Source: an uncultured Gemmatimonadota bacterium
Lineage (GTDB): Bacteria > SM23-81 > DAOVCL01
Direction: 5' to 3'
NCBI GenBank assembly: GCA_964626665.1
Contig: CAZVGK010000003.1
Location: 96,001 to 160,000, forward strand
Length of the DNA stretch: 64,000 nucleotides
This document shows, piece by piece, positions 1 through 64,000 of the stretch. The position numbers and the translations under genes are program-made. The notes beneath the pieces are model-generated. The model was not told the origin of the DNA and ran no database searches. It saw only the letters and a list, made by a program, of their open reading frames with translations. Positions within the stretch are counted from its first letter, which is position 1; every line of letters begins with the position of its first letter.

Positions 1-2
1 GC

Positions 3-32
3 TTGACAAAGCAGTGAAACCTTTTGTATTCT
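3..32 (+). promoter_or_regulatory. Putative sigma70 promoter (TTGACA-18-TATTCT)
   Basis: Consensus -35 at 3-8 and TATTCT at 27-32, 7 nt before ATG 40. Confidence 0.5.
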
Positions 33-39
33 TTCATCC

Positions 40-918
40 ATGAAAGTAAGTGGGTTCACATTCGTCAGGAATGCGGTGAGCTTAGACTATCCCATTGTCG
101 AGTCAATTAGTTCCATTCTCCCTATATGCGATGAGTTTGTGGTTGCTGCCGGGGATTCTGAGGATAATACCACCGAACTCATCAGAGGCATAAAAAGCGA
201 TAAGGTCAAAATAATCGAGACTAAATGGGATCCAAAGCTCTTCGTTCATGGGGCGATAAACGCCCAACAGACAGATATCGCCCTTTCCTATTGTCAAGGG
301 GATTGGTGTTTCTATCTCCAGGCAGACGAAGTCGTGCACGAGAAGTTCCTCCCCATCATCGTAAAAAAGATGGAGGAAGCCCTACAGCGCAGAGAGGTAG
401 AAGGGTTCCTCTTTGATTACCTCCACTTCTGGGGCAGCTACCAAACCTATCAGATCTCCCGGAATTGGTATCGCCAAGAGGTGAGGGCAATCAGGAACCA
501 TATCGGAGTCCATTCCTGGAAGAGCGCCCAGGGTTTTAGAAAGGATGGGAAAAAACTTAGAGTCATCCACTCCGGTGCCCAGATCTACCATTACGGCTGG
601 GTAAGGGACCCAAAACTGATGAAGCAAAAACAGATAGCTTTGGACTCCCTCCATCACCCCCAGAAATGGGTGGAAAAACATCATCCGGATAAGGGAGCAC
701 CATTCCAATATGGTTCGCTCCAGCATTTAGCCAAATTTGCAGGGACCCACCCCCAGGTTATGGCCGAAAGGATTAACAAGAAAAATTGGCAGATAGTTCC
801 GAATCCAAAAGTAAAACATAAACACAACAAACTCTCTATCCGACTTTTCACTTTTATAGAAGATAAAATCATCCACACCAGAATAGGAGAGTACAAGAAC
901 TATATCCTCATCGATTGA
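40..918 (+). CDS. Glycosyltransferase family 2 protein
   Basis: N-terminal VSGFTFVRN, GDSEDNT, DxD-like LQADE and HYGW motifs; LPS gene context. Confidence 0.85.
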   Translation: MKVSGFTFVRNAVSLDYPIVESISSILPICDEFVVAAGDSEDNTTELIRGIKSDKVKIIETKWDPKLFVHGAINAQQTDIALSYCQGDWCFYLQADEVVHEKFLPIIVKKMEEALQRREVEGFLFDYLHFWGSYQTYQISRNWYRQEVRAIRNHIGVHSWKSAQGFRKDGKKLRVIHSGAQIYHYGWVRDPKLMKQKQIALDSLHHPQKWVEKHHPDKGAPFQYGSLQHLAKFAGTHPQVMAERINKKNWQIVPNPKVKHKHNKLSIRLFTFIEDKIIHTRIGEYKNYILID

Positions 919-1852
919 GAGATTTCATCCACTCCACCTCTTGACGTAATCCTTCTTCAATTTGAACTTCAGGTTTGAATCCTAACTCCTTTTGTATCTT
1001 TGATGTATCTGCCAGAGTATCCTTTACATCCCCCTTCTGCACATCCTGATAGACAACCTTCGCTTTTTTCCCACAGAGCCCCTCGATAATTTTCAGGGTA
1101 TCATTTATGGAAATCCATCTTCCCCCTCCCACATTCAAAGTCTCTCGCACTACCTTGCTCTCCCCTGCTTTCATCGTAGCCTCCACCACATCGGAAAATA
1201 AGGTAAAATCCCTCCTCTGCTCTCCACCACCGAAGATTTTGACCTCTTCCCCTCTAAGGATTGCCTTGATAAAGCAATGAAAAGCCATATCGGGCCTTTG
1301 GCGCGGTCCGTAGACGGTGAAGTAACGAAGGGAAATGGTGGGGATCCCGTAGTTCTGGGCATAGAGCCTGCAAAGCTCCTCTCCAGCATATTTGGTCAAT
1401 CCATAGGGAGAGATCGGAGATGGCCTCTCATCTTCCCTCAGGGGGAGGTTATGGCTTTCCCCATAGACCGATGAGGAAGAGGCATAGATGAACTTTCTTA
1501 AAGGGTATGAACTACAAAGTTCTAAGAGCCTCTGGGTGGCCAAGACATTGTTTCTCAGATAAACCTCAAAACCAGGGCCCCAGCTCCCTCTTACCCCGGG
1601 CTGGGCGGCCAGGTGGTAGATATGGGTGAGGTCAGGGGGAAGCTCCTGTAGATCGAGGATATCCATTTCCCTAAAGCTAAACCCCCTTTTGCCCAGAAGA
1701 GGGTTAAGATTTGTCCTCTTCAATTCCGAAGAGTAGTAGGAGGTAAAGCTGTCCAGGCCCACTACATCATACCCACTGGCCAAAAGGTGTTGGGCCAAAT
1801 GGGAGCCGATAAAGCCTGCTACCCCAGTAACTAGCGCCCTTTTAGCATTCAT
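908..1852 (-). CDS. NAD-dependent nucleotide-sugar epimerase/dehydratase
   Basis: TGVAGFIG Rossmann motif, ASSSSVYG, YGLTK (YxxxK), YGPRQRPDMA. Confidence 0.9.
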   Translation of the reverse strand: MNAKRALVTGVAGFIGSHLAQHLLASGYDVVGLDSFTSYYSSELKRTNLNPLLGKRGFSFREMDILDLQELPPDLTHIYHLAAQPGVRGSWGPGFEVYLRNNVLATQRLLELCSSYPLRKFIYASSSSVYGESHNLPLREDERPSPISPYGLTKYAGEELCRLYAQNYGIPTISLRYFTVYGPRQRPDMAFHCFIKAILRGEEVKIFGGGEQRRDFTLFSDVVEATMKAGESKVVRETLNVGGGRWISINDTLKIIEGLCGKKAKVVYQDVQKGDVKDTLADTSKIQKELGFKPEVQIEEGLRQEVEWMKSLNR

Positions 1853-1966
1853 TGAGAAGATAATTCTCCCCTTGTAGCATAGCTACTGAATATTTTTCTA
1901 CATAGGTCCAACCCCTACACGGAGATGGTCCACTTTTTGTACCTTCTCTAAACCCTGGAGGAGTTA

Positions 1967-3091
1967 TCAAGGGCCAGGGATAACACCTTTTTTATCCTTG
2001 AGGAGGGAGGAAAATGATTTCTCCACCCTTTCCACCATCAAGGAGGAGGAAAAAGATCTTTCTATCCTTCTTCGGCTGGCTTTTCCCAGGGTTTCCCTTA
2101 GGAGTCTATCATAAAGTAATTTTTTAATAGATTGAGCTAATTGCGAGTGATTATTGGGAGATACAATTAAACCGCTCACCCCATCCTCCACTGCCTCTGG
2201 CACACCACCCACCCTTGTTGCTACCACGGGTTTACCACAGGCCATAGCCTCCAAAACTACATTGGGCAACCCTTCAAACAAGGAGGGGAGAACTAAAATA
2301 TCCAGTGCGGCATAAACCAAGGGAAGATTGGTCCGATAACCGGAGAAAATCACCCGTTCCCTTATCCCAAGTTCCTTGGCAATATCCTCCAGTTCTCCCT
2401 TCCTCTCCCCATCTCCTACCACCCAGAAAACAACCTGGGGAAAGCTTTTGGCCAACAGTTTAGCCGCCTGAAGAAAGAGTTTATGCCCCTTCTGATGGGT
2501 TAACCTCCCCACGATTCCCACCACTAAGCCGTTGGAGGGCAAGCCAAACTGAACTCTGGCTTCAGCCTGAGAGTCCCCAGGATGAAAATAATCGAGGTCA
2601 ACCCCATTGGGAATAACCTCTATCAAATTACGATCCAACCAACTATAGCGGCCCAACTCCCTCTTTATGGAATTTGATGGACATACAATCTTATCAGCAA
2701 GAAATCTATAGGAAAGCTTGAACCTTAACTTATCCCTCATCAAGGGAAGCCCCTTGCGAACAACTAGGGCTCTCACCCCGGCCAGCTTTGCTCCTAAGCC
2801 TCCTAACCTGAGATCCTTGTCGAAATTGACACAGAGGAGTTGCACCTTCCCCTTTCTCATCAACAGGGCCAACCTATAAATATTTATGGGCCCAAAATCC
2901 CCCCTTATCCTCAGGGAATAAACTTTTAACCCTTCCGTGGATGCCCCCTTTAAAAAACGACTTCCCCTGCGGCCAGCTATAACTACCCGATGTCTTCTGG
3001 CCTTAAGGCCCTTGGCCACGGCGACCATCCACTTCTCTCCCCCACCCCAGACTCCTTCCCTAATGGAGTTGAGGAAAAGAATGTTCAACAT
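1967..3091 (-). CDS. Glycosyltransferase family 4
   Basis: GGGEK, VIPNGVD, GRL..QKG, EGLPNVVLEAMACG. Confidence 0.9.
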   Translation of the reverse strand: MLNILFLNSIREGVWGGGEKWMVAVAKGLKARRHRVVIAGRRGSRFLKGASTEGLKVYSLRIRGDFGPINIYRLALLMRKGKVQLLCVNFDKDLRLGGLGAKLAGVRALVVRKGLPLMRDKLRFKLSYRFLADKIVCPSNSIKRELGRYSWLDRNLIEVIPNGVDLDYFHPGDSQAEARVQFGLPSNGLVVGIVGRLTHQKGHKLFLQAAKLLAKSFPQVVFWVVGDGERKGELEDIAKELGIRERVIFSGYRTNLPLVYAALDILVLPSLFEGLPNVVLEAMACGKPVVATRVGGVPEAVEDGVSGLIVSPNNHSQLAQSIKKLLYDRLLRETLGKASRRRIERSFSSSLMVERVEKSFSSLLKDKKGVIPGP

Positions 3092-4164
3092 TAAAGCTCC
3101 TCTACCAGGGAGTTGAACTCGGCGAGAACATCGGCTACTGAGGGATCCCCTCCCCGGTAAACCGTGCGATGATGATCCCCCTGGGGAGCATACCTATAGG
3201 AATTCCCTACCAGGAAAACAGATAGGGTGGGAACACCCAGGGCAGCGGCTAGATGCATCGGGCCACAATCTCCGCTAATGAATACCCGACAGAAGGAGAG
3301 GAGAGAGGCAAACTCCCGCAAGCCCATCTGAGGAAAAATGGTCACCCCAGGGGAGGGAAACTCCTGCTTACCTCTTAAAAGATCCTTCTCACCTGGCCCC
3401 CAGAAGATGAGGATAGGAAAACCATACTCCTTATTAATCATTCTGGCTAGAGAGGCAAACTTGCTCAGGTCCCACCTTTTGTCCCTTCTCCCTCCTGGAT
3501 GGATACCCACCAAAAAGGAGGAACTATCTATACCCAAGCTCTTAAGCACATCTCTTGCTTGCTCCCTTTCTTTTGGGGCCAAAAAGACCTCCATCCCATT
3601 GGAACTGAAACTTTTACTAAGAAAAGAGAGGAGGACGAGGTTAGTTTCAATTTGATGAACTTTCCCTTCTGGCGGGGGAATTTCTACATTTAAAAATGGA
3701 TTGGGCTTTCCCCTTTGAAAACCCACCCGATAAGGGGCAAGGGAAAGCAGGGTATAGAGCCCATTGTTAAAGGAGAGCGAGTCCTGATGGCTACAATCGA
3801 AGGAGAGGTCAAACCCCGTTCCTATAAGCTTTATGAGAAACTTAGTCAAAGCAAAGGGATTATACAGAAGACTCCTTTTCTTCAGGGTGATAACCCCATC
3901 TATATTCGGATTTCCCCTGAGTAGAGAGGAGAACCTACTGCTAACCAAAGCCCAGATCCCAGCCTGGGGAAGGGAAGATTTGAGAAGCTCAAAAAATGGG
4001 GTGAGCATCAAGAGATTCCCCAACCTCTCATCCCCTCTGACCACTAAGACCTGCCTCACCTGAGATAGATCGATTCGTTCAACCCCCAGCTTCTCCCGTT
4101 TAAGGGGGGTAAGAAGTTTAAATAGCTGGCCTTTTAGGCCCCTCTCTAAATCCTTTAACCTCAT
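3091..4164 (-). CDS. Glycosyltransferase family 9 (heptosyltransferase-like)
   Basis: RLGNLLM, GIHPGG..KRW, SGDCGPMHLAAALG. Confidence 0.85.
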   Translation of the reverse strand: MRLKDLERGLKGQLFKLLTPLKREKLGVERIDLSQVRQVLVVRGDERLGNLLMLTPFFELLKSSLPQAGIWALVSSRFSSLLRGNPNIDGVITLKKRSLLYNPFALTKFLIKLIGTGFDLSFDCSHQDSLSFNNGLYTLLSLAPYRVGFQRGKPNPFLNVEIPPPEGKVHQIETNLVLLSFLSKSFSSNGMEVFLAPKEREQARDVLKSLGIDSSSFLVGIHPGGRRDKRWDLSKFASLARMINKEYGFPILIFWGPGEKDLLRGKQEFPSPGVTIFPQMGLREFASLLSFCRVFISGDCGPMHLAAALGVPTLSVFLVGNSYRYAPQGDHHRTVYRGGDPSVADVLAEFNSLVEEL

Positions 4165-5989
4165 TATCCACGAACTGGAGCTGATAGAGTCTGCGGTAAA
4201 GACCGTCCTCCCCTATTAACTGGGAATGGTTTCCCCTCTGCACAATTCGTCCTTTCTCCAGGACTACTATCAGATCTGCATCCCTTACGGTGGAAAGCCT
4301 ATGAGCCACAACAAGGGTTGTTCTCCCCTTGATTAGCCTGTTGATCGCCTCCTGTACCAACCTCTCGGACTGAGCATCCAATGAGGAGGTGGCCTCATCG
4401 AAGATCAATATCTGGGGATTCTTAAGGATAGCCCTAGCAATGGCAATCCTCTGTCTCTCCCCTCCGGAGAGTTTGACCCCTCGGTCTCCGATATAGGTAT
4501 CGTATTTTTGCGAGAGGGAGAGGATGAAATGGTGGGCATTGGCCACCTCTGCCGCTTTCTCCACCTTTTCCCTGGCTACATCATTTAGCCCATAGGCGAT
4601 ATTGTTAAAAACGGTATCGTTGAAGAGGATGGTCTCCTGAGTGACAATCCCCATTAGCCTCCGCAGGGAGCTCACCTTTATCTCCCTTATATCCCTCCCA
4701 TCCAGTTCAATTCTCCCCTGCTGAGGGTCATAAAAGCGGGGCAAGAGATCCAAAAGGGTCGACTTGCCCACCCCACTTGGCCCGACAATGGCCACTACCT
4801 CTCCGGCTTTAACCTCTAGATCAATACCTTGTAAGATGGTTTCCCCTTCATCATATCCATACCAGACATTTACATACCTAATGGAGTCGGTGAGATTATC
4901 TACCTCCTTCTTACCCTCATTCTTTACCCTGGGGGGGGTATCCAAAACCTGGAAAACCCTCTCTGCTGCGGCCAATCCCTGTTGGATCTTGCTGTTTACC
5001 CCGGAGATGTTCTTCACCGGTTGCATCATCATAAATAGGGCCAGCACAAAGAGGACGAAATCGTCAGGGGACATAACCATTCCCTGCAAGACATGGGAAC
5101 CACCAAACCAAAGGATGATCACCCCTACTCCAGTCCCTAAGAGCTCATTCAGGGGATTAGCCAGCCTACTCACCCTGGCCATCTTCAACCTGGTGCGGAA
5201 ATACCTCTGGGTCTCCCTCGTAAATTTACTTAGCTCAAACCTCTCCATAGAGAAGGCCTTGACCACCCTCACCCCTGATATGGTCTCCTGTAAGATGGAG
5301 GTCACATCGGCCATCCTGGCCTGGGAACGGCTGCTATACTTACGCAGTTTCCTGCCCACCTTGGTTATCACCAAGAGGACCAGAGGGGCTACTAAGAGTA
5401 TTAAGAGGGTCAGTTTCCAGTTGATCATTACCACCATAACCAGATAGATGAGAATAAGAAAGGGATTCTGGATCATACTGGAGAAGCTGATACTTATGGT
5501 ATTGTTCAGAACCAGAGTGTCGTTGGTAATCCTAGAGATCAGTTTACCGGTTCTCTGTTGGTGGAAATAAGTCAAGGAAAGACAGTGAAGGTGTTCATAG
5601 AGCTTATTTCTTATGTCCCTGATAAATCCCTGTTGCACAAAGGCGATAAAATAAGCCTGTAGATAGAAGAAGAGGTTTTTGAGGAAGACAACTATGAGGA
5701 TTAATAGGCAAAGCCTCTTTAAGGTAGCAAGCTTTGTCCTCCCCATTATCAGCGAGTAGGCCTTCTCCTTGACCTGCACCCTGAGCCCGGAGAGAAAGTC
5801 CGTTTGAAGCGGCACCTTCTTCAGGGTCTGGGGTTCATCTGGAGTCATAAAGATGGTCTTCACAGTGGGGGCCACCAGCCAGACCATGGCTCCGCTGAAA
5901 AGGGTGAAGAGAACCGTGCAGAGGATGGAGACCACTAAGTGTCTCCAATAAGACCTTAAATATCCTAAAACCCTAAGATAGAGTCTCAT
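4118..5989 (-). CDS. msbA: ABC transporter ATP-binding/permease, MsbA-like lipid A flippase
   Basis: TM domain plus GPSGVGKS, LSGGERQR, DEATS, AHRLST; co-operonic with LPS glycosyltransferases. Confidence 0.75.
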   Translation of the reverse strand: MRLYLRVLGYLRSYWRHLVVSILCTVLFTLFSGAMVWLVAPTVKTIFMTPDEPQTLKKVPLQTDFLSGLRVQVKEKAYSLIMGRTKLATLKRLCLLILIVVFLKNLFFYLQAYFIAFVQQGFIRDIRNKLYEHLHCLSLTYFHQQRTGKLISRITNDTLVLNNTISISFSSMIQNPFLILIYLVMVVMINWKLTLLILLVAPLVLLVITKVGRKLRKYSSRSQARMADVTSILQETISGVRVVKAFSMERFELSKFTRETQRYFRTRLKMARVSRLANPLNELLGTGVGVIILWFGGSHVLQGMVMSPDDFVLFVLALFMMMQPVKNISGVNSKIQQGLAAAERVFQVLDTPPRVKNEGKKEVDNLTDSIRYVNVWYGYDEGETILQGIDLEVKAGEVVAIVGPSGVGKSTLLDLLPRFYDPQQGRIELDGRDIREIKVSSLRRLMGIVTQETILFNDTVFNNIAYGLNDVAREKVEKAAEVANAHHFILSLSQKYDTYIGDRGVKLSGGERQRIAIARAILKNPQILIFDEATSSLDAQSERLVQEAINRLIKGRTTLVVAHRLSTVRDADLIVVLEKGRIVQRGNHSQLIGEDGLYRRLYQLQFVDNEVKGFREGPKRPAI

Positions 5990-5998
5990 AATCCCTTG

Positions 5999-6027
5999 AA
6001 TTTAACCCCTGAAACCAAAGATGTCAA
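5999..6027 (-). promoter_or_regulatory. Putative sigma70 promoter for msbA operon
   Basis: Minus strand TTGACA-17-TAAATT, 9 nt upstream of ATG. Confidence 0.55.
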
Positions 6028-6035
6028 GCCATAAG

Positions 6036-6063
6036 AGAAAACCGTCATCTCTGACGGTTTTCT
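6036..6063 (-). terminator. Hairpin, probable terminator downstream of gcvPB
   Basis: 12-bp perfect stem AGAAAACCGTCA / TGACGGTTTTCT with 4-nt loop. Confidence 0.55.
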
Positions 6064-6189
6064 AACTCCGAGCATCCCTCCATTTTTTACAATGAACTGA
6101 AGGGATTTGAAAAGTTTTCCCCTTCAATCCCTTGCGGATGATAAAATCCAAAGGGGAGCAGAACATCCACAGGGAATAGAGGCATCACC

Positions 6190-7638
6190 TCACCGGCTTT
6201 TCCACCTCACATCTAAATCCTTGGCTGCCTTTCTCTCATCAAGCCGGGAGACCGGGGTTGTATGGGGAGCAGACCTGACCAGATCAGGGTTTTCCTCTGA
6301 CTCCTGGGCAATCTTCTTCATCGCCTCGATAAACCCATCCAGGGACTCCTTCGGCTCGGTCTCCGTAGGCTCGATCATCAGAGCCTCAGGGACGATGAGG
6401 GGAAAGTAGACAGTTGGTGGGTGAAAGCCATAATCCAGAAGCCTCTTGGCTATATCCAGGGTTCTCACCCCCTGGGCCTTCTGGCGGGAACCGGAGAGGA
6501 CAAACTCGTGGAGAGGGAAGCGGTCATAGGGAAGGTGATAGTAATCTTTAAGGTTTTTCATCAAGTAATTGGCATTGGTTATCGCCCCTTCACTGACCTC
6601 CCTTAGTCCTTTGGCACCCAACATCCTCAGGTAGATATAGGCCTTCACCATAACCCCAAAATTGCCATAGAATCCCTGCACCTTACCGATGGAATCGGGG
6701 CGATCGTAGCTGAACCGATAGCCCTCATCTTCCTTCTCTATGGTGGGCAAGGGAAGGAAGCCGGCCAATTCCCCCTTTACCCCTACTGGTCCGGATCCTG
6801 GTCCCCCACCGCCATGAGGGGTGGAGAAGGTCTTGTGCAGGTTGAGATGGACCAGATCAAACCCCATATCCCCTGGCCTGGTTATCCCCAAGAGGGCATT
6901 CATATTGGCCCCATCCATATAGAGGAGAGCTCCAGCCCGGTGGACTATATCCGCTATCTCCATAATCTGGGATTCAAAGAGACCTAAAGTATTGGGGTTT
7001 GTCAACATAAGTGCGGACACATCCTCATCAACCAACTCCCTCAACTGGGTAAGGTCAACAAGTCCCTGGGAGTTGGATTTCACCTCTACCGCCCTATATC
7101 CGGCAAGGTGAGTAGATGCTGGGTTTGTCCCATGGGCAGAGTCCGGTATGATCACTCTTTCCCTGGGGTTTCCCTTATTGAGATGATAGGCCCTAACCAT
7201 CAGAAGGCCAGTAAGTTCCCCCTGAGCACCAGCCGCCGGCTGTAGGGTCATCCTATCCATACCAGTGATTTGACAGAGCATCCCCTCCAGCTCATACATC
7301 AACTTCAGAGCTCCCTGGACCGTGCTCTCCGGCTGATAGGGATGAAGATTGCAGAAACCAGGAAGCACGGCTAATCTCTCCCCTATCTTGGGGTTGTATT
7401 TCATCGTGCAGGAACCCAAGGGGTATAACCCCCTGTCAATATGATAGTTCAATGCGGAGAGGTTAACGAAATGGCGCACCACTTCCACTTCACTCACCTC
7501 GGGCAATTCTGGTGGATACCCCCTGAGCACCTCGGGGGGGAGAAGCTCCTCTGGAAATCGGGCGGGCAAATCAGATTTAGGCAGGGTAAATCCCCTCTTA
7601 CCACTTCCGCTAAGTTCAAAGATTAATTTCTCGGTCAT
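6190..7638 (-). CDS. gcvPB: Glycine dehydrogenase (decarboxylating) subunit 2
   Basis: [33 protein letters not shown] site, MIEPTETE. Confidence 0.97.
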
Positions 7639-7659
7639 CTTAATCTCTCCATCCTCCTA

Positions 7660-8040
7660 AATACTTTGGACGTAGATCAATGTAGATCAAAAGGATAAAT
7701 CCAGACTATACGCTGGGGAACCACGAGATTTCACGAGATTGTCACCAGATATTCAGAATAAAGATCCTCACCAAATCAGCAATCTATGATTAAACTCACA
7801 GATCAATCCCCAACAGCTCCCTCAAATCGGAGGAGAGGTCTCAGACCTTTCGAAAGCTGTCAGCCCCGTTCCGACGGGATTCCTGGCGGAAGAGGTAACT
7901 CCTGATGGGCACACTTTTTAAGAAAACACCGAATGACACTAAAATCCCTATCCACAAGGAATAGACAGGGCCGTCAGGAGGTAACTCCTGACGGCACATT
8001 TTAGAGACAAGTTTTGTTTATCCTGTTTATCCTGTCCAAG
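7660..8040. repeat. Intergenic mosaic of palindromic repeats between gcvPA and gcvPB
   Basis: Solo AACCACGAGATTTCACGAGAT arm (7719-7750), GTCAGGAGGTAACTCCTGAC palindrome (~7973), ATCCTGTTTATCCTGTC. Confidence 0.7.
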
Positions 8041-8048
8041 ATGAGATC

Positions 8049-9398
8049 TCAACCTCCCCCTGCTATCTCCTTCAAACCATCGATGAGGAGATCTATCTCC
8101 TCCTTGCTCCTCTTCTCCGTTGTGGCTAACAAAAATCCCTTCCCCATCCCAAACCTGCCTAAATCTGGCCCGACAAAGATCCCCTTCTGGGCCAGGGAGG
8201 TGATTACCTTCCCTGCAGAAAGGGCTGAAATGACCGTAAACTCCTTAAAGAATGGAGCTGTGTAACCGGGTTGAAAACCATCTATCTCCGCTATCCGCTT
8301 CTGTGTGTAGTGGCTCTTTCGTAGACAGAGCAAGGCTAAATCCCTCATCCCCTCTCTCCCCAAGAGGGTGAGATAGACAGCGGCGGCCAGGGCATTTAGG
8401 GCTTCGCTGGTGCATATATTGGAGGTGGCCCTTTCCCTCCTTATATGTTGTTCCCTGGTTTGCAGGGCAAGGACAAATCCCCTTCTTCCCTGGCTATCTG
8501 TGGTTGCCCCCACCAATCTTCCCGGCATTTGGCGAAGGAACTCCCTCTGACAGGCAAAGAATCCTAAATACGGGCCGCCAAAAGAGGTGGGATTCCCCAA
8601 GGGCTGCCCCTCTCCCACGGCGATATCTGCCTCATATTTCCCTGGGGGTTTAAGGATGCCCAAGGAGATGGGATCTACCACCATTATCAGCAGAGCTCCT
8701 ACCTTGTGGACCAACCCGGCGGTCTGGCTCAGGTCCTCCACAGCTCCCCAGAAATTGGGATTCTGGATGACAACTGAGGCCACATTCTCGTCGAGCATCC
8801 CCTCCAACCTGCCCCAGTCCGTCCTTCCAGTGCTAAGGGGTATCCTCTGAATTTTTAATCCCAAACCCCTGGTATAGGTCTTCAGAACCTGATGATAAGC
8901 GGGATTAAGCCCCTCCGAGGCCAGGATGGTATCCCTTCCGGTAATGGAATGGGCCATAAGCGCTGCCTCTGCCGTTGCTGAGGCCCCGTCATACATTGAG
9001 GCATTAGCCACATCCATCCCGGTAAGCTCACAAATCAAGCTCTGGTACTCATAGATCGCCTGTAGGGTCCCTTGACTCACTTCAGCCTGATAGGGTGTAT
9101 AAGAGGTGTAATATTCGCTCCGTTCGATGATAGAGGAGACAGCCGCCGGAACCCAGTGGTCATAGGCACCTCCCCCCAAGAATGATAGGTTGTGGTCGAG
9201 ATCGTCGTTCTCCTCTGAAATGTCCCGCATAAGCGTGGAGACCTCTATCTCGGAGAGGGGAGGTGGCAGATCAAGAGGTCTCTTTATCCTGATCTGCGGA
9301 GGAATAGAGGAGATAAGCTCGGCGAAGCTCTCCACCCCGATGGTGGAAAGCATATCTTCCTTCTCCTTAGCCGATATTGGTATCCAGCACATTCTCAA
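8049..9398 (-). CDS. gcvPA: Glycine dehydrogenase (decarboxylating) subunit 1
   Basis: YTPYQAEVSQG, NASMYDGA, LQTREQHIRRERATSNIC. Confidence 0.97.
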   Translation of the reverse strand: MRMCWIPISAKEKEDMLSTIGVESFAELISSIPPQIRIKRPLDLPPPLSEIEVSTLMRDISEENDDLDHNLSFLGGGAYDHWVPAAVSSIIERSEYYTSYTPYQAEVSQGTLQAIYEYQSLICELTGMDVANASMYDGASATAEAALMAHSITGRDTILASEGLNPAYHQVLKTYTRGLGLKIQRIPLSTGRTDWGRLEGMLDENVASVVIQNPNFWGAVEDLSQTAGLVHKVGALLIMVVDPISLGILKPPGKYEADIAVGEGQPLGNPTSFGGPYLGFFACQREFLRQMPGRLVGATTDSQGRRGFVLALQTREQHIRRERATSNICTSEALNALAAAVYLTLLGREGMRDLALLCLRKSHYTQKRIAEIDGFQPGYTAPFFKEFTVISALSAGKVITSLAQKGIFVGPDLGRFGMGKGFLLATTEKRSKEEIDLLIDGLKEIAGGG

Positions 9399-9781
9399 TG
9401 CTCCTCTTCCTCCAAAAGCTTCTCATAATCCGCAGGGGAAAGGAGGTTCTCCAACTCACTGGGGTTTTCTATCTGCAGCTTTATTATCCAACCCTCCCCG
9501 TAAGGGTCCGAGTTTATAAGCTCAGGCTTGTTCTTTAGTGCAGGATTTGACTCCAACACTTCACCTGATACCGGGGCATAAATGTCGGTGACCGCTTTCA
9601 CCGCCTCAATCGTGCCAAATGACTCCATCTGCTCCACCTTTGCCCTTACCTCCGGAAGCTCCACAAAGACAATATCGCCCAGTTCCCCCTGGGCATAGTC
9701 AGTTATCCCCACCGTGCCTTCATCTCCATCTATCCTTACCCACTCGTGCTCCTTGGTATAATTCAGGTCATCCGGGACCAT
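9395..9781 (-). CDS. gcvH: Glycine cleavage system H protein
   Basis: YTKEHEW, GITDYAQGELGD, lipoyl lysine in EAVKA, DPYGEGW. Confidence 0.97.
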   Translation of the reverse strand: MVPDDLNYTKEHEWVRIDGDEGTVGITDYAQGELGDIVFVELPEVRAKVEQMESFGTIEAVKAVTDIYAPVSGEVLESNPALKNKPELINSDPYGEGWIIKLQIENPSELENLLSPADYEKLLEEEEH

Positions 9782-10157
9782 ACCTCCTCCTTGGTTTATG
9801 AATCTAAAGTTTACAGTTCACCGGGACCAACAGCCAGATATTTCAGCGAAGCTTCAAATGTAAAATGAAGAATTAAGAATGGAAGTGATTATTGACACGG
9901 GCGACGGAGTCTGAGCTTCAACTCCATTGCTCTTCCCTTTCTTCCCTCCCTACAGAAACAGACTATTAGCCATTCGCCCCACTTCCGCGGGCTTATCGGA
10001 GCCGCTCTGTTCTCCTGATCCCCGGGAACTGTTACTTACCCCTAATATAAAAGGATTAACGGCCAATTCAAGTCTTTTTACCCAAAATTGCCGATAAAAT
10101 TGCCTGGGCCCTGGCAGGGAGCTTAACCCTGAACCCAGAGTAAACCTGGTCAAGAAG

Positions 10158-10853
10158 CTATATCCCACGCACCTCCACCTTTTTTACCCACAATCTCATA
10201 ATCTCGGCAAATGATTGCAGCCTCTTCACCGGGTAGGGTTTTAGCTGTGAGTAGGAGGGATCTAAGGTGGTGCCAGGCCTAAATTGTTGCAGGGCATAGA
10301 GTCGGCTTCCCTCAATCAACTTTCCTATCTCCTCCAAATCCTCCTCCCCGACAAAACCAGGGACATAGGTGGTGCGAAACTCATACTCTATCCTAGAGTC
10401 CATCAGGATCTCAATGCTTCTCTCTAACCTCTTCAGGTCGATCTGGATGCCCGAGGCAAGGGAATAGCGTTTCGGAGAGGATTTTATGTCTATGGCAATA
10501 TAATTCACCGCCTTAGTTAGTTCCGTAACTACCTGAGGGAGGTAGCCATTTGTATCCACCTTCACCAATAACCCCAAATCCTTTAGCCTCTGGCAAAAGG
10601 GGACAAGGCCCTTCTCTATGGTTGGTTCCCCTCCGGTGATACAGACGCCATCGATGAACCCTTTCCTCTGCTCCAATTTCTCCATAACTTCGTTAGTTGG
10701 GATAGTCAGTATCCCCTCATAATTGAGGACGAGGTCCCTGTTCTGACAGAAGGGGCAACGGAAGTTGCAGCCCCCAGTGAATAAGGTGGTAACTATCTTT
10801 CCGGGATAGTCAACTGTGGAGATACCCTGTATGCCTTTGATCTGCAACTGCAC
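10158..10853 (-). CDS. Radical SAM glycyl-radical activase (anaerobic ribonucleotide reductase activating protein-like); start codon approximate
   Basis: DYPG..FTGGCNFRCPFCQN, TGGEPT, DTNG, YEFRTT; AGGA RBS precedes GTG 10853/TTG 10847. Confidence 0.85.
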   Translation of the reverse strand: MQLQIKGIQGISTVDYPGKIVTTLFTGGCNFRCPFCQNRDLVLNYEGILTIPTNEVMEKLEQRKGFIDGVCITGGEPTIEKGLVPFCQRLKDLGLLVKVDTNGYLPQVVTELTKAVNYIAIDIKSSPKRYSLASGIQIDLKRLERSIEILMDSRIEYEFRTTYVPGFVGEEDLEEIGKLIEGSRLYALQQFRPGTTLDPSYSQLKPYPVKRLQSFAEIMRLWVKKVEVRGI

Positions 10854-10998
10854 AAATCCTTGGTTAATGATTAGGGGGAAGGCCCAATTACTTCTTTGAA
10901 ATTTACGAATTAGAACACTCAACTGGACATCTAAACAATAGACCTCACAGCTCAATATCAGGACAGATGTGAATTATTCGGGCAGACCCTCAATTTTT

Positions 10999-12240
10999 TT
11001 AAAGTCCCAATTTGTCCTCAACATCCTCTATGGAGGGTTCCACCAAAACCGCATCCCTTTCCAATTGGAAATCCACGGCCTTGATATCTTTTAATCCGCT
11101 TCCCGTGACGAGGATGACCACCCTTTCGTCGGGGTTAACCCATTTTTCGCCAATTGCCTCTATCAGGCCAGCCAAAGCGGTGGCGCCAGCCGGCTCAGCG
11201 AATATGCCTGTTGCTTTGGCCAAAAGCCCCATTGCCGCCCTGATCTGTTCGTCGGAAACGGATATAAACCTTCCTCCCGTATCCCTTACTGCCCTTAACG
11301 CTTTCACCTGATCCCGCGGATTTCCCACCGATATACTGTCCGCTATCGTATGGGGGATTAGGGGCTCCACCCGCTCCTTATTCCCCTGAAAGGCCCGCAC
11401 AAACGGCGCGCTCCCCTCTGCCTGCACCCCTATAAGGGAGGGTAGTTTGGCGATAAAGCCCAACCTATGCAGATCTGAAAAACCTTTCCATACCCCACTA
11501 ATGATACATCCATCTCCCACAGGGACAAAGACCTTGTCTGGTGGTTTCCAATTTAACTGCTCCGCTATCTCCAGGGCAACCGTTTTCTTCCCCTCAACTA
11601 AGTAGGGATTGTAGGCTGTATTCCGGCTATACCATCCCCATCTCTCGGATGCCCTTAAACAAAGCTCAAATGCCTGATCATAGGTCCCCTTAACCAAGAT
11701 AACATTTGCCCCAAAAACAACAAGTTGAACAAGCTTTGCCTGGGGCACCTTGGCTGGAACAAATATGTATGACCTAATGCCGGCACAGGCGGCAAATGCC
11801 GCCATAGAAGAGCCGGCATTGCCACTGGAGGCAGCAGTTACAACCTGAGCACCATTTTCCAATGCCTTCACTATTGCGATTGAAGATGCCCTGTCCTTCA
11901 GCGAACCGGTGGGATTTCTGGTATCGTTCTTTATCCACAATTGCCTGAGCCCCAGCCTGGCCTCTAATTGGGGGAATTTGGTGAGAGGTGTCCAACCACT
12001 ATGCAGGGGCTGGATATAGTCCCCTCCCTCCACAGGCAATAGGGGAAGGTAACGCCAGAGGGAAAAGTCCCTATTCACAGCTAAATTTTCCTTGGTGAGC
12101 TTCTCCCTGATCACCTCATAATCATAGACAACATCCAGGGTTCCCAAGAGGTCCCCACATTGGGGGCAGGTGTATTGAACCTCCCCCGGCAGATACTCCC
12201 GGCCACAGCTAACACATCTTAGTAGCTTAATCTCTCCCAT
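10999..12240 (-). CDS. thrC: Threonine synthase-like PLP enzyme
   Basis: N-terminal CxxC..CxxC, NPTGSLKDR, ASSGNAG, PVGDG, EPAG, TGSGLKD; true substrate uncertain given context. Confidence 0.75.
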   Translation of the reverse strand: MGEIKLLRCVSCGREYLPGEVQYTCPQCGDLLGTLDVVYDYEVIREKLTKENLAVNRDFSLWRYLPLLPVEGGDYIQPLHSGWTPLTKFPQLEARLGLRQLWIKNDTRNPTGSLKDRASSIAIVKALENGAQVVTAASSGNAGSSMAAFAACAGIRSYIFVPAKVPQAKLVQLVVFGANVILVKGTYDQAFELCLRASERWGWYSRNTAYNPYLVEGKKTVALEIAEQLNWKPPDKVFVPVGDGCIISGVWKGFSDLHRLGFIAKLPSLIGVQAEGSAPFVRAFQGNKERVEPLIPHTIADSISVGNPRDQVKALRAVRDTGGRFISVSDEQIRAAMGLLAKATGIFAEPAGATALAGLIEAIGEKWVNPDERVVILVTGSGLKDIKAVDFQLERDAVLVEPSIEDVEDKLGL

Positions 12241-13544
12241 AATTTGCTGCTCAGTTCCCTCGCTCTTTGAGTGATTTCCTCCTCATCTATCCCCACCAAC
12301 TTTTTATCCCTCATCAGAATTTTCCCGTTGGAGATCGTGGTATCGACCACGGAGTTGGCCAAACCAAAGACCAAATGACCGAGGAGATTTTGCTCCTTTA
12401 GCTGGGTAGGGGGAAGATAATCCACTAAAATTAAATCTGCTAAGTAACCCTTGGCGATCTTCCCCACTTTAAACCCAGTAACCTTTTCCGCTATTTTCGG
12501 GTTGTTTTCCAAAAGCATCTTTGCTGCCTCGGCAAATCCGACTCTGGGATCGCCAGCGGTGTGGCGATGAAGCAAGTAGGCAGCTCTCATCTGAGCCAGC
12601 ATATCCGAGGACATCCCATCTGTCCCCAACCCCACTGTAATTCCCTTTCCCATCATTCCCCGGACATCGGCACTACCCACGGCATTGTTCATATTCGATT
12701 CCGGATTATTTACCACATTTGTCCTGGTTTCCCTCAATATGTCCTGCTCTTTATCATCAATATTGACGCAATGGACGGCAATAGATTTTGGCCCCAAGGC
12801 CCCATGTTTTGCCAATCTCTCCCCCACCCTCACCCCATATTTTCTCTGGCTATCCTCCTCATCTATCCTATCCTCAGCTATATGAAGGTGGATCCCACAA
12901 TCATATTTTTGGGCGAGATCCACTGACCTGTCCAGGGTCTCATCCTCCACTGTAAAGGAGGCGTGCAACCCCACCATCCCGGTTACTAAACCTTCTTGAT
13001 CTCCCAATTTTTTGAGGAATCTCTCATTTTCCGCAACCCCTTCATCGCCTTTTCCATACCTATCTGAGGCTCCCAGGCAAAGGCAGGCCCTCACCCCAAT
13101 CTCCTCGACGGCCCTTTGAATCTCATCTAAGCTGCCGAGCTGATATGACTGGGATTCGTGGTGATCAAAGATGGTGGTTGTCCCCTTTTTGACCCCCTCA
13201 ATTAAAGGAATTAAAGAGCTGTAATAGATGTCCTCAGGGGTCAATGCCCTATCTAACTTCCACCAGATCTTCTCCAGTATCTCTCTGAAGTTCTTTGCTG
13301 GCTCCTTCGGCGGCTTCATCCCCCGCGCAAAGGTGGAATATAGATGGTGGTGAGCACAGATCAGGCCGGGCATAATAACCTTGCCGGAGGCATCGATCTC
13401 CTCTGCGTTGGTTGGTTTTCCAACCTTGTCAGTCGGGCCGAAGTCCTTAATCCTATTCCCCTCGATTAAGACCGCACCGTTCTCGATTACCCTGTTCTCT
13501 TTCCCTAAGGTTATGAGAATTCCATTTTTAATGAAGATTGCCAT
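12219..13544 (-). CDS. ssnA: Aminohydrolase SsnA
   Basis: CAHHHLYSTFARG, WWKLDRAL, GLHASFT, NPESNMNNAVG, GTDG. Confidence 0.9.
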   Translation of the reverse strand: MAIFIKNGILITLGKENRVIENGAVLIEGNRIKDFGPTDKVGKPTNAEEIDASGKVIMPGLICAHHHLYSTFARGMKPPKEPAKNFREILEKIWWKLDRALTPEDIYYSSLIPLIEGVKKGTTTIFDHHESQSYQLGSLDEIQRAVEEIGVRACLCLGASDRYGKGDEGVAENERFLKKLGDQEGLVTGMVGLHASFTVEDETLDRSVDLAQKYDCGIHLHIAEDRIDEEDSQRKYGVRVGERLAKHGALGPKSIAVHCVNIDDKEQDILRETRTNVVNNPESNMNNAVGSADVRGMMGKGITVGLGTDGMSSDMLAQMRAAYLLHRHTAGDPRVGFAEAAKMLLENNPKIAEKVTGFKVGKIAKGYLADLILVDYLPPTQLKEQNLLGHLVFGLANSVVDTTISNGKILMRDKKLVGIDEEEITQRARELSSKLWERLSY

Positions 13545-13559
13545 TTTCAACCTTTTTTC

Positions 13560-13689
13560 GACAGGATAACAGGATTTATGGGATTAGATCAGGTGACAGT
13601 AGTCAGGGACAAGAGGTTTGAAACCGACCCCCGACCTCTGTAAACTGTCAGCCCTATTCACTTATCCCGTCAATCCTGTAAATCCCGTC
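13560..13689. repeat. GACAGGAT...ATCC(T/C)GTC inverted-arm repeat with heptamer core
   Basis: Arms GACAGGATAACAGGATTTATGGGAT and ATCCCGTCAATCCTGTAAATCCCGTC; related copies at ~15494-15684, 22042-22101, 43237-43295. Confidence 0.7.
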
Positions 13690-14899
13690 TAAAATTGTTC
13701 TTTTCCTTTATCGTAACCGCATCCACCGGACAGACACTTGCACACAACCCACATCCCACGCATTTCTCCTCATCAACCTGAGGAAGCCTATCCTGTCCCT
13801 CCAACTTCATCGCCTGATGTCCCCCATCGCGGCAGGCAATATAGCAGACATCACACCTGACGCATAACTCTTCATCAATCTGAGAAACAACGGATTTTCT
13901 TTCCAGTTCCCCTTGAGTAACGATATGGGGGAGGCTTTTCCCGATAATTTCTCTGACCTCGTTGCATCCCCTATCTTCCAGATAAAAGGCTAAGCCATCG
14001 ATCAAATCCTCAATTATATCATAGCCATAGTGCATAACGGCAGTGGCAAACTGAATAGTCCTTGCTCCGACGAGGAGAAATTCAACTGCGTCCTTCCAGG
14101 TGGTGGGCCCTCCCGTTCCGGTGATGGGAATATCCACATTCTTGGCGATTTCGGCAATCGTCCTCAGGGTAATCGGTTTTATTGCTGGCCCACTCATTCC
14201 ACTATAAGAGGATTTCCCCCTTACATTTGGGTAGGGGGTGAATGAATGGAGATCAATTCCCATCAGTGAGGGGATTGTATTTGAAGCACAAATGGCATCC
14301 CCTCCCCCTCTCTTTACCGCCTTAGCCACATCGACAATGTTTGTGACCTGCGGGGTGATCTTGATGACCACAGGGACCCTCTCTGCTGCCTCCTTTACCC
14401 ATCCAGCGACCTTTTCGGTAGCTGGAATCGATTGGGCAAGCATAGCCCCGGGTTCCTCTCCCATACTCCCTTGTGGACAGGAAAACGAGCATTCTATCAG
14501 GTCAACCCCAGCACTTTCTAATCTCTTCACTAAACCCTGCCAATCCTCTTTCTCTGACCCCATAATCGATGCCCCCACAACCTTATGGGGGAATTCCCTT
14601 TTCAAAATTTCTACCCCTTTTTCTATCTCATCGATATGATGCTCGGAGATTAAGTCAATGTTTCCTAAGCCGACTACCCTCTTCCCCTCAAAGTTTAGGG
14701 ATGAGATCATTGGATAGACCAGATCAACTGATGTCCCCTCCACAGATGTGGTCTTTAGGATTGCCCCTGCCCAACCGGCCTCGAACCCCTGTCTAACCAT
14801 ATCCAGATCATCAGTGGGGGGAGCCGCAGCTAAGATGAAAGGGTTCTCGAATTTCACCCCACAGAAATCCACCCCCAGTTCAATACCGTGATACTTCAT
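13670..14899 (-). CDS. preA: NAD-dependent dihydropyrimidine dehydrogenase subunit PreA-like
   Basis: NPFILAAAPPT, SCPQG, KITP, SGPAIKP, C-terminal 2x[4Fe-4S] with CRDGGHQA. Confidence 0.88.
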   Translation of the reverse strand: MKYHGIELGVDFCGVKFENPFILAAAPPTDDLDMVRQGFEAGWAGAILKTTSVEGTSVDLVYPMISSLNFEGKRVVGLGNIDLISEHHIDEIEKGVEILKREFPHKVVGASIMGSEKEDWQGLVKRLESAGVDLIECSFSCPQGSMGEEPGAMLAQSIPATEKVAGWVKEAAERVPVVIKITPQVTNIVDVAKAVKRGGGDAICASNTIPSLMGIDLHSFTPYPNVRGKSSYSGMSGPAIKPITLRTIAEIAKNVDIPITGTGGPTTWKDAVEFLLVGARTIQFATAVMHYGYDIIEDLIDGLAFYLEDRGCNEVREIIGKSLPHIVTQGELERKSVVSQIDEELCVRCDVCYIACRDGGHQAMKLEGQDRLPQVDEEKCVGCGLCASVCPVDAVTIKEKNNFRRDLQD

Positions 14900-14921
14900 T
14901 TCCCCCCTTTTTCCCTAAATA

Positions 14922-15841
14922 AACCACAGATTTCATGGAATCTCTGGAACACGAATGAGACGAATAAACGAATCTACACGAATAGATAGATTTACCACGG
15001 AAATTCACGGAATTACACGGGAAAAAGGCAATTAAAAATTGAGAATTAAGAATGAAATTTATGCTGGCTATCCCTGATCCCCGGAAACTGACTCTTGATC
15101 CCTGTTTTTCTGTGCATAGTCCGTGGTTATCCGTGGTGAAGTCCTTGTGCAGGGCTCCGCCCTGACAGGGAACCTTTTTCTCTGACAGGATGACAGGATA
15201 AAAAGCAGTTGTCAGTGATCAGGGCCAGGAACTGATCCCCGTCCGCTGAAACCAGTCTCCTCTCCCTTGACGGGGAAGGGCTAAGGAGAGGGTGAAATAG
15301 TTTTCCCCCCTCACCCTAACCCTCTCCCCCCAGAGGAGAGGGAACCGTAAAAGGCAGGAGTCAGTTGTCAGTAGTCAGTTATCGGGAACAACTCCCAAAC
15401 CCATGTGCTGTCAGGGCTCTGCCCTGACAGGGAGATCCCTTTGTGGATGATAACATCCACAAAGAGCGCTGGGATTCTGTCTAAGTCTTCTCTGACAGGA
15501 TAACAGGATAAACGGGATTAAGTGAACCTCCCTGCTCCAGGCTGGGCATCCCAAAACAGTCTCCTCCCCCTTTACGGGGGAGGACTAAGGAGAGGGTGTA
15601 AAAAGTAATCCGTTACCTCCCTCACCCTAATCTTCTCCGCTCAATTTCAGTAATATTTATCCAGTCAATCATGTAAATCCTGTCTAAATTCCTGTGCTGT
15701 CAGGGCTCTGCCCTGACAGGGGGAGTCCTTTTGTGGATGATAACATCCACAAAGAGCACTGGGTTCTTCGTAAAGAAAACCTTCTTTTCTTGGCTTCATA
15801 ACACAGATTTTGATAATCCGTGAAATCAGTGGAATCCGTGG
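14922..15841. repeat. Large nested repeat mosaic
   Basis: Outer CCACAGATT/AATCCGTGG arms; inner CCACGG element, 3x TGTCAGGGCTCTGCCCTGACAGG-like, 2x TTTGTGGATGATAACATCCACAAA, 2x GAGAGGGTG/CCCTCACCCTAA units. Confidence 0.85.
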
Positions 15842-15848
15842 CTCCATC

Positions 15849-18800
15849 CTATTTTATCACCACTAGCTTTTTGACGGCAGTGAAATTACCTGCCTCGAGT
15901 CGATATAGATAAACCCCGCTGGCCAATCCTCTGGCATCCCAACGGACTGACCTGTATCCGACCCCCTGATACTCATCTACCAATGTCGCCACCTTCTGCC
16001 CCAGCAGGTTGTAAATCTCCAGCCTAACCTGAGCATCCCTGGGCAGAGCATACTTGATCTCCGTAGTGGGATTGAAGGGGTTGGGGTAGTTTTGGGAAAG
16101 GGCAAAAGCTTGTGGAATACCAAATACTCCCCTCTCCCTTACCCCCTCTTTCCCTACCACAAACCACCAGGGGGAAACATCGCTGTTTGATCCCCAGGTA
16201 GTCAGGCTATCCGTGTCCATAGCTACCACCTTCCAATAGTATCTGGTGTTGTCATCTAAGGGAATGCCCGGTGGAATTGTAAAGTGAGTATCGGCAGGAG
16301 AAATAACCCTTACTCCCTGGGAGAAGGTGCTATCCGGGCTAAGGTAAATCGTATAGGTGACATAGTCCCATAGGTCATTATCCGTGGCCTTATGCCAGAG
16401 GAAGGTGGGAGTTGTGGAGACGGAATCTATGCCCAGTTCTGGCTCTATGAGGGAAAAGGGATTGGGAGGCTCCAAGGCTACATTGGTGAAGAATTTCCAG
16501 GTATCCGTAGATGTGGTTAAGCTCTCCTTATCTACGGCTACTACCTTCCAGAAGTATTGAGAGTTGTCGGATAACTCCTCTGTAGGGATATAGCAGTTGC
16601 TGTTCACAACCGTGGGGGTAGCCCCGCTGAAGTTGCTGTCCTGGCCAACCCAGAGGAGATAGTGAATAGAGTCGGCAATATCGTTGTCTGTGGCATTCTC
16701 CCAGTAGAAGATAGGGGTGAGGTCAACCTCCACGCTGTTCTGGGTAGGGGTGACCAGGTTGAAGCTGTTGGGGTCTTCGTTGGCCGTATTAGTGATAAAG
16801 GCCTGATAGCCCTCTTCATCCTCCACCGTAGCACCAGCTAAGTCCTGAGCCACTACCTTCCAGTAGTAGAGCTGATTGTCCTCCAAGGGGGTCTTGATCT
16901 GATAGACGCTCTCTCCTCCCACCTCAACTTGCACCTGAGAGGGGACGTCCTTTCCATAGAAGAGGGTATAGGTAACCACATCTCCAGGATCGGGGTCTAT
17001 GGAGGTCTCCCAATCCAGTATGGGCTTTAGGGTGGTCACCTCACCTCCATCGGCGGGGGTTAGAAGATGGAAGCTACCTGGCGGATTGTTTTCAGAGTTG
17101 ATAATAAAGGAGCTTGAGGCCATCCATTCCCCATTTTCAAAACCATCATAAGCACTTGCCCTCCACCAGTATTGGTGATTATCCTCCAAAGGGACATCAA
17201 TCAGCCAAATTGTGGAATCTATCCCCTCTTCTACTCCAGTGGCCGATGTGACCAGGTTGCTCAATAGGCTATCGCTGTAAACCTCAAAGCCATAGATAAG
17301 ACTATCGCCTTCGGCATCTGTGCAATTGGAAATGATCAAAGTCACTATGCTATCGCTGATTACCTCTCCTTCTTTAGGGCTTAAACCCAGGGGGATGGTG
17401 GGAAGACTATTCATCCTGAAGGAAAGGCTGGCCCAACTTGCCCATAAATCATCAGTATTCTTCACCCTGGCTCTCAAATAGTAGGTTTCCACATCAATCA
17501 AGGAATCCCCAGCATAGGTTACAAAGGTGTCCGCACTGCTCACCTCTCCGCTATCCCACATCTCGGCCACCGACCAGTCATCATCAGTTCCCACCTGAAC
17601 CTGAAAGCCATCTTGAGGCAAGCTTTGCAGATCAGAATATGACCAGGTGATAAGTGGCTGATGACTAACCAGATGCTCTATATCTTCCGATCCCCCAATA
17701 TCCAGATTGGAAATGAAGGGATGCGGATTTTCCCCTACGAGAACGGTAGTAAACTTGGTAGAATCCACATCGGAAGTAATGGTAATCGTCTCCCCAACCG
17801 TAGCCCCAATAGATACCCCTTCCACACTCACGGTATCTATCAAAGCAGTTCCTCTGAATATGCCAGAGACTGAATCAGTTTCCGTAAGAGCAACACTAAT
17901 ATATTGGGTAGTGAAGTTACTGGTTATAGCAACTGTAGTCTGATCGACGCAGATGGAATCGCTGTCTTGACCTTCAAGCTGGATATACATCGTCGCCCCA
18001 ATCCACAAATTGGTGGTTAAGTTGCTGGTATAGGTTTCATCCGACTTCAACACAACCGAATACACTGAGTCCGGCTCACCAAGAGCTGGAGAGGTAAGAA
18101 TGGGGCTATACAGGACTTTCCCCAAGGTTATGTCATCGTAATAATCCCAAATCCTGGCGTCGATCGAATCCGTATTAGTTGTCCCCCACCAATTGTTGCT
18201 GGCATCAATATCAGTATCTTGATCGTATCCAAGCTTTACCTCATATTTGCCATTAGTGATCAAATTGTTCTGGTTTATATGAGCGTCTGAATTTTGGTCA
18301 CAGTAAATTCCCCCCCACTCAGGAGAGGCAAAATTCCCAGCTATGAGGTTATTACTAAGGGTCAGAGAGCACCACTTACAAGAAATTGCAACCCCTAAGT
18401 TCGCAGTTATAGTATTGTTCGTAATAGACAAAGTTGAGTGGGAGCAACCGAGGGCAACCCCTGAATTTCCAGTTATGATATTCTCGAGAATAGCTAAAGG
18501 GGCATATGAACATTGAATGCCGCCACCACGATTTTTGCTTATAGTGTTGCCTGTAATAGGTGATGCTCCATGATAGTAATAGACACCACCACCAGAGTAA
18601 GCAGAGTTCCCGGTTATTATGTTGCCCGTGATAGACGGGGAGGAATACTCACAATACACGCCACCACCTTTACCATCACTTGAGGCAAAGTTTCCCGTTA
18701 TTGTATTGTCAACGATATTGGGGGACGATTCGAAATAGCAAGAGATGCCACCACCATTGCCATGATAGGAAGTTTCAGTTATCGTATTTCTATCTATGAT

Positions 18801-19508
18801 GTTCTCAGTGATAATTGGTGACGAATGGTCTTCGCATTCAATACCAGCCCCACCCATTTTGGCGAGATTTCCTTCTATAGTGTTACTGGAGATAATCGGA
18901 GAAGAATACTGATAACAGCGGATACCACCGCCATAAGCGTAAGTGAGGTTCAAATTATTGTGCTGAATGTAATTTCCTATAATAATGGGGGACGAATTGT
19001 GACAGTTAACGGCGGGGCCAGAACTTTCGGTTATACTACTATGGATTATAAGCGGAGAGGTGTAATCGCAATAGACAGCTCCATCGCCGCCGCCATATTC
19101 AATTCTGGAGTATTCAATAATACATCCACTTACATAGTTGCCCAGTGAATCCAAAACGGCATCAACGCTGGTATCAACAAACTTCATACTTCCCCAATCC
19201 CCTGGCGCTGGTGTGGCATTGTTAGAAGTAAACAGAATGCTATCCGTTACTGTCCCCCTGGCTATCAATTCACCGCCAATGTTTAGAGATAGGCTATCGT
19301 TGAATTTCACCGTTACCCCAGGCTCAATGGTTAGGGTTGCTCTTTCAGCCACCTCCACTGTTCCCACCACAATATATGGACTACCAGCCACCGTCCAGAT
19401 TGTATTAGAGTTGATACCACCGCTAACCTCCGTATCGGCAATGGCCAATTGGACTCCAAAGCTGAGCAAAAACACCATTGCCACCAAACTTACTTCAATC
19501 TTTCTCAT
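15849..19508 (-). CDS. Large secreted protein: right-handed beta-helix, tandem Ig/FN3-like repeats, C-terminal sorting domain
   Basis: Signal peptide from MRKIEV (GAGGAG RBS), GSPY..LTIEPG cap, many GGGIxC..SSP.I..N.I..N repeats, repeated YYWKVVA, SQNYPNPFNP...LASGVYLYRL. Confidence 0.8.
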   Translation of the reverse strand: MRKIEVSLVAMVFLLSFGVQLAIADTEVSGGINSNTIWTVAGSPYIVVGTVEVAERATLTIEPGVTVKFNDSLSLNIGGELIARGTVTDSILFTSNNATPAPGDWGSMKFVDTSVDAVLDSLGNYVSGCIIEYSRIEYGGGDGAVYCDYTSPLIIHSSITESSGPAVNCHNSSPIIIGNYIQHNNLNLTYAYGGGIRCYQYSSPIISSNTIEGNLAKMGGAGIECEDHSSPIITENIIDRNTITETSYHGNGGGISCYFESSPNIVDNTITGNFASSDGKGGGVYCEYSSPSITGNIITGNSAYSGGGVYYYHGASPITGNTISKNRGGGIQCSYAPLAILENIITGNSGVALGCSHSTLSITNNTITANLGVAISCKWCSLTLSNNLIAGNFASPEWGGIYCDQNSDAHINQNNLITNGKYEVKLGYDQDTDIDASNNWWGTTNTDSIDARIWDYYDDITLGKVLYSPILTSPALGEPDSVYSVVLKSDETYTSNLTTNLWIGATMYIQLEGQDSDSICVDQTTVAITSNFTTQYISVALTETDSVSGIFRGTALIDTVSVEGVSIGATVGETITITSDVDSTKFTTVLVGENPHPFISNLDIGGSEDIEHLVSHQPLITWSYSDLQSLPQDGFQVQVGTDDDWSVAEMWDSGEVSSADTFVTYAGDSLIDVETYYLRARVKNTDDLWASWASLSFRMNSLPTIPLGLSPKEGEVISDSIVTLIISNCTDAEGDSLIYGFEVYSDSLLSNLVTSATGVEEGIDSTIWLIDVPLEDNHQYWWRASAYDGFENGEWMASSSFIINSENNPPGSFHLLTPADGGEVTTLKPILDWETSIDPDPGDVVTYTLFYGKDVPSQVQVEVGGESVYQIKTPLEDNQLYYWKVVAQDLAGATVEDEEGYQAFITNTANEDPNSFNLVTPTQNSVEVDLTPIFYWENATDNDIADSIHYLLWVGQDSNFSGATPTVVNSNCYIPTEELSDNSQYFWKVVAVDKESLTTSTDTWKFFTNVALEPPNPFSLIEPELGIDSVSTTPTFLWHKATDNDLWDYVTYTIYLSPDSTFSQGVRVISPADTHFTIPPGIPLDDNTRYYWKVVAMDTDSLTTWGSNSDVSPWWFVVGKEGVRERGVFGIPQAFALSQNYPNPFNPTTEIKYALPRDAQVRLEIYNLLGQKVATLVDEYQGVGYRSVRWDARGLASGVYLYRLEAGNFTAVKKLVVIK

Positions 19509-19608
19509 CTTACTCCTCTCCTTTCTTGGTTTTTCAGGGATTCTGCATTTTATTTGTCTTCTACTTGCTCCTATATTTCTAACTTTTAACAGCAAGCCGA
19601 TGTGGTTT

Positions 19609-20433
19609 TCATATAACGAAAAAACTCGCCTGTGTTGCGATATCTTTGATTAATGTCTTGGCTTTCACTCTACGATGGGTAACAATAAATTCAAACATTT
19701 CAAAAAGGTCCTCTGTTATCTGTATAAGTCTTTCATTCGATGCGTAATTATGAGGTTGTCCATGTTTAAAAAGGTATGTTCGCCCTCGGCAGGTCACTTT
19801 AAGATCCGATTCGTCTCTGGCAAAGTATACTCCATTATTATGTATGCAATTTCTAATAGCTGATAACATTTTAAGAGCTTCCCGAAAAATATGAGGATCA
19901 GGTAAGCTTAAATGCTGAAAAAGACTTAGCCAGACTCTGCTGAACTCCTTATTCGCTTTATTACCAGGATCAATTGCTCTTAATATCGAACGCATTGCAG
20001 ACTCTACTACGCTGGAAAGCGAGAAGATAAATCCGCTCCGTATATACACTTCGAATTGTTTCCCTACTATACAAGCGTCTGATTTAGAAGCGGGAGACAT
20101 AATTTTTTGTACCCAATTTATGTCTAATGCATAATGAGCAGCATAATACAGTGCAAGATCACACGATCTTATGAGATTACAGAGCGCCCAAAATAAACGA
20201 ATCCGGATATCCTGATTAGCATCCCAGGAATAGTTTTGTAGAAGTCTCTTGCTTTGATTTTCGATGGTGACCCGTAAAGCCTCAAAATCTTTCATGCATT
20301 TAAGAAGGTTTGTCGGCGTTGGCATGATCACAACGGTATTTCGGCTCCCTAATCCAGATATTGACGGGAAATTTGAGGAGGAACTTCTATTTTCATCTCC
20401 CTCTGTACCGGTTTTGAAATTGTCATTTCTCAT
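19609..20433 (-). CDS. Hypothetical protein with HEPN-like RNxxH motif
   Basis: Helical-looking protein, SLSSVVES and IRNCIHNNG motifs; low GC. Confidence 0.55.
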   Translation of the reverse strand: MRNDNFKTGTEGDENRSSSSNFPSISGLGSRNTVVIMPTPTNLLKCMKDFEALRVTIENQSKRLLQNYSWDANQDIRIRLFWALCNLIRSCDLALYYAAHYALDINWVQKIMSPASKSDACIVGKQFEVYIRSGFIFSLSSVVESAMRSILRAIDPGNKANKEFSRVWLSLFQHLSLPDPHIFREALKMLSAIRNCIHNNGVYFARDESDLKVTCRGRTYLFKHGQPHNYASNERLIQITEDLFEMFEFIVTHRRVKAKTLIKDIATQASFFVI

Positions 20434-20434
20434 T

Positions 20435-21256
20435 TTACTTTTCCACTCCCAAAATTATTGGGTTAGAATAGTCTATTTCAATAGCTAAGCTTCGTAAGTA
20501 TTCAATTAGCATACCTCGCTTACCTTCAGATCTTAGCCTGTCTTTAAAACTTTGATCGCTATGTCCTAAGATGATTTCTAAATAATCAATTAGAGTGGCA
20601 TAGAAAACCAAAAAAGCAATATCATATTGTGATCTGTCCGCTTTCTTGAGAGAATAATATATATGCTCTGGAGACTTTCGTAGTAGTCTACTGCTTGAAC
20701 CACTTTCAATTCCGAAGATAATGCTAAATTGCTTATTTCCGATACAATGGATGCCATCTAAGGCATATCCATTCTTTTCTGGTGGACATTGACGGATATA
20801 CTTTTGCACAGTTTTTTCCAAAACTGAGCCGAAACAAAATAAATCACATTTACAAAGATTAGCTGGAGGAGAACTCGATGTATTGCCCACCATTTCTTTT
20901 ATAGTTTTCATGCTATCGAGTGTCGAAAAAAATTCCTTTTTATTGAGCTTAGTTTTGACTTCAATTGCATATATTGCTGATTCTGGCCTAACAACAACAA
21001 TGTCACCAAATTGAAACAGAGGAGCATAGCGAGATGCCTCATGAATGAGAATATCTATTTGAGGACTGACTGTATTTTTGTCAACATAAACAAACCCAGA
21101 CGATACTGCGAAATGAGTAGGAACATAGTCTCTTAGAAAGTTACTAAGAAGCCTTTCTGCCCAAAGTCCTTTCGTGCCAGGATGTGTGATGAAGCTTTTA
21201 ATCTGGTTTAACTGACTATTGAAGCTTTTGTCTACTTCTGCAAAATAGTCTTTCAT
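20435..21256 (-). CDS. DUF6602-like PD-(D/E)XK nuclease-fold protein
   Basis: G...E..L..FL...P..F.VSSG.V......SPQIDILI....P............ES....IEVKT pattern. Confidence 0.75.
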   Translation of the reverse strand: MKDYFAEVDKSFNSQLNQIKSFITHPGTKGLWAERLLSNFLRDYVPTHFAVSSGFVYVDKNTVSPQIDILIHEASRYAPLFQFGDIVVVRPESAIYAIEVKTKLNKKEFFSTLDSMKTIKEMVGNTSSSPPANLCKCDLFCFGSVLEKTVQKYIRQCPPEKNGYALDGIHCIGNKQFSIIFGIESGSSSRLLRKSPEHIYYSLKKADRSQYDIAFLVFYATLIDYLEIILGHSDQSFKDRLRSEGKRGMLIEYLRSLAIEIDYSNPIILGVEK

Positions 21257-21583
21257 CTCTTACTTGTGTTAATGTTTGATGCCATAGCGCTGGTAGACAG
21301 ATAGTGCTATTGCTTGAGAACTTACCAGATAACAAAATATACTGTAAGACCCGCTCCAATTACACACTACTTCTCTTCTCGGTATGGCTTTTGAGCGGGC
21401 GATATGGGGTCATATCTTTATTCTTGACTTTCCAAATTCTAATTACCAACTTAATTCCCTTTGTCAGTTGCCGGGTAATGCCTTTTAAACAGGGCTTTAG
21501 CCCTGTCCCTGCAATTCATTGACTATGTGAAGAGATCTCCTGACCTCGACTTCCATCGGCATCGGAAGATGCCTCCTACACTC

Positions 21584-21724
21584 TTCTACCCGGCTTTAGC
21601 CGGGGTTGAGAGGGCTTTAGCCCGTTTGGAGTGCTGTGATTCCTGTCACAGCTTCCGTCAGCAGGAGTTGACGCACTCCATAGAGGGCCTAAAGACCCTT
21701 AACCCGCACTGAAGTGCGGTAGAA
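21584..21724 (+). repeat. TTCTACC...GGTAGAA composite palindromic element (REPIN-like)
   Basis: Terminal TTCTAC+hairpin units with inner TGGAGTGC...GCACTCCA doublet; at least 5 copies in window. Confidence 0.8.
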
Positions 21725-21780
21725 GTCTTCTACTCAAGGAAACCTGAAAAGGTTTGAAAAAAAAGACCTTGCAAAATTGT

Positions 21781-22546
21781 AGGCCAGAGATCAGTTTACA
21801 GGGATCGAAGGTCAGGAGAAATCCGTTACACCTATCAACCGACACCTGACGAATGACTGACTACTGATCCCTGACCCCTGTGAACCGTTAGCTTAATTCA
21901 AAAATACCATGAAAAAAGGCCCTGTCAAGGGGAAACTTCCCCCCTGCTACAGGGTCTTTCTGTGTTGTCAGGGCTTTGCCCTGACAGAGGAAGTCTTCTC
22001 GTGGATGATAACATCCACAAAGAGCACTGGGGTTGTTTTTCGACAGGATAACAGGATTTACAGGATTTTAGTTTTATCCCGATCATTCTGTCAATCCCGT
22101 CTAATAAAAGGGAATTCTCCCTGCTTCTCAGTGCCGTCATGGCAGGACTCCTGAGGGATGGAAAATAGAAATTCCTGAGCCGTCAGATGCCCTCATCTGA
22201 CGGGGTTTTAGTAGCAGGAGAGGGATTTTGCCACCCCATGTTAGCGGCACATTTGAATTGGGGGACCTGTCTGCGTGCCTGCCTGAGCGAGAACGCTCGC
22301 AGTCAGGCCTGCCTGTACCAGTCTGCCTGTGCGTCGCACGCAGACAGGCACGGCAGACAGACACCGCACAAGCAGGGAGGTCTCCAGACCTTTCAAGAGC
22401 TGTCAGGAGGTAACTCCTGACAGCACGCTTTTAGTGCCCTTCCCTGACGGCGAGAGGGGAGGGTGGCAGAATCGGGGTTCTGCCACATCGGGCTTAATTT
22501 ATCCTGTCAATCCAGTAAATCCTGTCCGAAAAGCAGTTGTCAGTAG
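21781..22546. repeat. Intergenic repeat mosaic downstream of preT
   Basis: Heptamer arms, GTCAGGGCTTTGCCCTGAC, GTGGATGATAACATCCAC, GTCAGATGCCCTCATCTGAC, nested CCTG...CAGG units, GTGGCAGAATCGGGGTTCTGCCAC. Confidence 0.8.
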
Positions 22547-23860
22547 TCAGTTATCGGGAACGACTCCCGACCCCTGCAAATAGGTAGCTATTGCCTGGGC
22601 GGCCTTTTTGCCTTCGGCCACCGATTGGACAACGGTTCTCCCCTTTTTTGACACGATTATATCCCCCCCAGCAAAGACTCCTTCCCTTGAGGTCATCATA
22701 TCCTCATTTACCACCAAGTATCCTTTAGCTGTCTTTAATCCCTTAAACAGCGGACTCTCCTCCGGTGCCTGACCCACTGCTTCAATTATTGTATCTCCGA
22801 TTAAAGTTAAACTGCTCCCCTTGATTTTAACTGCATTCTCCGGAACAAACCTTCCCGGAATTCTCCAATCGATTTTAATTGCCTCCAGCCCTTTAACCCT
22901 TCCATTATTGCCCATAATTCTTAAGGGCATAAACCTGGGATGGATATTTACTCCCTCATTCTCCGCCTGGCTTATCTCCTCCCTGAAGGCCGGCAGTTCA
23001 TCTGGCCCTTCCAGACAGACCAGGTCCACATGTTTGACCCCTACCCTTAATGCGGAGCAGGCACAATCAATTGCCACACTCCCGCCACCGATCACAATTG
23101 CCCTTTCACCCACCCTTACCCTCTGAGGATCCTCATTGACCTCTCTCAGGAATTCTATTGCAGACAGAACCCACTTTAGCTCCTCACCTGGAATCCGACA
23201 GAACAACGGTTTCCCCAATCCCACGCCAATAAATATGGCCTTAAACCCCGAACTGAATAGATTATCCAGGCTACCAATCGCTCTATTTCCTTTAACTTTC
23301 AGTCCCAATTTTTTGACATAGTCGATTTCTTGCTTGACCATCCTCTTAGAGAGTCGATAGGAGGGGATTCCATAGGTGAGAACTCCACCTAACTTGTCCC
23401 TTTTCTCAAAGATCGTCACCTCAAATCCTTGAACTGCCAGTTCGGCGGCACAGGAGAGACCGGCCGGTCCCGCACCGATTACGGCCACGTTCACCCTGTT
23501 TTTCTTGATCTGAGGAAACGATTTAAACTTCGCTGTATATTCCCTCTCTGCCGCGAATCTTTGCAAGTCCCCAATCCTAATTGGGGTAGAAAGCTTCGTG
23601 GATGAGCATTCCTTCTCGCACAAAGCCTCTACAGGGCAGACAGTTCCGCAGACCCCGGCCAAGATGTTCTTCTCCTTGATCAGGTTTATGGCTCGCCGGT
23701 AATTTTCAAATCTGATTGCCCTGATGAACTTCTTTACATCAATACCTGCTGGACAACCTCGGTTACAAGGGGCATCCTCGCATAGTAAACACCGAGATGC
23801 CTCCAGCACGGCCTGAGCCTCGGTCATCGGCTCTTTCGTTTCCTTAAAGCTTAACTTCAT
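22547..23860 (-). CDS. preT: PreT/GltD-like NAD(P)/FAD-dependent Fe-S oxidoreductase
   Basis: EASRCLLCEDAPC..GCP, VCP...LCE..C, GAGPAG, YGIPSYRL, GGGSVA, FAGGD. Confidence 0.75.
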   Translation of the reverse strand: MKLSFKETKEPMTEAQAVLEASRCLLCEDAPCNRGCPAGIDVKKFIRAIRFENYRRAINLIKEKNILAGVCGTVCPVEALCEKECSSTKLSTPIRIGDLQRFAAEREYTAKFKSFPQIKKNRVNVAVIGAGPAGLSCAAELAVQGFEVTIFEKRDKLGGVLTYGIPSYRLSKRMVKQEIDYVKKLGLKVKGNRAIGSLDNLFSSGFKAIFIGVGLGKPLFCRIPGEELKWVLSAIEFLREVNEDPQRVRVGERAIVIGGGSVAIDCACSALRVGVKHVDLVCLEGPDELPAFREEISQAENEGVNIHPRFMPLRIMGNNGRVKGLEAIKIDWRIPGRFVPENAVKIKGSSLTLIGDTIIEAVGQAPEESPLFKGLKTAKGYLVVNEDMMTSREGVFAGGDIIVSKKGRTVVQSVAEGKKAAQAIATYLQGSGVVPDN

Positions 23861-23874
23861 AATTATCTCAAATT

Positions 23875-24012
23875 ACCACGGAATTTCACGGAGAAAAGCA
23901 ATTATGAATTGAGAATGAAGAATGAAGAATGAAGCTTATGCTGTTATTCCTGATCCCCGTAGTTTGATCCCTAACCTCTGTTTTTTCGTGGTAATCCGTG
24001 GTGATCAGTGGT
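23875..24012 (+). repeat. CCACGG-arm MITE-like element
   Basis: ACCACGGAATTTCACGGA ... TCCGTGGT arms around GCAATTATGAATTGAGAAT core; similar to 14994-15137, 28852-29071, 32390-32509. Confidence 0.8.
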
Positions 24013-24135
24013 AAAATATCAGCTACAGATTACACGGAAAAATGCAATTAAGAATTGAGAATTAAGAATGAGGCTTATGCTGATCAGCGAGGTGGCAGAA
24101 TCCCGATTCTGCCACCCTCCCATTGTTTTCTGATT

Positions 24136-24229
24136 TTCTACCCGGTTTTAGCCGGGGGTTCTTAGGGCTTAAGCCCTTTCAACGCACTTGGATAGAAAGG
24201 CCCCAACCCTGCACTAAAGTGCGGTAGAA
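24136..24229 (+). repeat. TTCTACC...GGTAGAA element lacking the TGGAGTGC core
   Basis: Same termini as 21584-21724 with a shorter interior. Confidence 0.7.
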
Positions 24230-24353
24230 ACCTTCCACCCAGCTTTAGCTGAGCTATCAAATCCTCGATCTGACAGCAGATATCCTGATCCCTGTAAACT
24301 GTTACCTCTATTTTGACATTCATCCTGTCAATCCAGTTAATCCTGTCTAATAA

Positions 24354-26081
24354 TTATTCTTTCTCAAAAAGTGGGACGAGCTGGAACTTTACCACATCTA
24401 TTATCCCCTTGTCGCTTACTCTAATCTCCGGAATTACGGGCAAAGCAAGGAAGGAGAGGACCATAAATGGCTCCTTTACCGTAGCACCCAATCCCTGGCA
24501 GGCCAAATTCAAGGCCTGTATTTTGGCTTCAACTTCCTCCAGTTTCTTCCCCGTCATCAAACCGGCAATGGGAAGGGGCAATTCTTCAATGACCTGGCCA
24601 CCTTCCACCACAACCAATCCACCCTGTAGTTTTACGATCTTTACCGCCGCGGTATACATATCATCATCATTGGTCCCCACAACAACTATATTGTGTGAGT
24701 CATGAGCGATTGATGAGGCAATGGCCCCCCTCTTTAATCCTATCCCCTGGACAAACCCCAAACCAGTGTGGCCAGAGGCCAAATGCCTCTCAATGACAGC
24801 CACTTTCAAGATGTCCCTCCCTGGATCAGAAAGGGCCTCTCCACCCTCTATTTTCACCTCCTCTATGCGTTTTCTCGTAATTAGCTGATCAGGGACGATT
24901 TGAATCACCTTAGCGCGTTGTCCCTTGGCCACAACCTTGAAATGTTCCTTCTCTATCCAGGCCGTATTCACCGTGCTCCTCAAGGGGACAAAGACCGGCT
25001 TGATCATTCCGGGCAACATTTGGCCATCAGAGGCCACAAGTTGACCATCTTTGTAAACGGAGATTATATTGAAATCCCGAAAGTTGTCAAAGACAACCAG
25101 ATCTGCCTTATATCCAGGGGCAATAGCACCTAAGTCTTTGAGTTTAAAGTATTCTGCACCATTTAGGGTGGCCATCTGGATGGCGGTTAGCGGATCTGTC
25201 CCCGATTCGATGGCTGTTTTGACCATATAATTGATGTGCCCCTCTCGAAGGAGATCATAGGGATGCCGATCATCGGTGACAAAGAAACACTTACGCGATG
25301 TATTCCTTCCTTTGGACTTCACCAAAGGGAGAAGGGTCTTTAGGTTCTTGGCCGTGGTTCCTTCCCTAATCATCACATACATCCCATCCCTCAGCTTTTC
25401 CCTGGCCTCCTCTAAGGTAGTTGACTCATGGTCGGATTTAATCCCGGCGGCGATGTAGGCATTTAGCTCCTTACCCGTCAACCGGGGGGCATGACCGTCG
25501 ATAAGCTTATCCCCGGCAGCCTTAATCTTCTCCAAAACCTCCGCTGTTCTATGGATAACCCCAGGGTAATTCATCATCTCGCCCAGCCCCAGGATCCGCT
25601 TATTGTCGAGAAGAAGCTTAAGGTCAAAGGCAGAGAGCCTGGCCCCAGAGGTTTCCATCTCGGTAGCAGGCACACAGGAGGAGAGCATAAGGAAGACATT
25701 AAGGGGAAGGTTGCTGCTTGTCTCCAGCATATACTTTATCCCTTCCAAACCAAGGACATTGGCAATCTCATGGGGATCAATGATTACGGTAGTTGTACCC
25801 AAAGGGACAACAGCCCGGGCATACTCCGGGGGGGGGACCATCGCGCTTTCTATATGCACATGGCCATCGAGCAGGCCGGGGGCAAGGTATTTCCCTCGCA
25901 GATCGACCACCCTTTTTGCCTTGTAGTTGCCAATTCCAGCAATCCTCCCTTTGTAGAGGGCTACATTACCCTCATAGATCTCCTCGGCAAATACATTGAC
26001 AACCTTCGCATTTTTTAACAAGAGGTCACAGGGCCTCTCCCCCCCTGCAGCCTCGATCATCTCCTCAAGCTTAGGATTCAT
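24354..26081 (-). CDS. ade: Adenine deaminase
   Basis: DGHVHIES, DPHEIANV, EMMNYPG, DGHAP, SDHE, TDDRHP, AHDSHN; start MNPK overlaps the upstream stop. Confidence 0.95.
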   Translation of the reverse strand: MNPKLEEMIEAAGGERPCDLLLKNAKVVNVFAEEIYEGNVALYKGRIAGIGNYKAKRVVDLRGKYLAPGLLDGHVHIESAMVPPPEYARAVVPLGTTTVIIDPHEIANVLGLEGIKYMLETSSNLPLNVFLMLSSCVPATEMETSGARLSAFDLKLLLDNKRILGLGEMMNYPGVIHRTAEVLEKIKAAGDKLIDGHAPRLTGKELNAYIAAGIKSDHESTTLEEAREKLRDGMYVMIREGTTAKNLKTLLPLVKSKGRNTSRKCFFVTDDRHPYDLLREGHINYMVKTAIESGTDPLTAIQMATLNGAEYFKLKDLGAIAPGYKADLVVFDNFRDFNIISVYKDGQLVASDGQMLPGMIKPVFVPLRSTVNTAWIEKEHFKVVAKGQRAKVIQIVPDQLITRKRIEEVKIEGGEALSDPGRDILKVAVIERHLASGHTGLGFVQGIGLKRGAIASSIAHDSHNIVVVGTNDDDMYTAAVKIVKLQGGLVVVEGGQVIEELPLPIAGLMTGKKLEEVEAKIQALNLACQGLGATVKEPFMVLSFLALPVIPEIRVSDKGIIDVVKFQLVPLFEKE

Positions 26082-28381
26082 AGTCTCCTTTTCTCCCTTC
26101 TCTGGTTTATTGCCTGGAGAACCTTTGCTGGGGTAAAAGGTGTCTTCCGCATCCTCACCCCGATAGCATCCCAAATAGCATTAGCTATTGCCGGACAGGG
26201 GCCATTTATGTTTACCTCCCCCACGCTCTTTGCGCCAAAAGGCCCTGACGGTTCATAGGAGGGGATCAAGTTAACCTTTATCTCCGGGATATCCATCGCC
26301 GAAAAAATCTTATAATCCCGAAAGGACCCGTTCATCATCTTGCCATTTTTATCAAAGATAAACTCCTCGGTAAGGGCATAGCTAATACCGTTTATAATCG
26401 ACCCCTCCACCTGTCCCTCGGCAAGTTTGGGGTTAATTACGGTGCCACAATCGACGCCGGCCACATATCTCTCCACCTTTATCTTCCCGGTCCCTTTATC
26501 TATGAGGATCTCCACAAAATGGGCAGCAAATGGAGGTGGTGACTGAGGAGAGATGTGAGACATAGAACCAATTATCTGGTGTTGCTCCCTCTCATAGAGG
26601 GAATGGTAAGCTATCTCCTGATAGGAGACCGATCTCCCCGTTCTCTTGCTCATCACCTGGGCAACTTGGACAATGAGGTTTTCCTTTACCTCATTTAACA
26701 TTTCTCCTCCGATGCGCATGATCTCTTTGAGAACCTTTTGGGCTGTTTTGAGAACTGCCCCCCCGGAAATGTAGGTTGTGGAGGAGGCATAGGCCCCCAC
26801 ATCAAAGGGGGTGAAATCCGTATCCGATGAATAAACGATAATCTTCCCGGTGGGCACCTTCAGGGCTTCCGCGGCGATCTGGGCAAGGATGGTATCCGAC
26901 CCTGTTCCCAAATCGGTTGCCCCCACAAGGAGGTTGAAGGAACCATCCTCGTTTAACTTGATCAACGCTGCCCCCATATCCACATTGGGGATTCCGGAAC
27001 CCTGCATCATAATGGCCGAGCCATATCCCCTTTTTAGCTTTCCCTCTTCCTTTGGCTTTTTCCTCCATTCAATGAGCTTAAAACCCTCCTCTATACATTG
27101 GGGAAGTTTGCAAGAGCCAATTACCTGTGAAACCCCCTTCTTCCCTTCACCTAAAACCTCAAATAGCGGCGATGTCTCCCCCTCCTTTATGTGGACCTTT
27201 TTCCTCAACTCTACTGGTTCCATCCCTATCTTTTCCGCTAGTTCGTCGAGCATAGACTCGGTGGCAAAGTAACCCTGGGTGGCCCCATATCCCCGATAGG
27301 CACCGGCAACTGGCAGGTTGGTATAGACCACCTTCCCTTGAAACCGCACATTAGGGCAACGATAGAGGGGCAAAACCTTGCTTCCCGTGTTATACATCAC
27401 GGTAGTGGCGTGCGAGCCATAGGCCCCGGTGTTGGAGAGAATGCGCATATCCAATGCGGTGAGGGTCCCATCCCTCTTCACCCCAGCTTTAAGCAAGGTG
27501 ATGATGGGATGCCTCGTCCTGGAGATAAACTCCTCCTCCCTGCTCAGTTCGATTTTGGCCGGTCTACCTGTCTGTAAGGTAACCCAACCAGCCACATAGT
27601 CGAGGTAAACCTCCTGCTTGGTGCCGAAGCCTCCCCCTATTCTGGGCTTGATTACCCTTATTTTCTGAATGGGAATTCCCAAGACATTTGCGCATATCCT
27701 CCTGGTATGGAAGGGAACTTGGGTGGAGGATCTAATCACCAACCGCCCATTCTCGTCCAGCCAGGTGATGACGATATGTGGTTCAATTGGGGTATGTTGG
27801 GCATAATGAACCTCATATCTATTTTCAAGGACAGCATCTGCCTCCTGAAAACCCTTATTTAGGTCTCCGACCTCTACCTCCACCTCTCCGACAAGGTTGC
27901 GTTGCGGATCGAGGATACCCTGAGAATCCTCCTCGTCGTGAATGACCGGCGCCCCCTCCCTTAATGCCTCCTCGGGGTTGAACACAGGGGGGAGGGGATC
28001 GTATTCCACCCTAATTTTCCCGATGGCCTCAGAGGCCGTCTCCGGGGAGTCGGCAGCCACGCAGGCCACCCTATCACCCACAAACCTTACTTTTCTGTCA
28101 AACATTACGCTATCATAAGGTGAGGGCTCAGGATACCCCTGTCCCGCAGTGGTATGGGGAACCCGAGGGACATTTTTATAGGAGAGAATAAGGGCAACCC
28201 CAGCCATCTTCTCTGCCTCTCTGGTATCAATACCCTTGATTATGGCGTGAGGATGAGGGCTCCTCAGAAATTTGATAAAGAGCATACCCTTAAGGTCTAT
28301 ATCATCGGCAAATACCGGATTGCCCTTAACTAAGGCATATCCGTCGACCCGGTGGACATTTTTACCCACTTCCTTAAACAT
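26078..28381 (-). CDS. Molybdenum hydroxylase Mo-binding subunit (XdhD-like)
   Basis: TTAGQGYPEPSPYD, STQVP, GGGFGTK, AYRGYG, GAYASS, GAKSVGE. Confidence 0.9.
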   Translation of the reverse strand: MFKEVGKNVHRVDGYALVKGNPVFADDIDLKGMLFIKFLRSPHPHAIIKGIDTREAEKMAGVALILSYKNVPRVPHTTAGQGYPEPSPYDSVMFDRKVRFVGDRVACVAADSPETASEAIGKIRVEYDPLPPVFNPEEALREGAPVIHDEEDSQGILDPQRNLVGEVEVEVGDLNKGFQEADAVLENRYEVHYAQHTPIEPHIVITWLDENGRLVIRSSTQVPFHTRRICANVLGIPIQKIRVIKPRIGGGFGTKQEVYLDYVAGWVTLQTGRPAKIELSREEEFISRTRHPIITLLKAGVKRDGTLTALDMRILSNTGAYGSHATTVMYNTGSKVLPLYRCPNVRFQGKVVYTNLPVAGAYRGYGATQGYFATESMLDELAEKIGMEPVELRKKVHIKEGETSPLFEVLGEGKKGVSQVIGSCKLPQCIEEGFKLIEWRKKPKEEGKLKRGYGSAIMMQGSGIPNVDMGAALIKLNEDGSFNLLVGATDLGTGSDTILAQIAAEALKVPTGKIIVYSSDTDFTPFDVGAYASSTTYISGGAVLKTAQKVLKEIMRIGGEMLNEVKENLIVQVAQVMSKRTGRSVSYQEIAYHSLYEREQHQIIGSMSHISPQSPPPFAAHFVEILIDKGTGKIKVERYVAGVDCGTVINPKLAEGQVEGSIINGISYALTEEFIFDKNGKMMNGSFRDYKIFSAMDIPEIKVNLIPSYEPSGPFGAKSVGEVNINGPCPAIANAIWDAIGVRMRKTPFTPAKVLQAINQRREKRRL

Positions 28382-28841
28382 CTTCGTTAAGGATCTCCCC
28401 TGCCTTTTTTATTGCCTTGATAATCTTGACATACCCGGTGCACCTACAGAGGTTGCCGGAGATGGCCTCTTTTATCTCCTCCTCTGTGGGATGTGGGTTT
28501 TCCCTGAGGAGGGCCTGAGCTGCCAGGATCATCCCCGGGGTGCAGAACCCACATTGCACAGCGCCCTCATCAAGAAATGCCTGCTGAATCGGGTGAAGCT
28601 CATCCCAGTTGGTCATCCCTTCCAGGGTTTCGATGCTATGACCGGCAGCCTGAGGGGCAAACAGGAGACAGGATTTGGCCAATTTCCCATCCAAGATCAC
28701 CGAGCAGGCCCCGCATTCACCCGTCTCACACCCTCTTTTTACGCTCTTATACCCCTCCCTTCTCAATAGGTTAAGGAGAATCTCACCGGGAGAGGTGTTT
28801 AATCTCTTCAAAACTCCATTTATGGTTAGTTCGATTTGCAT
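28374..28841 (-). CDS. Molybdenum hydroxylase 2Fe-2S subunit
   Basis: GCETGECGAC, QCGFCTPG, NLCRCTGY. Confidence 0.95.
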   Translation of the reverse strand: MQIELTINGVLKRLNTSPGEILLNLLRREGYKSVKRGCETGECGACSVILDGKLAKSCLLFAPQAAGHSIETLEGMTNWDELHPIQQAFLDEGAVQCGFCTPGMILAAQALLRENPHPTEEEIKEAISGNLCRCTGYVKIIKAIKKAGEILNEDV

Positions 28842-28851
28842 AGGTCTATAG

Positions 28852-29071
28852 CCACGGATTGCACGGATTCACCGAATCTTTGGAACACGAATAAACAAAT
28901 CTACACGAATAAATGATCTACCACGGAAATTCACGGAAAAAAGCAATTATGAATTGAGAATTAAAAATTAAAAATAAGTATGCTGACTATTCCTGAGCCC
29001 CGGAAACTGACTCCCGATCTCTGAAAAACTGATCCCTGTTTTTCCCTGCATAGTCCGTGGTTATCCGTGGT
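28852..29071 (+). repeat. CCACGG-arm MITE-like element
   Basis: Closely matches 14945-15140, including ACACGAAT units and CATAGTCCGTGGTTATCCGTGGTGAA end. Confidence 0.85.
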
Positions 29072-29858
29072 GAATTATTCCTAACTCTTCAATCATGTCA
29101 ATAAATAAAGCAGAGGCGATCTCCTTCTTGAATTCGGCATCTCCTCTAAGATCAGAAAACGCCTTCACATCCTTCCTGAAAGCACTACTTATCTTATTCT
29201 CGTCTATCTCTCCACTTTCTATTGCACTTTCCAAGCCCTCTATCCTCTGCGGAACTTTCCAGAGCCCCCCAACTACGGCGTGAACCTCTGAGAATCGAGT
29301 GAGAACACAAACAACCTGGGGGATGTCCACTTCGGTCCTGGAAAATCTCCGATAAAACCCCTTTCCCCCTTTGGGCACAACTACCTCCACCAAAAGCATT
29401 CGCCTAAATCGAGTATCCTTCAGGAAGGAATCAATCCCCACCTTATGTGGCTCTCCATCAAAGAGAAGGAGATCGGCATCTGTTGCTAAGAGGATGGGGA
29501 CAATATCGCTCCAGTATACCCGGGACATTAGGTTGCCCCCGATAGTGGAAAAGTTTCTCACTGCAGGTGAACCCAACCTCCTTGCGGCTTTATTCAATAT
29601 CCCCGAAAAGGAGCTGGTAATAACTTCTGATTCCGCAATCTCGGTTACTGTGGTCATTGCCCCAATACCGATAACTTGTTCATCGTCTTTAATGTAATTG
29701 AGCCCAAGGGCTTGGAGGTCGATCAAATTCTCCACTTCAATGCTCTTCCTCTGAGTAAACAGCGTCCCCCCAGCAAGGAATGCAGCCTTTCCCCTTTGGT
29801 AAATTTTGTAGGCTTCCTCAACCGATTTAGGCCTTATATATTCTCCAATCTGGCTCAT
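29061..29858 (-). CDS. Molybdenum hydroxylase FAD-binding subunit (YgfM-like)
   Basis: Y.RP.SVEEA, AGGT, IGA, RNFSTIGGN, SDLRG. Confidence 0.85.
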   Translation of the reverse strand: MSQIGEYIRPKSVEEAYKIYQRGKAAFLAGGTLFTQRKSIEVENLIDLQALGLNYIKDDEQVIGIGAMTTVTEIAESEVITSSFSGILNKAARRLGSPAVRNFSTIGGNLMSRVYWSDIVPILLATDADLLLFDGEPHKVGIDSFLKDTRFRRMLLVEVVVPKGGKGFYRRFSRTEVDIPQVVCVLTRFSEVHAVVGGLWKVPQRIEGLESAIESGEIDENKISSAFRKDVKAFSDLRGDAEFKKEIASALFIDMIEELGIIHHG

Positions 29859-30688
29859 AGTTCCAGCAGCCCCTGCTTGAGTAGAGCCCCCACCATTCTC
29901 CGGCGATACTCAGATGTGGAACGTATATCCGAGATTGGCTTCGCTTCATCCTGGATGATTCTGCTGGCCTCATCGATGAGCTCTGGGTCCAATGGCTTAG
30001 AATTTAAGAACCTTGCCGTCCGCTGGGCGTAGGTAACAGTAGGGGCCACGGCACCAAGGGCAATGGATACATCGGTCAACCTCCTCCGCTGAAATACACC
30101 CTTAAAGGCCACGGATACCTTGGAGATGACCATTGCTCTCCTCTGCCCCAATTTACTAAAAAACCAACGCTCATCTTTCTCCCTTTTCCTCAAGCTAACC
30201 TCAGTAAGTAGCTCATCTTTCTCCATCAGGCTCTCCCCTGGTCCTGAGAAAAAATGGGAGATGGAGATAGTCCGTTTTCCCCTTTGGCTCCTAAGAATAA
30301 GCGTGGCCCTATGGACAAAGAGGGGAGGAACCGTATCGCCTGCCGGTGAGGCATTTGCTATATTCCCCCCAATGGTTCCTAAATTTCTTATCTGAGGTGA
30401 CCCCATCTTGCCCGCCGCATCAGAAAGCACGGGCGCATAGGCATTAATCACCTCTGATCTGAAAATTTCCTCCAGGGTGGTTAGTGCACCTATCCTCAAT
30501 TCCTTTTGCCCCTCCTTGATGTAATCGAGGGGCAACCTCCTGATGTTGATAACAGCCTGAGGATGAAAGGTCCCTTCTTTCATCCTCACCACGAGATCTG
30601 TCCCGCCCGCCAGTATACGGGCTTTCCCCTTCAGCCTAGTGAGGATCTCCGTAGCTTCCTCTACTGTTTCAGGTGAGTATATCTTCAG
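29855..30688 (-). CDS. Molybdenum hydroxylase FAD-binding subunit (probable CTG start)
   Basis: Frame extends upstream of the ORF track to KIYSPETVEEA...LAGGTDL; QIRNLGTIGGN..NASPAGD; SDIRS. Confidence 0.88.
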   Translation of the reverse strand: MKIYSPETVEEATEILTRLKGKARILAGGTDLVVRMKEGTFHPQAVINIRRLPLDYIKEGQKELRIGALTTLEEIFRSEVINAYAPVLSDAAGKMGSPQIRNLGTIGGNIANASPAGDTVPPLFVHRATLILRSQRGKRTISISHFFSGPGESLMEKDELLTEVSLRKREKDERWFFSKLGQRRAMVISKVSVAFKGVFQRRRLTDVSIALGAVAPTVTYAQRTARFLNSKPLDPELIDEASRIIQDEAKPISDIRSTSEYRRRMVGALLKQGLLEL

Positions 30689-30844
30689 AACTTAGCTCCC
30701 TTTGGTTGCAAAGCCCGCAGGCCATAAGGTTGAACAGGTGTCAGGAGGTAACTCCTGACACCACGAAAAATAGAATCTGTCTCAATCTGCGTTCACCCCG
30801 TTAAATAATTAAAAATAAACACCATCACACTCTCAAAATGGTTT

Positions 30845-31633
30845 TTATTTAACAGGGTTAATCTGCGTCCCATTCTTTGAATTCCTGACGGAGATTATCT
30901 CAGCCATAATGCTCACGGCGATCTCTCCTGGAGTCTTGGAACCAATCTTCAGGCCAATCGGTGCATGAACTCCCCTTAATAACTTCTCAGAGACGCCTTT
31001 ATCCCGCAATCTGGTAAGGATAGCCTCTGTCTTTTCTTTACTGGCTACCATTCCAATGTAGGCATAATCTTTTTCAATACACCCCCTAAGCACAGTCTCA
31101 TCTGTCCGATGGGCGCGAGTTGCCACCACAATATAAGAATTATCGTCTAAATGGAGATCGGGGATTATCTTTTTGTAATCACCAAAAATGAGCTGTTTTG
31201 CCTCAGGCAACCTCTCCTTTTTGACAAATTCCTCCCGATCATCTACTACGGTTACCTCAAATCCGGCGTAAGGGGCTATCTGGGAGAGAGCCTGGCCAAT
31301 ATGACCTGCCCCAAAGATGAAGAGGCGTGGATCGGTTAAAACTGGTTCAATAAATATTTTGACTCCTCCACCACAAAGCAGACCATTGGTTTCTTTCAGC
31401 TCATATGCCAGGAGTTGGGGAACCTTTGTCCTAATCGCCTCTATCCCCTTCTTAATTACGGCAAATTCTACCCGACCGCCCCCGACTGTTCCAATTGTGT
31501 TGCCGTCCTCCTTTATTATCATTTTTGCCCCAGATTTTCCCGGGCTGGAACCTGAAGATTCCACCACTGTGGCCAAGGCAAGGGCCTTCCCCTGGTTAAG
31601 GAGATTCACTATTTCCTTATATATCTTCCCCAT
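30845..31633 (-). CDS. xdhC: XdhC/CoxF family molybdenum hydroxylase maturation factor
   Basis: GSSPG..GAKM, GTVGGG..E, CGG, FGAGH, VDDR, APIGL.IG..TP.EIA. Confidence 0.92.
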   Translation of the reverse strand: MGKIYKEIVNLLNQGKALALATVVESSGSSPGKSGAKMIIKEDGNTIGTVGGGRVEFAVIKKGIEAIRTKVPQLLAYELKETNGLLCGGGVKIFIEPVLTDPRLFIFGAGHIGQALSQIAPYAGFEVTVVDDREEFVKKERLPEAKQLIFGDYKKIIPDLHLDDNSYIVVATRAHRTDETVLRGCIEKDYAYIGMVASKEKTEAILTRLRDKGVSEKLLRGVHAPIGLKIGSKTPGEIAVSIMAEIISVRNSKNGTQINPVK

Positions 31634-31648
31634 CAGTATTTATATCTC

Positions 31649-31795
31649 ACCACGAAGCCACCGAATAGCATCTTACAATGGTCAATTAGCAATTAGCAAG
31701 TTAAAATGAACTAAAGATGGGAAATGCAGTAGTATCCATTGATAATTGTTAATTAATCATTAACCATTTCTTTGTCAATTAGTGGCTATCCGTGG
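31649..31795. repeat. CCACG-arm element with inner heptamer (CAATTAG) inverted arms
   Basis: ACCACGAAGCCACCGAAT ... ATTAGTGGCTATCCGTGG; inner AATGGTCAATTAGCAATTAGCAA / TTGATAATTGTTAATTAATCATTAACCATT. Confidence 0.6.
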
Positions 31796-32272
31796 CTAAT
31801 TATCCCCTATATTTAACCTCTTTGCCGCCTTCCCTATCGCTTTTATGATCTTGCTGTATCCTGTGCACCTGCAGAGATTTCCTGATATTGCCTCCTTTAT
31901 CTCCCCTTCGCTCGGATCTTGGTTTTTCATCAGCAACGCCTTTGCTGAAAGTATCATCCCAGGCGTGCAGAACCCGCATTGGACTGCTCCCTCTTCGATG
32001 AATGCCTGCTGAATTGGGTCGAGCCTGTCATCTTTGGAGAGCCCTTCAATCGTCGTTATCTCACAGCCATCAAGCTGGCAGGCAAGCACGAGACAGGAAA
32101 CAACCGGTTTACCATCCATAATAACCGTGCAAGCTCCACATTCCCCCTTCCCACATCCCTCCTTCGTCCCCTTCAGTCCCAGGTCTTCTCGCAGGATCGA
32201 TAGCAAGGTTCTGGTAGATTCAGTAACTATCTCCCTCTCCTGCGAATTTACTTTGAACTTTATCTTAATCAT
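31796..32272 (-). CDS. Molybdenum hydroxylase 2Fe-2S subunit
   Basis: GTKEGCGKGECGAC, QCGFCTPG, NLCRCTGY. Confidence 0.95.
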   Translation of the reverse strand: MIKIKFKVNSQEREIVTESTRTLLSILREDLGLKGTKEGCGKGECGACTVIMDGKPVVSCLVLACQLDGCEITTIEGLSKDDRLDPIQQAFIEEGAVQCGFCTPGMILSAKALLMKNQDPSEGEIKEAISGNLCRCTGYSKIIKAIGKAAKRLNIGDN

Positions 32273-32287
32273 TTTTGATAACAACCA

Positions 32288-32509
32288 ACCACGGAACCTC
32301 ACGGAACTACACGGATGTTTTTATCAACGAATTCATTACTCATTTTTAATCTTTTTCCGTGCTACTCCGTGGTCATCCCTGGTGAATCTACCACGGAATC
32401 TCACGGAGAAAAGCAATTATGAATTGAGAATTAAGAACGAAATTTATGCTGTTATTCCTGATTTCTGTAGACTGATCCTTGATTTTGTTTTTCTGTGCTA
32501 GTCCGTGGT
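32288..32509 (+). repeat. Two tandem CCACGG-arm elements
   Basis: 32288-32383 and 32390-32509, each with ACCACGGAA..TCACGGA left arms and TCCGTGGT-type right arms. Confidence 0.8.
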
Positions 32510-34764
32510 GAAATATTATCATTTTTGTTTAACTCAGCTATAATCTTTTCTGGGGTTGCCGGAAGGTCTCTTATCCTGATGCCGGTGGCATCAAATATCG
32601 CATTAGTAATTGCCGGGGCTACTCCAATTAGGGGCTGTTCCCCCAACCCCTTCGCCCCAAATGGCCCTTCAGGATAAGGGTCCTCAACAAAAACCGAGAC
32701 TATCTCCGGTGTGTCCTTCGCGGTAGGAAGTATGTAAGTGGAGAAATTAGTATTCAAAATCTTGCCTCCCCTGGAGATCATATCCTCAAAGAGGGCATAT
32801 CCAACCGCCTGTAGTATTCCACCCTCCACCTGCCCAGTTGCGGTTTGCGGGTTAATCACCCTCCCCACATCGTGGACGGCAATGATCTTTTTGACCGTTA
32901 CCTCACCGGTAAACATATTCACCTCAACCTCCGCTATGTTTGTCCCTGTGGAGTAAACGAAATATGGTTTCCCCTGACCGGTGGCTTTGTTCCAGGAGGT
33001 GGGCGGAGCCTTATACCACCCCTGAGAGGACATCACCATCTTTTCCTTAAAACATTCCCTGATCACATCATTTATATCTATCCTCTTGGCTCTACACAAG
33101 GCATATCCATCTTTCAATTTAACCTTCGCCCGCGGAGACTTTAACATTTTAGCCGCCACCTCCCCGATGCTTTTCTTTATCGGCCTTGAGGCTTCTATCA
33201 GGGCATTTCCCGACATCACGGTGGCCCGAGAGGCCACCGTGGGGCCACTATCCGGCACCCTTGTTGTATCCGTAGGAATCATCGATACCCTCTCATATTC
33301 AATCCCCAATTCATTGGCCAAAATCTGAGAAAGCACGGTCTCCATACCCTGGCCCATTTCGGTGGTGCCCACCGCAAAGTTCACAGAACCATCAGAGAGA
33401 ACACTCACCCACGCCCCTGCTTTGGCCAGGTGTTTCCCCCCAGCCCCTAAGCCCACCCCATAATAGTTACAGGCTACTCCCAAACCCCTTCTTTCATATC
33501 CATTTGAACTTTTTTTCTTCCCCTTCCATCCAATGCGGGCTGCTTCTCTCAAAGTTTTTTCCAACTCTATGCTTTCCTTGATAAGGTGTCCTGTAACCGT
33601 CCTATCGCCCTTTTTCAATATGTTTCTTAACCTAAATTCAATGAGGTCAATGTGCAATTTGTGGGCAAGTTCATCCATCTGAGATTCAATGGCGAAGGTT
33701 ACCTGAGGCGTACCAAACCCCCTAAATGCCCCACAGGGAACGGTATTGGTGGTTAGCGCATAGGAATCCACCTTCACATTAAGGCATTTGTATGGCCCTA
33801 CCGCATGGACTGTTCCCCGCCAGAGGACAACTGGGCTTAAGGTGCTATAAGCGCCAGAGTTGAGGACATATTTTACCTCAACAGCGTTGAGATAACCATC
33901 TTTAGTAACCCCGGATTTGTAATCAATTACTGCGGGATGACGCTTACTCATAGACTCTATGTCCTCTTCTCGGGAATAGATAAGCTTGGCCGGTCTTTTG
34001 GTCCAGAAAGCAACCAAAGCGGCCTGAGAGGCCACCAGGGAAGGAACATCCTCTTTGCCTCCAAATGCCCCACCAGTGGTGGTCTGGATTACCTCTACCT
34101 TGCTGAAAGGAACTCCCAGGATATGGGAGACAGCATTTTGCACATAAAAAGGACACTGCATAGAGCCATAAATCAGCATTCGATCCTCATAGGGAACAGC
34201 AATCATTCCCTGGGGCTCTATGTAGGCATGTTCCTGGTAGGAGGTTGTATACCTGTGTGTGACAACGAGGTCGCACTCCGCAAATCCCCTTTGAACATCT
34301 CCCCTTCTTATCCTGTGATGGGAGAATATATTATCTTTACCATAAATTTTCGGCGATTCCTTTTTCATCGCTATTAAGGGATCAAGAAGGGGCTCAAGCT
34401 CCTCATATTCAACCCTTACCTTCTGGGAGGCCTCCTCAATTGCCTCCCTATCCTCCCCCGCTATCAGGGCAATCGGTTCACCTATATACCTCACCTCTTT
34501 TTCGGCGAGCAGTGGTTGATCCATAAGAACTATGGGCACTACATTGGCTCCCGGAATAGATTCAGAGGTAAGGACAGCCACTATCCCCTTAACGGTTTTC
34601 GCCTCTGAGGGGTCGATGCTTTTGATCAAGCCATAAGGTAAAGGACTACGCACCACCTTAACCCAAAGCATATTTGGAAAGGAGAGGTCATCGATGAATA
34701 TTGCCTTGCCGGTGACCTTTAACCTCACATCTTTCCTTATCTCACTTTTCCCAATAAAGCTCAT
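32452..34764 (-). CDS. Xanthine dehydrogenase family Mo-binding subunit (XdhA-like)
   Basis: QEHAYIEP, SMQCP, GGAFGGK, AFRGFG, TVASR, GAKGLGE. Confidence 0.92.
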   Translation of the reverse strand: MSFIGKSEIRKDVRLKVTGKAIFIDDLSFPNMLWVKVVRSPLPYGLIKSIDPSEAKTVKGIVAVLTSESIPGANVVPIVLMDQPLLAEKEVRYIGEPIALIAGEDREAIEEASQKVRVEYEELEPLLDPLIAMKKESPKIYGKDNIFSHHRIRRGDVQRGFAECDLVVTHRYTTSYQEHAYIEPQGMIAVPYEDRMLIYGSMQCPFYVQNAVSHILGVPFSKVEVIQTTTGGAFGGKEDVPSLVASQAALVAFWTKRPAKLIYSREEDIESMSKRHPAVIDYKSGVTKDGYLNAVEVKYVLNSGAYSTLSPVVLWRGTVHAVGPYKCLNVKVDSYALTTNTVPCGAFRGFGTPQVTFAIESQMDELAHKLHIDLIEFRLRNILKKGDRTVTGHLIKESIELEKTLREAARIGWKGKKKSSNGYERRGLGVACNYYGVGLGAGGKHLAKAGAWVSVLSDGSVNFAVGTTEMGQGMETVLSQILANELGIEYERVSMIPTDTTRVPDSGPTVASRATVMSGNALIEASRPIKKSIGEVAAKMLKSPRAKVKLKDGYALCRAKRIDINDVIRECFKEKMVMSSQGWYKAPPTSWNKATGQGKPYFVYSTGTNIAEVEVNMFTGEVTVKKIIAVHDVGRVINPQTATGQVEGGILQAVGYALFEDMISRGGKILNTNFSTYILPTAKDTPEIVSVFVEDPYPEGPFGAKGLGEQPLIGVAPAITNAIFDATGIRIRDLPATPEKIIAELNKNDNISPRTSTEKQNQGSVYRNQE

Positions 34765-34792
34765 CTTATGGGGAAGTCTCCTATTTTTAAGA

Positions 34793-35222
34793 AACCACAA
34801 GATTACACAAGATTTTCACGAGATTATCCTTCTTTCCTCCAATTTTTCTTTGCCAAAATTGAAAAGTAATCCAATTCTATATTTTGTAGCCTTCAAATAA
34901 TGCATCAACTGCGCCTCATCCACCTTTGTTAAACCAGAGGTAGCTTTAATCTCAACAATAACCTTCCCATCCACTACCAAATCAGCTCTATACTTTTTAG
35001 GAATTAAGTGGTCTTTATAATAGATATCGATCTCAACTTGTTTCTGGAAAGGAATTCTTTGCAGCCTTAATTCATAGCATAGAGCTTCTTCATAGACATA
35101 TTCCAGGAAACCGTTTCCTAATTCATTATGGACTTCCATCGCCGCACCAATGATTCTGTAAGTCAGATCTTTATATAACCATTTGTCATCATCTGTGCTC
35201 ATCTTGTGTTAATCTTGTGGTT
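34793..35222 (-). mobile_element. Putative GxxExxY cassette with inverted terminal arms
   Basis: Arm 34793-34824 AACCACAAGATTACACAAGATTTTCACGAGAT; reverse complement of arm 35191-35222 is AACCACAAGATTAACACAAGATGAGCACAGAT. Confidence 0.65.
34816..35202 (-). CDS. GxxExxY protein (PD-(D/E)XK nuclease fold)
   Basis: IIGAAMEVHNELGNGFLEYVYEEAL, RADLVV..KVIVEIKA, QL..YLKA, GLLFNFG. Confidence 0.93.
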   Translation of the reverse strand: MSTDDDKWLYKDLTYRIIGAAMEVHNELGNGFLEYVYEEALCYELRLQRIPFQKQVEIDIYYKDHLIPKKYRADLVVDGKVIVEIKATSGLTKVDEAQLMHYLKATKYRIGLLFNFGKEKLEERRIIS

Positions 35223-35804
35223 ACGAAAGCCTTTTATACACCTTTCATAATCCTCTTTTGTGTTGATATTAAGGACAACGTTCTTATCTCCCACGGGAAG
35301 CTCGACGACACTATCTCTATTCTCCTTAATCACGAATCGAGCTCCAATGTCCTCCGGGGCATTCATCAACTCCTTTATATATTTGGAGTTAAAGCCAACT
35401 GGATGTCCCCTTTTGCCTTTGTATTTCGGAAGAACTATCGGGGACCCCTTTTTAAGGAGGTCAACAATTGCCTGGTAAGTAGTCACTGAAACCAGAGGAT
35501 GATCCACAAGGACCATCAGAAAAGCATCTATGTCTGAGGAGAGAAGGTTCAATCCAACCTTCAGGGAGAAGAGCTGTCCCCTTTCATAATTATCGTTTAC
35601 TAGAGACTTTACATCTGCGGGAAGATGCGACTTAATCTCTCTTGCCTTATGGCCTAAAACGACGACGATCTCCCTTAACCCTGCCCTTTTTAAGCTTTCT
35701 ATAATAGTATTTAGAAAGGTGGACCCTCCGAGGGGCAAAAGGGATTTTGGAATGCCCATTCTCTCCGATTTACCTGCTGCTAAAATTATCGCCGCGATCT
35801 TCAT
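35199..35804 (-). CDS. mocA: Molybdenum cofactor cytidylyltransferase (MocA-like)
   Basis: ILAAGKSERMG.PK.LL, N.NY..GQ..SL, LVDHP, GHPV; xdh context. Confidence 0.8.
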   Translation of the reverse strand: MKIAAIILAAGKSERMGIPKSLLPLGGSTFLNTIIESLKRAGLREIVVVLGHKAREIKSHLPADVKSLVNDNYERGQLFSLKVGLNLLSSDIDAFLMVLVDHPLVSVTTYQAIVDLLKKGSPIVLPKYKGKRGHPVGFNSKYIKELMNAPEDIGARFVIKENRDSVVELPVGDKNVVLNINTKEDYERCIKGFRNHKINTR

Positions 35805-35814
35805 TACAAAGGAT

Positions 35815-36555
35815 TTATAGCCTTATATTGATCTTTCGTCCCCATTTCCTAATTCCCTGGGTATTGGCACCAAGTGAAACTGTCTGAAGTAAATTTTCTG
35901 AGTCAACCACCTCCATACCCGAAAGCAAAGTTATCCCATGATCCTTCAATACCTCCGGAATCATAGGTGTTGTTGGTCCTATTATTGCCACGGTTCTGGC
36001 ATTAGCACAGAGGGGAAGTAACCTATCAATTGTTTTATTTGTGAAGGATGTTCCGCTGATAACTATCACTTCACATTTGGGGAGAAGCAGAGGCTCAGCC
36101 CAGTCCGGCCTATACCCCCTTAGTCCATCGATGGGGTAACGTTCAAATACATATAGCTCTTTGGATAGTTTACGCAATTCTGGGATAAGTGGTAAAAAGG
36201 AACCTACCATACAAACTGTATCCCCACTGGTAACATCGAAAAATTGCAAGGCGTTGCCCTCAAAGAGGAGATCACTATCCACTTCGGAGAGTGCATTCAC
36301 CGTGGCCATTCCTATTGCAGCCATAAGAAAATTGTCTGAAGTTGATAACTCCAAACATTTAATAGACTTACCGTATAACATCTGAGGTTTTAGGTGAGGA
36401 AGGGGATGGGCAAGCTCTCTGACCAATGTGGAGGCGAGGCCACATCTTCCACTATCTAATTTCACCGCCGTCAAACACAGTCCTACTCTTATATCGACGA
36501 TTTCGTGTTCTTTTGCCCTGTCCTGCAGGGAGTCGATTATGTCACCTACAAGCAT
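35815..36555 (-). CDS. DUF364-family Rossmann-like protein
   Basis: G..GLA, IGMATVNAL, VG.F.PL, SGT...NKTID.LL, IGPTTPM. Confidence 0.75.
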   Translation of the reverse strand: MLVGDIIDSLQDRAKEHEIVDIRVGLCLTAVKLDSGRCGLASTLVRELAHPLPHLKPQMLYGKSIKCLELSTSDNFLMAAIGMATVNALSEVDSDLLFEGNALQFFDVTSGDTVCMVGSFLPLIPELRKLSKELYVFERYPIDGLRGYRPDWAEPLLLPKCEVIVISGTSFTNKTIDRLLPLCANARTVAIIGPTTPMIPEVLKDHGITLLSGMEVVDSENLLQTVSLGANTQGIRKWGRKINIRL

Positions 36556-36597
36556 GTTGATAGATTATCAGAAGACCAGAGAATCAGAACGAGATTA

Positions 36598-37403
36598 TCA
36601 GATTCTCTTGGCACCTTTCCGGTTACTTTGGTCCCTCTTTTCTGCGATTCTCGCTATCAAACCGTTTAACCCGCGGATTATCTCCTCATACTCATCAATC
36701 ATTGCCTGAGCCTGAAAATCAGATAAATAATGCTTATCTTCCATTTCCCTCAAATGATTTTGTGTTTCTCCAGATTCCTTTCTTGCTGTATAAAACCCTT
36801 TTATTTTATTGTTGTAATAGTAACTTGAATTACCTTCGGCAATATTATCCGCCACAGACTTTGACGAGCGTTCAATTTGACCGCGGAGTACATATTTTTC
36901 ATTCGGGGGTAGTGTCTTACAAATCTCATGAATTTCTAGCATTAGCTTATGTGCCTTTTGCCATACCCATAACTTTTCATGTCTGGGAGTTATCCCCCTC
37001 TTCTTATCATAATTTTGGGTGGCGTAGTCAAAATTGTTGCTAAGCAGATCTTTGAAATCCAGAATCTTTAAGTAAATCAACGCCTTCTGTAGTATAGTCG
37101 TTCAAATAAGGTCTTATCACTTACCACAGGAGGTCAGAATGAATAAATCCAGGGAACGGTTGCAGTACTCAAGTTGCTATGGACTCCATAATAGACCTTA
37201 TGATTCCTTCCATGATACCTGTCAGGCAACTCTAAAGTAGTATAGATTTAAGACGTTTACAGCCTCTCTTAAAAGGAACAGACACAAGATCGATAAAAAC
37301 CACTTTAGTTAGCTAAGGCGGACACCCAAAATATCAACTGGATCGGATTCAGTCAGAAGCCTCATTAGCAACAATTTTGACTACGCCACCAATTTTGTGC
37401 CAT
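36598..37403 (-). pseudogene. Four-helix-bundle (23S rRNA IVP/Avd-like) gene interrupted near its 5' end by a MITE
   Basis: L.VWQKA..L, LP..EKY.L..Q..RS..SV..NIAEG; removing 37018-37390 and one TSD restores ATG GCA CAA AAT TAT GAT AAG (MAQNYDKK...). Confidence 0.8.
37018..37390. mobile_element. 373-bp MITE / internally deleted IS
   Basis: 26-bp perfect TIR GGTGGCGTAGTCAAAATTGTTGCTAA (37018-37043, 37365-37390); 7-bp direct repeat AATTTTG on both flanks. Confidence 0.9.
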
Positions 37404-37413
37404 AATTTTTCTG

Positions 37414-37920
37414 TTATTCTGATGCTCTCGTTCTGCTATTCTGTAATCTGATATTCTTCTCTATGAGCTCTGGGATAAACTCCCTGTTATCCTCAGTAAC
37501 TTCCATAATAACCACTTCGTGCAGCGATCTAATCCTATCCAAGAATGGATTAGACTCCTTCTTCAGCACTCCCAACACGCTGCGGTCACTGTTGATTGCA
37601 GAGAAAACCGCCTTTTGAAATTCCTTACAGTCAAGTTCGAACCTCCCCAGCTCATCCATTATAATGATGTCCCTCTTAACAAGCGCCATCTCTATAGCAG
37701 ATTTCCCCAACCCTTCAAAGCCCTCCTTGATAATTTCCCAGTTTAACCCATTTCTTCTCGCTACAACTTCAGTTCTATCGGATATTAAATCTCGGAGCAA
37801 AACCAAATTAGACTCTATTTTAGTCTGAAACCCTCCATAGGAGAGGTCAATGCTCTGCAGGAATTCCCTGATGGCTGTGCTCTTCCCTATACCAATCTTA
37901 CCAGTGAGGAAAATATTCAT
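37414..37920 (-). CDS. Nucleoside-triphosphatase (THEP1/NTPase_1 family)
   Basis: MNIFLTGKIGIGKST, GGF.T, IIMDELGRFE, NR. Confidence 0.85.
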   Translation of the reverse strand: MNIFLTGKIGIGKSTAIREFLQSIDLSYGGFQTKIESNLVLLRDLISDRTEVVARRNGLNWEIIKEGFEGLGKSAIEMALVKRDIIIMDELGRFELDCKEFQKAVFSAINSDRSVLGVLKKESNPFLDRIRSLHEVVIMEVTEDNREFIPELIEKNIRLQNSRTRASE

Positions 37921-37936
37921 CCCCCAAACACCACTA

Positions 37937-38617
37937 TTAGGACCCAACAGTGATGGCAAAGGCTCCAATCCCCCAACAAACTGCTGAAATGGTAATGCAG
38001 GTAGCATAACCAAAAGTTGGTTTTGTCGTCAGCAGATGAACCATAGCTGGCCGGAGTTTTATCCCCACCAAATATCCAACAGGTAAGAAAATGGCTGAGA
38101 AAACCATCCAAACAAGGCCCTCTCGCACCATAAACCCCATTGGGCTAAACGAGAGCAGATAAGTGCAGGGCGCCACTCTCATCCCCACGAAGTAAAAACT
38201 TGCTGCACCAATGAGAGCGGCTAGGGCCCCCACGCCCATTCTCGTATAGACACCTCTATCCATTCTCTCCATTAGACCAAGGGCTACCAGGCTGAGGGCA
38301 AATGACTCTAACCCCACAGCAATAGATGAGTTTGCTTTGCAGACTATGGAAATGTGCAGAATGGGAATAGAAAGCATCTTAAACAACCCAGCAATTAAAC
38401 CTACCCCCAACAGCATAGTTGGCCTTTTGTAGATAGCCAGAGTTATGCCCATACTGAGCATTCCCATACCCACGAGCAAACCAGCATGATAGGGAAAATC
38501 GATAGCCCGCAGGCCAGATCCAAGAACAACCTCAAAGAATCCCCAAATAGAACCAAAGAGCAAAATCCCCATAACAACAGGGAATCCACCTTGCCATTTG
38601 CTAACTTCTGTGCTCAT
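37937..38617 (-). CDS. Multi-pass membrane protein of unknown function
   Basis: About 6-7 hydrophobic segments, GSIWG..E motif; GGAGG RBS before MSTEV. Confidence 0.7.
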   Translation of the reverse strand: MSTEVSKWQGGFPVVMGILLFGSIWGFFEVVLGSGLRAIDFPYHAGLLVGMGMLSMGITLAIYKRPTMLLGVGLIAGLFKMLSIPILHISIVCKANSSIAVGLESFALSLVALGLMERMDRGVYTRMGVGALAALIGAASFYFVGMRVAPCTYLLSFSPMGFMVREGLVWMVFSAIFLPVGYLVGIKLRPAMVHLLTTKPTFGYATCITISAVCWGIGAFAITVGS

Positions 38618-38705
38618 CTCTCCTCCCTCTAAATTTCCGATTTTATCCTTTTTGAGCAAGACATATGAGAAGTTTTCCCTCCCCACCCCATCTCTCGACT
38701 GGCCT

Positions 38706-38734
38706 ATAATAAGAAATGTTCATTAACCTGTCAA
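38706..38734 (-). promoter_or_regulatory. Putative sigma70 promoter heading the purine catabolic cluster
   Basis: Minus strand TTGACA-17-TATTAT. Confidence 0.65.
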
Positions 38735-38783
38735 GCTTTCTTGGATGAATAGTTACTACTGAGACCACTAATCAGATTACCCA

Positions 38784-39051
38784 TCATTGCGAGGCTTGCA
38801 CTGAGCTGCAGCGAGGCGGCAAGCCAAAGCAATCTCCAGCAACTACCGCACTTTAGTGGGGGGGGATATTATGGAGTGCGTCAACTTCCGTTGACGCATG
38901 CTGTGACAGGGCCACAGCACTCCAAAGGGGCTAAAGCCCTCTTAACCCCCGGCTAAAGCCGGGTAGAAGTTGTGGGAGGCATCTCCCAATGCTGATGCAA
39001 GCCAAGGCCAGGAGACCCCTCCCACCCAACCAATGACCCTCCTCGCAATGA
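38784..39051. repeat. TCATTGCGAGG...CCTCGCAATGA element enclosing a reversed TTCTACC element (38843-38968)
   Basis: 11-bp terminal IR; interior is the reverse complement of 21530-21724. Confidence 0.75.
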
Positions 39052-39164
39052 CCAATGAAATACCAATATGCAGACTACAATGTGACCCGAGTAATAATTA
39101 TCCTTCATTTTTCTGGGATCCCGCTTCTTAAACAATCCCTTCGCTCAGCTTCGGCATTAAACGC

Positions 39165-39193
39165 TTGACTTTAACCAAAGATGGGGCTAACTT
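39165..39193 (+). promoter_or_regulatory. Putative sigma70 promoter
   Basis: TTGACT-17-TAACTT, divergent from the purine cluster. Confidence 0.4.
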
Positions 39194-39291
39194 TCAGTTA
39201 GGGGATTACTTGAATTTCCAGATGAACCAAGTATAGGGGAAGAGTAAATTGCTTCAGGAAAAGAACCTTTCTCCCCTAAGCCATAAACCAC

Positions 39292-39442
39292 AGAGGTCAG
39301 AGATCAGTTTACGGGAATCAGGGATCAGCCGTCAGCGGTCAGCAATTCGTCAGTTATCGGTTATCAGTTGTTAGGGGTTCCCCCCTGATCCCTGCTTCTT
39401 CATTCCTGTAAACTGACCCCTGGCTGCTGCAAACTGACCTCT
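39292..39442. repeat. Heptamer (xxTCAG/CTGAxx) inverted array
   Basis: AGAGGTCAGAGATCAG...TCAGCCGTCAGCGGTCAG facing CTGATCCCTG...CTGACCTCT. Confidence 0.7.
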
Positions 39443-39513
39443 TTGCCTAAAGTGACGCTCACCTCTTTTTAAACCTTTTGCCCAATATGGTTTCCTAATC
39501 TTAAGGAGGGAAG

Positions 39514-40029
39514 ATGGATGTCTTCGAAGCTATAAAAACCCGGCGGAGTATTCAGGAATACAAGGACAAAAAAGTAGAGGAGGAAAAGTTGCAAAGGATC
39601 CTGGAGGCCGGGAGACTTGCCCCTTCGGCAAAGAACATTCAGGAACGGAGGTTTATAGTCGTGAGGGACAAGGGGACCAGGGAGAAACTGGCCCAAGCGG
39701 CGCGCAACCAATCCTTTGTGGCCCAAGCGCCAGTCTGCATAATTGGTTGTGCCGCAATCGCCGACTACCGGATGACCTGCGGCCAGAAGGCGTATCCCAT
39801 CGATGTGGCTATAGCTGTTGACCATATGACCCTGGTAGCTGTGGAAGAAGGGCTGGGCACCTGTTGGATTGGCGCCTTCTTTGAGGATCAAGTTAAGGAT
39901 ATCCTCAAGATACCGGATGATATAAGGGTAGTGACCCTCCTCTCCCTTGGCTATCCAAGTTTTCAACCTCCTGCGAAGTCCAGGCTTCCCACGGAGAAGA
40001 TCATCTGTAGGGAAAGATGGAAATGGTGA
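39514..40029 (+). CDS. Nitroreductase family protein
   Basis: RRSI..Y, APSAKN.Q, LGTCWIGAF, LGYP. Confidence 0.92.
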   Translation: MDVFEAIKTRRSIQEYKDKKVEEEKLQRILEAGRLAPSAKNIQERRFIVVRDKGTREKLAQAARNQSFVAQAPVCIIGCAAIADYRMTCGQKAYPIDVAIAVDHMTLVAVEEGLGTCWIGAFFEDQVKDILKIPDDIRVVTLLSLGYPSFQPPAKSRLPTEKIICRERWKW

Positions 40030-40038
40030 AGAAATGAT

Positions 40039-40067
40039 TTGACAACCAGCAATCGAAGTGCTAATTT
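40039..40067 (+). promoter_or_regulatory. Putative sigma70 promoter
   Basis: TTGACA-17-TAATTT. Confidence 0.5.
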
Positions 40068-40095
40068 GTCTCTTGCTGATTAAATGGGGGACGCT

Positions 40096-40851
40096 ATGAG
40101 AAAAATTTGGATAATAGCCTTGCTATCATTATTGCTGTGGCCCAATCTCTCCGGAGGACAGGATATTCAGCCGAGAAAATTGGTGGATTGTCCCACTGCA
40201 GGGCTTCTTCCCAAGGGCAGTTTCGACTTAGAAGTTAGGGCCTATTCCGGTGGAGGACTTCTGGCCCAGGCCTCTGTCGGCCTTACCGATAGGTTAGCTA
40301 TGGGGCTCTCCTTCGGCGGGGGCAATATAATCGGTGCCGGCAAGATAGATTGGAATCCCAGGCCCGAGGCCCAGATAAAATATAGGCTCTTTGAGGAGTC
40401 ACCCCTCTGGCCAGCAGTGGCCATAGGCTTCGATTCCCAGGGCTATGGGAGCTACTCGGATAGCTCGGAGAGATATGAGATAAAATCCAAAGGAGCCTAT
40501 GGAGTGCTCAGCAAGAACTACCATCTCGGGGGAAGACCTCTTGGTCTCCACTTCGGGGCTTATTATAGCTTCGAAAAAAAGGATGGCGATGATGACCCCT
40601 CTTTCTTCCTTGGTTTGGATAAAAGCCTGAATGAGGAGCTTTCCCTGGTAGCTGAATATGATTTAGCGTTAAATGACGACCGCCAAAACGGTGTTTTTGG
40701 CACTGGGAGGGGATATTTAAATATGGGAATTAGATGGAACATTGAAAAAAGATTCTTCTTTGAGCTGGACCTCAGGAACCTCACCGATAACATAGAGAAT
40801 CTATCTGGCTTTGCCCGGGAACTGAGAATAGTCACTCTGCAATTCTTTTAA
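40096..40851 (+). CDS. Secreted/outer-membrane beta-barrel protein (YjbH-like)
   Basis: Signal peptide, PTAG.L..G, alternating beta strands, C-terminal Phe. Confidence 0.6.
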   Translation: MRKIWIIALLSLLLWPNLSGGQDIQPRKLVDCPTAGLLPKGSFDLEVRAYSGGGLLAQASVGLTDRLAMGLSFGGGNIIGAGKIDWNPRPEAQIKYRLFEESPLWPAVAIGFDSQGYGSYSDSSERYEIKSKGAYGVLSKNYHLGGRPLGLHFGAYYSFEKKDGDDDPSFFLGLDKSLNEELSLVAEYDLALNDDRQNGVFGTGRGYLNMGIRWNIEKRFFFELDLRNLTDNIENLSGFARELRIVTLQFF

Positions 40852-40985
40852 TCTGCCTTAATCCATTGAATTTAGGTATGGAGTAGTTAAGGTTAAAGAC
40901 AATCCAATTCTGTCTTCCCAAGACGATGGGCAAACGTAGCCAATGGGGGCTACTAAGATAGTAAATTCAAACTCGGAGAAATATC

Positions 40986-41210
40986 ATGAAAGAGGAACAA
41001 AAACTTCAGATGATTAACGAAATCAAACGGATTGAACGCCAACTTTACCTGAAAAGAAGTCAGCTTGCATCCACTGAAACTATTGATGATATACCCGCTC
41101 CTGCGTATGGGTTAGATCATAGACTATGGAAAACACTGATTAAGGATATAGGCAAACTCTCTATCGGAGGCAACAGTGTTGAGGACATCAGAAAGGTGCG
41201 TCAGAAATGA
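40986..41210 (+). CDS. Small protein, putative antitoxin
   Basis: GGAG RBS; ATGA overlap with PIN gene; C-terminal SVEDIRK.R motif. Confidence 0.55.
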   Translation: MKEEQKLQMINEIKRIERQLYLKRSQLASTETIDDIPAPAYGLDHRLWKTLIKDIGKLSIGGNSVEDIRKVRQK

Positions 41211-41629
41211 AGCTGGTCATTGATAGTAATATCTTTATCAGTAGTCTTGACCCAAATGACATTTTTCATTCTGAATGCTATCCCATTTTTGAGAGGATAC
41301 TAAATCTTGAAATAGAAGCTTTATGTCCCACTCTTGTATTAGTTGAGACGGCATGTGCTCTACGCAGAAGAACTAATAATGAGGAGATCGCCCACAAAAT
41401 CTATAAAAACTTGGCTCTTTTGCCCTCTATAAATTGGTTGGATATAACGCTTGAAGTCGCGGAGAGGGCTTGTATGTTAGGTGTTAAATCTGGATTAAGC
41501 GGAGGTGATGCCGTAGTTTTACAAGTAGCCGAACAGTACGGTATTCCCCTTCTAACCAAAGATAAAGAGATGAAAGAGAAGGCACTGAAGAATATTCTCA
41601 TATTTGAACCGGTAGATATGGCTTTGTAG
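41207..41629 (+). CDS. vapC: PIN-domain VapC-like toxin
   Basis: VIDSN, E, DA....A, L.T.D acidic quartet. Confidence 0.85.
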   Translation: MKLVIDSNIFISSLDPNDIFHSECYPIFERILNLEIEALCPTLVLVETACALRRRTNNEEIAHKIYKNLALLPSINWLDITLEVAERACMLGVKSGLSGGDAVVLQVAEQYGIPLLTKDKEMKEKALKNILIFEPVDMAL

Positions 41630-42071
41630 GAGAATTAAACAACGTTAGAGGTAAAGCTCACATTGTATGATTTCACGACGATTATTTTTCAGCATAGGTT
41701 TGCCCGGTAGAGGGATGACTCCTAAAGCTCGGTATAGTGCGTCGCATCGAGGCATTGTTGCAAATGGCAACCAAACATACAAGAGCAATACCCCTTTAGG
41801 AGTATGCCTAAGGAACATTACAGTTAATCCAGTGTAAAAACATATTTCGCAATCGCCTTTTTAGGAAAGAAATTTGCAATTTAGAGCCCACATTCCGGAA
41901 AATCAAATTTTGGATTCGTAACTTATTGATTTTCAAAGACAAATTTTCTAGATTTTTATGGACTACATTTCAATTGCCGGTTATTAAAAAACTACCTAAT
42001 TGGTTGATTTTTCCGTAGTTGTTCGTATTTGACCTTAAATTTTTTCCGGAATGTGGGTTAGAGGAGAACCT

Positions 42072-42485
42072 ATGCATGAATGGGCATTGGCGGAGGCAGT
42101 AGTTTCCACAGCACTCAAGGTAGCTAAAGAGGAGCAACTTCGGGAGATCACCAAGATTAAGGTTAAAATGGGTGAGTTGCAGCAAATAGACAGGAAAATA
42201 TTTACCTCTGCCCTAAAAGAGATTATTCTCCCCCAAGAGGAGATGTTGAAAAACGCCCAGATAGAGATTGAAGCAGAAAAAGCCGCTTTTCAATGTCGGG
42301 TTTGTGGGCATGAGTGGACATATGCCGAGGCAAAAGATCAATTAGATGAAGAGGAATCGGAGTCCATCCACTTCATCCCGGAAATCTCCCATTGTTACCT
42401 CAGGTGTCCCCAATGCAAGAGCCCAGACTTCAAGGTGATTAAAGGGAGAGGTGTCTGGATAGATTCGATAGAAGGGGAACAATAG
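42072..42485 (+). CDS. hypA: Hydrogenase nickel incorporation protein HypA (archaeal-type)
   Basis: MHE start, GELQ, CRVC and CPQC zinc sites, IHFIPE insert. Confidence 0.93.
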   Translation: MHEWALAEAVVSTALKVAKEEQLREITKIKVKMGELQQIDRKIFTSALKEIILPQEEMLKNAQIEIEAEKAAFQCRVCGHEWTYAEAKDQLDEEESESIHFIPEISHCYLRCPQCKSPDFKVIKGRGVWIDSIEGEQ

Positions 42486-43238
42486 GTGGATCCAAGGTTG
42501 GAAGTCATCGACAAAAGGCTCAGCGGGGTGAAGAGGGTGATTGCCGTCACCGGAGGCAAGGGGGGAATTGGAAAGAGCTTGGTTGCCTCTACTTTGGCAA
42601 TGATCCTGTCCCAAATGAACCATAGGGTCGGCCTCTTGGATCTGGACTTCTCCGGGCCATCGACAGATTTGATCTTGGGAATTGAGGGAATTTACCCAAA
42701 GGAGGAGAAAGGAATTATTCCACCTGAAATTTATGGCATTAGGTTTATGTCGGTCATCTATTATGCCCAGGACAACCCCGCACCCCTAAGGGGCATTGAC
42801 ATCTCCAATGCCTTAGTTGAACTGCTGGCCATTACCCAATGGGGTAAACTGGATTTCCTCATTATTGATATGCCACCCGGCATCGGAGATGCCACCTTAG
42901 ATACCATTCGCCTGATGAAAAGGGCTGAATTTCTTGCATTAACTATACCCTCGAAAGTAGCCTTGGGAACGGTAAAAAAAATGCTGTCGATGCTGAAAGA
43001 GCTTAATTTGCCCATCATTGGCCTCCTGGAAAATATGAAGACCAGAAATTCAATATCAATAGAGGAAAAGATAAGCGGGTTTGACATCCCCTATTTGGGG
43101 GCAATAGATTTTGATGAAAACCTGGAGAGCTCGTTAGGAGATGGAAACAGGCTCTTAGAAACAGCCTTTGCCCGAAGGCTAAGGGAGATCCTCTTAGGAG
43201 CTCCACAATTTAAATTGGCCACAACAGAATTTATCTGA
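42486..43238 (+). CDS. Mrp/MinD-type ATPase, ATP-dependent HypB-like
   Basis: GKGGIGKS, LDLDF.G, DMPPG.GD, ENM; lacks the Mrp CxxC; directly follows hypA. Confidence 0.85.
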   Translation: MDPRLEVIDKRLSGVKRVIAVTGGKGGIGKSLVASTLAMILSQMNHRVGLLDLDFSGPSTDLILGIEGIYPKEEKGIIPPEIYGIRFMSVIYYAQDNPAPLRGIDISNALVELLAITQWGKLDFLIIDMPPGIGDATLDTIRLMKRAEFLALTIPSKVALGTVKKMLSMLKELNLPIIGLLENMKTRNSISIEEKISGFDIPYLGAIDFDENLESSLGDGNRLLETAFARRLREILLGAPQFKLATTEFI

Positions 43239-43601
43239 CAGGATGAACAGGATTTACATGGTTTTTTTTATCCTGACAATCCCATATATCCTGTCTAAAA
43301 AAGGAATTTTTTCTGCTATGAAGTTTAATTCGGATTATTTATTCATAAGTTTCTGCTCAGATCCTCCGAGCCACCAATGATTGAGCGGTCAGATGCCCTC
43401 ATCTGACCGTTATCGGCCAGCCATCAAGTTCCTTTACTTAACGGCACGGGGGTGGGTGGCAGAATCGGGGTTCTGCCACCTTGGCTTTGGGATGAACTGT
43501 TCGGGATAGACAGGTCCTTGTAAATAATTAAGTTTAAAACCGTTTCGGGTTTATAACCCGCAAGAATGCAACTAAACCTTTAAAACCTAGGAGGTGATCC
43601 A

Positions 43602-44102
43602 ATGAACCTGAAGAGATACCTCCTCTTACTGGTTCTCATTTTTATCCCCTTGTCCATCTTCGGCTGTTATACCACCTTCCGTCCACCAAAGGCAGGAACC
43701 CAACAAGAGTATATTGAGCAGCAGCCCGAGGCCAGCTACTACTATGAACATCACCACTATTTCCATTGGGATTCCTTCTATGATCCCTACTGGTTCTACT
43801 ACCCTTCCCGATATAGTTGGTGGAGATACTATTATGGCTATCCCTGGTGGTGGGATGATTGGTATTGGACACACTGGTATGACCCCCCAGAGAGCTACCA
43901 TAAAGAGGAGGGTGAAAGGCTGGAGAGAAGGAGGGGGTTGACCACACCTCCACCAGGATGGGGTGAACCCCCCAAGCCACCTTCAACCCCCGTCTATATC
44001 TCTCCTCAAAAGGAGAAGAAAAGTCCACCACCACCACCAAAGAAGAAGGAAGAAAAGAAGGAGAAGGAAAAAAAGAGGCCAACAAGAAGGCGAGGATTAT
44101 AG
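43602..44102 (+). CDS. Putative lipoprotein, Tyr/Trp-rich then Pro/Lys-rich
   Basis: AGGAGGTG RBS, signal peptide with IFGC lipobox. Confidence 0.7.
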   Translation: MNLKRYLLLLVLIFIPLSIFGCYTTFRPPKAGTQQEYIEQQPEASYYYEHHHYFHWDSFYDPYWFYYPSRYSWWRYYYGYPWWWDDWYWTHWYDPPESYHKEEGERLERRRGLTTPPPGWGEPPKPPSTPVYISPQKEKKSPPPPPKKKEEKKEKEKKRPTRRRGL

Positions 44103-44104
44103 GG

Positions 44105-45379
44105 ATGACTCCGAGAAAATTGTTACTCATTTCCCTTTTCCTCCTCCCTTGGATAGGGACCTTTTTTGCTCAGGGTGGTCTCAGCGACCTTCCACCAGAG
44201 GAATCCAGTGTAGACAACTTCTTGGGTTTGGGGGCAAGGGCAATGGGGATGGGTGGGGCACACATCGCTGTGGCGGAGGATTTTTCCGCCCTCTGGTGGA
44301 ACCCAGCCGGATTAGCCAAGATAAGGAGGATCGAGCTCTCTGGTGGTTTGATCTATGAAAAGGAGAGAAGTAGAACCCTTTTTTATAACTATGGGAAAGG
44401 GAAAACGGATTCCCATACCAGGTTGGCCTCAGGAGGTATAGCGGTGCCTATTCCCACCTATCGGGGGAGTCTGGTCTTTTCAGTGGGATTCAACCGACCA
44501 AAGAGCTTTGATTCCTTCCTAAAATTCAAGGGAAGGTCCCCAGAGGAGGGCTTTTGGCAAGAGGGACTTGAGTTAAAATCGGGTGGTCTTTATAATTGGG
44601 GATTGGGAGGGGCAATCGACCTCTCCCCTTTCCTCTCTGCCGGGGCCACAATTATGCTTTGGAGAGGGGAAGAGGATTATACTTGGGATATGGCCAAGAA
44701 TATACCTAACGGTCAGGGGAATATTTTACAGGCGGTAAACAATCGGGATCATTTCTTAGATGACTACAACGGCATAAACTTAAAGTTGGGCCTCCTCTTT
44801 CGTGCTAATCGTTATATAATTTTTGGTGGAACCTTAGAGGCTCCTTTAAAGCTTACCATAGAGCAGGACTGGACATCCCAGACCGACTCCCTTTTCAACA
44901 ATGATTCCACCATCTCAGCAGAGGATTATGGCTATTACAAATACAAGTTTAGGCTCCCTTATGAGTTCTGTCTGGGAGCACGGCTTACCCTCCCCTACCT
45001 GATTTTGGCCGCCGATTTGAACTACACAGATTGGTCAGAAACGGAGTATAAATATCCACCTGAGGATGTAAGTGCTTTTAACCCATATATGGGCGATGTC
45101 TACCGGGATATTCTCAGTTGGCACTTAGGGGCAGAGGCCTTGGTGCCTAAGGCAGGAGTTAAGCTGAGGCTTGGCTACTACCAGGATCCATTGCCCTACA
45201 GGTTAGAGGAGATAAAAAACAACAGGGATTACCTCACCTTTGGTGTGGGTTTTCTGATGGGCAAAGTGATGACCCTGGATGTTGCCCTGGTGTATGGACT
45301 CTGGGAAACCTCTTTCCAGGGCTTGGACGAAAGCTACAGTGTAAATCGTTTGTTTATCACCACTGCTTACAGGTTTTAG
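44105..45379 (+). CDS. Outer-membrane transport protein (FadL/OmpP1-like)
   Basis: GARAMGMGGA..A...D.SA..WNPAGL, C-terminal YRF. Confidence 0.8.
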   Translation: MTPRKLLLISLFLLPWIGTFFAQGGLSDLPPEESSVDNFLGLGARAMGMGGAHIAVAEDFSALWWNPAGLAKIRRIELSGGLIYEKERSRTLFYNYGKGKTDSHTRLASGGIAVPIPTYRGSLVFSVGFNRPKSFDSFLKFKGRSPEEGFWQEGLELKSGGLYNWGLGGAIDLSPFLSAGATIMLWRGEEDYTWDMAKNIPNGQGNILQAVNNRDHFLDDYNGINLKLGLLFRANRYIIFGGTLEAPLKLTIEQDWTSQTDSLFNNDSTISAEDYGYYKYKFRLPYEFCLGARLTLPYLILAADLNYTDWSETEYKYPPEDVSAFNPYMGDVYRDILSWHLGAEALVPKAGVKLRLGYYQDPLPYRLEEIKNNRDYLTFGVGFLMGKVMTLDVALVYGLWETSFQGLDESYSVNRLFITTAYRF

Positions 45380-45750
45380 CGAGGCTTCGAATCAGAGGAT
45401 GAAAAAGCTATAACCTCTAACCCGACTTCCGCAGTAAAGGCGCTAAGTGGTTGTAAATTATGAGTTAAATTTTTGTTGGGCCGTCAGAACCCCGATTCTG
45501 ACGGCCCAAGGCCCTTCCATTTCCGAGTGGTCAAATGTTTAGCTAACCCCAAGGTGAAGGTTGGCAATTGGGGTTCTGATGGCTCGGTTAAAACAGGTCA
45601 ACAAAGCTCTTAATAAGTCTAAAAAATCTCTTTGTGGATGTTAACATCTGCAAGGAACGAGGATCAGGGAGAATCCATAACGACTGACAACTGTCTGACT
45701 GCTGATCCCTGACCTCTGTGAACTGTTACTTAATTTTTAACAGAATTATT

Positions 45751-47043
45751 ATGTCACTCTTCAAAAAAATTAACATTTTGGCTATGGTCACCATCTTTTC
45801 CTTGACCCCGCGACTATCTGCCCAAAAAGTAGAGGTTTTGACGGTAAAAGGGGTCATCGATCCCGTTGTGGCCCGTTATATAACAAACGGCTTCGACCGG
45901 GCGGAGAAAGATGGAGCCGAGCTCGTGATCATAAAGTTGGACACCCCCGGGGGGCTGATGGAGTCAATGGAGAGCATCACCCAGAAGATGCTTAACTCCC
46001 CGATTCCCTCTGTGGTCTATGTCTGGCCCCAGGGGGCAAGGGCGGCATCAGCAGGCGTCTTCATTACCTATGCCGCCGACATCGCCGCTATGGCCCCCAG
46101 CACAAACATCGGGGCCGCCCATCCGGTAACTATGGGCCAGAAGGCAGATAGCACAATGATGGAGAAAATCACCAATGATGCCGTGGCCCGTATAAAGGGT
46201 ATGGCCAATAAGAGAGGGAGAAATGCGGAATGGGCCGAAAGGTCGGTGCGCAAGAGCGTTTCCATCACCTCGGATGAGGCCCTGAAACTGAATGTAATAA
46301 ACCTGATCGCCGCAAATATGAGTGAGCTCTTAGACAAACTTGATGGAATGCAACTAAAGAGAGATGACCAGGAAGTAGTCATCAGAACGAAGAGAGCCCA
46401 TCTCAGGGAAAAGGAGATGAATCCTGTGGAGAAACTTCTACATACCATAGCCAACCCCAATATAGCTTATATCCTTCTCCTTTTCGGTGTTCTTGGCCTC
46501 ATCTATGAGTTCCACACCCCAGGTGTGGGCTTCCCCGGGGTAGTAGGGATGATCTGTCTTATCCTGGCCTTTTTCTCCCTTCAGGTCTTGCCCATAAACC
46601 TTGCCGGGTTGCTACTCATCATTATTGCCATCATCTTCTTTATCCTCGACCTGCAGATAGTAAGCCACGGCATCCTCACCATCGGGGGGATTATATCCCT
46701 TACTATGGGCTCCCTTATGCTCTTCAGCACCCCAGGGAGAACCCCTTACTACCGCCTCTCCCTCGTTTTGGTAATCTCTGTGGTGGCTGCCACCACCCTC
46801 TTCTTCCTCTTTGCCATTACCGCCGGGCTCAGGGCTCAGAGAAGAACACCGGTGACCGGCGAGGAAGGGATGATCGGTCAAATAGGGGTAACCAAGACAA
46901 GGCTCGTCCCTCAAGGGACGGTAATGGTAATAGGAGAACACTGGAATGCAATCTCCTTCGATGGGAAGGCTATAGAAAAGGGGGAAAGGGTAAAAGTAGT
47001 GCAGCTTGAACGAAGGGTAGTTAAGGTAAGGAGAATTCAGTAA
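45751..47043 (+). CDS. nfeD: NfeD family membrane-bound serine protease
   Basis: LDTPGG, AASAG, GAAHP, TM region, C-terminal OB fold (GE.W.A). Confidence 0.92.
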
Positions 47044-47089
47044 AGGGATTGGGAAATCATTCCTGATCCAAAAAAGAGGAGGTCACATA

Positions 47090-47854
47090 ATGAGTGCTTT
47101 TTGGGTAGGGGTAATTGTGGTCTTAGCTATCATCCTCTCTAAAGCCATCAGGATAGTAAGGGAGTATGAGAGGGGGGTCATCTTCAGGTTGGGAAGGCTG
47201 ATCGGGGCCAAAGGGCCAGGCCTCTTCTTCCTTATCCCCATTGTAGACAGGATGATAAAGATCGACTTAAGGACATTGACTATGGATGTTCCGGCCCAGG
47301 AGGTAATCACCAAGGACAATGTCACGGTAAAGGTAAATGCAGTGGCTTACTTCCGGGTGATGAACCCAAATGATGCCGTAAACAAGGTAGAGAACTATCT
47401 GGTGGCCACCTCCCAGATCGCCCAGACCACCTTGAGGTCTATCTTAGGGCAGGTTGAACTGGACGAGCTTTTGACTGAAAGGGAGAAGATCAGCCGAAAC
47501 CTGCAGAAAGTAATAGACGAGCTCACCGACCCTTGGGGGATAAAGGTAAGCGTTGTGGAGATAAAGGATGTGGAACTGCCTGAACAGATGAAAAGGGCAA
47601 TGGCCAAACAGGCTGAGGCAGAGAGGGAGCGGAGGGCCAAGATTATAGCTGCTCAAGGGGAGTTTCAGGCCTCCCAGAAGCTTTCTGATGCGGCAGCAAT
47701 CATCTCCCAACATCCGATGGCCCTCCAGCTCAGATTCCTCCAAACCCTCAAAGAGGTGGCCACTGAGAACAACTCTACCACCATCTTCCCGATCCCCATC
47801 GATCTCTTAGAGCCCTTTTTGGATAGGTTTAAAAAGAAGGAGGAGAAAAAGTAA
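47090..47854 (+). CDS. Stomatin/slipin (SPFH) protein
   Basis: [44 protein letters not shown]. Confidence 0.95.
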
Positions 47855-47950
47855 GGCATCGGCCCTTTGGTCTCAGTTACCTATTGGCTCTGATTTAACC
47901 ATAAAACCCTGAGGAGGGTGATCCTGACGGCGAAACCACAAGAAAGCTAT

Positions 47951-48730
47951 ATGCAAATAGAGGAAACGGTTATCTCCAGAGCTATCCTTCAGTCCTATTA
48001 CCGGAAACTCACCGGGAGTTTGGAGATTGATGTGGCCATAGTGGGAGGAGGGCCAGCAGGGCTCACCGCGGCCTATTTCCTGGCCAGGGAAGGGGTAAAG
48101 GCAAGTATATTCGAGAGAAAGCTCAGCCTTGGAGGGGGAATGTGGGGAGGAGGGATGATGTTCAACCAGATAGTGGTGCAAAGGGAGGGGAAAGTGATCC
48201 TCGATGGTTTCGGGGTGAGCACCCAGGAGTTTTCCCCTAACTATTGGGTCGCCGATTCGGTAGAGGCCGTCTCTACCATCTGTTCACAAACCGCTAAGGC
48301 GGGGGCAAAGATATTCAACCTGATCAGCGCCGAGGATGTAACCATCAGAGAGGGGAGGGCAACCGGATTGGTTTTAAACTGGACTGCGGTGGAGACCGCT
48401 GAGCTTCCCATTGATCCTCTCTGCATTAAGACTCAATTCATAGTGGATGCCACTGGCCATCCAGCCAAACTAATTGAGGTAATCCAGCGGAAAGCCGGCT
48501 TGAAAATCCCCGGCCGAAAGCCAATCGGAGAAGGACCTATGTGGGCGGAAGCAGGGGAGAAAGCCGTCTTGGAAAACACTCAGGAGGTCTTCCCCGGGGT
48601 CTTTGTAGCTGGAATGGCGGCCAATGCCGTATTTGGCGCCCCCCGAATGGGTCCCATATTTGGCGGTATGCTCCTCTCCGGCAAAAGGGCCGCCGCATTG
48701 ATTCAGAGGAAACTGCAGGGTAGTTCTTAG
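47951..48730 (+). CDS. thi4: Thiazole synthase Thi4 (non-Cys, sulfide-dependent type)
   Basis: GGGPAG, GGGMWGGG, IDP, DATGH, PRMGPIFGGMLLSG. Confidence 0.92.
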   Translation: MQIEETVISRAILQSYYRKLTGSLEIDVAIVGGGPAGLTAAYFLAREGVKASIFERKLSLGGGMWGGGMMFNQIVVQREGKVILDGFGVSTQEFSPNYWVADSVEAVSTICSQTAKAGAKIFNLISAEDVTIREGRATGLVLNWTAVETAELPIDPLCIKTQFIVDATGHPAKLIEVIQRKAGLKIPGRKPIGEGPMWAEAGEKAVLENTQEVFPGVFVAGMAANAVFGAPRMGPIFGGMLLSGKRAAALIQRKLQGSS

Positions 48731-48761
48731 CACCCAGCAAATAATCCAATACAAAAACCAC

Positions 48762-48938
48762 TTCTACCCGGCTTCAGCTAAGGGTTCTCATTTTTTTACC
48801 GGGTTTTAGTCGAGGGTCATTGGGGCTTTAGCCCATGTGGAGTGCTGTGACTCCTGTCACAGCATGCGTCAACAGGAGTTGACGCACTCCATATACTGGC
48901 CTGAAGGCCCTCAACCCTACTACTAAAGTGCGGTAGAA
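48762..48938 (+). repeat. TTCTACC...GGTAGAA composite palindromic element
   Basis: Matches 21584-21724, including TGGAGTGCTGTGACTCCTGTCACAGC core. Confidence 0.8.
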
Positions 48939-49109
48939 ACAAGCAACTCAAAAGCCGAAAGGAAAGCCTTTAATCCGAATTATTCATAAGATCCCACTGA
49001 GATACTTCGAGCGTCCAATGAATGAGCGGTCAGATGCCCTCATCTATCTGTCCCCCACCGAGCCGTCAGGTGCCTCACCTGACGACAAGTTCTTAAGGCC
49101 GGAGTAGCA

Positions 49110-49826
49110 ATGGAACTGCGAAAAAGGTTCGGTCACTTGATTCTCCCCCGGTTAATAGTTCTCCTTTTCCCTTCCCTTTTCATTCCAGCTATTTTTCTCA
49201 TAAGTGAGGCAAAAGGCAATAGGATGATAAAGCTCCCCAAACCTAAGCTAAAGGGGGAAATCTCCTTAGAGGAAGCGATAAATCGCAGGAGTTCTGTAAG
49301 GAGCTATTCTGCAAAACCTTTGACCTTAGCTCAACTCTCCCAGCTTCTCTGGGCCGCTTGTGGCCAAAGATTTGATGCTGCTACCGAAGCCTCCCGCACC
49401 ATACCCTCGGCTGGTGCTCTCTATCCCTTGGAGATCTTCATTCTGGTTGGAAAGGTGGAAGATCTGAGTAAGGGCTTCTACCAATATCACCACATTGATC
49501 ATTCCCTTGAGCTTCTCAAGAAAGAAGATCTTAGGGAGGTGCTTTCCAGCTCAGCTTGGGGACAGGACTTTCTGGCCCAGGCTCCAGTTGACCTGATTGT
49601 GGCCGCTGAGCCTTCCCGCACTACAGATGTCTACGGGAAAAAGGGGGAAAGGTATATCCAGATAGAGGTCGGCCACTTGGCCCAGAATGTTTACCTGCAA
49701 GCAGAGGCCCTGGGCCTTTCCACCTGCGCGGTGGGGGCCTTCGATGACGATGAAGTGGCCCGAATTTTAGGGTTTGAAAAGAACCTTATCCCCCTCTATA
49801 TCCTCCCCCTGGGTCATCGTAGGTAA
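49110..49826 (+). CDS. SagB/ThcOx-family nitroreductase-fold dehydrogenase (alternative start 49224)
   Basis: I.LP.P, RSSVRSY, RTIPSAGALYPLE, E.GH.AQN, GAFDD. Confidence 0.88.
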   Translation: MELRKRFGHLILPRLIVLLFPSLFIPAIFLISEAKGNRMIKLPKPKLKGEISLEEAINRRSSVRSYSAKPLTLAQLSQLLWAACGQRFDAATEASRTIPSAGALYPLEIFILVGKVEDLSKGFYQYHHIDHSLELLKKEDLREVLSSSAWGQDFLAQAPVDLIVAAEPSRTTDVYGKKGERYIQIEVGHLAQNVYLQAEALGLSTCAVGAFDDDEVARILGFEKNLIPLYILPLGHRR

Positions 49827-49858
49827 GTAACATAGAGGCACCCTTAGCAGTAACAATT

Positions 49859-50317
49859 CACCACGGAATTACCTGGCGCGGCAAAGCCGCAACCAAACAA
49901 GGGCCACAGATTACACGGATTTCACTGACAGAAAAAACTACTATCGGAGGTCGTCGCTGATCACCTACTGCGGGTAGGGGCTTGATTTATCAAGCCCGTT
50001 CGGGTCGCATAAATGCGACCCCTACACTTCTACCCGGCTTTAGCCCTATCTTTTCAACCTACGGGCCTGAAGGCCCAGGGATAACCAGCATAAACTTCAT
50101 TTTTAATTCTCAATTCTTGCAAAGGGAGGAGATATTCGGAAAGATTTTTCTCTAATCTGTGGAAATCTTTGCATATCTGCGGTTTATATGTGTATTGTAA
50201 TTCTTATCTCTTTTCCCGTGTAATTCCGTGAATTTCCGTGGTAAATTATCCATTCGTGTAGATTCGTCTATTCGTGTCATTCGTGTTCTATCAGTGAAAT
50301 CTGTGGAATTCCGTGGT
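49859..50317. repeat. Nested repeat mosaic including a GTAG REP doublet (49974-50025)
   Basis: Outer ACCACGGAATT/AATTCCGTGGT arms; GTAGGGGCTTGATTTATCAAGCCC + GGGTCGCATAAATGCGACCCCTAC; reversed CCACGG element. Confidence 0.8.
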
Positions 50318-50342
50318 AAACCAGAAGCCTCGCTAAGCTGAT

Positions 50343-51320
50343 ATGTTTAAATTTCCCAAACCAAAAGTAGGCCTGGCCCTGGGCGGGGGTGGCGCCAGGG
50401 GACTGGCCCATATAGGGGTTTTGAAGGTCCTGCAAAGGGAAGGGATACCGATCGATGCGCTGGCCGGGACCAGTATGGGGGCCATAGTGGGAGGTGCCTT
50501 TGCTCTCAAGCCAGATGCAAACTATCTTGCCCAGCAGGCAGTAGATATCCTCCAGGATAAGGGCATACTAAACCTGGACAAGGTCTCTGTAAGATCCATC
50601 CCCAAACGCAGGAGGCTCGTGGTAAAGAGGCTCATCTCCTTCATCAAGGAGATTTACCTGATAAACTTGGAGGCCACCAAAAGATGGCTTGTAGATGGGG
50701 AGAAGATAAGACCCCTGTTGGAGACAGTGGTTGGAGAGAAAACTTTTTCCGACTTGCACCTTCCCTATCTGGCCGTGGTTACCGACCTCAGAACAGGAGA
50801 GGAAATCTGGCTTGGAGAGGGGGAACTCTCCGATGCACTCCTGGCCAGCGCGGCCATCCCCGGGATATTTCCCCCTTTGGAAAAAGGTAACCGGCTTCTG
50901 GTTGATGGAGGGGTAACCAGTTTGGTGCCGGTGGATGCAGTCCACAGCTTGGGGGTTGATCTGGTAATCGGGGTCAATGTAGAGGGAGATATATATAGGC
51001 AGGATTTCCCCCATGGGATAGACATCCTCTACCAGGCCGATGATATACGGGGGCATGAGCTAACCAAATCCAAGCTCGCTCAGGCCGACCTAATCATCAG
51101 ACCAAAGCTAAAGGGCATCAATTGGTCCCACTTCGCCAAGGTGGAGCTCTGCATCCAAAAGGGGGAAGAGGCCACTTATAGATCCCTGCCGGAAATCAGG
51201 ATGAAGCTAAAGGCCAAGGCCAGGGCACTAATTTTTAAGAAGCTCTTTGTTAGGAAGGCAAAAGGGAAATTGCCCTATCGACAGGTCAGGAAAACACCCC
51301 AAGCCATAACAAAAAAATGA
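50343..51320 (+). CDS. Patatin-like phospholipase
   Basis: GGGGARG, GTSMG, DGG. Confidence 0.93.
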   Translation: MFKFPKPKVGLALGGGGARGLAHIGVLKVLQREGIPIDALAGTSMGAIVGGAFALKPDANYLAQQAVDILQDKGILNLDKVSVRSIPKRRRLVVKRLISFIKEIYLINLEATKRWLVDGEKIRPLLETVVGEKTFSDLHLPYLAVVTDLRTGEEIWLGEGELSDALLASAAIPGIFPPLEKGNRLLVDGGVTSLVPVDAVHSLGVDLVIGVNVEGDIYRQDFPHGIDILYQADDIRGHELTKSKLAQADLIIRPKLKGINWSHFAKVELCIQKGEEATYRSLPEIRMKLKAKARALIFKKLFVRKAKGKLPYRQVRKTPQAITKK

Positions 51321-51364
51321 GAGAATCTAGAATATAATTGCTTTTCCGATCTGCAAAAAAAAAC

Positions 51365-51393
51365 TTGACAAACCGCTTGTGAGGTAGTATATT
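51365..51393 (+). promoter_or_regulatory. Putative sigma70 promoter
   Basis: TTGACA-17-TATATT. Confidence 0.65.
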
Positions 51394-51491
51394 TGAGAGG
51401 AATTGTATTTTTTGAAGGAGGATGGGAAATTGCCCAAAGCCACGGCTTTGATCCGATACACCATAAGAAGTCTTATGAGCTTTCTTTCATA

Positions 51492-51535
51492 AGGCTGAGC
51501 AGGAAATTTTTTTATCCTTAGCTCAGTCTTTTTTT
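51492..51535 (+). terminator. Intrinsic terminator
   Basis: AGGCTGAGC...GCTCAGTCT stem followed by a T run. Confidence 0.65.
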
Positions 51536-51730
51536 GTTTTTATCCCAAATTATGCGATAGGGTGATCGTCACAAGATATTCAAAATGAAGAGCTCACAAA
51601 AATTAAGTTTAAACTCCTCTATCGTCTGAAAGATGAAAGTTTATACTCTGGAAGATACTTATTTAATCTGTACTACGATCTTGCAAGAACTTGTTTTTTG
51701 GACAAAGTTAAAGCCCATTGAGCACAAAAT

Positions 51731-51855
51731 TTCTACCGCACTTTAGTACAGTTTGCTATGGAGTGCGTCAACTCCTGTTGACGTATGCTGTGACACGGTC
51801 ACAGCACTCCAAACGGGTTAAACCCCTATCAACCCTCAGCTAAAGCCGGGTAGAA
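51731..51855 (-). repeat. TTCTACC...GGTAGAA composite palindromic element (reversed)
   Basis: Reverse complement of 48762-48938 type. Confidence 0.8.
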
Positions 51856-52404
51856 GAAGTCCTGAACGTTGAGTAGTTTTTTTGGTCTGTGTAATCCGTG
51901 TAATCTGTGGCTCTTGTCTGGTTGCGGCTTTGCCGCGCTATGAAAATCTACACTACAATTTTGCAAGATCTTGTTTTTTTAACAAAGTTTTCCTTAGCAA
52001 CCGCAAAGCTACTAAGATCGCAGAGGAGATAAAAAGCAAAAGAGAGATGAAATCTACCGAGCCGTCAGAACCCCAATTCTGAGGGTAATCTCTATTTTCT
52101 TTCGGGGTTACTCCGTGTTTATCCGTGGTGAATCTTTTTCTTTAAACTTTGCGTCCTTTGCGACTTTGCGGTGAATTATTTGGTTGCGGCTTCGCCGCAC
52201 TGGGTTCATCTGTGGTTATAGCATATTTTGGGTTTATATATCGTTCTCCCCTGGCGAGGAGAAACGAGGACAAAGAAAATGGAAAGGAGGTGATGCAACA
52301 AACAGAATCGCCAGAACCTTTATCCCAAAAGGGGGGTGATAACATATGTTGGTGGACTGTTGCTCGTGAACTATTCATAAATTTCAATTTGAAGGAGAAA
52401 GAAA

Positions 52405-55400
52405 ATGAATAAGTCAAAATTTGTTTGGCTGTTGGCTTTGGCGGGGGTTATTTTCTCCCTGGTGATGGCCACCAGCACAGCTCTTGCTGACTGGTATCCT
52501 GGCGATCCTTACAAAATGCATTTTCCGCAACTACCGGATGAGGCTGGATGGGATGTGAATGCGACCCAGCCTGTAGTCCTGGCAGACGACTGGGGGTGTA
52601 TAGAAAGCGGCTGGGTCAAGGACATCCACTTCTGGGGCTCGTGGATGGAGGGCTTTACAGGCGAGATTACCAGCTTCGTCCTGAGCATTCACGATAATGT
52701 TCCCGGTCCGCCCAGTACGCCGGGCCAGACACTCTGGGAGTGGGAAGTACCCTTCGATTCGGTCATAGCTGTTCCATTCACCTCGCCAGAATGGGAAGGG
52801 TGGTATGATCCACCTTCTGGTATGTGGGCCCCTTCAGACCATAACACGTACTACCAGTACAATGTCTTTCTCCCAGAAGCAGAATGGTTCTGGCAGGAAG
52901 AAGGAACCATCTACTGGCTAAATATCTCAGCAATCGTTGCGGATCAACCTGGGGGGCAATGGGGCTGGAAGTCGTCAATTCAGCACTTTGAGGATGATGC
53001 ATGTTGGGCCTTCTGGGGTGAATTGAATTGGATAGACATCTGGGAGCCGCCGGATTTCATACAGTCCCTCGACCTGGCTTTTGTAATCACCGGAGGGGTT
53101 GAGCTTGACTACGGCGATTGTCCAGATCCAACCTATCCAACCCTGCTGGCCAGTGATGGTGCCAGACATATCATCGCACCGGGCGTCTTTTTGGGTGCCA
53201 GTATCGATCCTGAAACTGATGGTCAACCATCGGCGGATGCACTGGGTGATGATAACAATCCACCTATAGGACCTGATGATGAAGATGGTGTAGTATTCAC
53301 ATCCCTTGTGATCCAAGGTCAACCAGCAACCGTCAAGGTTACAGCATCAGTAGCCGGATCCCTCGATGCCTGGATCGACTTCAATGGTGATGGTAACTGG
53401 GCTGACGCTGGTGAACAGATATTCAATACCACACCACTAGTTGCCGGGGTCAACAACCTGAACTTTACTGTGCCTACGGTTGCTCAAGTTGGCACAACCT
53501 ACAGTCGCTTCCGGTTCAGCACTGCAGGTGGTCTCAGTTACACAGGACAAGCTTCTGACGGTGAAGTGGAGGATTACACGGTGGATATAGAGGAAAAACC
53601 GGAACCTGGGATTGGCTGGTGGTTTAAGTCCTGCTATCCCGACTATGCTCCATCGGGTATGCCTGACTTCGACCAGAAACAGGATAGCTGGGACTATCCC
53701 ACGGGAAGTGGAAATTGGACCTACTGTGGCCCTACGGCCGTAGCCAACTGCTTCTGGTGGGTGGACTCCCGGTTTGAGGCCTTCTTTGGCCCTGGTGGGG
53801 GCATACCAGGTGATGGTGCTGATACCTTCCCCTTGGTGCGGGACTACAACGAGCCCCCTCCGGTGGATCCAACCCAGCCTTTACCAAACACCGACGACCA
53901 TGGTTTCGAAAATGTAGACGATCTGCAGACGCCTCCACCACCAATTGCCGGACCTCCACCACCTCTACCACCATTCCCCGGACTACCTGTCACCGGTGCA
54001 GAGTTAGTTGAACGGCTGGCCTGGTATATGAATACAGACGGAATGCAAACTGGCTTCGACCACCAGGGAACCTATCAAATTGATATGGGGATGGGCATTG
54101 ATCAATGGATATATGAGCAGGAGCTGGATACACTCCTCTACGAGCACACTGAGGAAATGCCAACCTTCGCCTGGATCGATACCCAAGTCCACAAGAGCCA
54201 GGATGTGATTTTGCTTCTGGGATTCTGGTGGTTCGACGGGGAAACTTGGTGGCGTCATGGAGGACACTATGTCACCGTGGCCGGAGTAAACTCCCAGCAG
54301 TGGATGCTGGCCTTCAGCGACCCCTTCCTCGATCTGGCTGAAGCTGGCTTTGCTGGTTGCATCCATAACTCCGCCTACAAACCTCATAATCATGGCATAT
54401 ACGGACCTCAGACCCACAACGATGCCGGGAATGCCTCTCACGATTGGCATCTGATTATGTCGGATTCGCCTAGCCCAGGCGGCGTTATCTGGATTCCGGA
54501 GTACCCGTTCACCTATATGGATCTTATTTATTACTTTATGAACAAGAACTACCGCGATCCAGGTGATATGCAGTTCTTCCAGGAATGGAATCAGATGGAA
54601 CCAATCCACACAGAGATCGAGTGTGCTGTGGTCGTCTCCCCGTGGCCTGACTGGCACGATGCTCCAGCTCCCTATGATTCCGCCCATCACTCCAATTGGA
54701 CAGAGGAATGGCTGGGAGAGTCGGTGAGTGCTGATATGGCTCCGAGACTGGTGGATCGGGATACTTATGATGACGGCGTCCAGTTCTTCGATTACAAACA
54801 AGGTCAAGCAGGAAGCCTGAAGGTGACCATCTCGGTAAGAGACAGAGATGGATCTACCTGTCCGGGTCACGGCCCTCGCTATGATCCGTACCATCTGCTC
54901 TATCTCCACGGCTGGATAGACTGGAACGGCGACGGTATCTGGGATAATTTAAATGAGAACATCTTCTGCGGCCTCACATTCGACCCCTCCACCTGGACTT
55001 CGAACAGCTTTATCTATACCAGCATCTTTGATGTTCCCGGAGATGCTGCAATAGGTACCACCTGGGCCAGGTTCAGGCTGGACTACAACCAGAACCGGAA
55101 TGAACCCGCAGGTCAGGCATTCTGCGGTGAGGTGGAAGACTACCACAATGAGGTCATCGTCGTCTCTGTGCCTGGAGAACGGGGAGATCTGAGGGTTCCT
55201 CAGACCTTTGAGCTGGCTCAGAACTATCCTAACCCATTCAACCTCGAGACAGCCATCAGGTATCAGATCCCCGAGAATTGTTATGTAACCCTGGAGATCT
55301 ATAACCTACTTGGCCAAAAGGTAAGAACCCTGGTCAGTGCCGATCAAAAAGCCAACTTCTACACCACCTACTGGAATGGAAAGGATGCAGAGGGCAAAGA

Positions 55401-55479
55401 AATCTCCAGCGGAATCTACTTCTACACCTTGAAAGCTGGCAACTTTACCCAGACCAGAAAGATGGTCATCCTCAAGTAG
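52405..55479 (+). CDS. Secreted multidomain protein with two GEVED domains, putative cysteine peptidase domain and C-terminal sorting domain
   Basis: Signal peptide, KMHFPQLPD, DYGD.P..Y, WIDFNGDG, GEVEDY x2, YCGPTA...GHYVTV, AQNYPNPFN. Confidence 0.8.
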   Translation: MNKSKFVWLLALAGVIFSLVMATSTALADWYPGDPYKMHFPQLPDEAGWDVNATQPVVLADDWGCIESGWVKDIHFWGSWMEGFTGEITSFVLSIHDNVPGPPSTPGQTLWEWEVPFDSVIAVPFTSPEWEGWYDPPSGMWAPSDHNTYYQYNVFLPEAEWFWQEEGTIYWLNISAIVADQPGGQWGWKSSIQHFEDDACWAFWGELNWIDIWEPPDFIQSLDLAFVITGGVELDYGDCPDPTYPTLLASDGARHIIAPGVFLGASIDPETDGQPSADALGDDNNPPIGPDDEDGVVFTSLVIQGQPATVKVTASVAGSLDAWIDFNGDGNWADAGEQIFNTTPLVAGVNNLNFTVPTVAQVGTTYSRFRFSTAGGLSYTGQASDGEVEDYTVDIEEKPEPGIGWWFKSCYPDYAPSGMPDFDQKQDSWDYPTGSGNWTYCGPTAVANCFWWVDSRFEAFFGPGGGIPGDGADTFPLVRDYNEPPPVDPTQPLPNTDDHGFENVDDLQTPPPPIAGPPPPLPPFPGLPVTGAELVERLAWYMNTDGMQTGFDHQGTYQIDMGMGIDQWIYEQELDTLLYEHTEEMPTFAWIDTQVHKSQDVILLLGFWWFDGETWWRHGGHYVTVAGVNSQQWMLAFSDPFLDLAEAGFAGCIHNSAYKPHNHGIYGPQTHNDAGNASHDWHLIMSDSPSPGGVIWIPEYPFTYMDLIYYFMNKNYRDPGDMQFFQEWNQMEPIHTEIECAVVVSPWPDWHDAPAPYDSAHHSNWTEEWLGESVSADMAPRLVDRDTYDDGVQFFDYKQGQAGSLKVTISVRDRDGSTCPGHGPRYDPYHLLYLHGWIDWNGDGIWDNLNENIFCGLTFDPSTWTSNSFIYTSIFDVPGDAAIGTTWARFRLDYNQNRNEPAGQAFCGEVEDYHNEVIVVSVPGERGDLRVPQTFELAQNYPNPFNLETAIRYQIPENCYVTLEIYNLLGQKVRTLVSADQKANFYTTYWNGKDAEGKEISSGIYFYTLKAGNFTQTRKMVILK

Positions 55480-55495
55480 TAGTAGAGGTCTACCA

Positions 55496-55530
55496 AAAGA
55501 GGGAGAGGATACTATCCTCTCCCTCTTTTC
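55496..55530 (+). terminator. Intrinsic terminator
   Basis: AAAAGAGGGAGAGGAT/ATCCTCTCCCTCTTTT perfect stem. Confidence 0.75.
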
Positions 55531-55691
55531 TTTAGGGAAAGGTGATTTCATCGAGCCGTCAGATGCCCTCATCTGACGGCAAGAAGCGAGGTGACAGAAG
55601 CGGGGTCCTGCCACATCGCTTTGGGAAGCTTATTTATCCTCAGAAGCTTTGGGAGGACAAACCAGATTCACCAAAAATAGAGGTGATAAAA

Positions 55692-58600
55692 ATGGAAAGA
55701 TACCACAAACTATCCATAGGATTCTTAGTGTTGATAATTTTAGCCCTTCTAGTACCTAGCCTAAAAGCAGAGAACTTGACCATAACGCTCAATGCCGGTG
55801 AGTATGAGATTATCAATGTGGATAAAGGCCAGCAGATTATAACGATGGAGGGATTTGGCAATCTGCTCGTCCCCGGTAAGCCTAAGTTGCCAATGAAAGT
55901 CTTTACCATTACTTTGCCTCCAGGGGCTGAGGTCTCCTCGGTTGAGTTCTTTGGAGGCCAGTCCAGGGAACTGACGGGAACCTATAGGATCAAGCCAGTT
56001 CCACCGATGCTCCCAATGGACCATATCCAGGGCTTAACACAGAAGTGTTTAAACGAATACCGCAAGAACTATGAGGAGACCTATGAATCTGATGCGGCGT
56101 ATCCTTCCCGTGGGGGAGAATACATCGGCTTTGGGGCTTTAAGGAGATATCCCTTGGTGAGAGTTGCCTTTTATCCTTTCTCCTATTCACCCAAATCGGG
56201 AAGGCTTACCTACCGGAGCTCGTTGGCTGTTTCCGTAAACTATTCCCTTCCACTAAAGGGCAGTCAGCAGGAGAAGGAGGCCAAAAGGTTAGCCTCTGAT
56301 ACCCTGGCTGAAAGGTTGGCCTCCAGGCTATTTGTTAATTACCCTCAGACAAAAGAGTGGTACTATCTCCCTTCTTCCCAGCAAGGTTTTAAGAGCACCT
56401 ACGATTATGTGATCATCACCACCGAGGCTTTGGAGAGCTCGGTCGATACCTTAGTGGCCTGGAAAGGGGGAATAGGATATGGAGTAAAAGTCGTTACTAC
56501 TTCCTGGATATCAACCTACTATACCGAAGGCGACTTGGCCGAGAGGATAAAAAATTTCCTCATCGACCAGTATCCTCAGTCCCAGTGGGGGATAAAGTAT
56601 GTGCTGTTTGTGGGAGATGTCACGGAGGTGCCGATGCGGCAATGTTTCCCCTATCCCTCTGAGCATGATTCCGCTGGCTGGTATTCCCCCTGGACTGACT
56701 ATTACTACGCCGATCTCACCGGAGACTGGGACTCTGACGGCGACGGCTACTATGGCGAAGTCGGAGAGGACAACTTTGACCTGATCCCGGAGATAACACC
56801 GGGGAGAATCCCCTGGGGAAATCCAGCGACAGTGCAGGAAATCTGCGAAAAGCTGGTGAAGTTTGAATCAGACGGCGGGGGTTGGAAAGATGACGCCCTG
56901 CTCTTGGCGGCCATAACCTGGTACGGAAACGAAAACGGAGGTGGCAACCCTAAGACCGATGGCGCCTGTCTGATGGAGGAGATGATATCAGACATCCTTC
57001 CTCCAACCTCCAGCTACATTCGCCTTTACGAGGATGCAGGACTGGATCCTTCATCCCATCCTCATGAGGACTCCCTCTGCACCTCAAATGTAGTCTCCTA
57101 TTTCAACTCCGGTCACTATGGGATATGTAACTGGTCCGGCCATGGCAACTGGTATGGCTCCTATCGGAGGGTTTGGAGCTGGGACGATGGCGATGGGGTG
57201 CCGGAATCATCCGGCGACAGCGCGGAGTTCCACAGCACTCCCTTCATCTCCACTGATCAAGTTCCCCTGCTGGATGATAACTACCCATCTATCATCTTCG
57301 GCTCTTCCTGCTCGAACGGGGTGCCTGAGGAGGACAACATCGGCAAGGAGTTGCTGAAAAACGGCTCTGTGGGAATCACGGTAGCCACCAGAGTTGCCTT
57401 TGGGGCTGGGGGCTGGGATGATGAAACCGACGGAGGTTGTAACTCCCTGGACTACTGGTTCTATCACTATCTGATCAACAACTCGGAAAAGGTGGGGGAT
57501 GCCTTGATGAGTGCTAAACTTCACTACCTTGATTATTTTGGGAATACTGACCTCCAGAATGTCTATGAGTTCACCCTGTATGGGGAGCCCGGTTTGTGCA
57601 GAAAGGCAGATGGGCTCTATTCTCTTTCTCAAACAATAGATGATGACAACATCGGCCAAAGTGATGGGGATGGAGACGGAGAGCTGGATGCCGGGGAGAC
57701 AATAGAGATGGGGATGGTCTTGGAGAATATGAGTAGTCAGAGTCTAACCCAGATATCGGCTACTCTTTCCAGCCAGGATACGCTAATAAGTTTTCTGACT
57801 GATAGTGTTAATTTCCCAGATGCCTCCCCCTGGTCAAGAGTAACCGGATCTGAGCCCTTTGTCCTTTCCCTGTCCGGCGGTTGCCCTTCTAATCATAGAG
57901 TGGGTTTAGAATTAGATGTTACTGCCAGTGGAGGTTTTTCACGCCACCAGACCATAGAGCTGGAGACAAAGGCCCCTGAATTGGTCTACGATTCCTATAC
58001 GATCAGCGATACCGCTTCAGGGGATGGAGACGAAAATGCCGATCCAGGGGAGACAGTGCAGCTTTACACCAAGCTCTTAAACCGAGGGACAGGAGATCTG
58101 GCTTCCTTCTGGGCGAAGCTTTCCAGCAGTGATCCCTGGGTGCGTATCTTAGCAGATAGCACAGGCTACCAAACGGCTCTTCCTGGCAGCACGGTTTCCT
58201 CTTCCCTTCCTTTTGAGTTCTCTGTAGCCCAAGCCTGTTCAATCGATCCATATATAGTATGCTTCGATTTGCAGATAGAAGGTGAAAGGGGATATAAGAG
58301 GACCGCCAGTTTTAATACCTCGGTTGGCGACAGCGTAGGCTATTTAGACCATATGGAACATTGGTGGAGGCAGGATTGGATGCACTACTCAATCACCTCA
58401 GGTTACAAAGATGAATGGCATTTGAGCACCCAGAGAAACCATACTTCTGGAGGGAACCGCAGTTGGAAATGCGGCCAAGCATCCGGCGGCTATTCCGACC
58501 TTGATGATGCGGGGCTTGTATCTCCAGAGGTGAGGCTTGGTCAGGGGGCAAAGCTATACTTTTGGCACTGGATTAGTGCCGAAAATGAGGGGGCTACTGA

Positions 58601-59210
58601 GGCCTGGGACGGAGGTATTGTAGAGATAGACAGTGGAAACGGTTGGCAGCAGATAACCCCAATTGGCGGCTATCCCTATACGATCATAGACAATCCGGCA
58701 AGCCCATTTGCCCCTGGCACCCCCTGCTTCTCCGGTCAATATGACTGGTCCAAAGCCGAATTCGATCTCTCAGGCTACTCGGGAACGATAAGGTTTCGTT
58801 TTAGGTTCGGATCAGACGGCTATGTCACCCGCTCAGGCTGGTTCATTGACGATTTTGAAGTTACCCCCTGGACAGGAGTAAAGGTTGAAGAAACTCCTTC
58901 CAGCGAAAAACTTCCCCAGGAGTTTTCCCTCTCCCAGAACTACCCTAATCCTTTTAACTCTACTACCCTCATCCGCTATGCCCTTCCGGCTGTCAGCGGT
59001 GCCGTTCCGAGCACAGGTCAGCAGTCAGCAGTCAGGCTGGAGATATTCAACATCCTGGGACAGAAGGTAGCCACTTTAGTGGATGAGAAGCAAACTCTTG
59101 GATATAAGGCAGTAACCTGGACTGCCCAAAATCTGGCTTCGGGTATCTACTTTTACCAGCTGAGGGCAGGTGAGTTTACGGCCATCAGGAAAATGGTGTT
59201 GCTCAGGTAA
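55692..59210 (+). CDS. Peptidase C25 (gingipain-like) with propeptide and C-terminal sorting domain
   Basis: GAGGTG RBS, signal peptide, PG.P.LP propeptide, YVLFVGD, TDYYYADL, GRIP, catalytic GHG and SC, SQNYPNPFN. Confidence 0.88.
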   Translation: MERYHKLSIGFLVLIILALLVPSLKAENLTITLNAGEYEIINVDKGQQIITMEGFGNLLVPGKPKLPMKVFTITLPPGAEVSSVEFFGGQSRELTGTYRIKPVPPMLPMDHIQGLTQKCLNEYRKNYEETYESDAAYPSRGGEYIGFGALRRYPLVRVAFYPFSYSPKSGRLTYRSSLAVSVNYSLPLKGSQQEKEAKRLASDTLAERLASRLFVNYPQTKEWYYLPSSQQGFKSTYDYVIITTEALESSVDTLVAWKGGIGYGVKVVTTSWISTYYTEGDLAERIKNFLIDQYPQSQWGIKYVLFVGDVTEVPMRQCFPYPSEHDSAGWYSPWTDYYYADLTGDWDSDGDGYYGEVGEDNFDLIPEITPGRIPWGNPATVQEICEKLVKFESDGGGWKDDALLLAAITWYGNENGGGNPKTDGACLMEEMISDILPPTSSYIRLYEDAGLDPSSHPHEDSLCTSNVVSYFNSGHYGICNWSGHGNWYGSYRRVWSWDDGDGVPESSGDSAEFHSTPFISTDQVPLLDDNYPSIIFGSSCSNGVPEEDNIGKELLKNGSVGITVATRVAFGAGGWDDETDGGCNSLDYWFYHYLINNSEKVGDALMSAKLHYLDYFGNTDLQNVYEFTLYGEPGLCRKADGLYSLSQTIDDDNIGQSDGDGDGELDAGETIEMGMVLENMSSQSLTQISATLSSQDTLISFLTDSVNFPDASPWSRVTGSEPFVLSLSGGCPSNHRVGLELDVTASGGFSRHQTIELETKAPELVYDSYTISDTASGDGDENADPGETVQLYTKLLNRGTGDLASFWAKLSSSDPWVRILADSTGYQTALPGSTVSSSLPFEFSVAQACSIDPYIVCFDLQIEGERGYKRTASFNTSVGDSVGYLDHMEHWWRQDWMHYSITSGYKDEWHLSTQRNHTSGGNRSWKCGQASGGYSDLDDAGLVSPEVRLGQGAKLYFWHWISAENEGATEAWDGGIVEIDSGNGWQQITPIGGYPYTIIDNPASPFAPGTPCFSGQYDWSKAEFDLSGYSGTIRFRFRFGSDGYVTRSGWFIDDFEVTPWTGVKVEETPSSEKLPQEFSLSQNYPNPFNSTTLIRYALPAVSGAVPSTGQQSAVRLEIFNILGQKVATLVDEKQTLGYKAVTWTAQNLASGIYFYQLRAGEFTAIRKMVLLR

Positions 59211-59331
59211 CAATTGTAAGGGAAAATATGGGGGAGCCAAAGAAAGCTCGAACATCCCCCCACAGACTGGGAGGATAGCAAGAACTAAATTCTCGTGCTC
59301 CAGTGCGGAAAAATTAAAAATGGGGGTAAAA

Positions 59332-61425
59332 ATGAAAAGATCAGAGTTTGTATTCTTGAACTTAGTCTTGGTGATCGTTGGGGTAAGTATATGCCTTGCG
59401 GAGACATCAAAAATGATCAAAAGAGTCGCCCCTTTGATAAACACTACATTTGTTGACAGATACAATCAACAACATCACTTAGTCATACCAGAGAAGGGCG
59501 AGGGTATGATAGATACCTTGAGATGGTATGTGGGGCAACCCTTGGACATGCTTGACTATGTCACCACTTTGGACACTATTGTTGTCTGGTTTTATCCATT
59601 GGCCACTTGTTCCCTGTTGGAAATATGGGCTAATTTTGCCGATGAGGCTGAGCTGGGTTGGCTGAGGGTCTCTATTGCGCAACGGAATGAGGCTGATACC
59701 TGTTGTCTCTCATTCAACGAAAATCTCCTTTTTGAGTCTATTGCCTGGACAGGCATAGACGGGGGGAATCAATGGTATAAGATGGATTTTACCCATATGT
59801 GGCCACCAGAGTATTTCCAACTGGAGTTGCCGGGTGATACCGCCTTCTATGTTATAATGCAAGCAGCGTGGGAAGGCTATCCTCATATCAACTGGGATGA
59901 CTGCGATGGGTGGACCCGAACGGAAGGACCACCACACTTTCGTTTCACTTATGAGCATACTACCAACGAAAGCCCCAATTGTGAAGGGGTGTGGTGCAGT
60001 AGTTGGTATTATGTCTATTATACTACTGACCCACCGGTATTTCCGGAACTTTTAGTGAAGGCAGTGGTTAAATATCCAAAAGCTCCTGTTGAGGTGGAGA
60101 TGACTCATCTTCCAGATACTTATTCCACCAAAGGGCCATTCCAGGTAACCGCATCAATCTGGGACCCTGGTGATGTAGTGGAAACAGTTTTTTTAAATTT
60201 TCACCTCAGAGGAACCCAAGTTATCTTAACTACGGAAATGCAGTTGCAGGAGGACTATACATATGTGGGTCAGCTCAAAGGGGAATATGCGGCCGGAGAT
60301 ACAATAGAATACTGGATTACCTGCCATAAACACGGATCAAGTGAGAGTCGCTTCTTCATCATCCGTGAATGCAACCCTGAAGCTGAGATTCTTGTGGTCA
60401 ACGACAACGGGGGAAATAGAGGAAAATACTATCAGGCGATATTGGATAGTTTAGGCTATAGTTATAACTACTGGGATGTAGCCGAATATGGTGGGATCAA
60501 CAGGGACATCTTAAATTACGGAAATTGGAGGACAGTAATTCTCTTCGGTTGTGGTTGTGGTACTACCCCTGGCAAGACCTACACGGGAGATATGTGGGCT
60601 GATTTCTTAGCCCAAGGTGGAAATATATTCTATTCCGACCAGAACTACTTCTGTGCCCATAGTGATTCGTTGGATTATCCGGGAGGTTGCCAATTTGAAG
60701 GAGACTTAGTTGAAGGAGAATTCTTGTATGATTATTTTGGGGTTAGCTGGGCGAAGAGCAATCCTGAATATCAAGACACCCTATTCAGGGGGCTTGATAC
60801 AGTCGTTGTTGGAGAGGAGAATGTGGGTGAAAGTCTCGGTTTGCATACCAGCCATTTAGGAATAGACTCTTGGCCTGACTACACCCAGGCGAGAAACGGG
60901 GCATTTAATCTATTTGAAACCATTGTAGGGAACACAACCTGTGGCACAAGATATGAAGGCACAGTGTCGGGGGTAACATTCAAAACGGTCTTTATCCCCT
61001 TCCCTTTTGAAGCCCTGTGTGATTACGATGATTATGAAGATAGAATTATAGTAACCCCTGCAGCTTATACGATTATGCAAAATATAATTGCTTGGTTCGA
61101 ATCTTCGGTTGGTACTGAAGAAAGAAACTACGGAGAAAAGTCTCTGCCAACTCTCTTTGCTCTATTTCAGAACTACCCCAATCCGTTTAATGCCACCACC
61201 CTCATCCGCTACCAGTTGTCCGCCGTCGGCGGTCCGCGGATGGCGGTCACCTTAGAGATCTACAACATCCTGGGGCAGAAGGTGGTTACTTTGGTGGATG
61301 GAAAACAGACCCCTGGATATAAGGCGGTTACCTGGAATCCTCAAGATCTGGCTTCCGGGATCTACTTCTATCGGTTAAAAGCTGGTGACTTTACCGCCAT
61401 CAAGAAGATGGTGCTGTTGAAGTAG
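59332..61425 (+). CDS. Secreted protein with C-terminal sorting domain
   Basis: Signal peptide, ILVVND...Y..ILDSLG module, FQNYPNPFN...LASGIYFYRL. Confidence 0.78.
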   Translation: MKRSEFVFLNLVLVIVGVSICLAETSKMIKRVAPLINTTFVDRYNQQHHLVIPEKGEGMIDTLRWYVGQPLDMLDYVTTLDTIVVWFYPLATCSLLEIWANFADEAELGWLRVSIAQRNEADTCCLSFNENLLFESIAWTGIDGGNQWYKMDFTHMWPPEYFQLELPGDTAFYVIMQAAWEGYPHINWDDCDGWTRTEGPPHFRFTYEHTTNESPNCEGVWCSSWYYVYYTTDPPVFPELLVKAVVKYPKAPVEVEMTHLPDTYSTKGPFQVTASIWDPGDVVETVFLNFHLRGTQVILTTEMQLQEDYTYVGQLKGEYAAGDTIEYWITCHKHGSSESRFFIIRECNPEAEILVVNDNGGNRGKYYQAILDSLGYSYNYWDVAEYGGINRDILNYGNWRTVILFGCGCGTTPGKTYTGDMWADFLAQGGNIFYSDQNYFCAHSDSLDYPGGCQFEGDLVEGEFLYDYFGVSWAKSNPEYQDTLFRGLDTVVVGEENVGESLGLHTSHLGIDSWPDYTQARNGAFNLFETIVGNTTCGTRYEGTVSGVTFKTVFIPFPFEALCDYDDYEDRIIVTPAAYTIMQNIIAWFESSVGTEERNYGEKSLPTLFALFQNYPNPFNATTLIRYQLSAVGGPRMAVTLEIYNILGQKVVTLVDGKQTPGYKAVTWNPQDLASGIYFYRLKAGDFTAIKKMVLLK

Positions 61426-61445
61426 AGCCTAAAAACCTACAAAAA

Positions 61446-61479
61446 AAGTAGGGACAGACCTAAAGGTCTGTCCCTACTT
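61446..61479. terminator. GTAG-type palindrome between convergent genes, probable terminator
   Basis: AAGTAGGGACAGACCT-AA-AGGTCTGTCCCTACTT perfect stem. Confidence 0.65.
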
Positions 61480-61552
61480 CAGAGGTGGAAAGTGTGATAT
61501 TCCGGAGAGGTGGCAGAACCCCTGTTCTGCCACCTCGGTTTGAAAATAGCTC

Positions 61553-61656
61553 ACCACGGATAAACACGGAGTAACAAAGAAAATCAGGGATAGCCTACAT
61601 AAACCCCATTTTTAATTCTCAATTTATAATTGCCTTTCCCCGTGAGATTCCGTGGT
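61553..61656 (-). repeat. CCACGG-arm MITE-like element (reversed)
   Basis: ACCACGGATAAACACGGA ... TTAATTCTCAATTTATAATTGC ... TCCGTGGT. Confidence 0.75.
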
Positions 61657-61662
61657 GAGCTC

Positions 61663-62103
61663 TCAACTGCTCTCATATTCCTCAATCTTCCCTAGCCTCC
61701 TCTGATGTCTTCCTCCCTCAAATGGGGTTCTGAGCCAGACATCTACGATCTTCAAGGAGATATCAAAGGGTTGGTTTTCCGCCCCCAAGGCAAGGAGGTT
61801 GGAGTTGTTATGGGCGCGGCTCAGCTCGGCCATCCTCTCGCTGGTACAGAGAGCTGCCCTTATTCCCTTCACCTTATTGGTCACAATGGACATCCCTATC
61901 CCTGTCCCACAGATGGCAATGCCCCTCTCAACCTCACCTTGTGCCAGGGCCAGAGCCACTGGAAAGCCGAAGTCTGGGTAGTCCACGGATTCCTCTGAAT
62001 GGGTCCCCTTGTCAACTACTTCGTGCCCCAATTTGAAGAGGTGTGATTTTATCTCTTCCTTGAGGCTAAACCCCCTATGGTCCGAACCTATAGCTATCTT
62101 CAT
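61663..62103 (-). CDS. rpiB: Ribose 5-phosphate isomerase B
   Basis: GSDHRG, DYPD, CGTGIG, HNNSN, FEGGRH..R. Confidence 0.96.
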   Translation of the reverse strand: MKIAIGSDHRGFSLKEEIKSHLFKLGHEVVDKGTHSEESVDYPDFGFPVALALAQGEVERGIAICGTGIGMSIVTNKVKGIRAALCTSERMAELSRAHNNSNLLALGAENQPFDISLKIVDVWLRTPFEGGRHQRRLGKIEEYESS

Positions 62104-63011
62104 CCCTCCTCCTCGCAGATGAGCGCCCCCAAGGCAATGGAATTGAGTTTTATCTTGGCTGTATCTGCCCGGGAGAGAAGGACTATAGGAACCCTTGCCC
62201 CCACCACAATCCCCCCCACCTTCACCTCTCCCAGGTAGATGAGAGCTTTAACTGATATGTTGCCGCTGGCGATATTGGGAACAAGGAAAATATCCGCTTC
62301 CCCAGCTATGGGGCTTTCCACTCCCTTTACTTCCGCCGCCTGGGAAGAGATGGCCAGGTCAAAGGCCACTGGCCCATCCGCAATTATCCTGCCCAACTGG
62401 CCCCGTTGGGCCATCTTGGCCAGGATGGCGGCATCGACTGTCTCCTGCATCTCCGGATTTACGGTCTCCACGGCAGCCAACAAGGCCACTTTGGGGACTT
62501 CTATCCCCAACCTATTGGCCACCCAGGAGGCATTCTTGATTAACTCCACCTTCGTTGGTAAGTCAGGAGAGATATTCATCCCCCCATCGGTAATCAGCAG
62601 TAGCTTGGGATAGACCTCAGCCTCGAGCACGGCCACATGGGAGAGAAGCTTCCCCTTCCGCAGGCCGTAGTCCTTATCCAAAACAGCCTTCAGCAGGGCC
62701 GATGTTCCCACCTTCCCCTTCATCAACATATCTGCTTTCCCTTCCCTCACCAACTCCACCGCCCTCTGGCAAGCCACCCCTGGATCATCCGCTTCCACAA
62801 TCTCAGAGGAGGAAATATCCAGCCCCCGCCGGGAGGCCATCTCCTCTATTCCGGTTTTATTCCCGATGAGTATAGGCTCAATTACTCCCTCCCGATAGGC
62901 CTCGCTCACCGCAAGCAGGATCTCTTCCCCTTCTGCTACGGCCACGGCCAGCCTCTTCCTTCCCCTCCGTTTAACCTCTGAGAATATGCCCTCAAAGCTG
63001 GTAATCGGCAT
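62100..63011 (-). CDS. ptb: Phosphate butyryl/acetyltransferase
   Basis: LMKG, LLSHV, TDGGMNI.P, GP.AFD.A, P.I..GN, SRAD. Confidence 0.85.
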   Translation of the reverse strand: MPITSFEGIFSEVKRRGRKRLAVAVAEGEEILLAVSEAYREGVIEPILIGNKTGIEEMASRRGLDISSSEIVEADDPGVACQRAVELVREGKADMLMKGKVGTSALLKAVLDKDYGLRKGKLLSHVAVLEAEVYPKLLLITDGGMNISPDLPTKVELIKNASWVANRLGIEVPKVALLAAVETVNPEMQETVDAAILAKMAQRGQLGRIIADGPVAFDLAISSQAAEVKGVESPIAGEADIFLVPNIASGNISVKALIYLGEVKVGGIVVGARVPIVLLSRADTAKIKLNSIALGALICEEEG

Positions 63012-63012
63012 C

Positions 63013-64000
63013 CTAGCTCCCTTTCCGGATTATCTTCTCCAGCGACCTAATAAAGGCCTCATTCTCCTCCCTCTTTCCCACGGTGAGCCTAATCTTTGTA
63101 GGGAGGCCATATCCTCCCAGAGGTCTAACTATCACCCCCTGTTTGAGGAACTCCTCAAAGGAGGATTGGGCATCCTGCCCCAGCTCTATCATTATGAAGT
63201 TTGTTTCCGAGGGGACATATGTCACCCCCATACGATCCAGTTCCCGGTATAAAAACTTCTTTCCCTCGCGGGTAATTCTCCTTGTGCGGAAGCAGTGCCC
63301 CTCATCGGTAAGGCAAGCCAACGCCGCCTTTAGGGCCAAAAGGTTAACATTAAAGGGAAGCCTCACCTGATTGAGAAGCTCAACTATCTCCCTCTTGGCT
63401 ACCCCATAGCCCAACCTGAGGCCGGCCAGGCCATAGATCTTGGAGAATGTGCGCAGGATGACGACATTTAGCCCTTGATGCACCCATTTAAGGGAATGCG
63501 GATAGTCTTCCCTCTCCTGGAACTCATAGTAGGCCTCATCCAGAATAACAATTACCCCCTCAGGCATCTCTCTGATAAAGGGCTCCATTTCATCCTTGGT
63601 GACGATGGTCCCCACGGGATTTATGGGATTATCAATGAAGAGTAGTTTTGTCTTCCTATCCACTGCCTGGGCCAGCGCCTGCAAATCGTGCTTCCAACCC
63701 TTGAGGGGAACCAGAACCTCCTTTCCACCCGCTGCCTGGGTGGTTATCCGATAGAGGGCAAAGGAGGGATCGGGGATCACAACCTTCTCCCCAGGGTTGA
63801 GGAAAGCCATATCTACGGCCTGGATTATCTCCACCGATCCATTCCCCAAGATGACCTCTTCGGCGGAGACACCTAGCCTCTGGGAGATGGCCTCCCTTAA
63901 TTGCGGGCCCCCATCCTCGGGGTAGAGATGGACAAAGGGGAGGGCCTCTCGCAGGGCACGGATGGCCAAAGGGGAGGGACCCAATGGGTTCTCGTTGGAG
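63013..64000 (-). CDS. hisC: Histidinol-phosphate aminotransferase (5' end outside window)
   Basis: SNENPLGPSP at window edge, GNGS.E, NP.NP.G, DEAY, RTFSKIYGLAGLRLGY. Confidence 0.93.
   Translation of the reverse strand, partial: SNENPLGPSPLAIRALREALPFVHLYPEDGGPQLREAISQRLGVSAEEVILGNGSVEIIQAVDMAFLNPGEKVVIPDPSFALYRITTQAAGGKEVLVPLKGWKHDLQALAQAVDRKTKLLFIDNPINPVGTIVTKDEMEPFIREMPEGVIVILDEAYYEFQEREDYPHSLKWVHQGLNVVILRTFSKIYGLAGLRLGYGVAKREIVELLNQVRLPFNVNLLALKAALACLTDEGHCFRTRRITREGKKFLYRELDRMGVTYVPSETNFIMIELGQDAQSSFEEFLKQGVIVRPLGGYGLPTKIRLTVGKREENEAFIRSLEKIIRKGS

Follow-up and report, generated by a model that had tools for sequence, protein, structure and literature searches.

The window, by which we mean the whole stretch of 64 kb analysed here, contains an xdh gene cluster of which every gene in this stretch lies on the (-) strand, and within this cluster a gene of the GxxExxY / PDDEXK_3 nuclease family, encoding 128 aa (34816-35202, (-)), is bracketed by two inverted 32-nt arms. 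This gene, recognised from the list of open reading frames and from Pfam and NCBIfam profile matches, is preceded by the gene of a MocA-like molybdenum cofactor cytidylyltransferase (NTP transferase; 35199-35804, (-); PF12804, E 7.9e-34; TIGR03310, 156.9 bits, which is below the cut-off of 186.45 bits). It is followed by the gene of a 770-aa xdh-type molybdopterin-binding subunit (32452-34764, (-), with the ATG at 34764; PF02738, PF20256 and PF01315), for which the top NCBIfam match is pucD/XdhA, under the equivalog cut-offs. The profile matches of both neighbours thus confirm the position between mocA and the xdh Mo subunit that a sequence-only reading of this DNA had assigned to the gene. 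Further genes of the xdh cluster nearby encode a 2Fe-2S subunit and XdhC, and an ORF of the 23S-IVS four-helix-bundle family (PF05635), with arms of its own, lies 1.4 kb off in the same operon.

The left (upstream) arm, AACCACAAGATTAACACAAGATGAGCACAGAT (35191-35222, (-)), consists of the words CACAAGAT, CACAAGAT and CACAGAT and contains both the ATG of the cassette gene (35202-35200) and the stop of mocA (35201-35199), which overlap as ATGA. The right (downstream) arm, ATCTCGTGAAAATCTTGTGTAATCTTGTGGTT (34793-34824, (-)), has three words in inverted orientation and contains the TGA of the cassette gene (34818-34816). The two arms are complementary over a 13-nt stretch at 100% and over a 19-nt stretch at 84%, and within each arm the words start 10-11 nt apart. 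ORF, profile and arm-complementarity analyses therefore bear out the earlier description of a 128-aa ORF between 32-nt inverted arms, with its ATG in the upstream arm overlapping the mocA TGA and its own TGA in the downstream arm, as well as that of three CAC(A/G)AGAT-type units per arm, of which the innermost left one is a 7-base CACAGAT. Counted as exact CACRAGAT words, there are three in the downstream arm and two in the upstream arm, and these account for five of the 11 occurrences in the window, where 3.2 +/- 1.7 are expected and where none of 100 shuffles reaches 11. The sequence-only reading had also spoken of many empty arm pairs in the window, but only one further CACRAGAT array is found there (7719-7750), and the gene-less copies are instead a genome-wide feature. 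This array belongs to a gene-less left end of the CACRAGAT repeat family (7700-7750, (+)), made up of the terminal part and the words CACGAGAT, CACGAGAT and CACCAGAT, and a matching right end is absent from its vicinity. Other words form inverted pairs at two places in the window (49910-50309 and 61548-61661).

The arms had been taken for the ends of a 430-bp unit, which needs correction. In copies at unrelated sites (L124, L125, L126 and L037), the match to the window is confined to the span between 35223 and 34773-34808, and these copies have in common a left flank, AGACTTTT..AATTTAACCAC, and a right flank, GTGGTTTCTTAAAAA.ACAAAACTTC. Because the off-site copies share these left and right extensions outside the arms, we place the full mobile unit, comprising left extension, left arm, gene, right arm and right extension, at about 34770-35232 ((-), ~463 nt or about 0.46 kb, with the ends at +/-3 nt). 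The right extension includes an AGGAG ribosome-binding site for xdh (34778-34782, (-)).

That the unit is an insertion is shown by its absence from the same junction in a congener and by its presence at other sites. In a search of 41 genomes (40 relatives and the source genome, G000) with the flanks of the mocA-xdh site, only the congener G002 matched both flanks, the xdh part being 76% and the mocA part 70% identical. The two parts are 20 nt apart in G002 versus 467 nt in the window, and at its junction, ..AAAGGACAGGGATGAGCGTC.., mocA runs directly into xdh through an ATGA overlap, with neither arms nor ORF in between, such that a filled and an empty allele are both at hand for this site. The same mocA-xdh site is occupied in four public contigs (L121, L122, L123 and L131), which are 81-84% identical over mocA, cassette and xdh. 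Near-identical cassettes are seen at three more sites with unrelated flanks, namely site B (L124, L125), site C (L126, with an in-frame stop) and site D (L037, from a MAG titled Candidatus Stahlbacteria). At site D the flanking genes are 50 nt apart in the relative G062 versus 507 nt in L037, and the filled form CATTGAT[unit]TGATGCTT can be compared with the empty form CACTGATGCTA (in a longer read-out, CATTGAT[unit]TGATGCTTCTA with CACTGATGCTAATC), revealing a 4-bp duplication, TGAT, exactly at the TGATG stop/start overlap.

Around the window copy, the sequence ATAAA (35233-35237, (-)), within the last codons of the ancestral mocA, is a candidate left copy of a 5-bp target duplication, and ATAAG (34765-34769, (-)), directly before the xdh ATG, is a candidate right copy that matches weakly, at 4 of 5 positions. 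ATAAA is likewise found in front of the unit in L123 and in the empty site of G002, and the position of ATAAG is occupied by CCAAA or GCAAA in the same-site relatives. The pair fits a decayed 5-bp target duplication, short of proving one, and none is evident in the flanks compared at sites B and C. The earlier statement that target duplications are lacking therefore holds directly beside the arms, but not for the longer unit, which is flanked by ATAAA/ATAAG and of which cleaner copies have duplications of 4-5 bp. We rejected a 12-nt direct repeat, CAYAAGATGAGC (34759-34770 and 35197-35208), as a possible target duplication, since the left of its two copies belongs to the conserved arm at all sites and the right one is absent from the variant strain and from L121-L123. 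The contigs of four salt-marsh runs contain the filled form and a ~89%-identical, cassette-bearing variant and no empty joint, contigs being known to drop rare variants. The empty congener site, the three other sites, the filled and empty pair with its 4-bp duplication, the target duplications of gene-less relatives and a history decoupled from that of the flanks (for both, see below) together support the view, already put forward from the sequence, that gene and arms form a discrete, selfish and mobile unit.

Insertion has also re-tailored the operon junction. The last 10 codons of mocA (FRNHKINTR and the stop, within 35199-35804, (-)) are encoded by the cassette, and a comparison of the mocA tails in five same-site copies (the window, L123, L121, L122 and L131) reveals three different tails and stops. 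In L123, mocA ends with ..CIKDF*, 29 nt before the cassette ATG; in the window it ends with ..CIKGFRNHKINTR* at the ATGA overlap, the 6 nt that bear the L123 stop being missing; and in L121, L122 and L131, which share one tail, it ends with ..FVNLTTRLTQDEHR*, 11 nt inside the cassette ORF. Since the tails differ in this way among copies at one site, the ATGA coupling is a derived, lineage-specific accident or repair and not part of the element's design, contrary to the earlier suggestion that translational coupling is a design feature. On the other side of the unit, the window has AGGAGAC at a position where relatives, at the mocA-xdh site and at another site, have ACAAAAC; this replacement would have created the ribosome-binding site for xdh, and we read the AGGAG as a secondary change of this lineage. 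For annotation, it follows that operon genes can owe their C-terminal tail, stop codon or ribosome-binding site to an insert of this kind, mocA having acquired three tails in three lineages.

The 128-aa protein matches PF13366, its only Pfam family, over profile positions 1-116 of 117 (E 1.1e-42; 145.5 bits, cut-off 22), and TIGR04256 likewise (E 3.7e-45; 153 bits, cut-off 35), which places it firmly within this family. A sequence search of the PDB found nothing below E 0.5. The AF2 model of the protein (pLDDT 94.3, pTM 0.87) has Foldseek matches all of which are PD-(D/E)XK nucleases. The best matches in the PDB are Cas4 SSO0001, Cas4 Pcal_0546, lambda exonuclease and RecB-type domains, with the entry 4ic1 (Cas4 SSO0001) first at an E of 4.3e-4 and a TM of 0.52-0.60, followed by 4r5q and 3slp; the match to the Cas4 sequence profile is marginal (E 0.002). 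Across 83 sequences, no change is seen at E34, D74 or K86, and conservation reaches 90% or more at E84, Q98 and Y102; together these residues form an E..D..ExK..QxxxY set that we take to be the motifs of the RecB family, including QxxxY. Judged from the model and these invariant residues, the protein belongs to the PD-(D/E)XK superfamily, with the core fold and the catalytic residues in place, in agreement with the fold stated in the sequence-only reading. Of the 21 pairs formed by seven close copies, 20 have a dN/dS of 0.06-0.16 and one has 0.37; the cassette gene is thus under purifying selection with a dN/dS of about 0.1, and its product is very likely an active nuclease.

The association of such genes with inverted word arrays extends well beyond this locus. 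We surveyed the 80 best public loci that encode relatives of the 128-aa protein, of which 75 have enough flanking sequence. At least three copies of one 7-mer (with at most one mismatch) upstream and their reverse complement downstream were found in 34 of the 75 loci as compared with 2 of 176 displaced controls, and exact 6-mers are found in this layout in 26 of 75 loci and 1 of 60 controls. The association thus extends to loci from many phyla. Word spacings in the surveyed loci are mostly 9-12 nt, and some loci have complete hairpins on each side in place of one arm each. Neighbour strands were judged in 51 loci; in 43 of these both neighbours lie on one strand, and 39 of the 43 have the cassette in the same orientation. 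On a tree of 83 proteins, 59 of which were assigned a word, the words need 26 changes versus 39.5 +/- 1.7 when shuffled (none of 1000 shuffles is as low), and single word clades span several host phyla. As far as word assignments go, this shows that gene and arms travel together; by itself it is no proof of recognition, because relatives share labels and co-inheritance alone can give such an association.

Within the source genome, different paralogs are accompanied by different words. The assembly has four full-length GxxExxY genes and several broken ones, and all six copies compared have repeat arms, five of them with inverted word arrays. The arm word is CACRAGAT in the window copy (C3), CACGAAT in two broken copies (C4:52222 and C6:115116), CGCAAAG in the copy on C15 and AAGAGAT, with ACAGGGAT ends, in C4:128170; the copy on C12 has direct copies of one hairpin on both sides. 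Taking at least two words within 25 nt as an array, we count 26 arrays of CACRAGAT, 51 of CACGAAT and 50 of CGCAAAG genome-wide. Many of the CGCAAAG solos retain the final ~27 nt of a GxxExxY ORF (..KRLVNNL*) and some of the CACGAAT solos keep both gene ends, and solos of these two families with retained gene ends are therefore deletion derivatives. The CACGAAT solos are numerous although both cognate GxxExxY genes are broken.

The gene-less CACRAGAT family comprises 39 left ends, 40 right ends and 18 complete pairs, with the same 3+3 word layout as the cassette. Its copies are about 160-400 nt long. For example, a core copy of 184 nt consists of CCCAGATTATGC..GGAAAC, three words, ~90 nt, three ATCTGTG words and GTTCCTGCATATTTTGGG, and the longer copies carry a nested second hairpin element with TTCA on its flanks. 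Duplications of at least 4 bp surround 13 of the 18 complete copies versus 52 of 306 permuted flank pairs (17%), and duplications of at least 5 bp surround 9 of the 18 versus 19 of the 306. Two gene-less regions (L220 and L223) are absent or replaced in the congeners G001 and G002, with junctions too diverged or layered for a base-by-base reading of the duplications. Since the outer termini of this family, CCCGGATTATGC.. and ..GCATATTTTGGG, are unlike those of the gene-bearing unit, we regard it as a relative or cousin of the window copy and not as its simple deletion product; outside the arms, its interior gives only weak, unconvincing alignments with the ORF. The congener G001, a 90%-complete assembly, has 19 CACRAGAT word pairs and no cognate gene detected in it, and in a three-genome comparison G002 has one such pair and a GxxExxY gene only as a broken copy.

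Based on these observations, we favour, on balance, the reading that the locus is a transposon-like element, not described so far, with a RecB/Cas4-like nuclease that acts on the element's own word arrays. The window would hold one copy of a minimal element of ~0.46 kb, in which a single nuclease gene lies between inverted three-word arms with a spacing of one helical turn. The nuclease, probably as a multimer, would read the word arrays of both arms, cut at the unit ends and in a staggered manner at the target, and thereby free or copy the unit. Strand joining is not a known activity of RecB/Cas4-type nucleases, so completion of the move would fall to host repair or replication. The enzyme may also serve, in trans, gene-less copies with the same word, each paralog having a word of its own. 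We infer its action on the arms from the linkage of gene and arms, the paralog-specific words and the intact catalytic motifs. The cassette, which is without an evident promoter of its own, would be expressed by read-through and would be tolerated for landing co-oriented where two translationally coupled genes meet. At such a junction the insert would replace the last codons of the upstream gene and the ribosome-binding site of the downstream gene, and both the AGGAG in front of xdh and the overlap of the cassette ATG with the mocA stop would be later, lineage-specific repairs.

Alternatively, the nuclease gene could be a passenger or a domesticated gene. The arms and the gene-less repeats would then be moved by an unlinked transposase or by host recombination at palindromes, and the nuclease would either ride along or serve the host in repeat maintenance, repair or defence; a host-serving role has been argued for single-copy RAYTs. 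Such a role would suit the retention of the cassette at one locus in at least four related lineages and under purifying selection, and the marginal match to the Cas4 profile together with Cas4 as the best fold match; movement by other means would suit the solo repeats in genomes and word families that have no intact cognate gene, as well as the outer termini of the solos, which differ from those of gene-bearing units. However, a single genome contains several words side by side, each linked to a paralog of its own, and no single outside enzyme would match all of these. Moreover, the unit, which moves whole between unrelated sites and phyla, has no ORF besides this gene. A megablast comparison of the genome with itself gave 207 rows of at least 400 nt, and among the 40 longest of these no conventional transposase with such ends was found, the sole pair above 90% identity, which was the one inspected, being an IS with other ends (GAGGCTGTTTAAAAAT). 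We therefore consider a passenger gene unlikely.

Divergence between the window and L121, L122 and L123 indicates that the cassette has had a history of its own. The cassette ORF has a dS of 0.21-0.37 and a DNA identity of 0.90-0.94 (0.87-0.92 over the whole unit), versus a dS of 0.76-0.96 and an identity of 0.82-0.83 for xdh (382 codons) and a dS of 0.88-1.20 and an identity of 0.76-0.78 (the latter for L122 and L123) for mocA, with the caveat that repeats in metagenome contigs may be mis-joined or chimeric and that nucleic-acid constraint could lower dS. The cassette is thus 3-4 times less diverged at synonymous sites than its flanking genes, and the steps in identity coincide with the unit ends. 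L121 and L122 are 99.1% identical in xdh and only 94.8% in their cassette ORFs, and the off-site copy L124 has a dS of 0.52 to the window ORF, which makes it closer than the orthologous flanks are to each other. Because ORF divergence is decoupled from that of the flanks, the cassette has been exchanged or re-acquired after the host lineages split.

The reduced dS, the identity steps at the unit ends, the contrast between xdh and ORFs in L121 and L122 and the filling of the same nucleotide position in the window and in L121-L123 are also what a homing-type spread would be expected to leave, in which the nuclease cuts an empty junction or an empty arm pair and the gene is copied in by repair via arm or flank homology. 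Homing endonucleases of the PD-(D/E)XK type exist. Homing is nevertheless quite improbable here: the unit occupies four unrelated sites with no shared flanks, the target duplications at site D and around the solos would not be made by repair-copying, and the empty sites in G002 and G062 are without arms.

We give equally little credence to an intervening sequence at the RNA level, in which base-pairing of the arms within the transcript of the operon would give a stem to be cut by RNase III or by the encoded enzyme, releasing the ORF from the mRNA, as in the ORF-bearing intervening sequences of 23S rRNA, which lie in a helix of that rRNA and in which the ORF is released from the RNA by RNase III cutting at a stem formed by the ends. 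The arm-arm stem proposed earlier does hold up thermodynamically, as the outermost stem of a predicted fold of -111.7 kcal/mol (z -3.3, none of 100 shuffles as stable), and both the co-orientation noted above and the 23S-IVS-family gene with its own arms in the same operon are in keeping with it; but among eight close copies the four word pairs that differ between arms show no compensatory change, the inner left word consistently has 7 bases against the 8 of its partner, a stem does not need one word three times at 10-11 nt, and the presence/absence differences and target duplications are events of DNA. An Rfam search of 34400-37600 found no family and one chance-level miRNA match.

Returning to the transposon-like reading, a wider form of it may be considered, namely that a new class of minimal prokaryotic transposons of ~0.45 kb exists in many phyla, with GxxExxY proteins as its transposases. 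Its defining feature would be a RecB/Cas4-like PD-(D/E)XK nuclease that recognises tandem words of 7-8 bases in both arms, the word of each paralog being its 'address'. These elements may be the source of much of the word-array and palindrome load of many uncultured bacteria, and the four-helix-bundle (23S-IVS-type) cassettes in the same operons may form a sister class with a shared architecture. We advance this tentatively, as a real possibility that we would stop short of expecting. If the nuclease does mobilise its own arms, a PD-(D/E)XK enzyme alone would be added to the short list of prokaryotic transposase chemistries, PF13366, a large family of 'function unknown', would gain a function, and the origin of many intergenic word-array and palindromic repeats in uncultured phyla would be explained. 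The one-gene, word-addressed design would also make it a compact and appealing model for work on how specific DNA sequences are recognised and perhaps on the re-targeting of such recognition.

We could not find this widespread mobile-element family described in the portions of the literature available to us. A full-text search for GxxExxY, PDDEXK_3, PF13366 and TIGR04256 found, in the text portions returned, no treatment of function or repeats. The family is tabulated as 'Unknown' in the available part of PMC3424549 and is mentioned once, in passing, in that of PMC8934634, which has nothing there on function or repeats. For RAYT or REPIN with nuclease, the excerpts returned concern HUH-type systems only.

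Among known systems, the closest in outline are the REP/REPIN repeats and their RAYTs (TnpA-REP, HUH Y1; 'REPtrons'), described in the excerpts of PMC5581495, PMC3479197 and PMC3686654 as a small nuclease-type gene with inverted short-repeat flanks. As portrayed in these excerpts, REP/RAYT systems share with the cassette a gene placed between inverted copies of a repeat that also occurs in gene-less form, in tens of copies per genome, and a correspondence between different paralogs and different repeat families. They differ from it in several respects: the cassette enzyme is of the PD-(D/E)XK, RecB/Cas4 type and not HUH/Y1, its arms are 2-4 tandem words of 7-8 bases at helical spacing in place of a single tagged hairpin, and its family has target duplications of 4-5 bp and lies co-oriented inside operons. 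To our knowledge, elements of the IS200/IS605 type make no target duplications. Miniature elements (MITEs) and their parent insertion sequences resemble the cassette family in their terminal inverted repeats, short A/T-rich target duplications, many gene-less copies and nested insertions. Unlike the parents of MITEs, however, the full-length form has a 128-aa nuclease as its only gene, with no DDE, serine, tyrosine or HUH transposase in the unit, and unlike in MITEs the gene-bearing and the gene-less forms differ in their outermost nucleotides.

The ORF-bearing intervening sequences of 23S rRNA (PF05635) likewise consist of a small ORF bracketed by inverted repeats within a transcribed unit, but the cassette lies in a protein-coding operon and has an ORF of another family. 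Tn7 combines a PD-(D/E)XK nuclease, TnsA, with repeated protein-binding sites at its ends and a 5-bp target duplication; strand transfer by Tn7 needs the DDE protein TnsB, as well as TnsC/D/E, none of which the cassette unit encodes. Cas4, RecB and lambda exonuclease provide the best structural matches of the GxxExxY protein and have the E..D..ExK..QxxxY motifs in common with it, but the GxxExxY protein is only half as large, lacks cysteines for an Fe-S cluster and has no CRISPR context. Thus, as far as the available accounts of these systems allow a comparison, the logic of the cassette family resembles that of REP/RAYT and MITE/parent pairs, and it is the enzyme, the arm architecture and the target duplication that set it apart.

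A second small, selfish-looking cassette (window 36555-37440, minus strand) shares the mocA-xdh operon with the GxxExxY cassette. Its gene encodes a four-helix-bundle protein and belongs to the 23S-rRNA-intervening-sequence family (PF05635, E 7e-28; ORF 36598-37080, minus strand); the likely start codon is an ATG near 36980. As read by eye, this gene is followed by (A/T)TCTGAT words (36545-36600) and preceded by complementary ones, ..CAGAA.. (about 37400-37440). Between the gene and its upstream arm is inserted a gene-less element of roughly 370 nt (37011-37397) whose 26-nt terminal inverted repeats, GGTGGCGTAGTCAAAATTGTTGCTAA, match perfectly, and on reading the sequence a 7-bp direct duplication, CAAAATT, is found on both sides of it; fragments of the same element recur in the congeners G002 and G001.

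The genes mocA and NTPase_1 are separated by 1,633 nt in the window (35805-37427) and by only 95 nt in G002. Neither the DUF364/DUF4213 gene (35815-36555) nor the four-helix-bundle cassette with its nested repeat is therefore present in the congener. This difference may reflect either gain in the window lineage or loss in G002.

Two other inverted arm pairs are present in the window, one with the words CACGGAT/CACTGA (49910-50309; arms separated by 352 nt) and the other with the word CACGGA (61548-61661; 60 nt), and the search of the assembly for GxxExxY genes returned no PF13366 match at either. Among the 40 longest repeats of the assembly (G000), the sole long, high-identity repeat is a 1.7-kb IS-like element with an ORF of roughly 409 aa and ends GAGGCTGTTTAAAAAT, the two copies of which (C8:58281-59958 and C12:56540-58210) are 96% identical.

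Repeats in G000 are themselves insertion targets of other repeats. The longer copies of the gene-less CACRAGAT element, whose words are those of the GxxExxY cassette arms, contain a nested hairpin element, CCCCGTTAAATAA...TTATTTAACGGGG, located between right-arm words 2 and 3 and flanked on both sides by TTCA (for example, on contigs C31 and C27 and at C3:95716-95991), and some of them carry a second nested piece. At one intergenic spot (L226; G001:C31:1330-1580), the flank GACCAATAAT is common to G000 and G001 and precedes differing inserts, viz., a gene-less CACRAGAT element in G000 and palindromic inserts such as ACATTTCGGAATTTCTTAGAAATTCCGAAATGT in G001. The spot has been a target of different elements in the two genomes.
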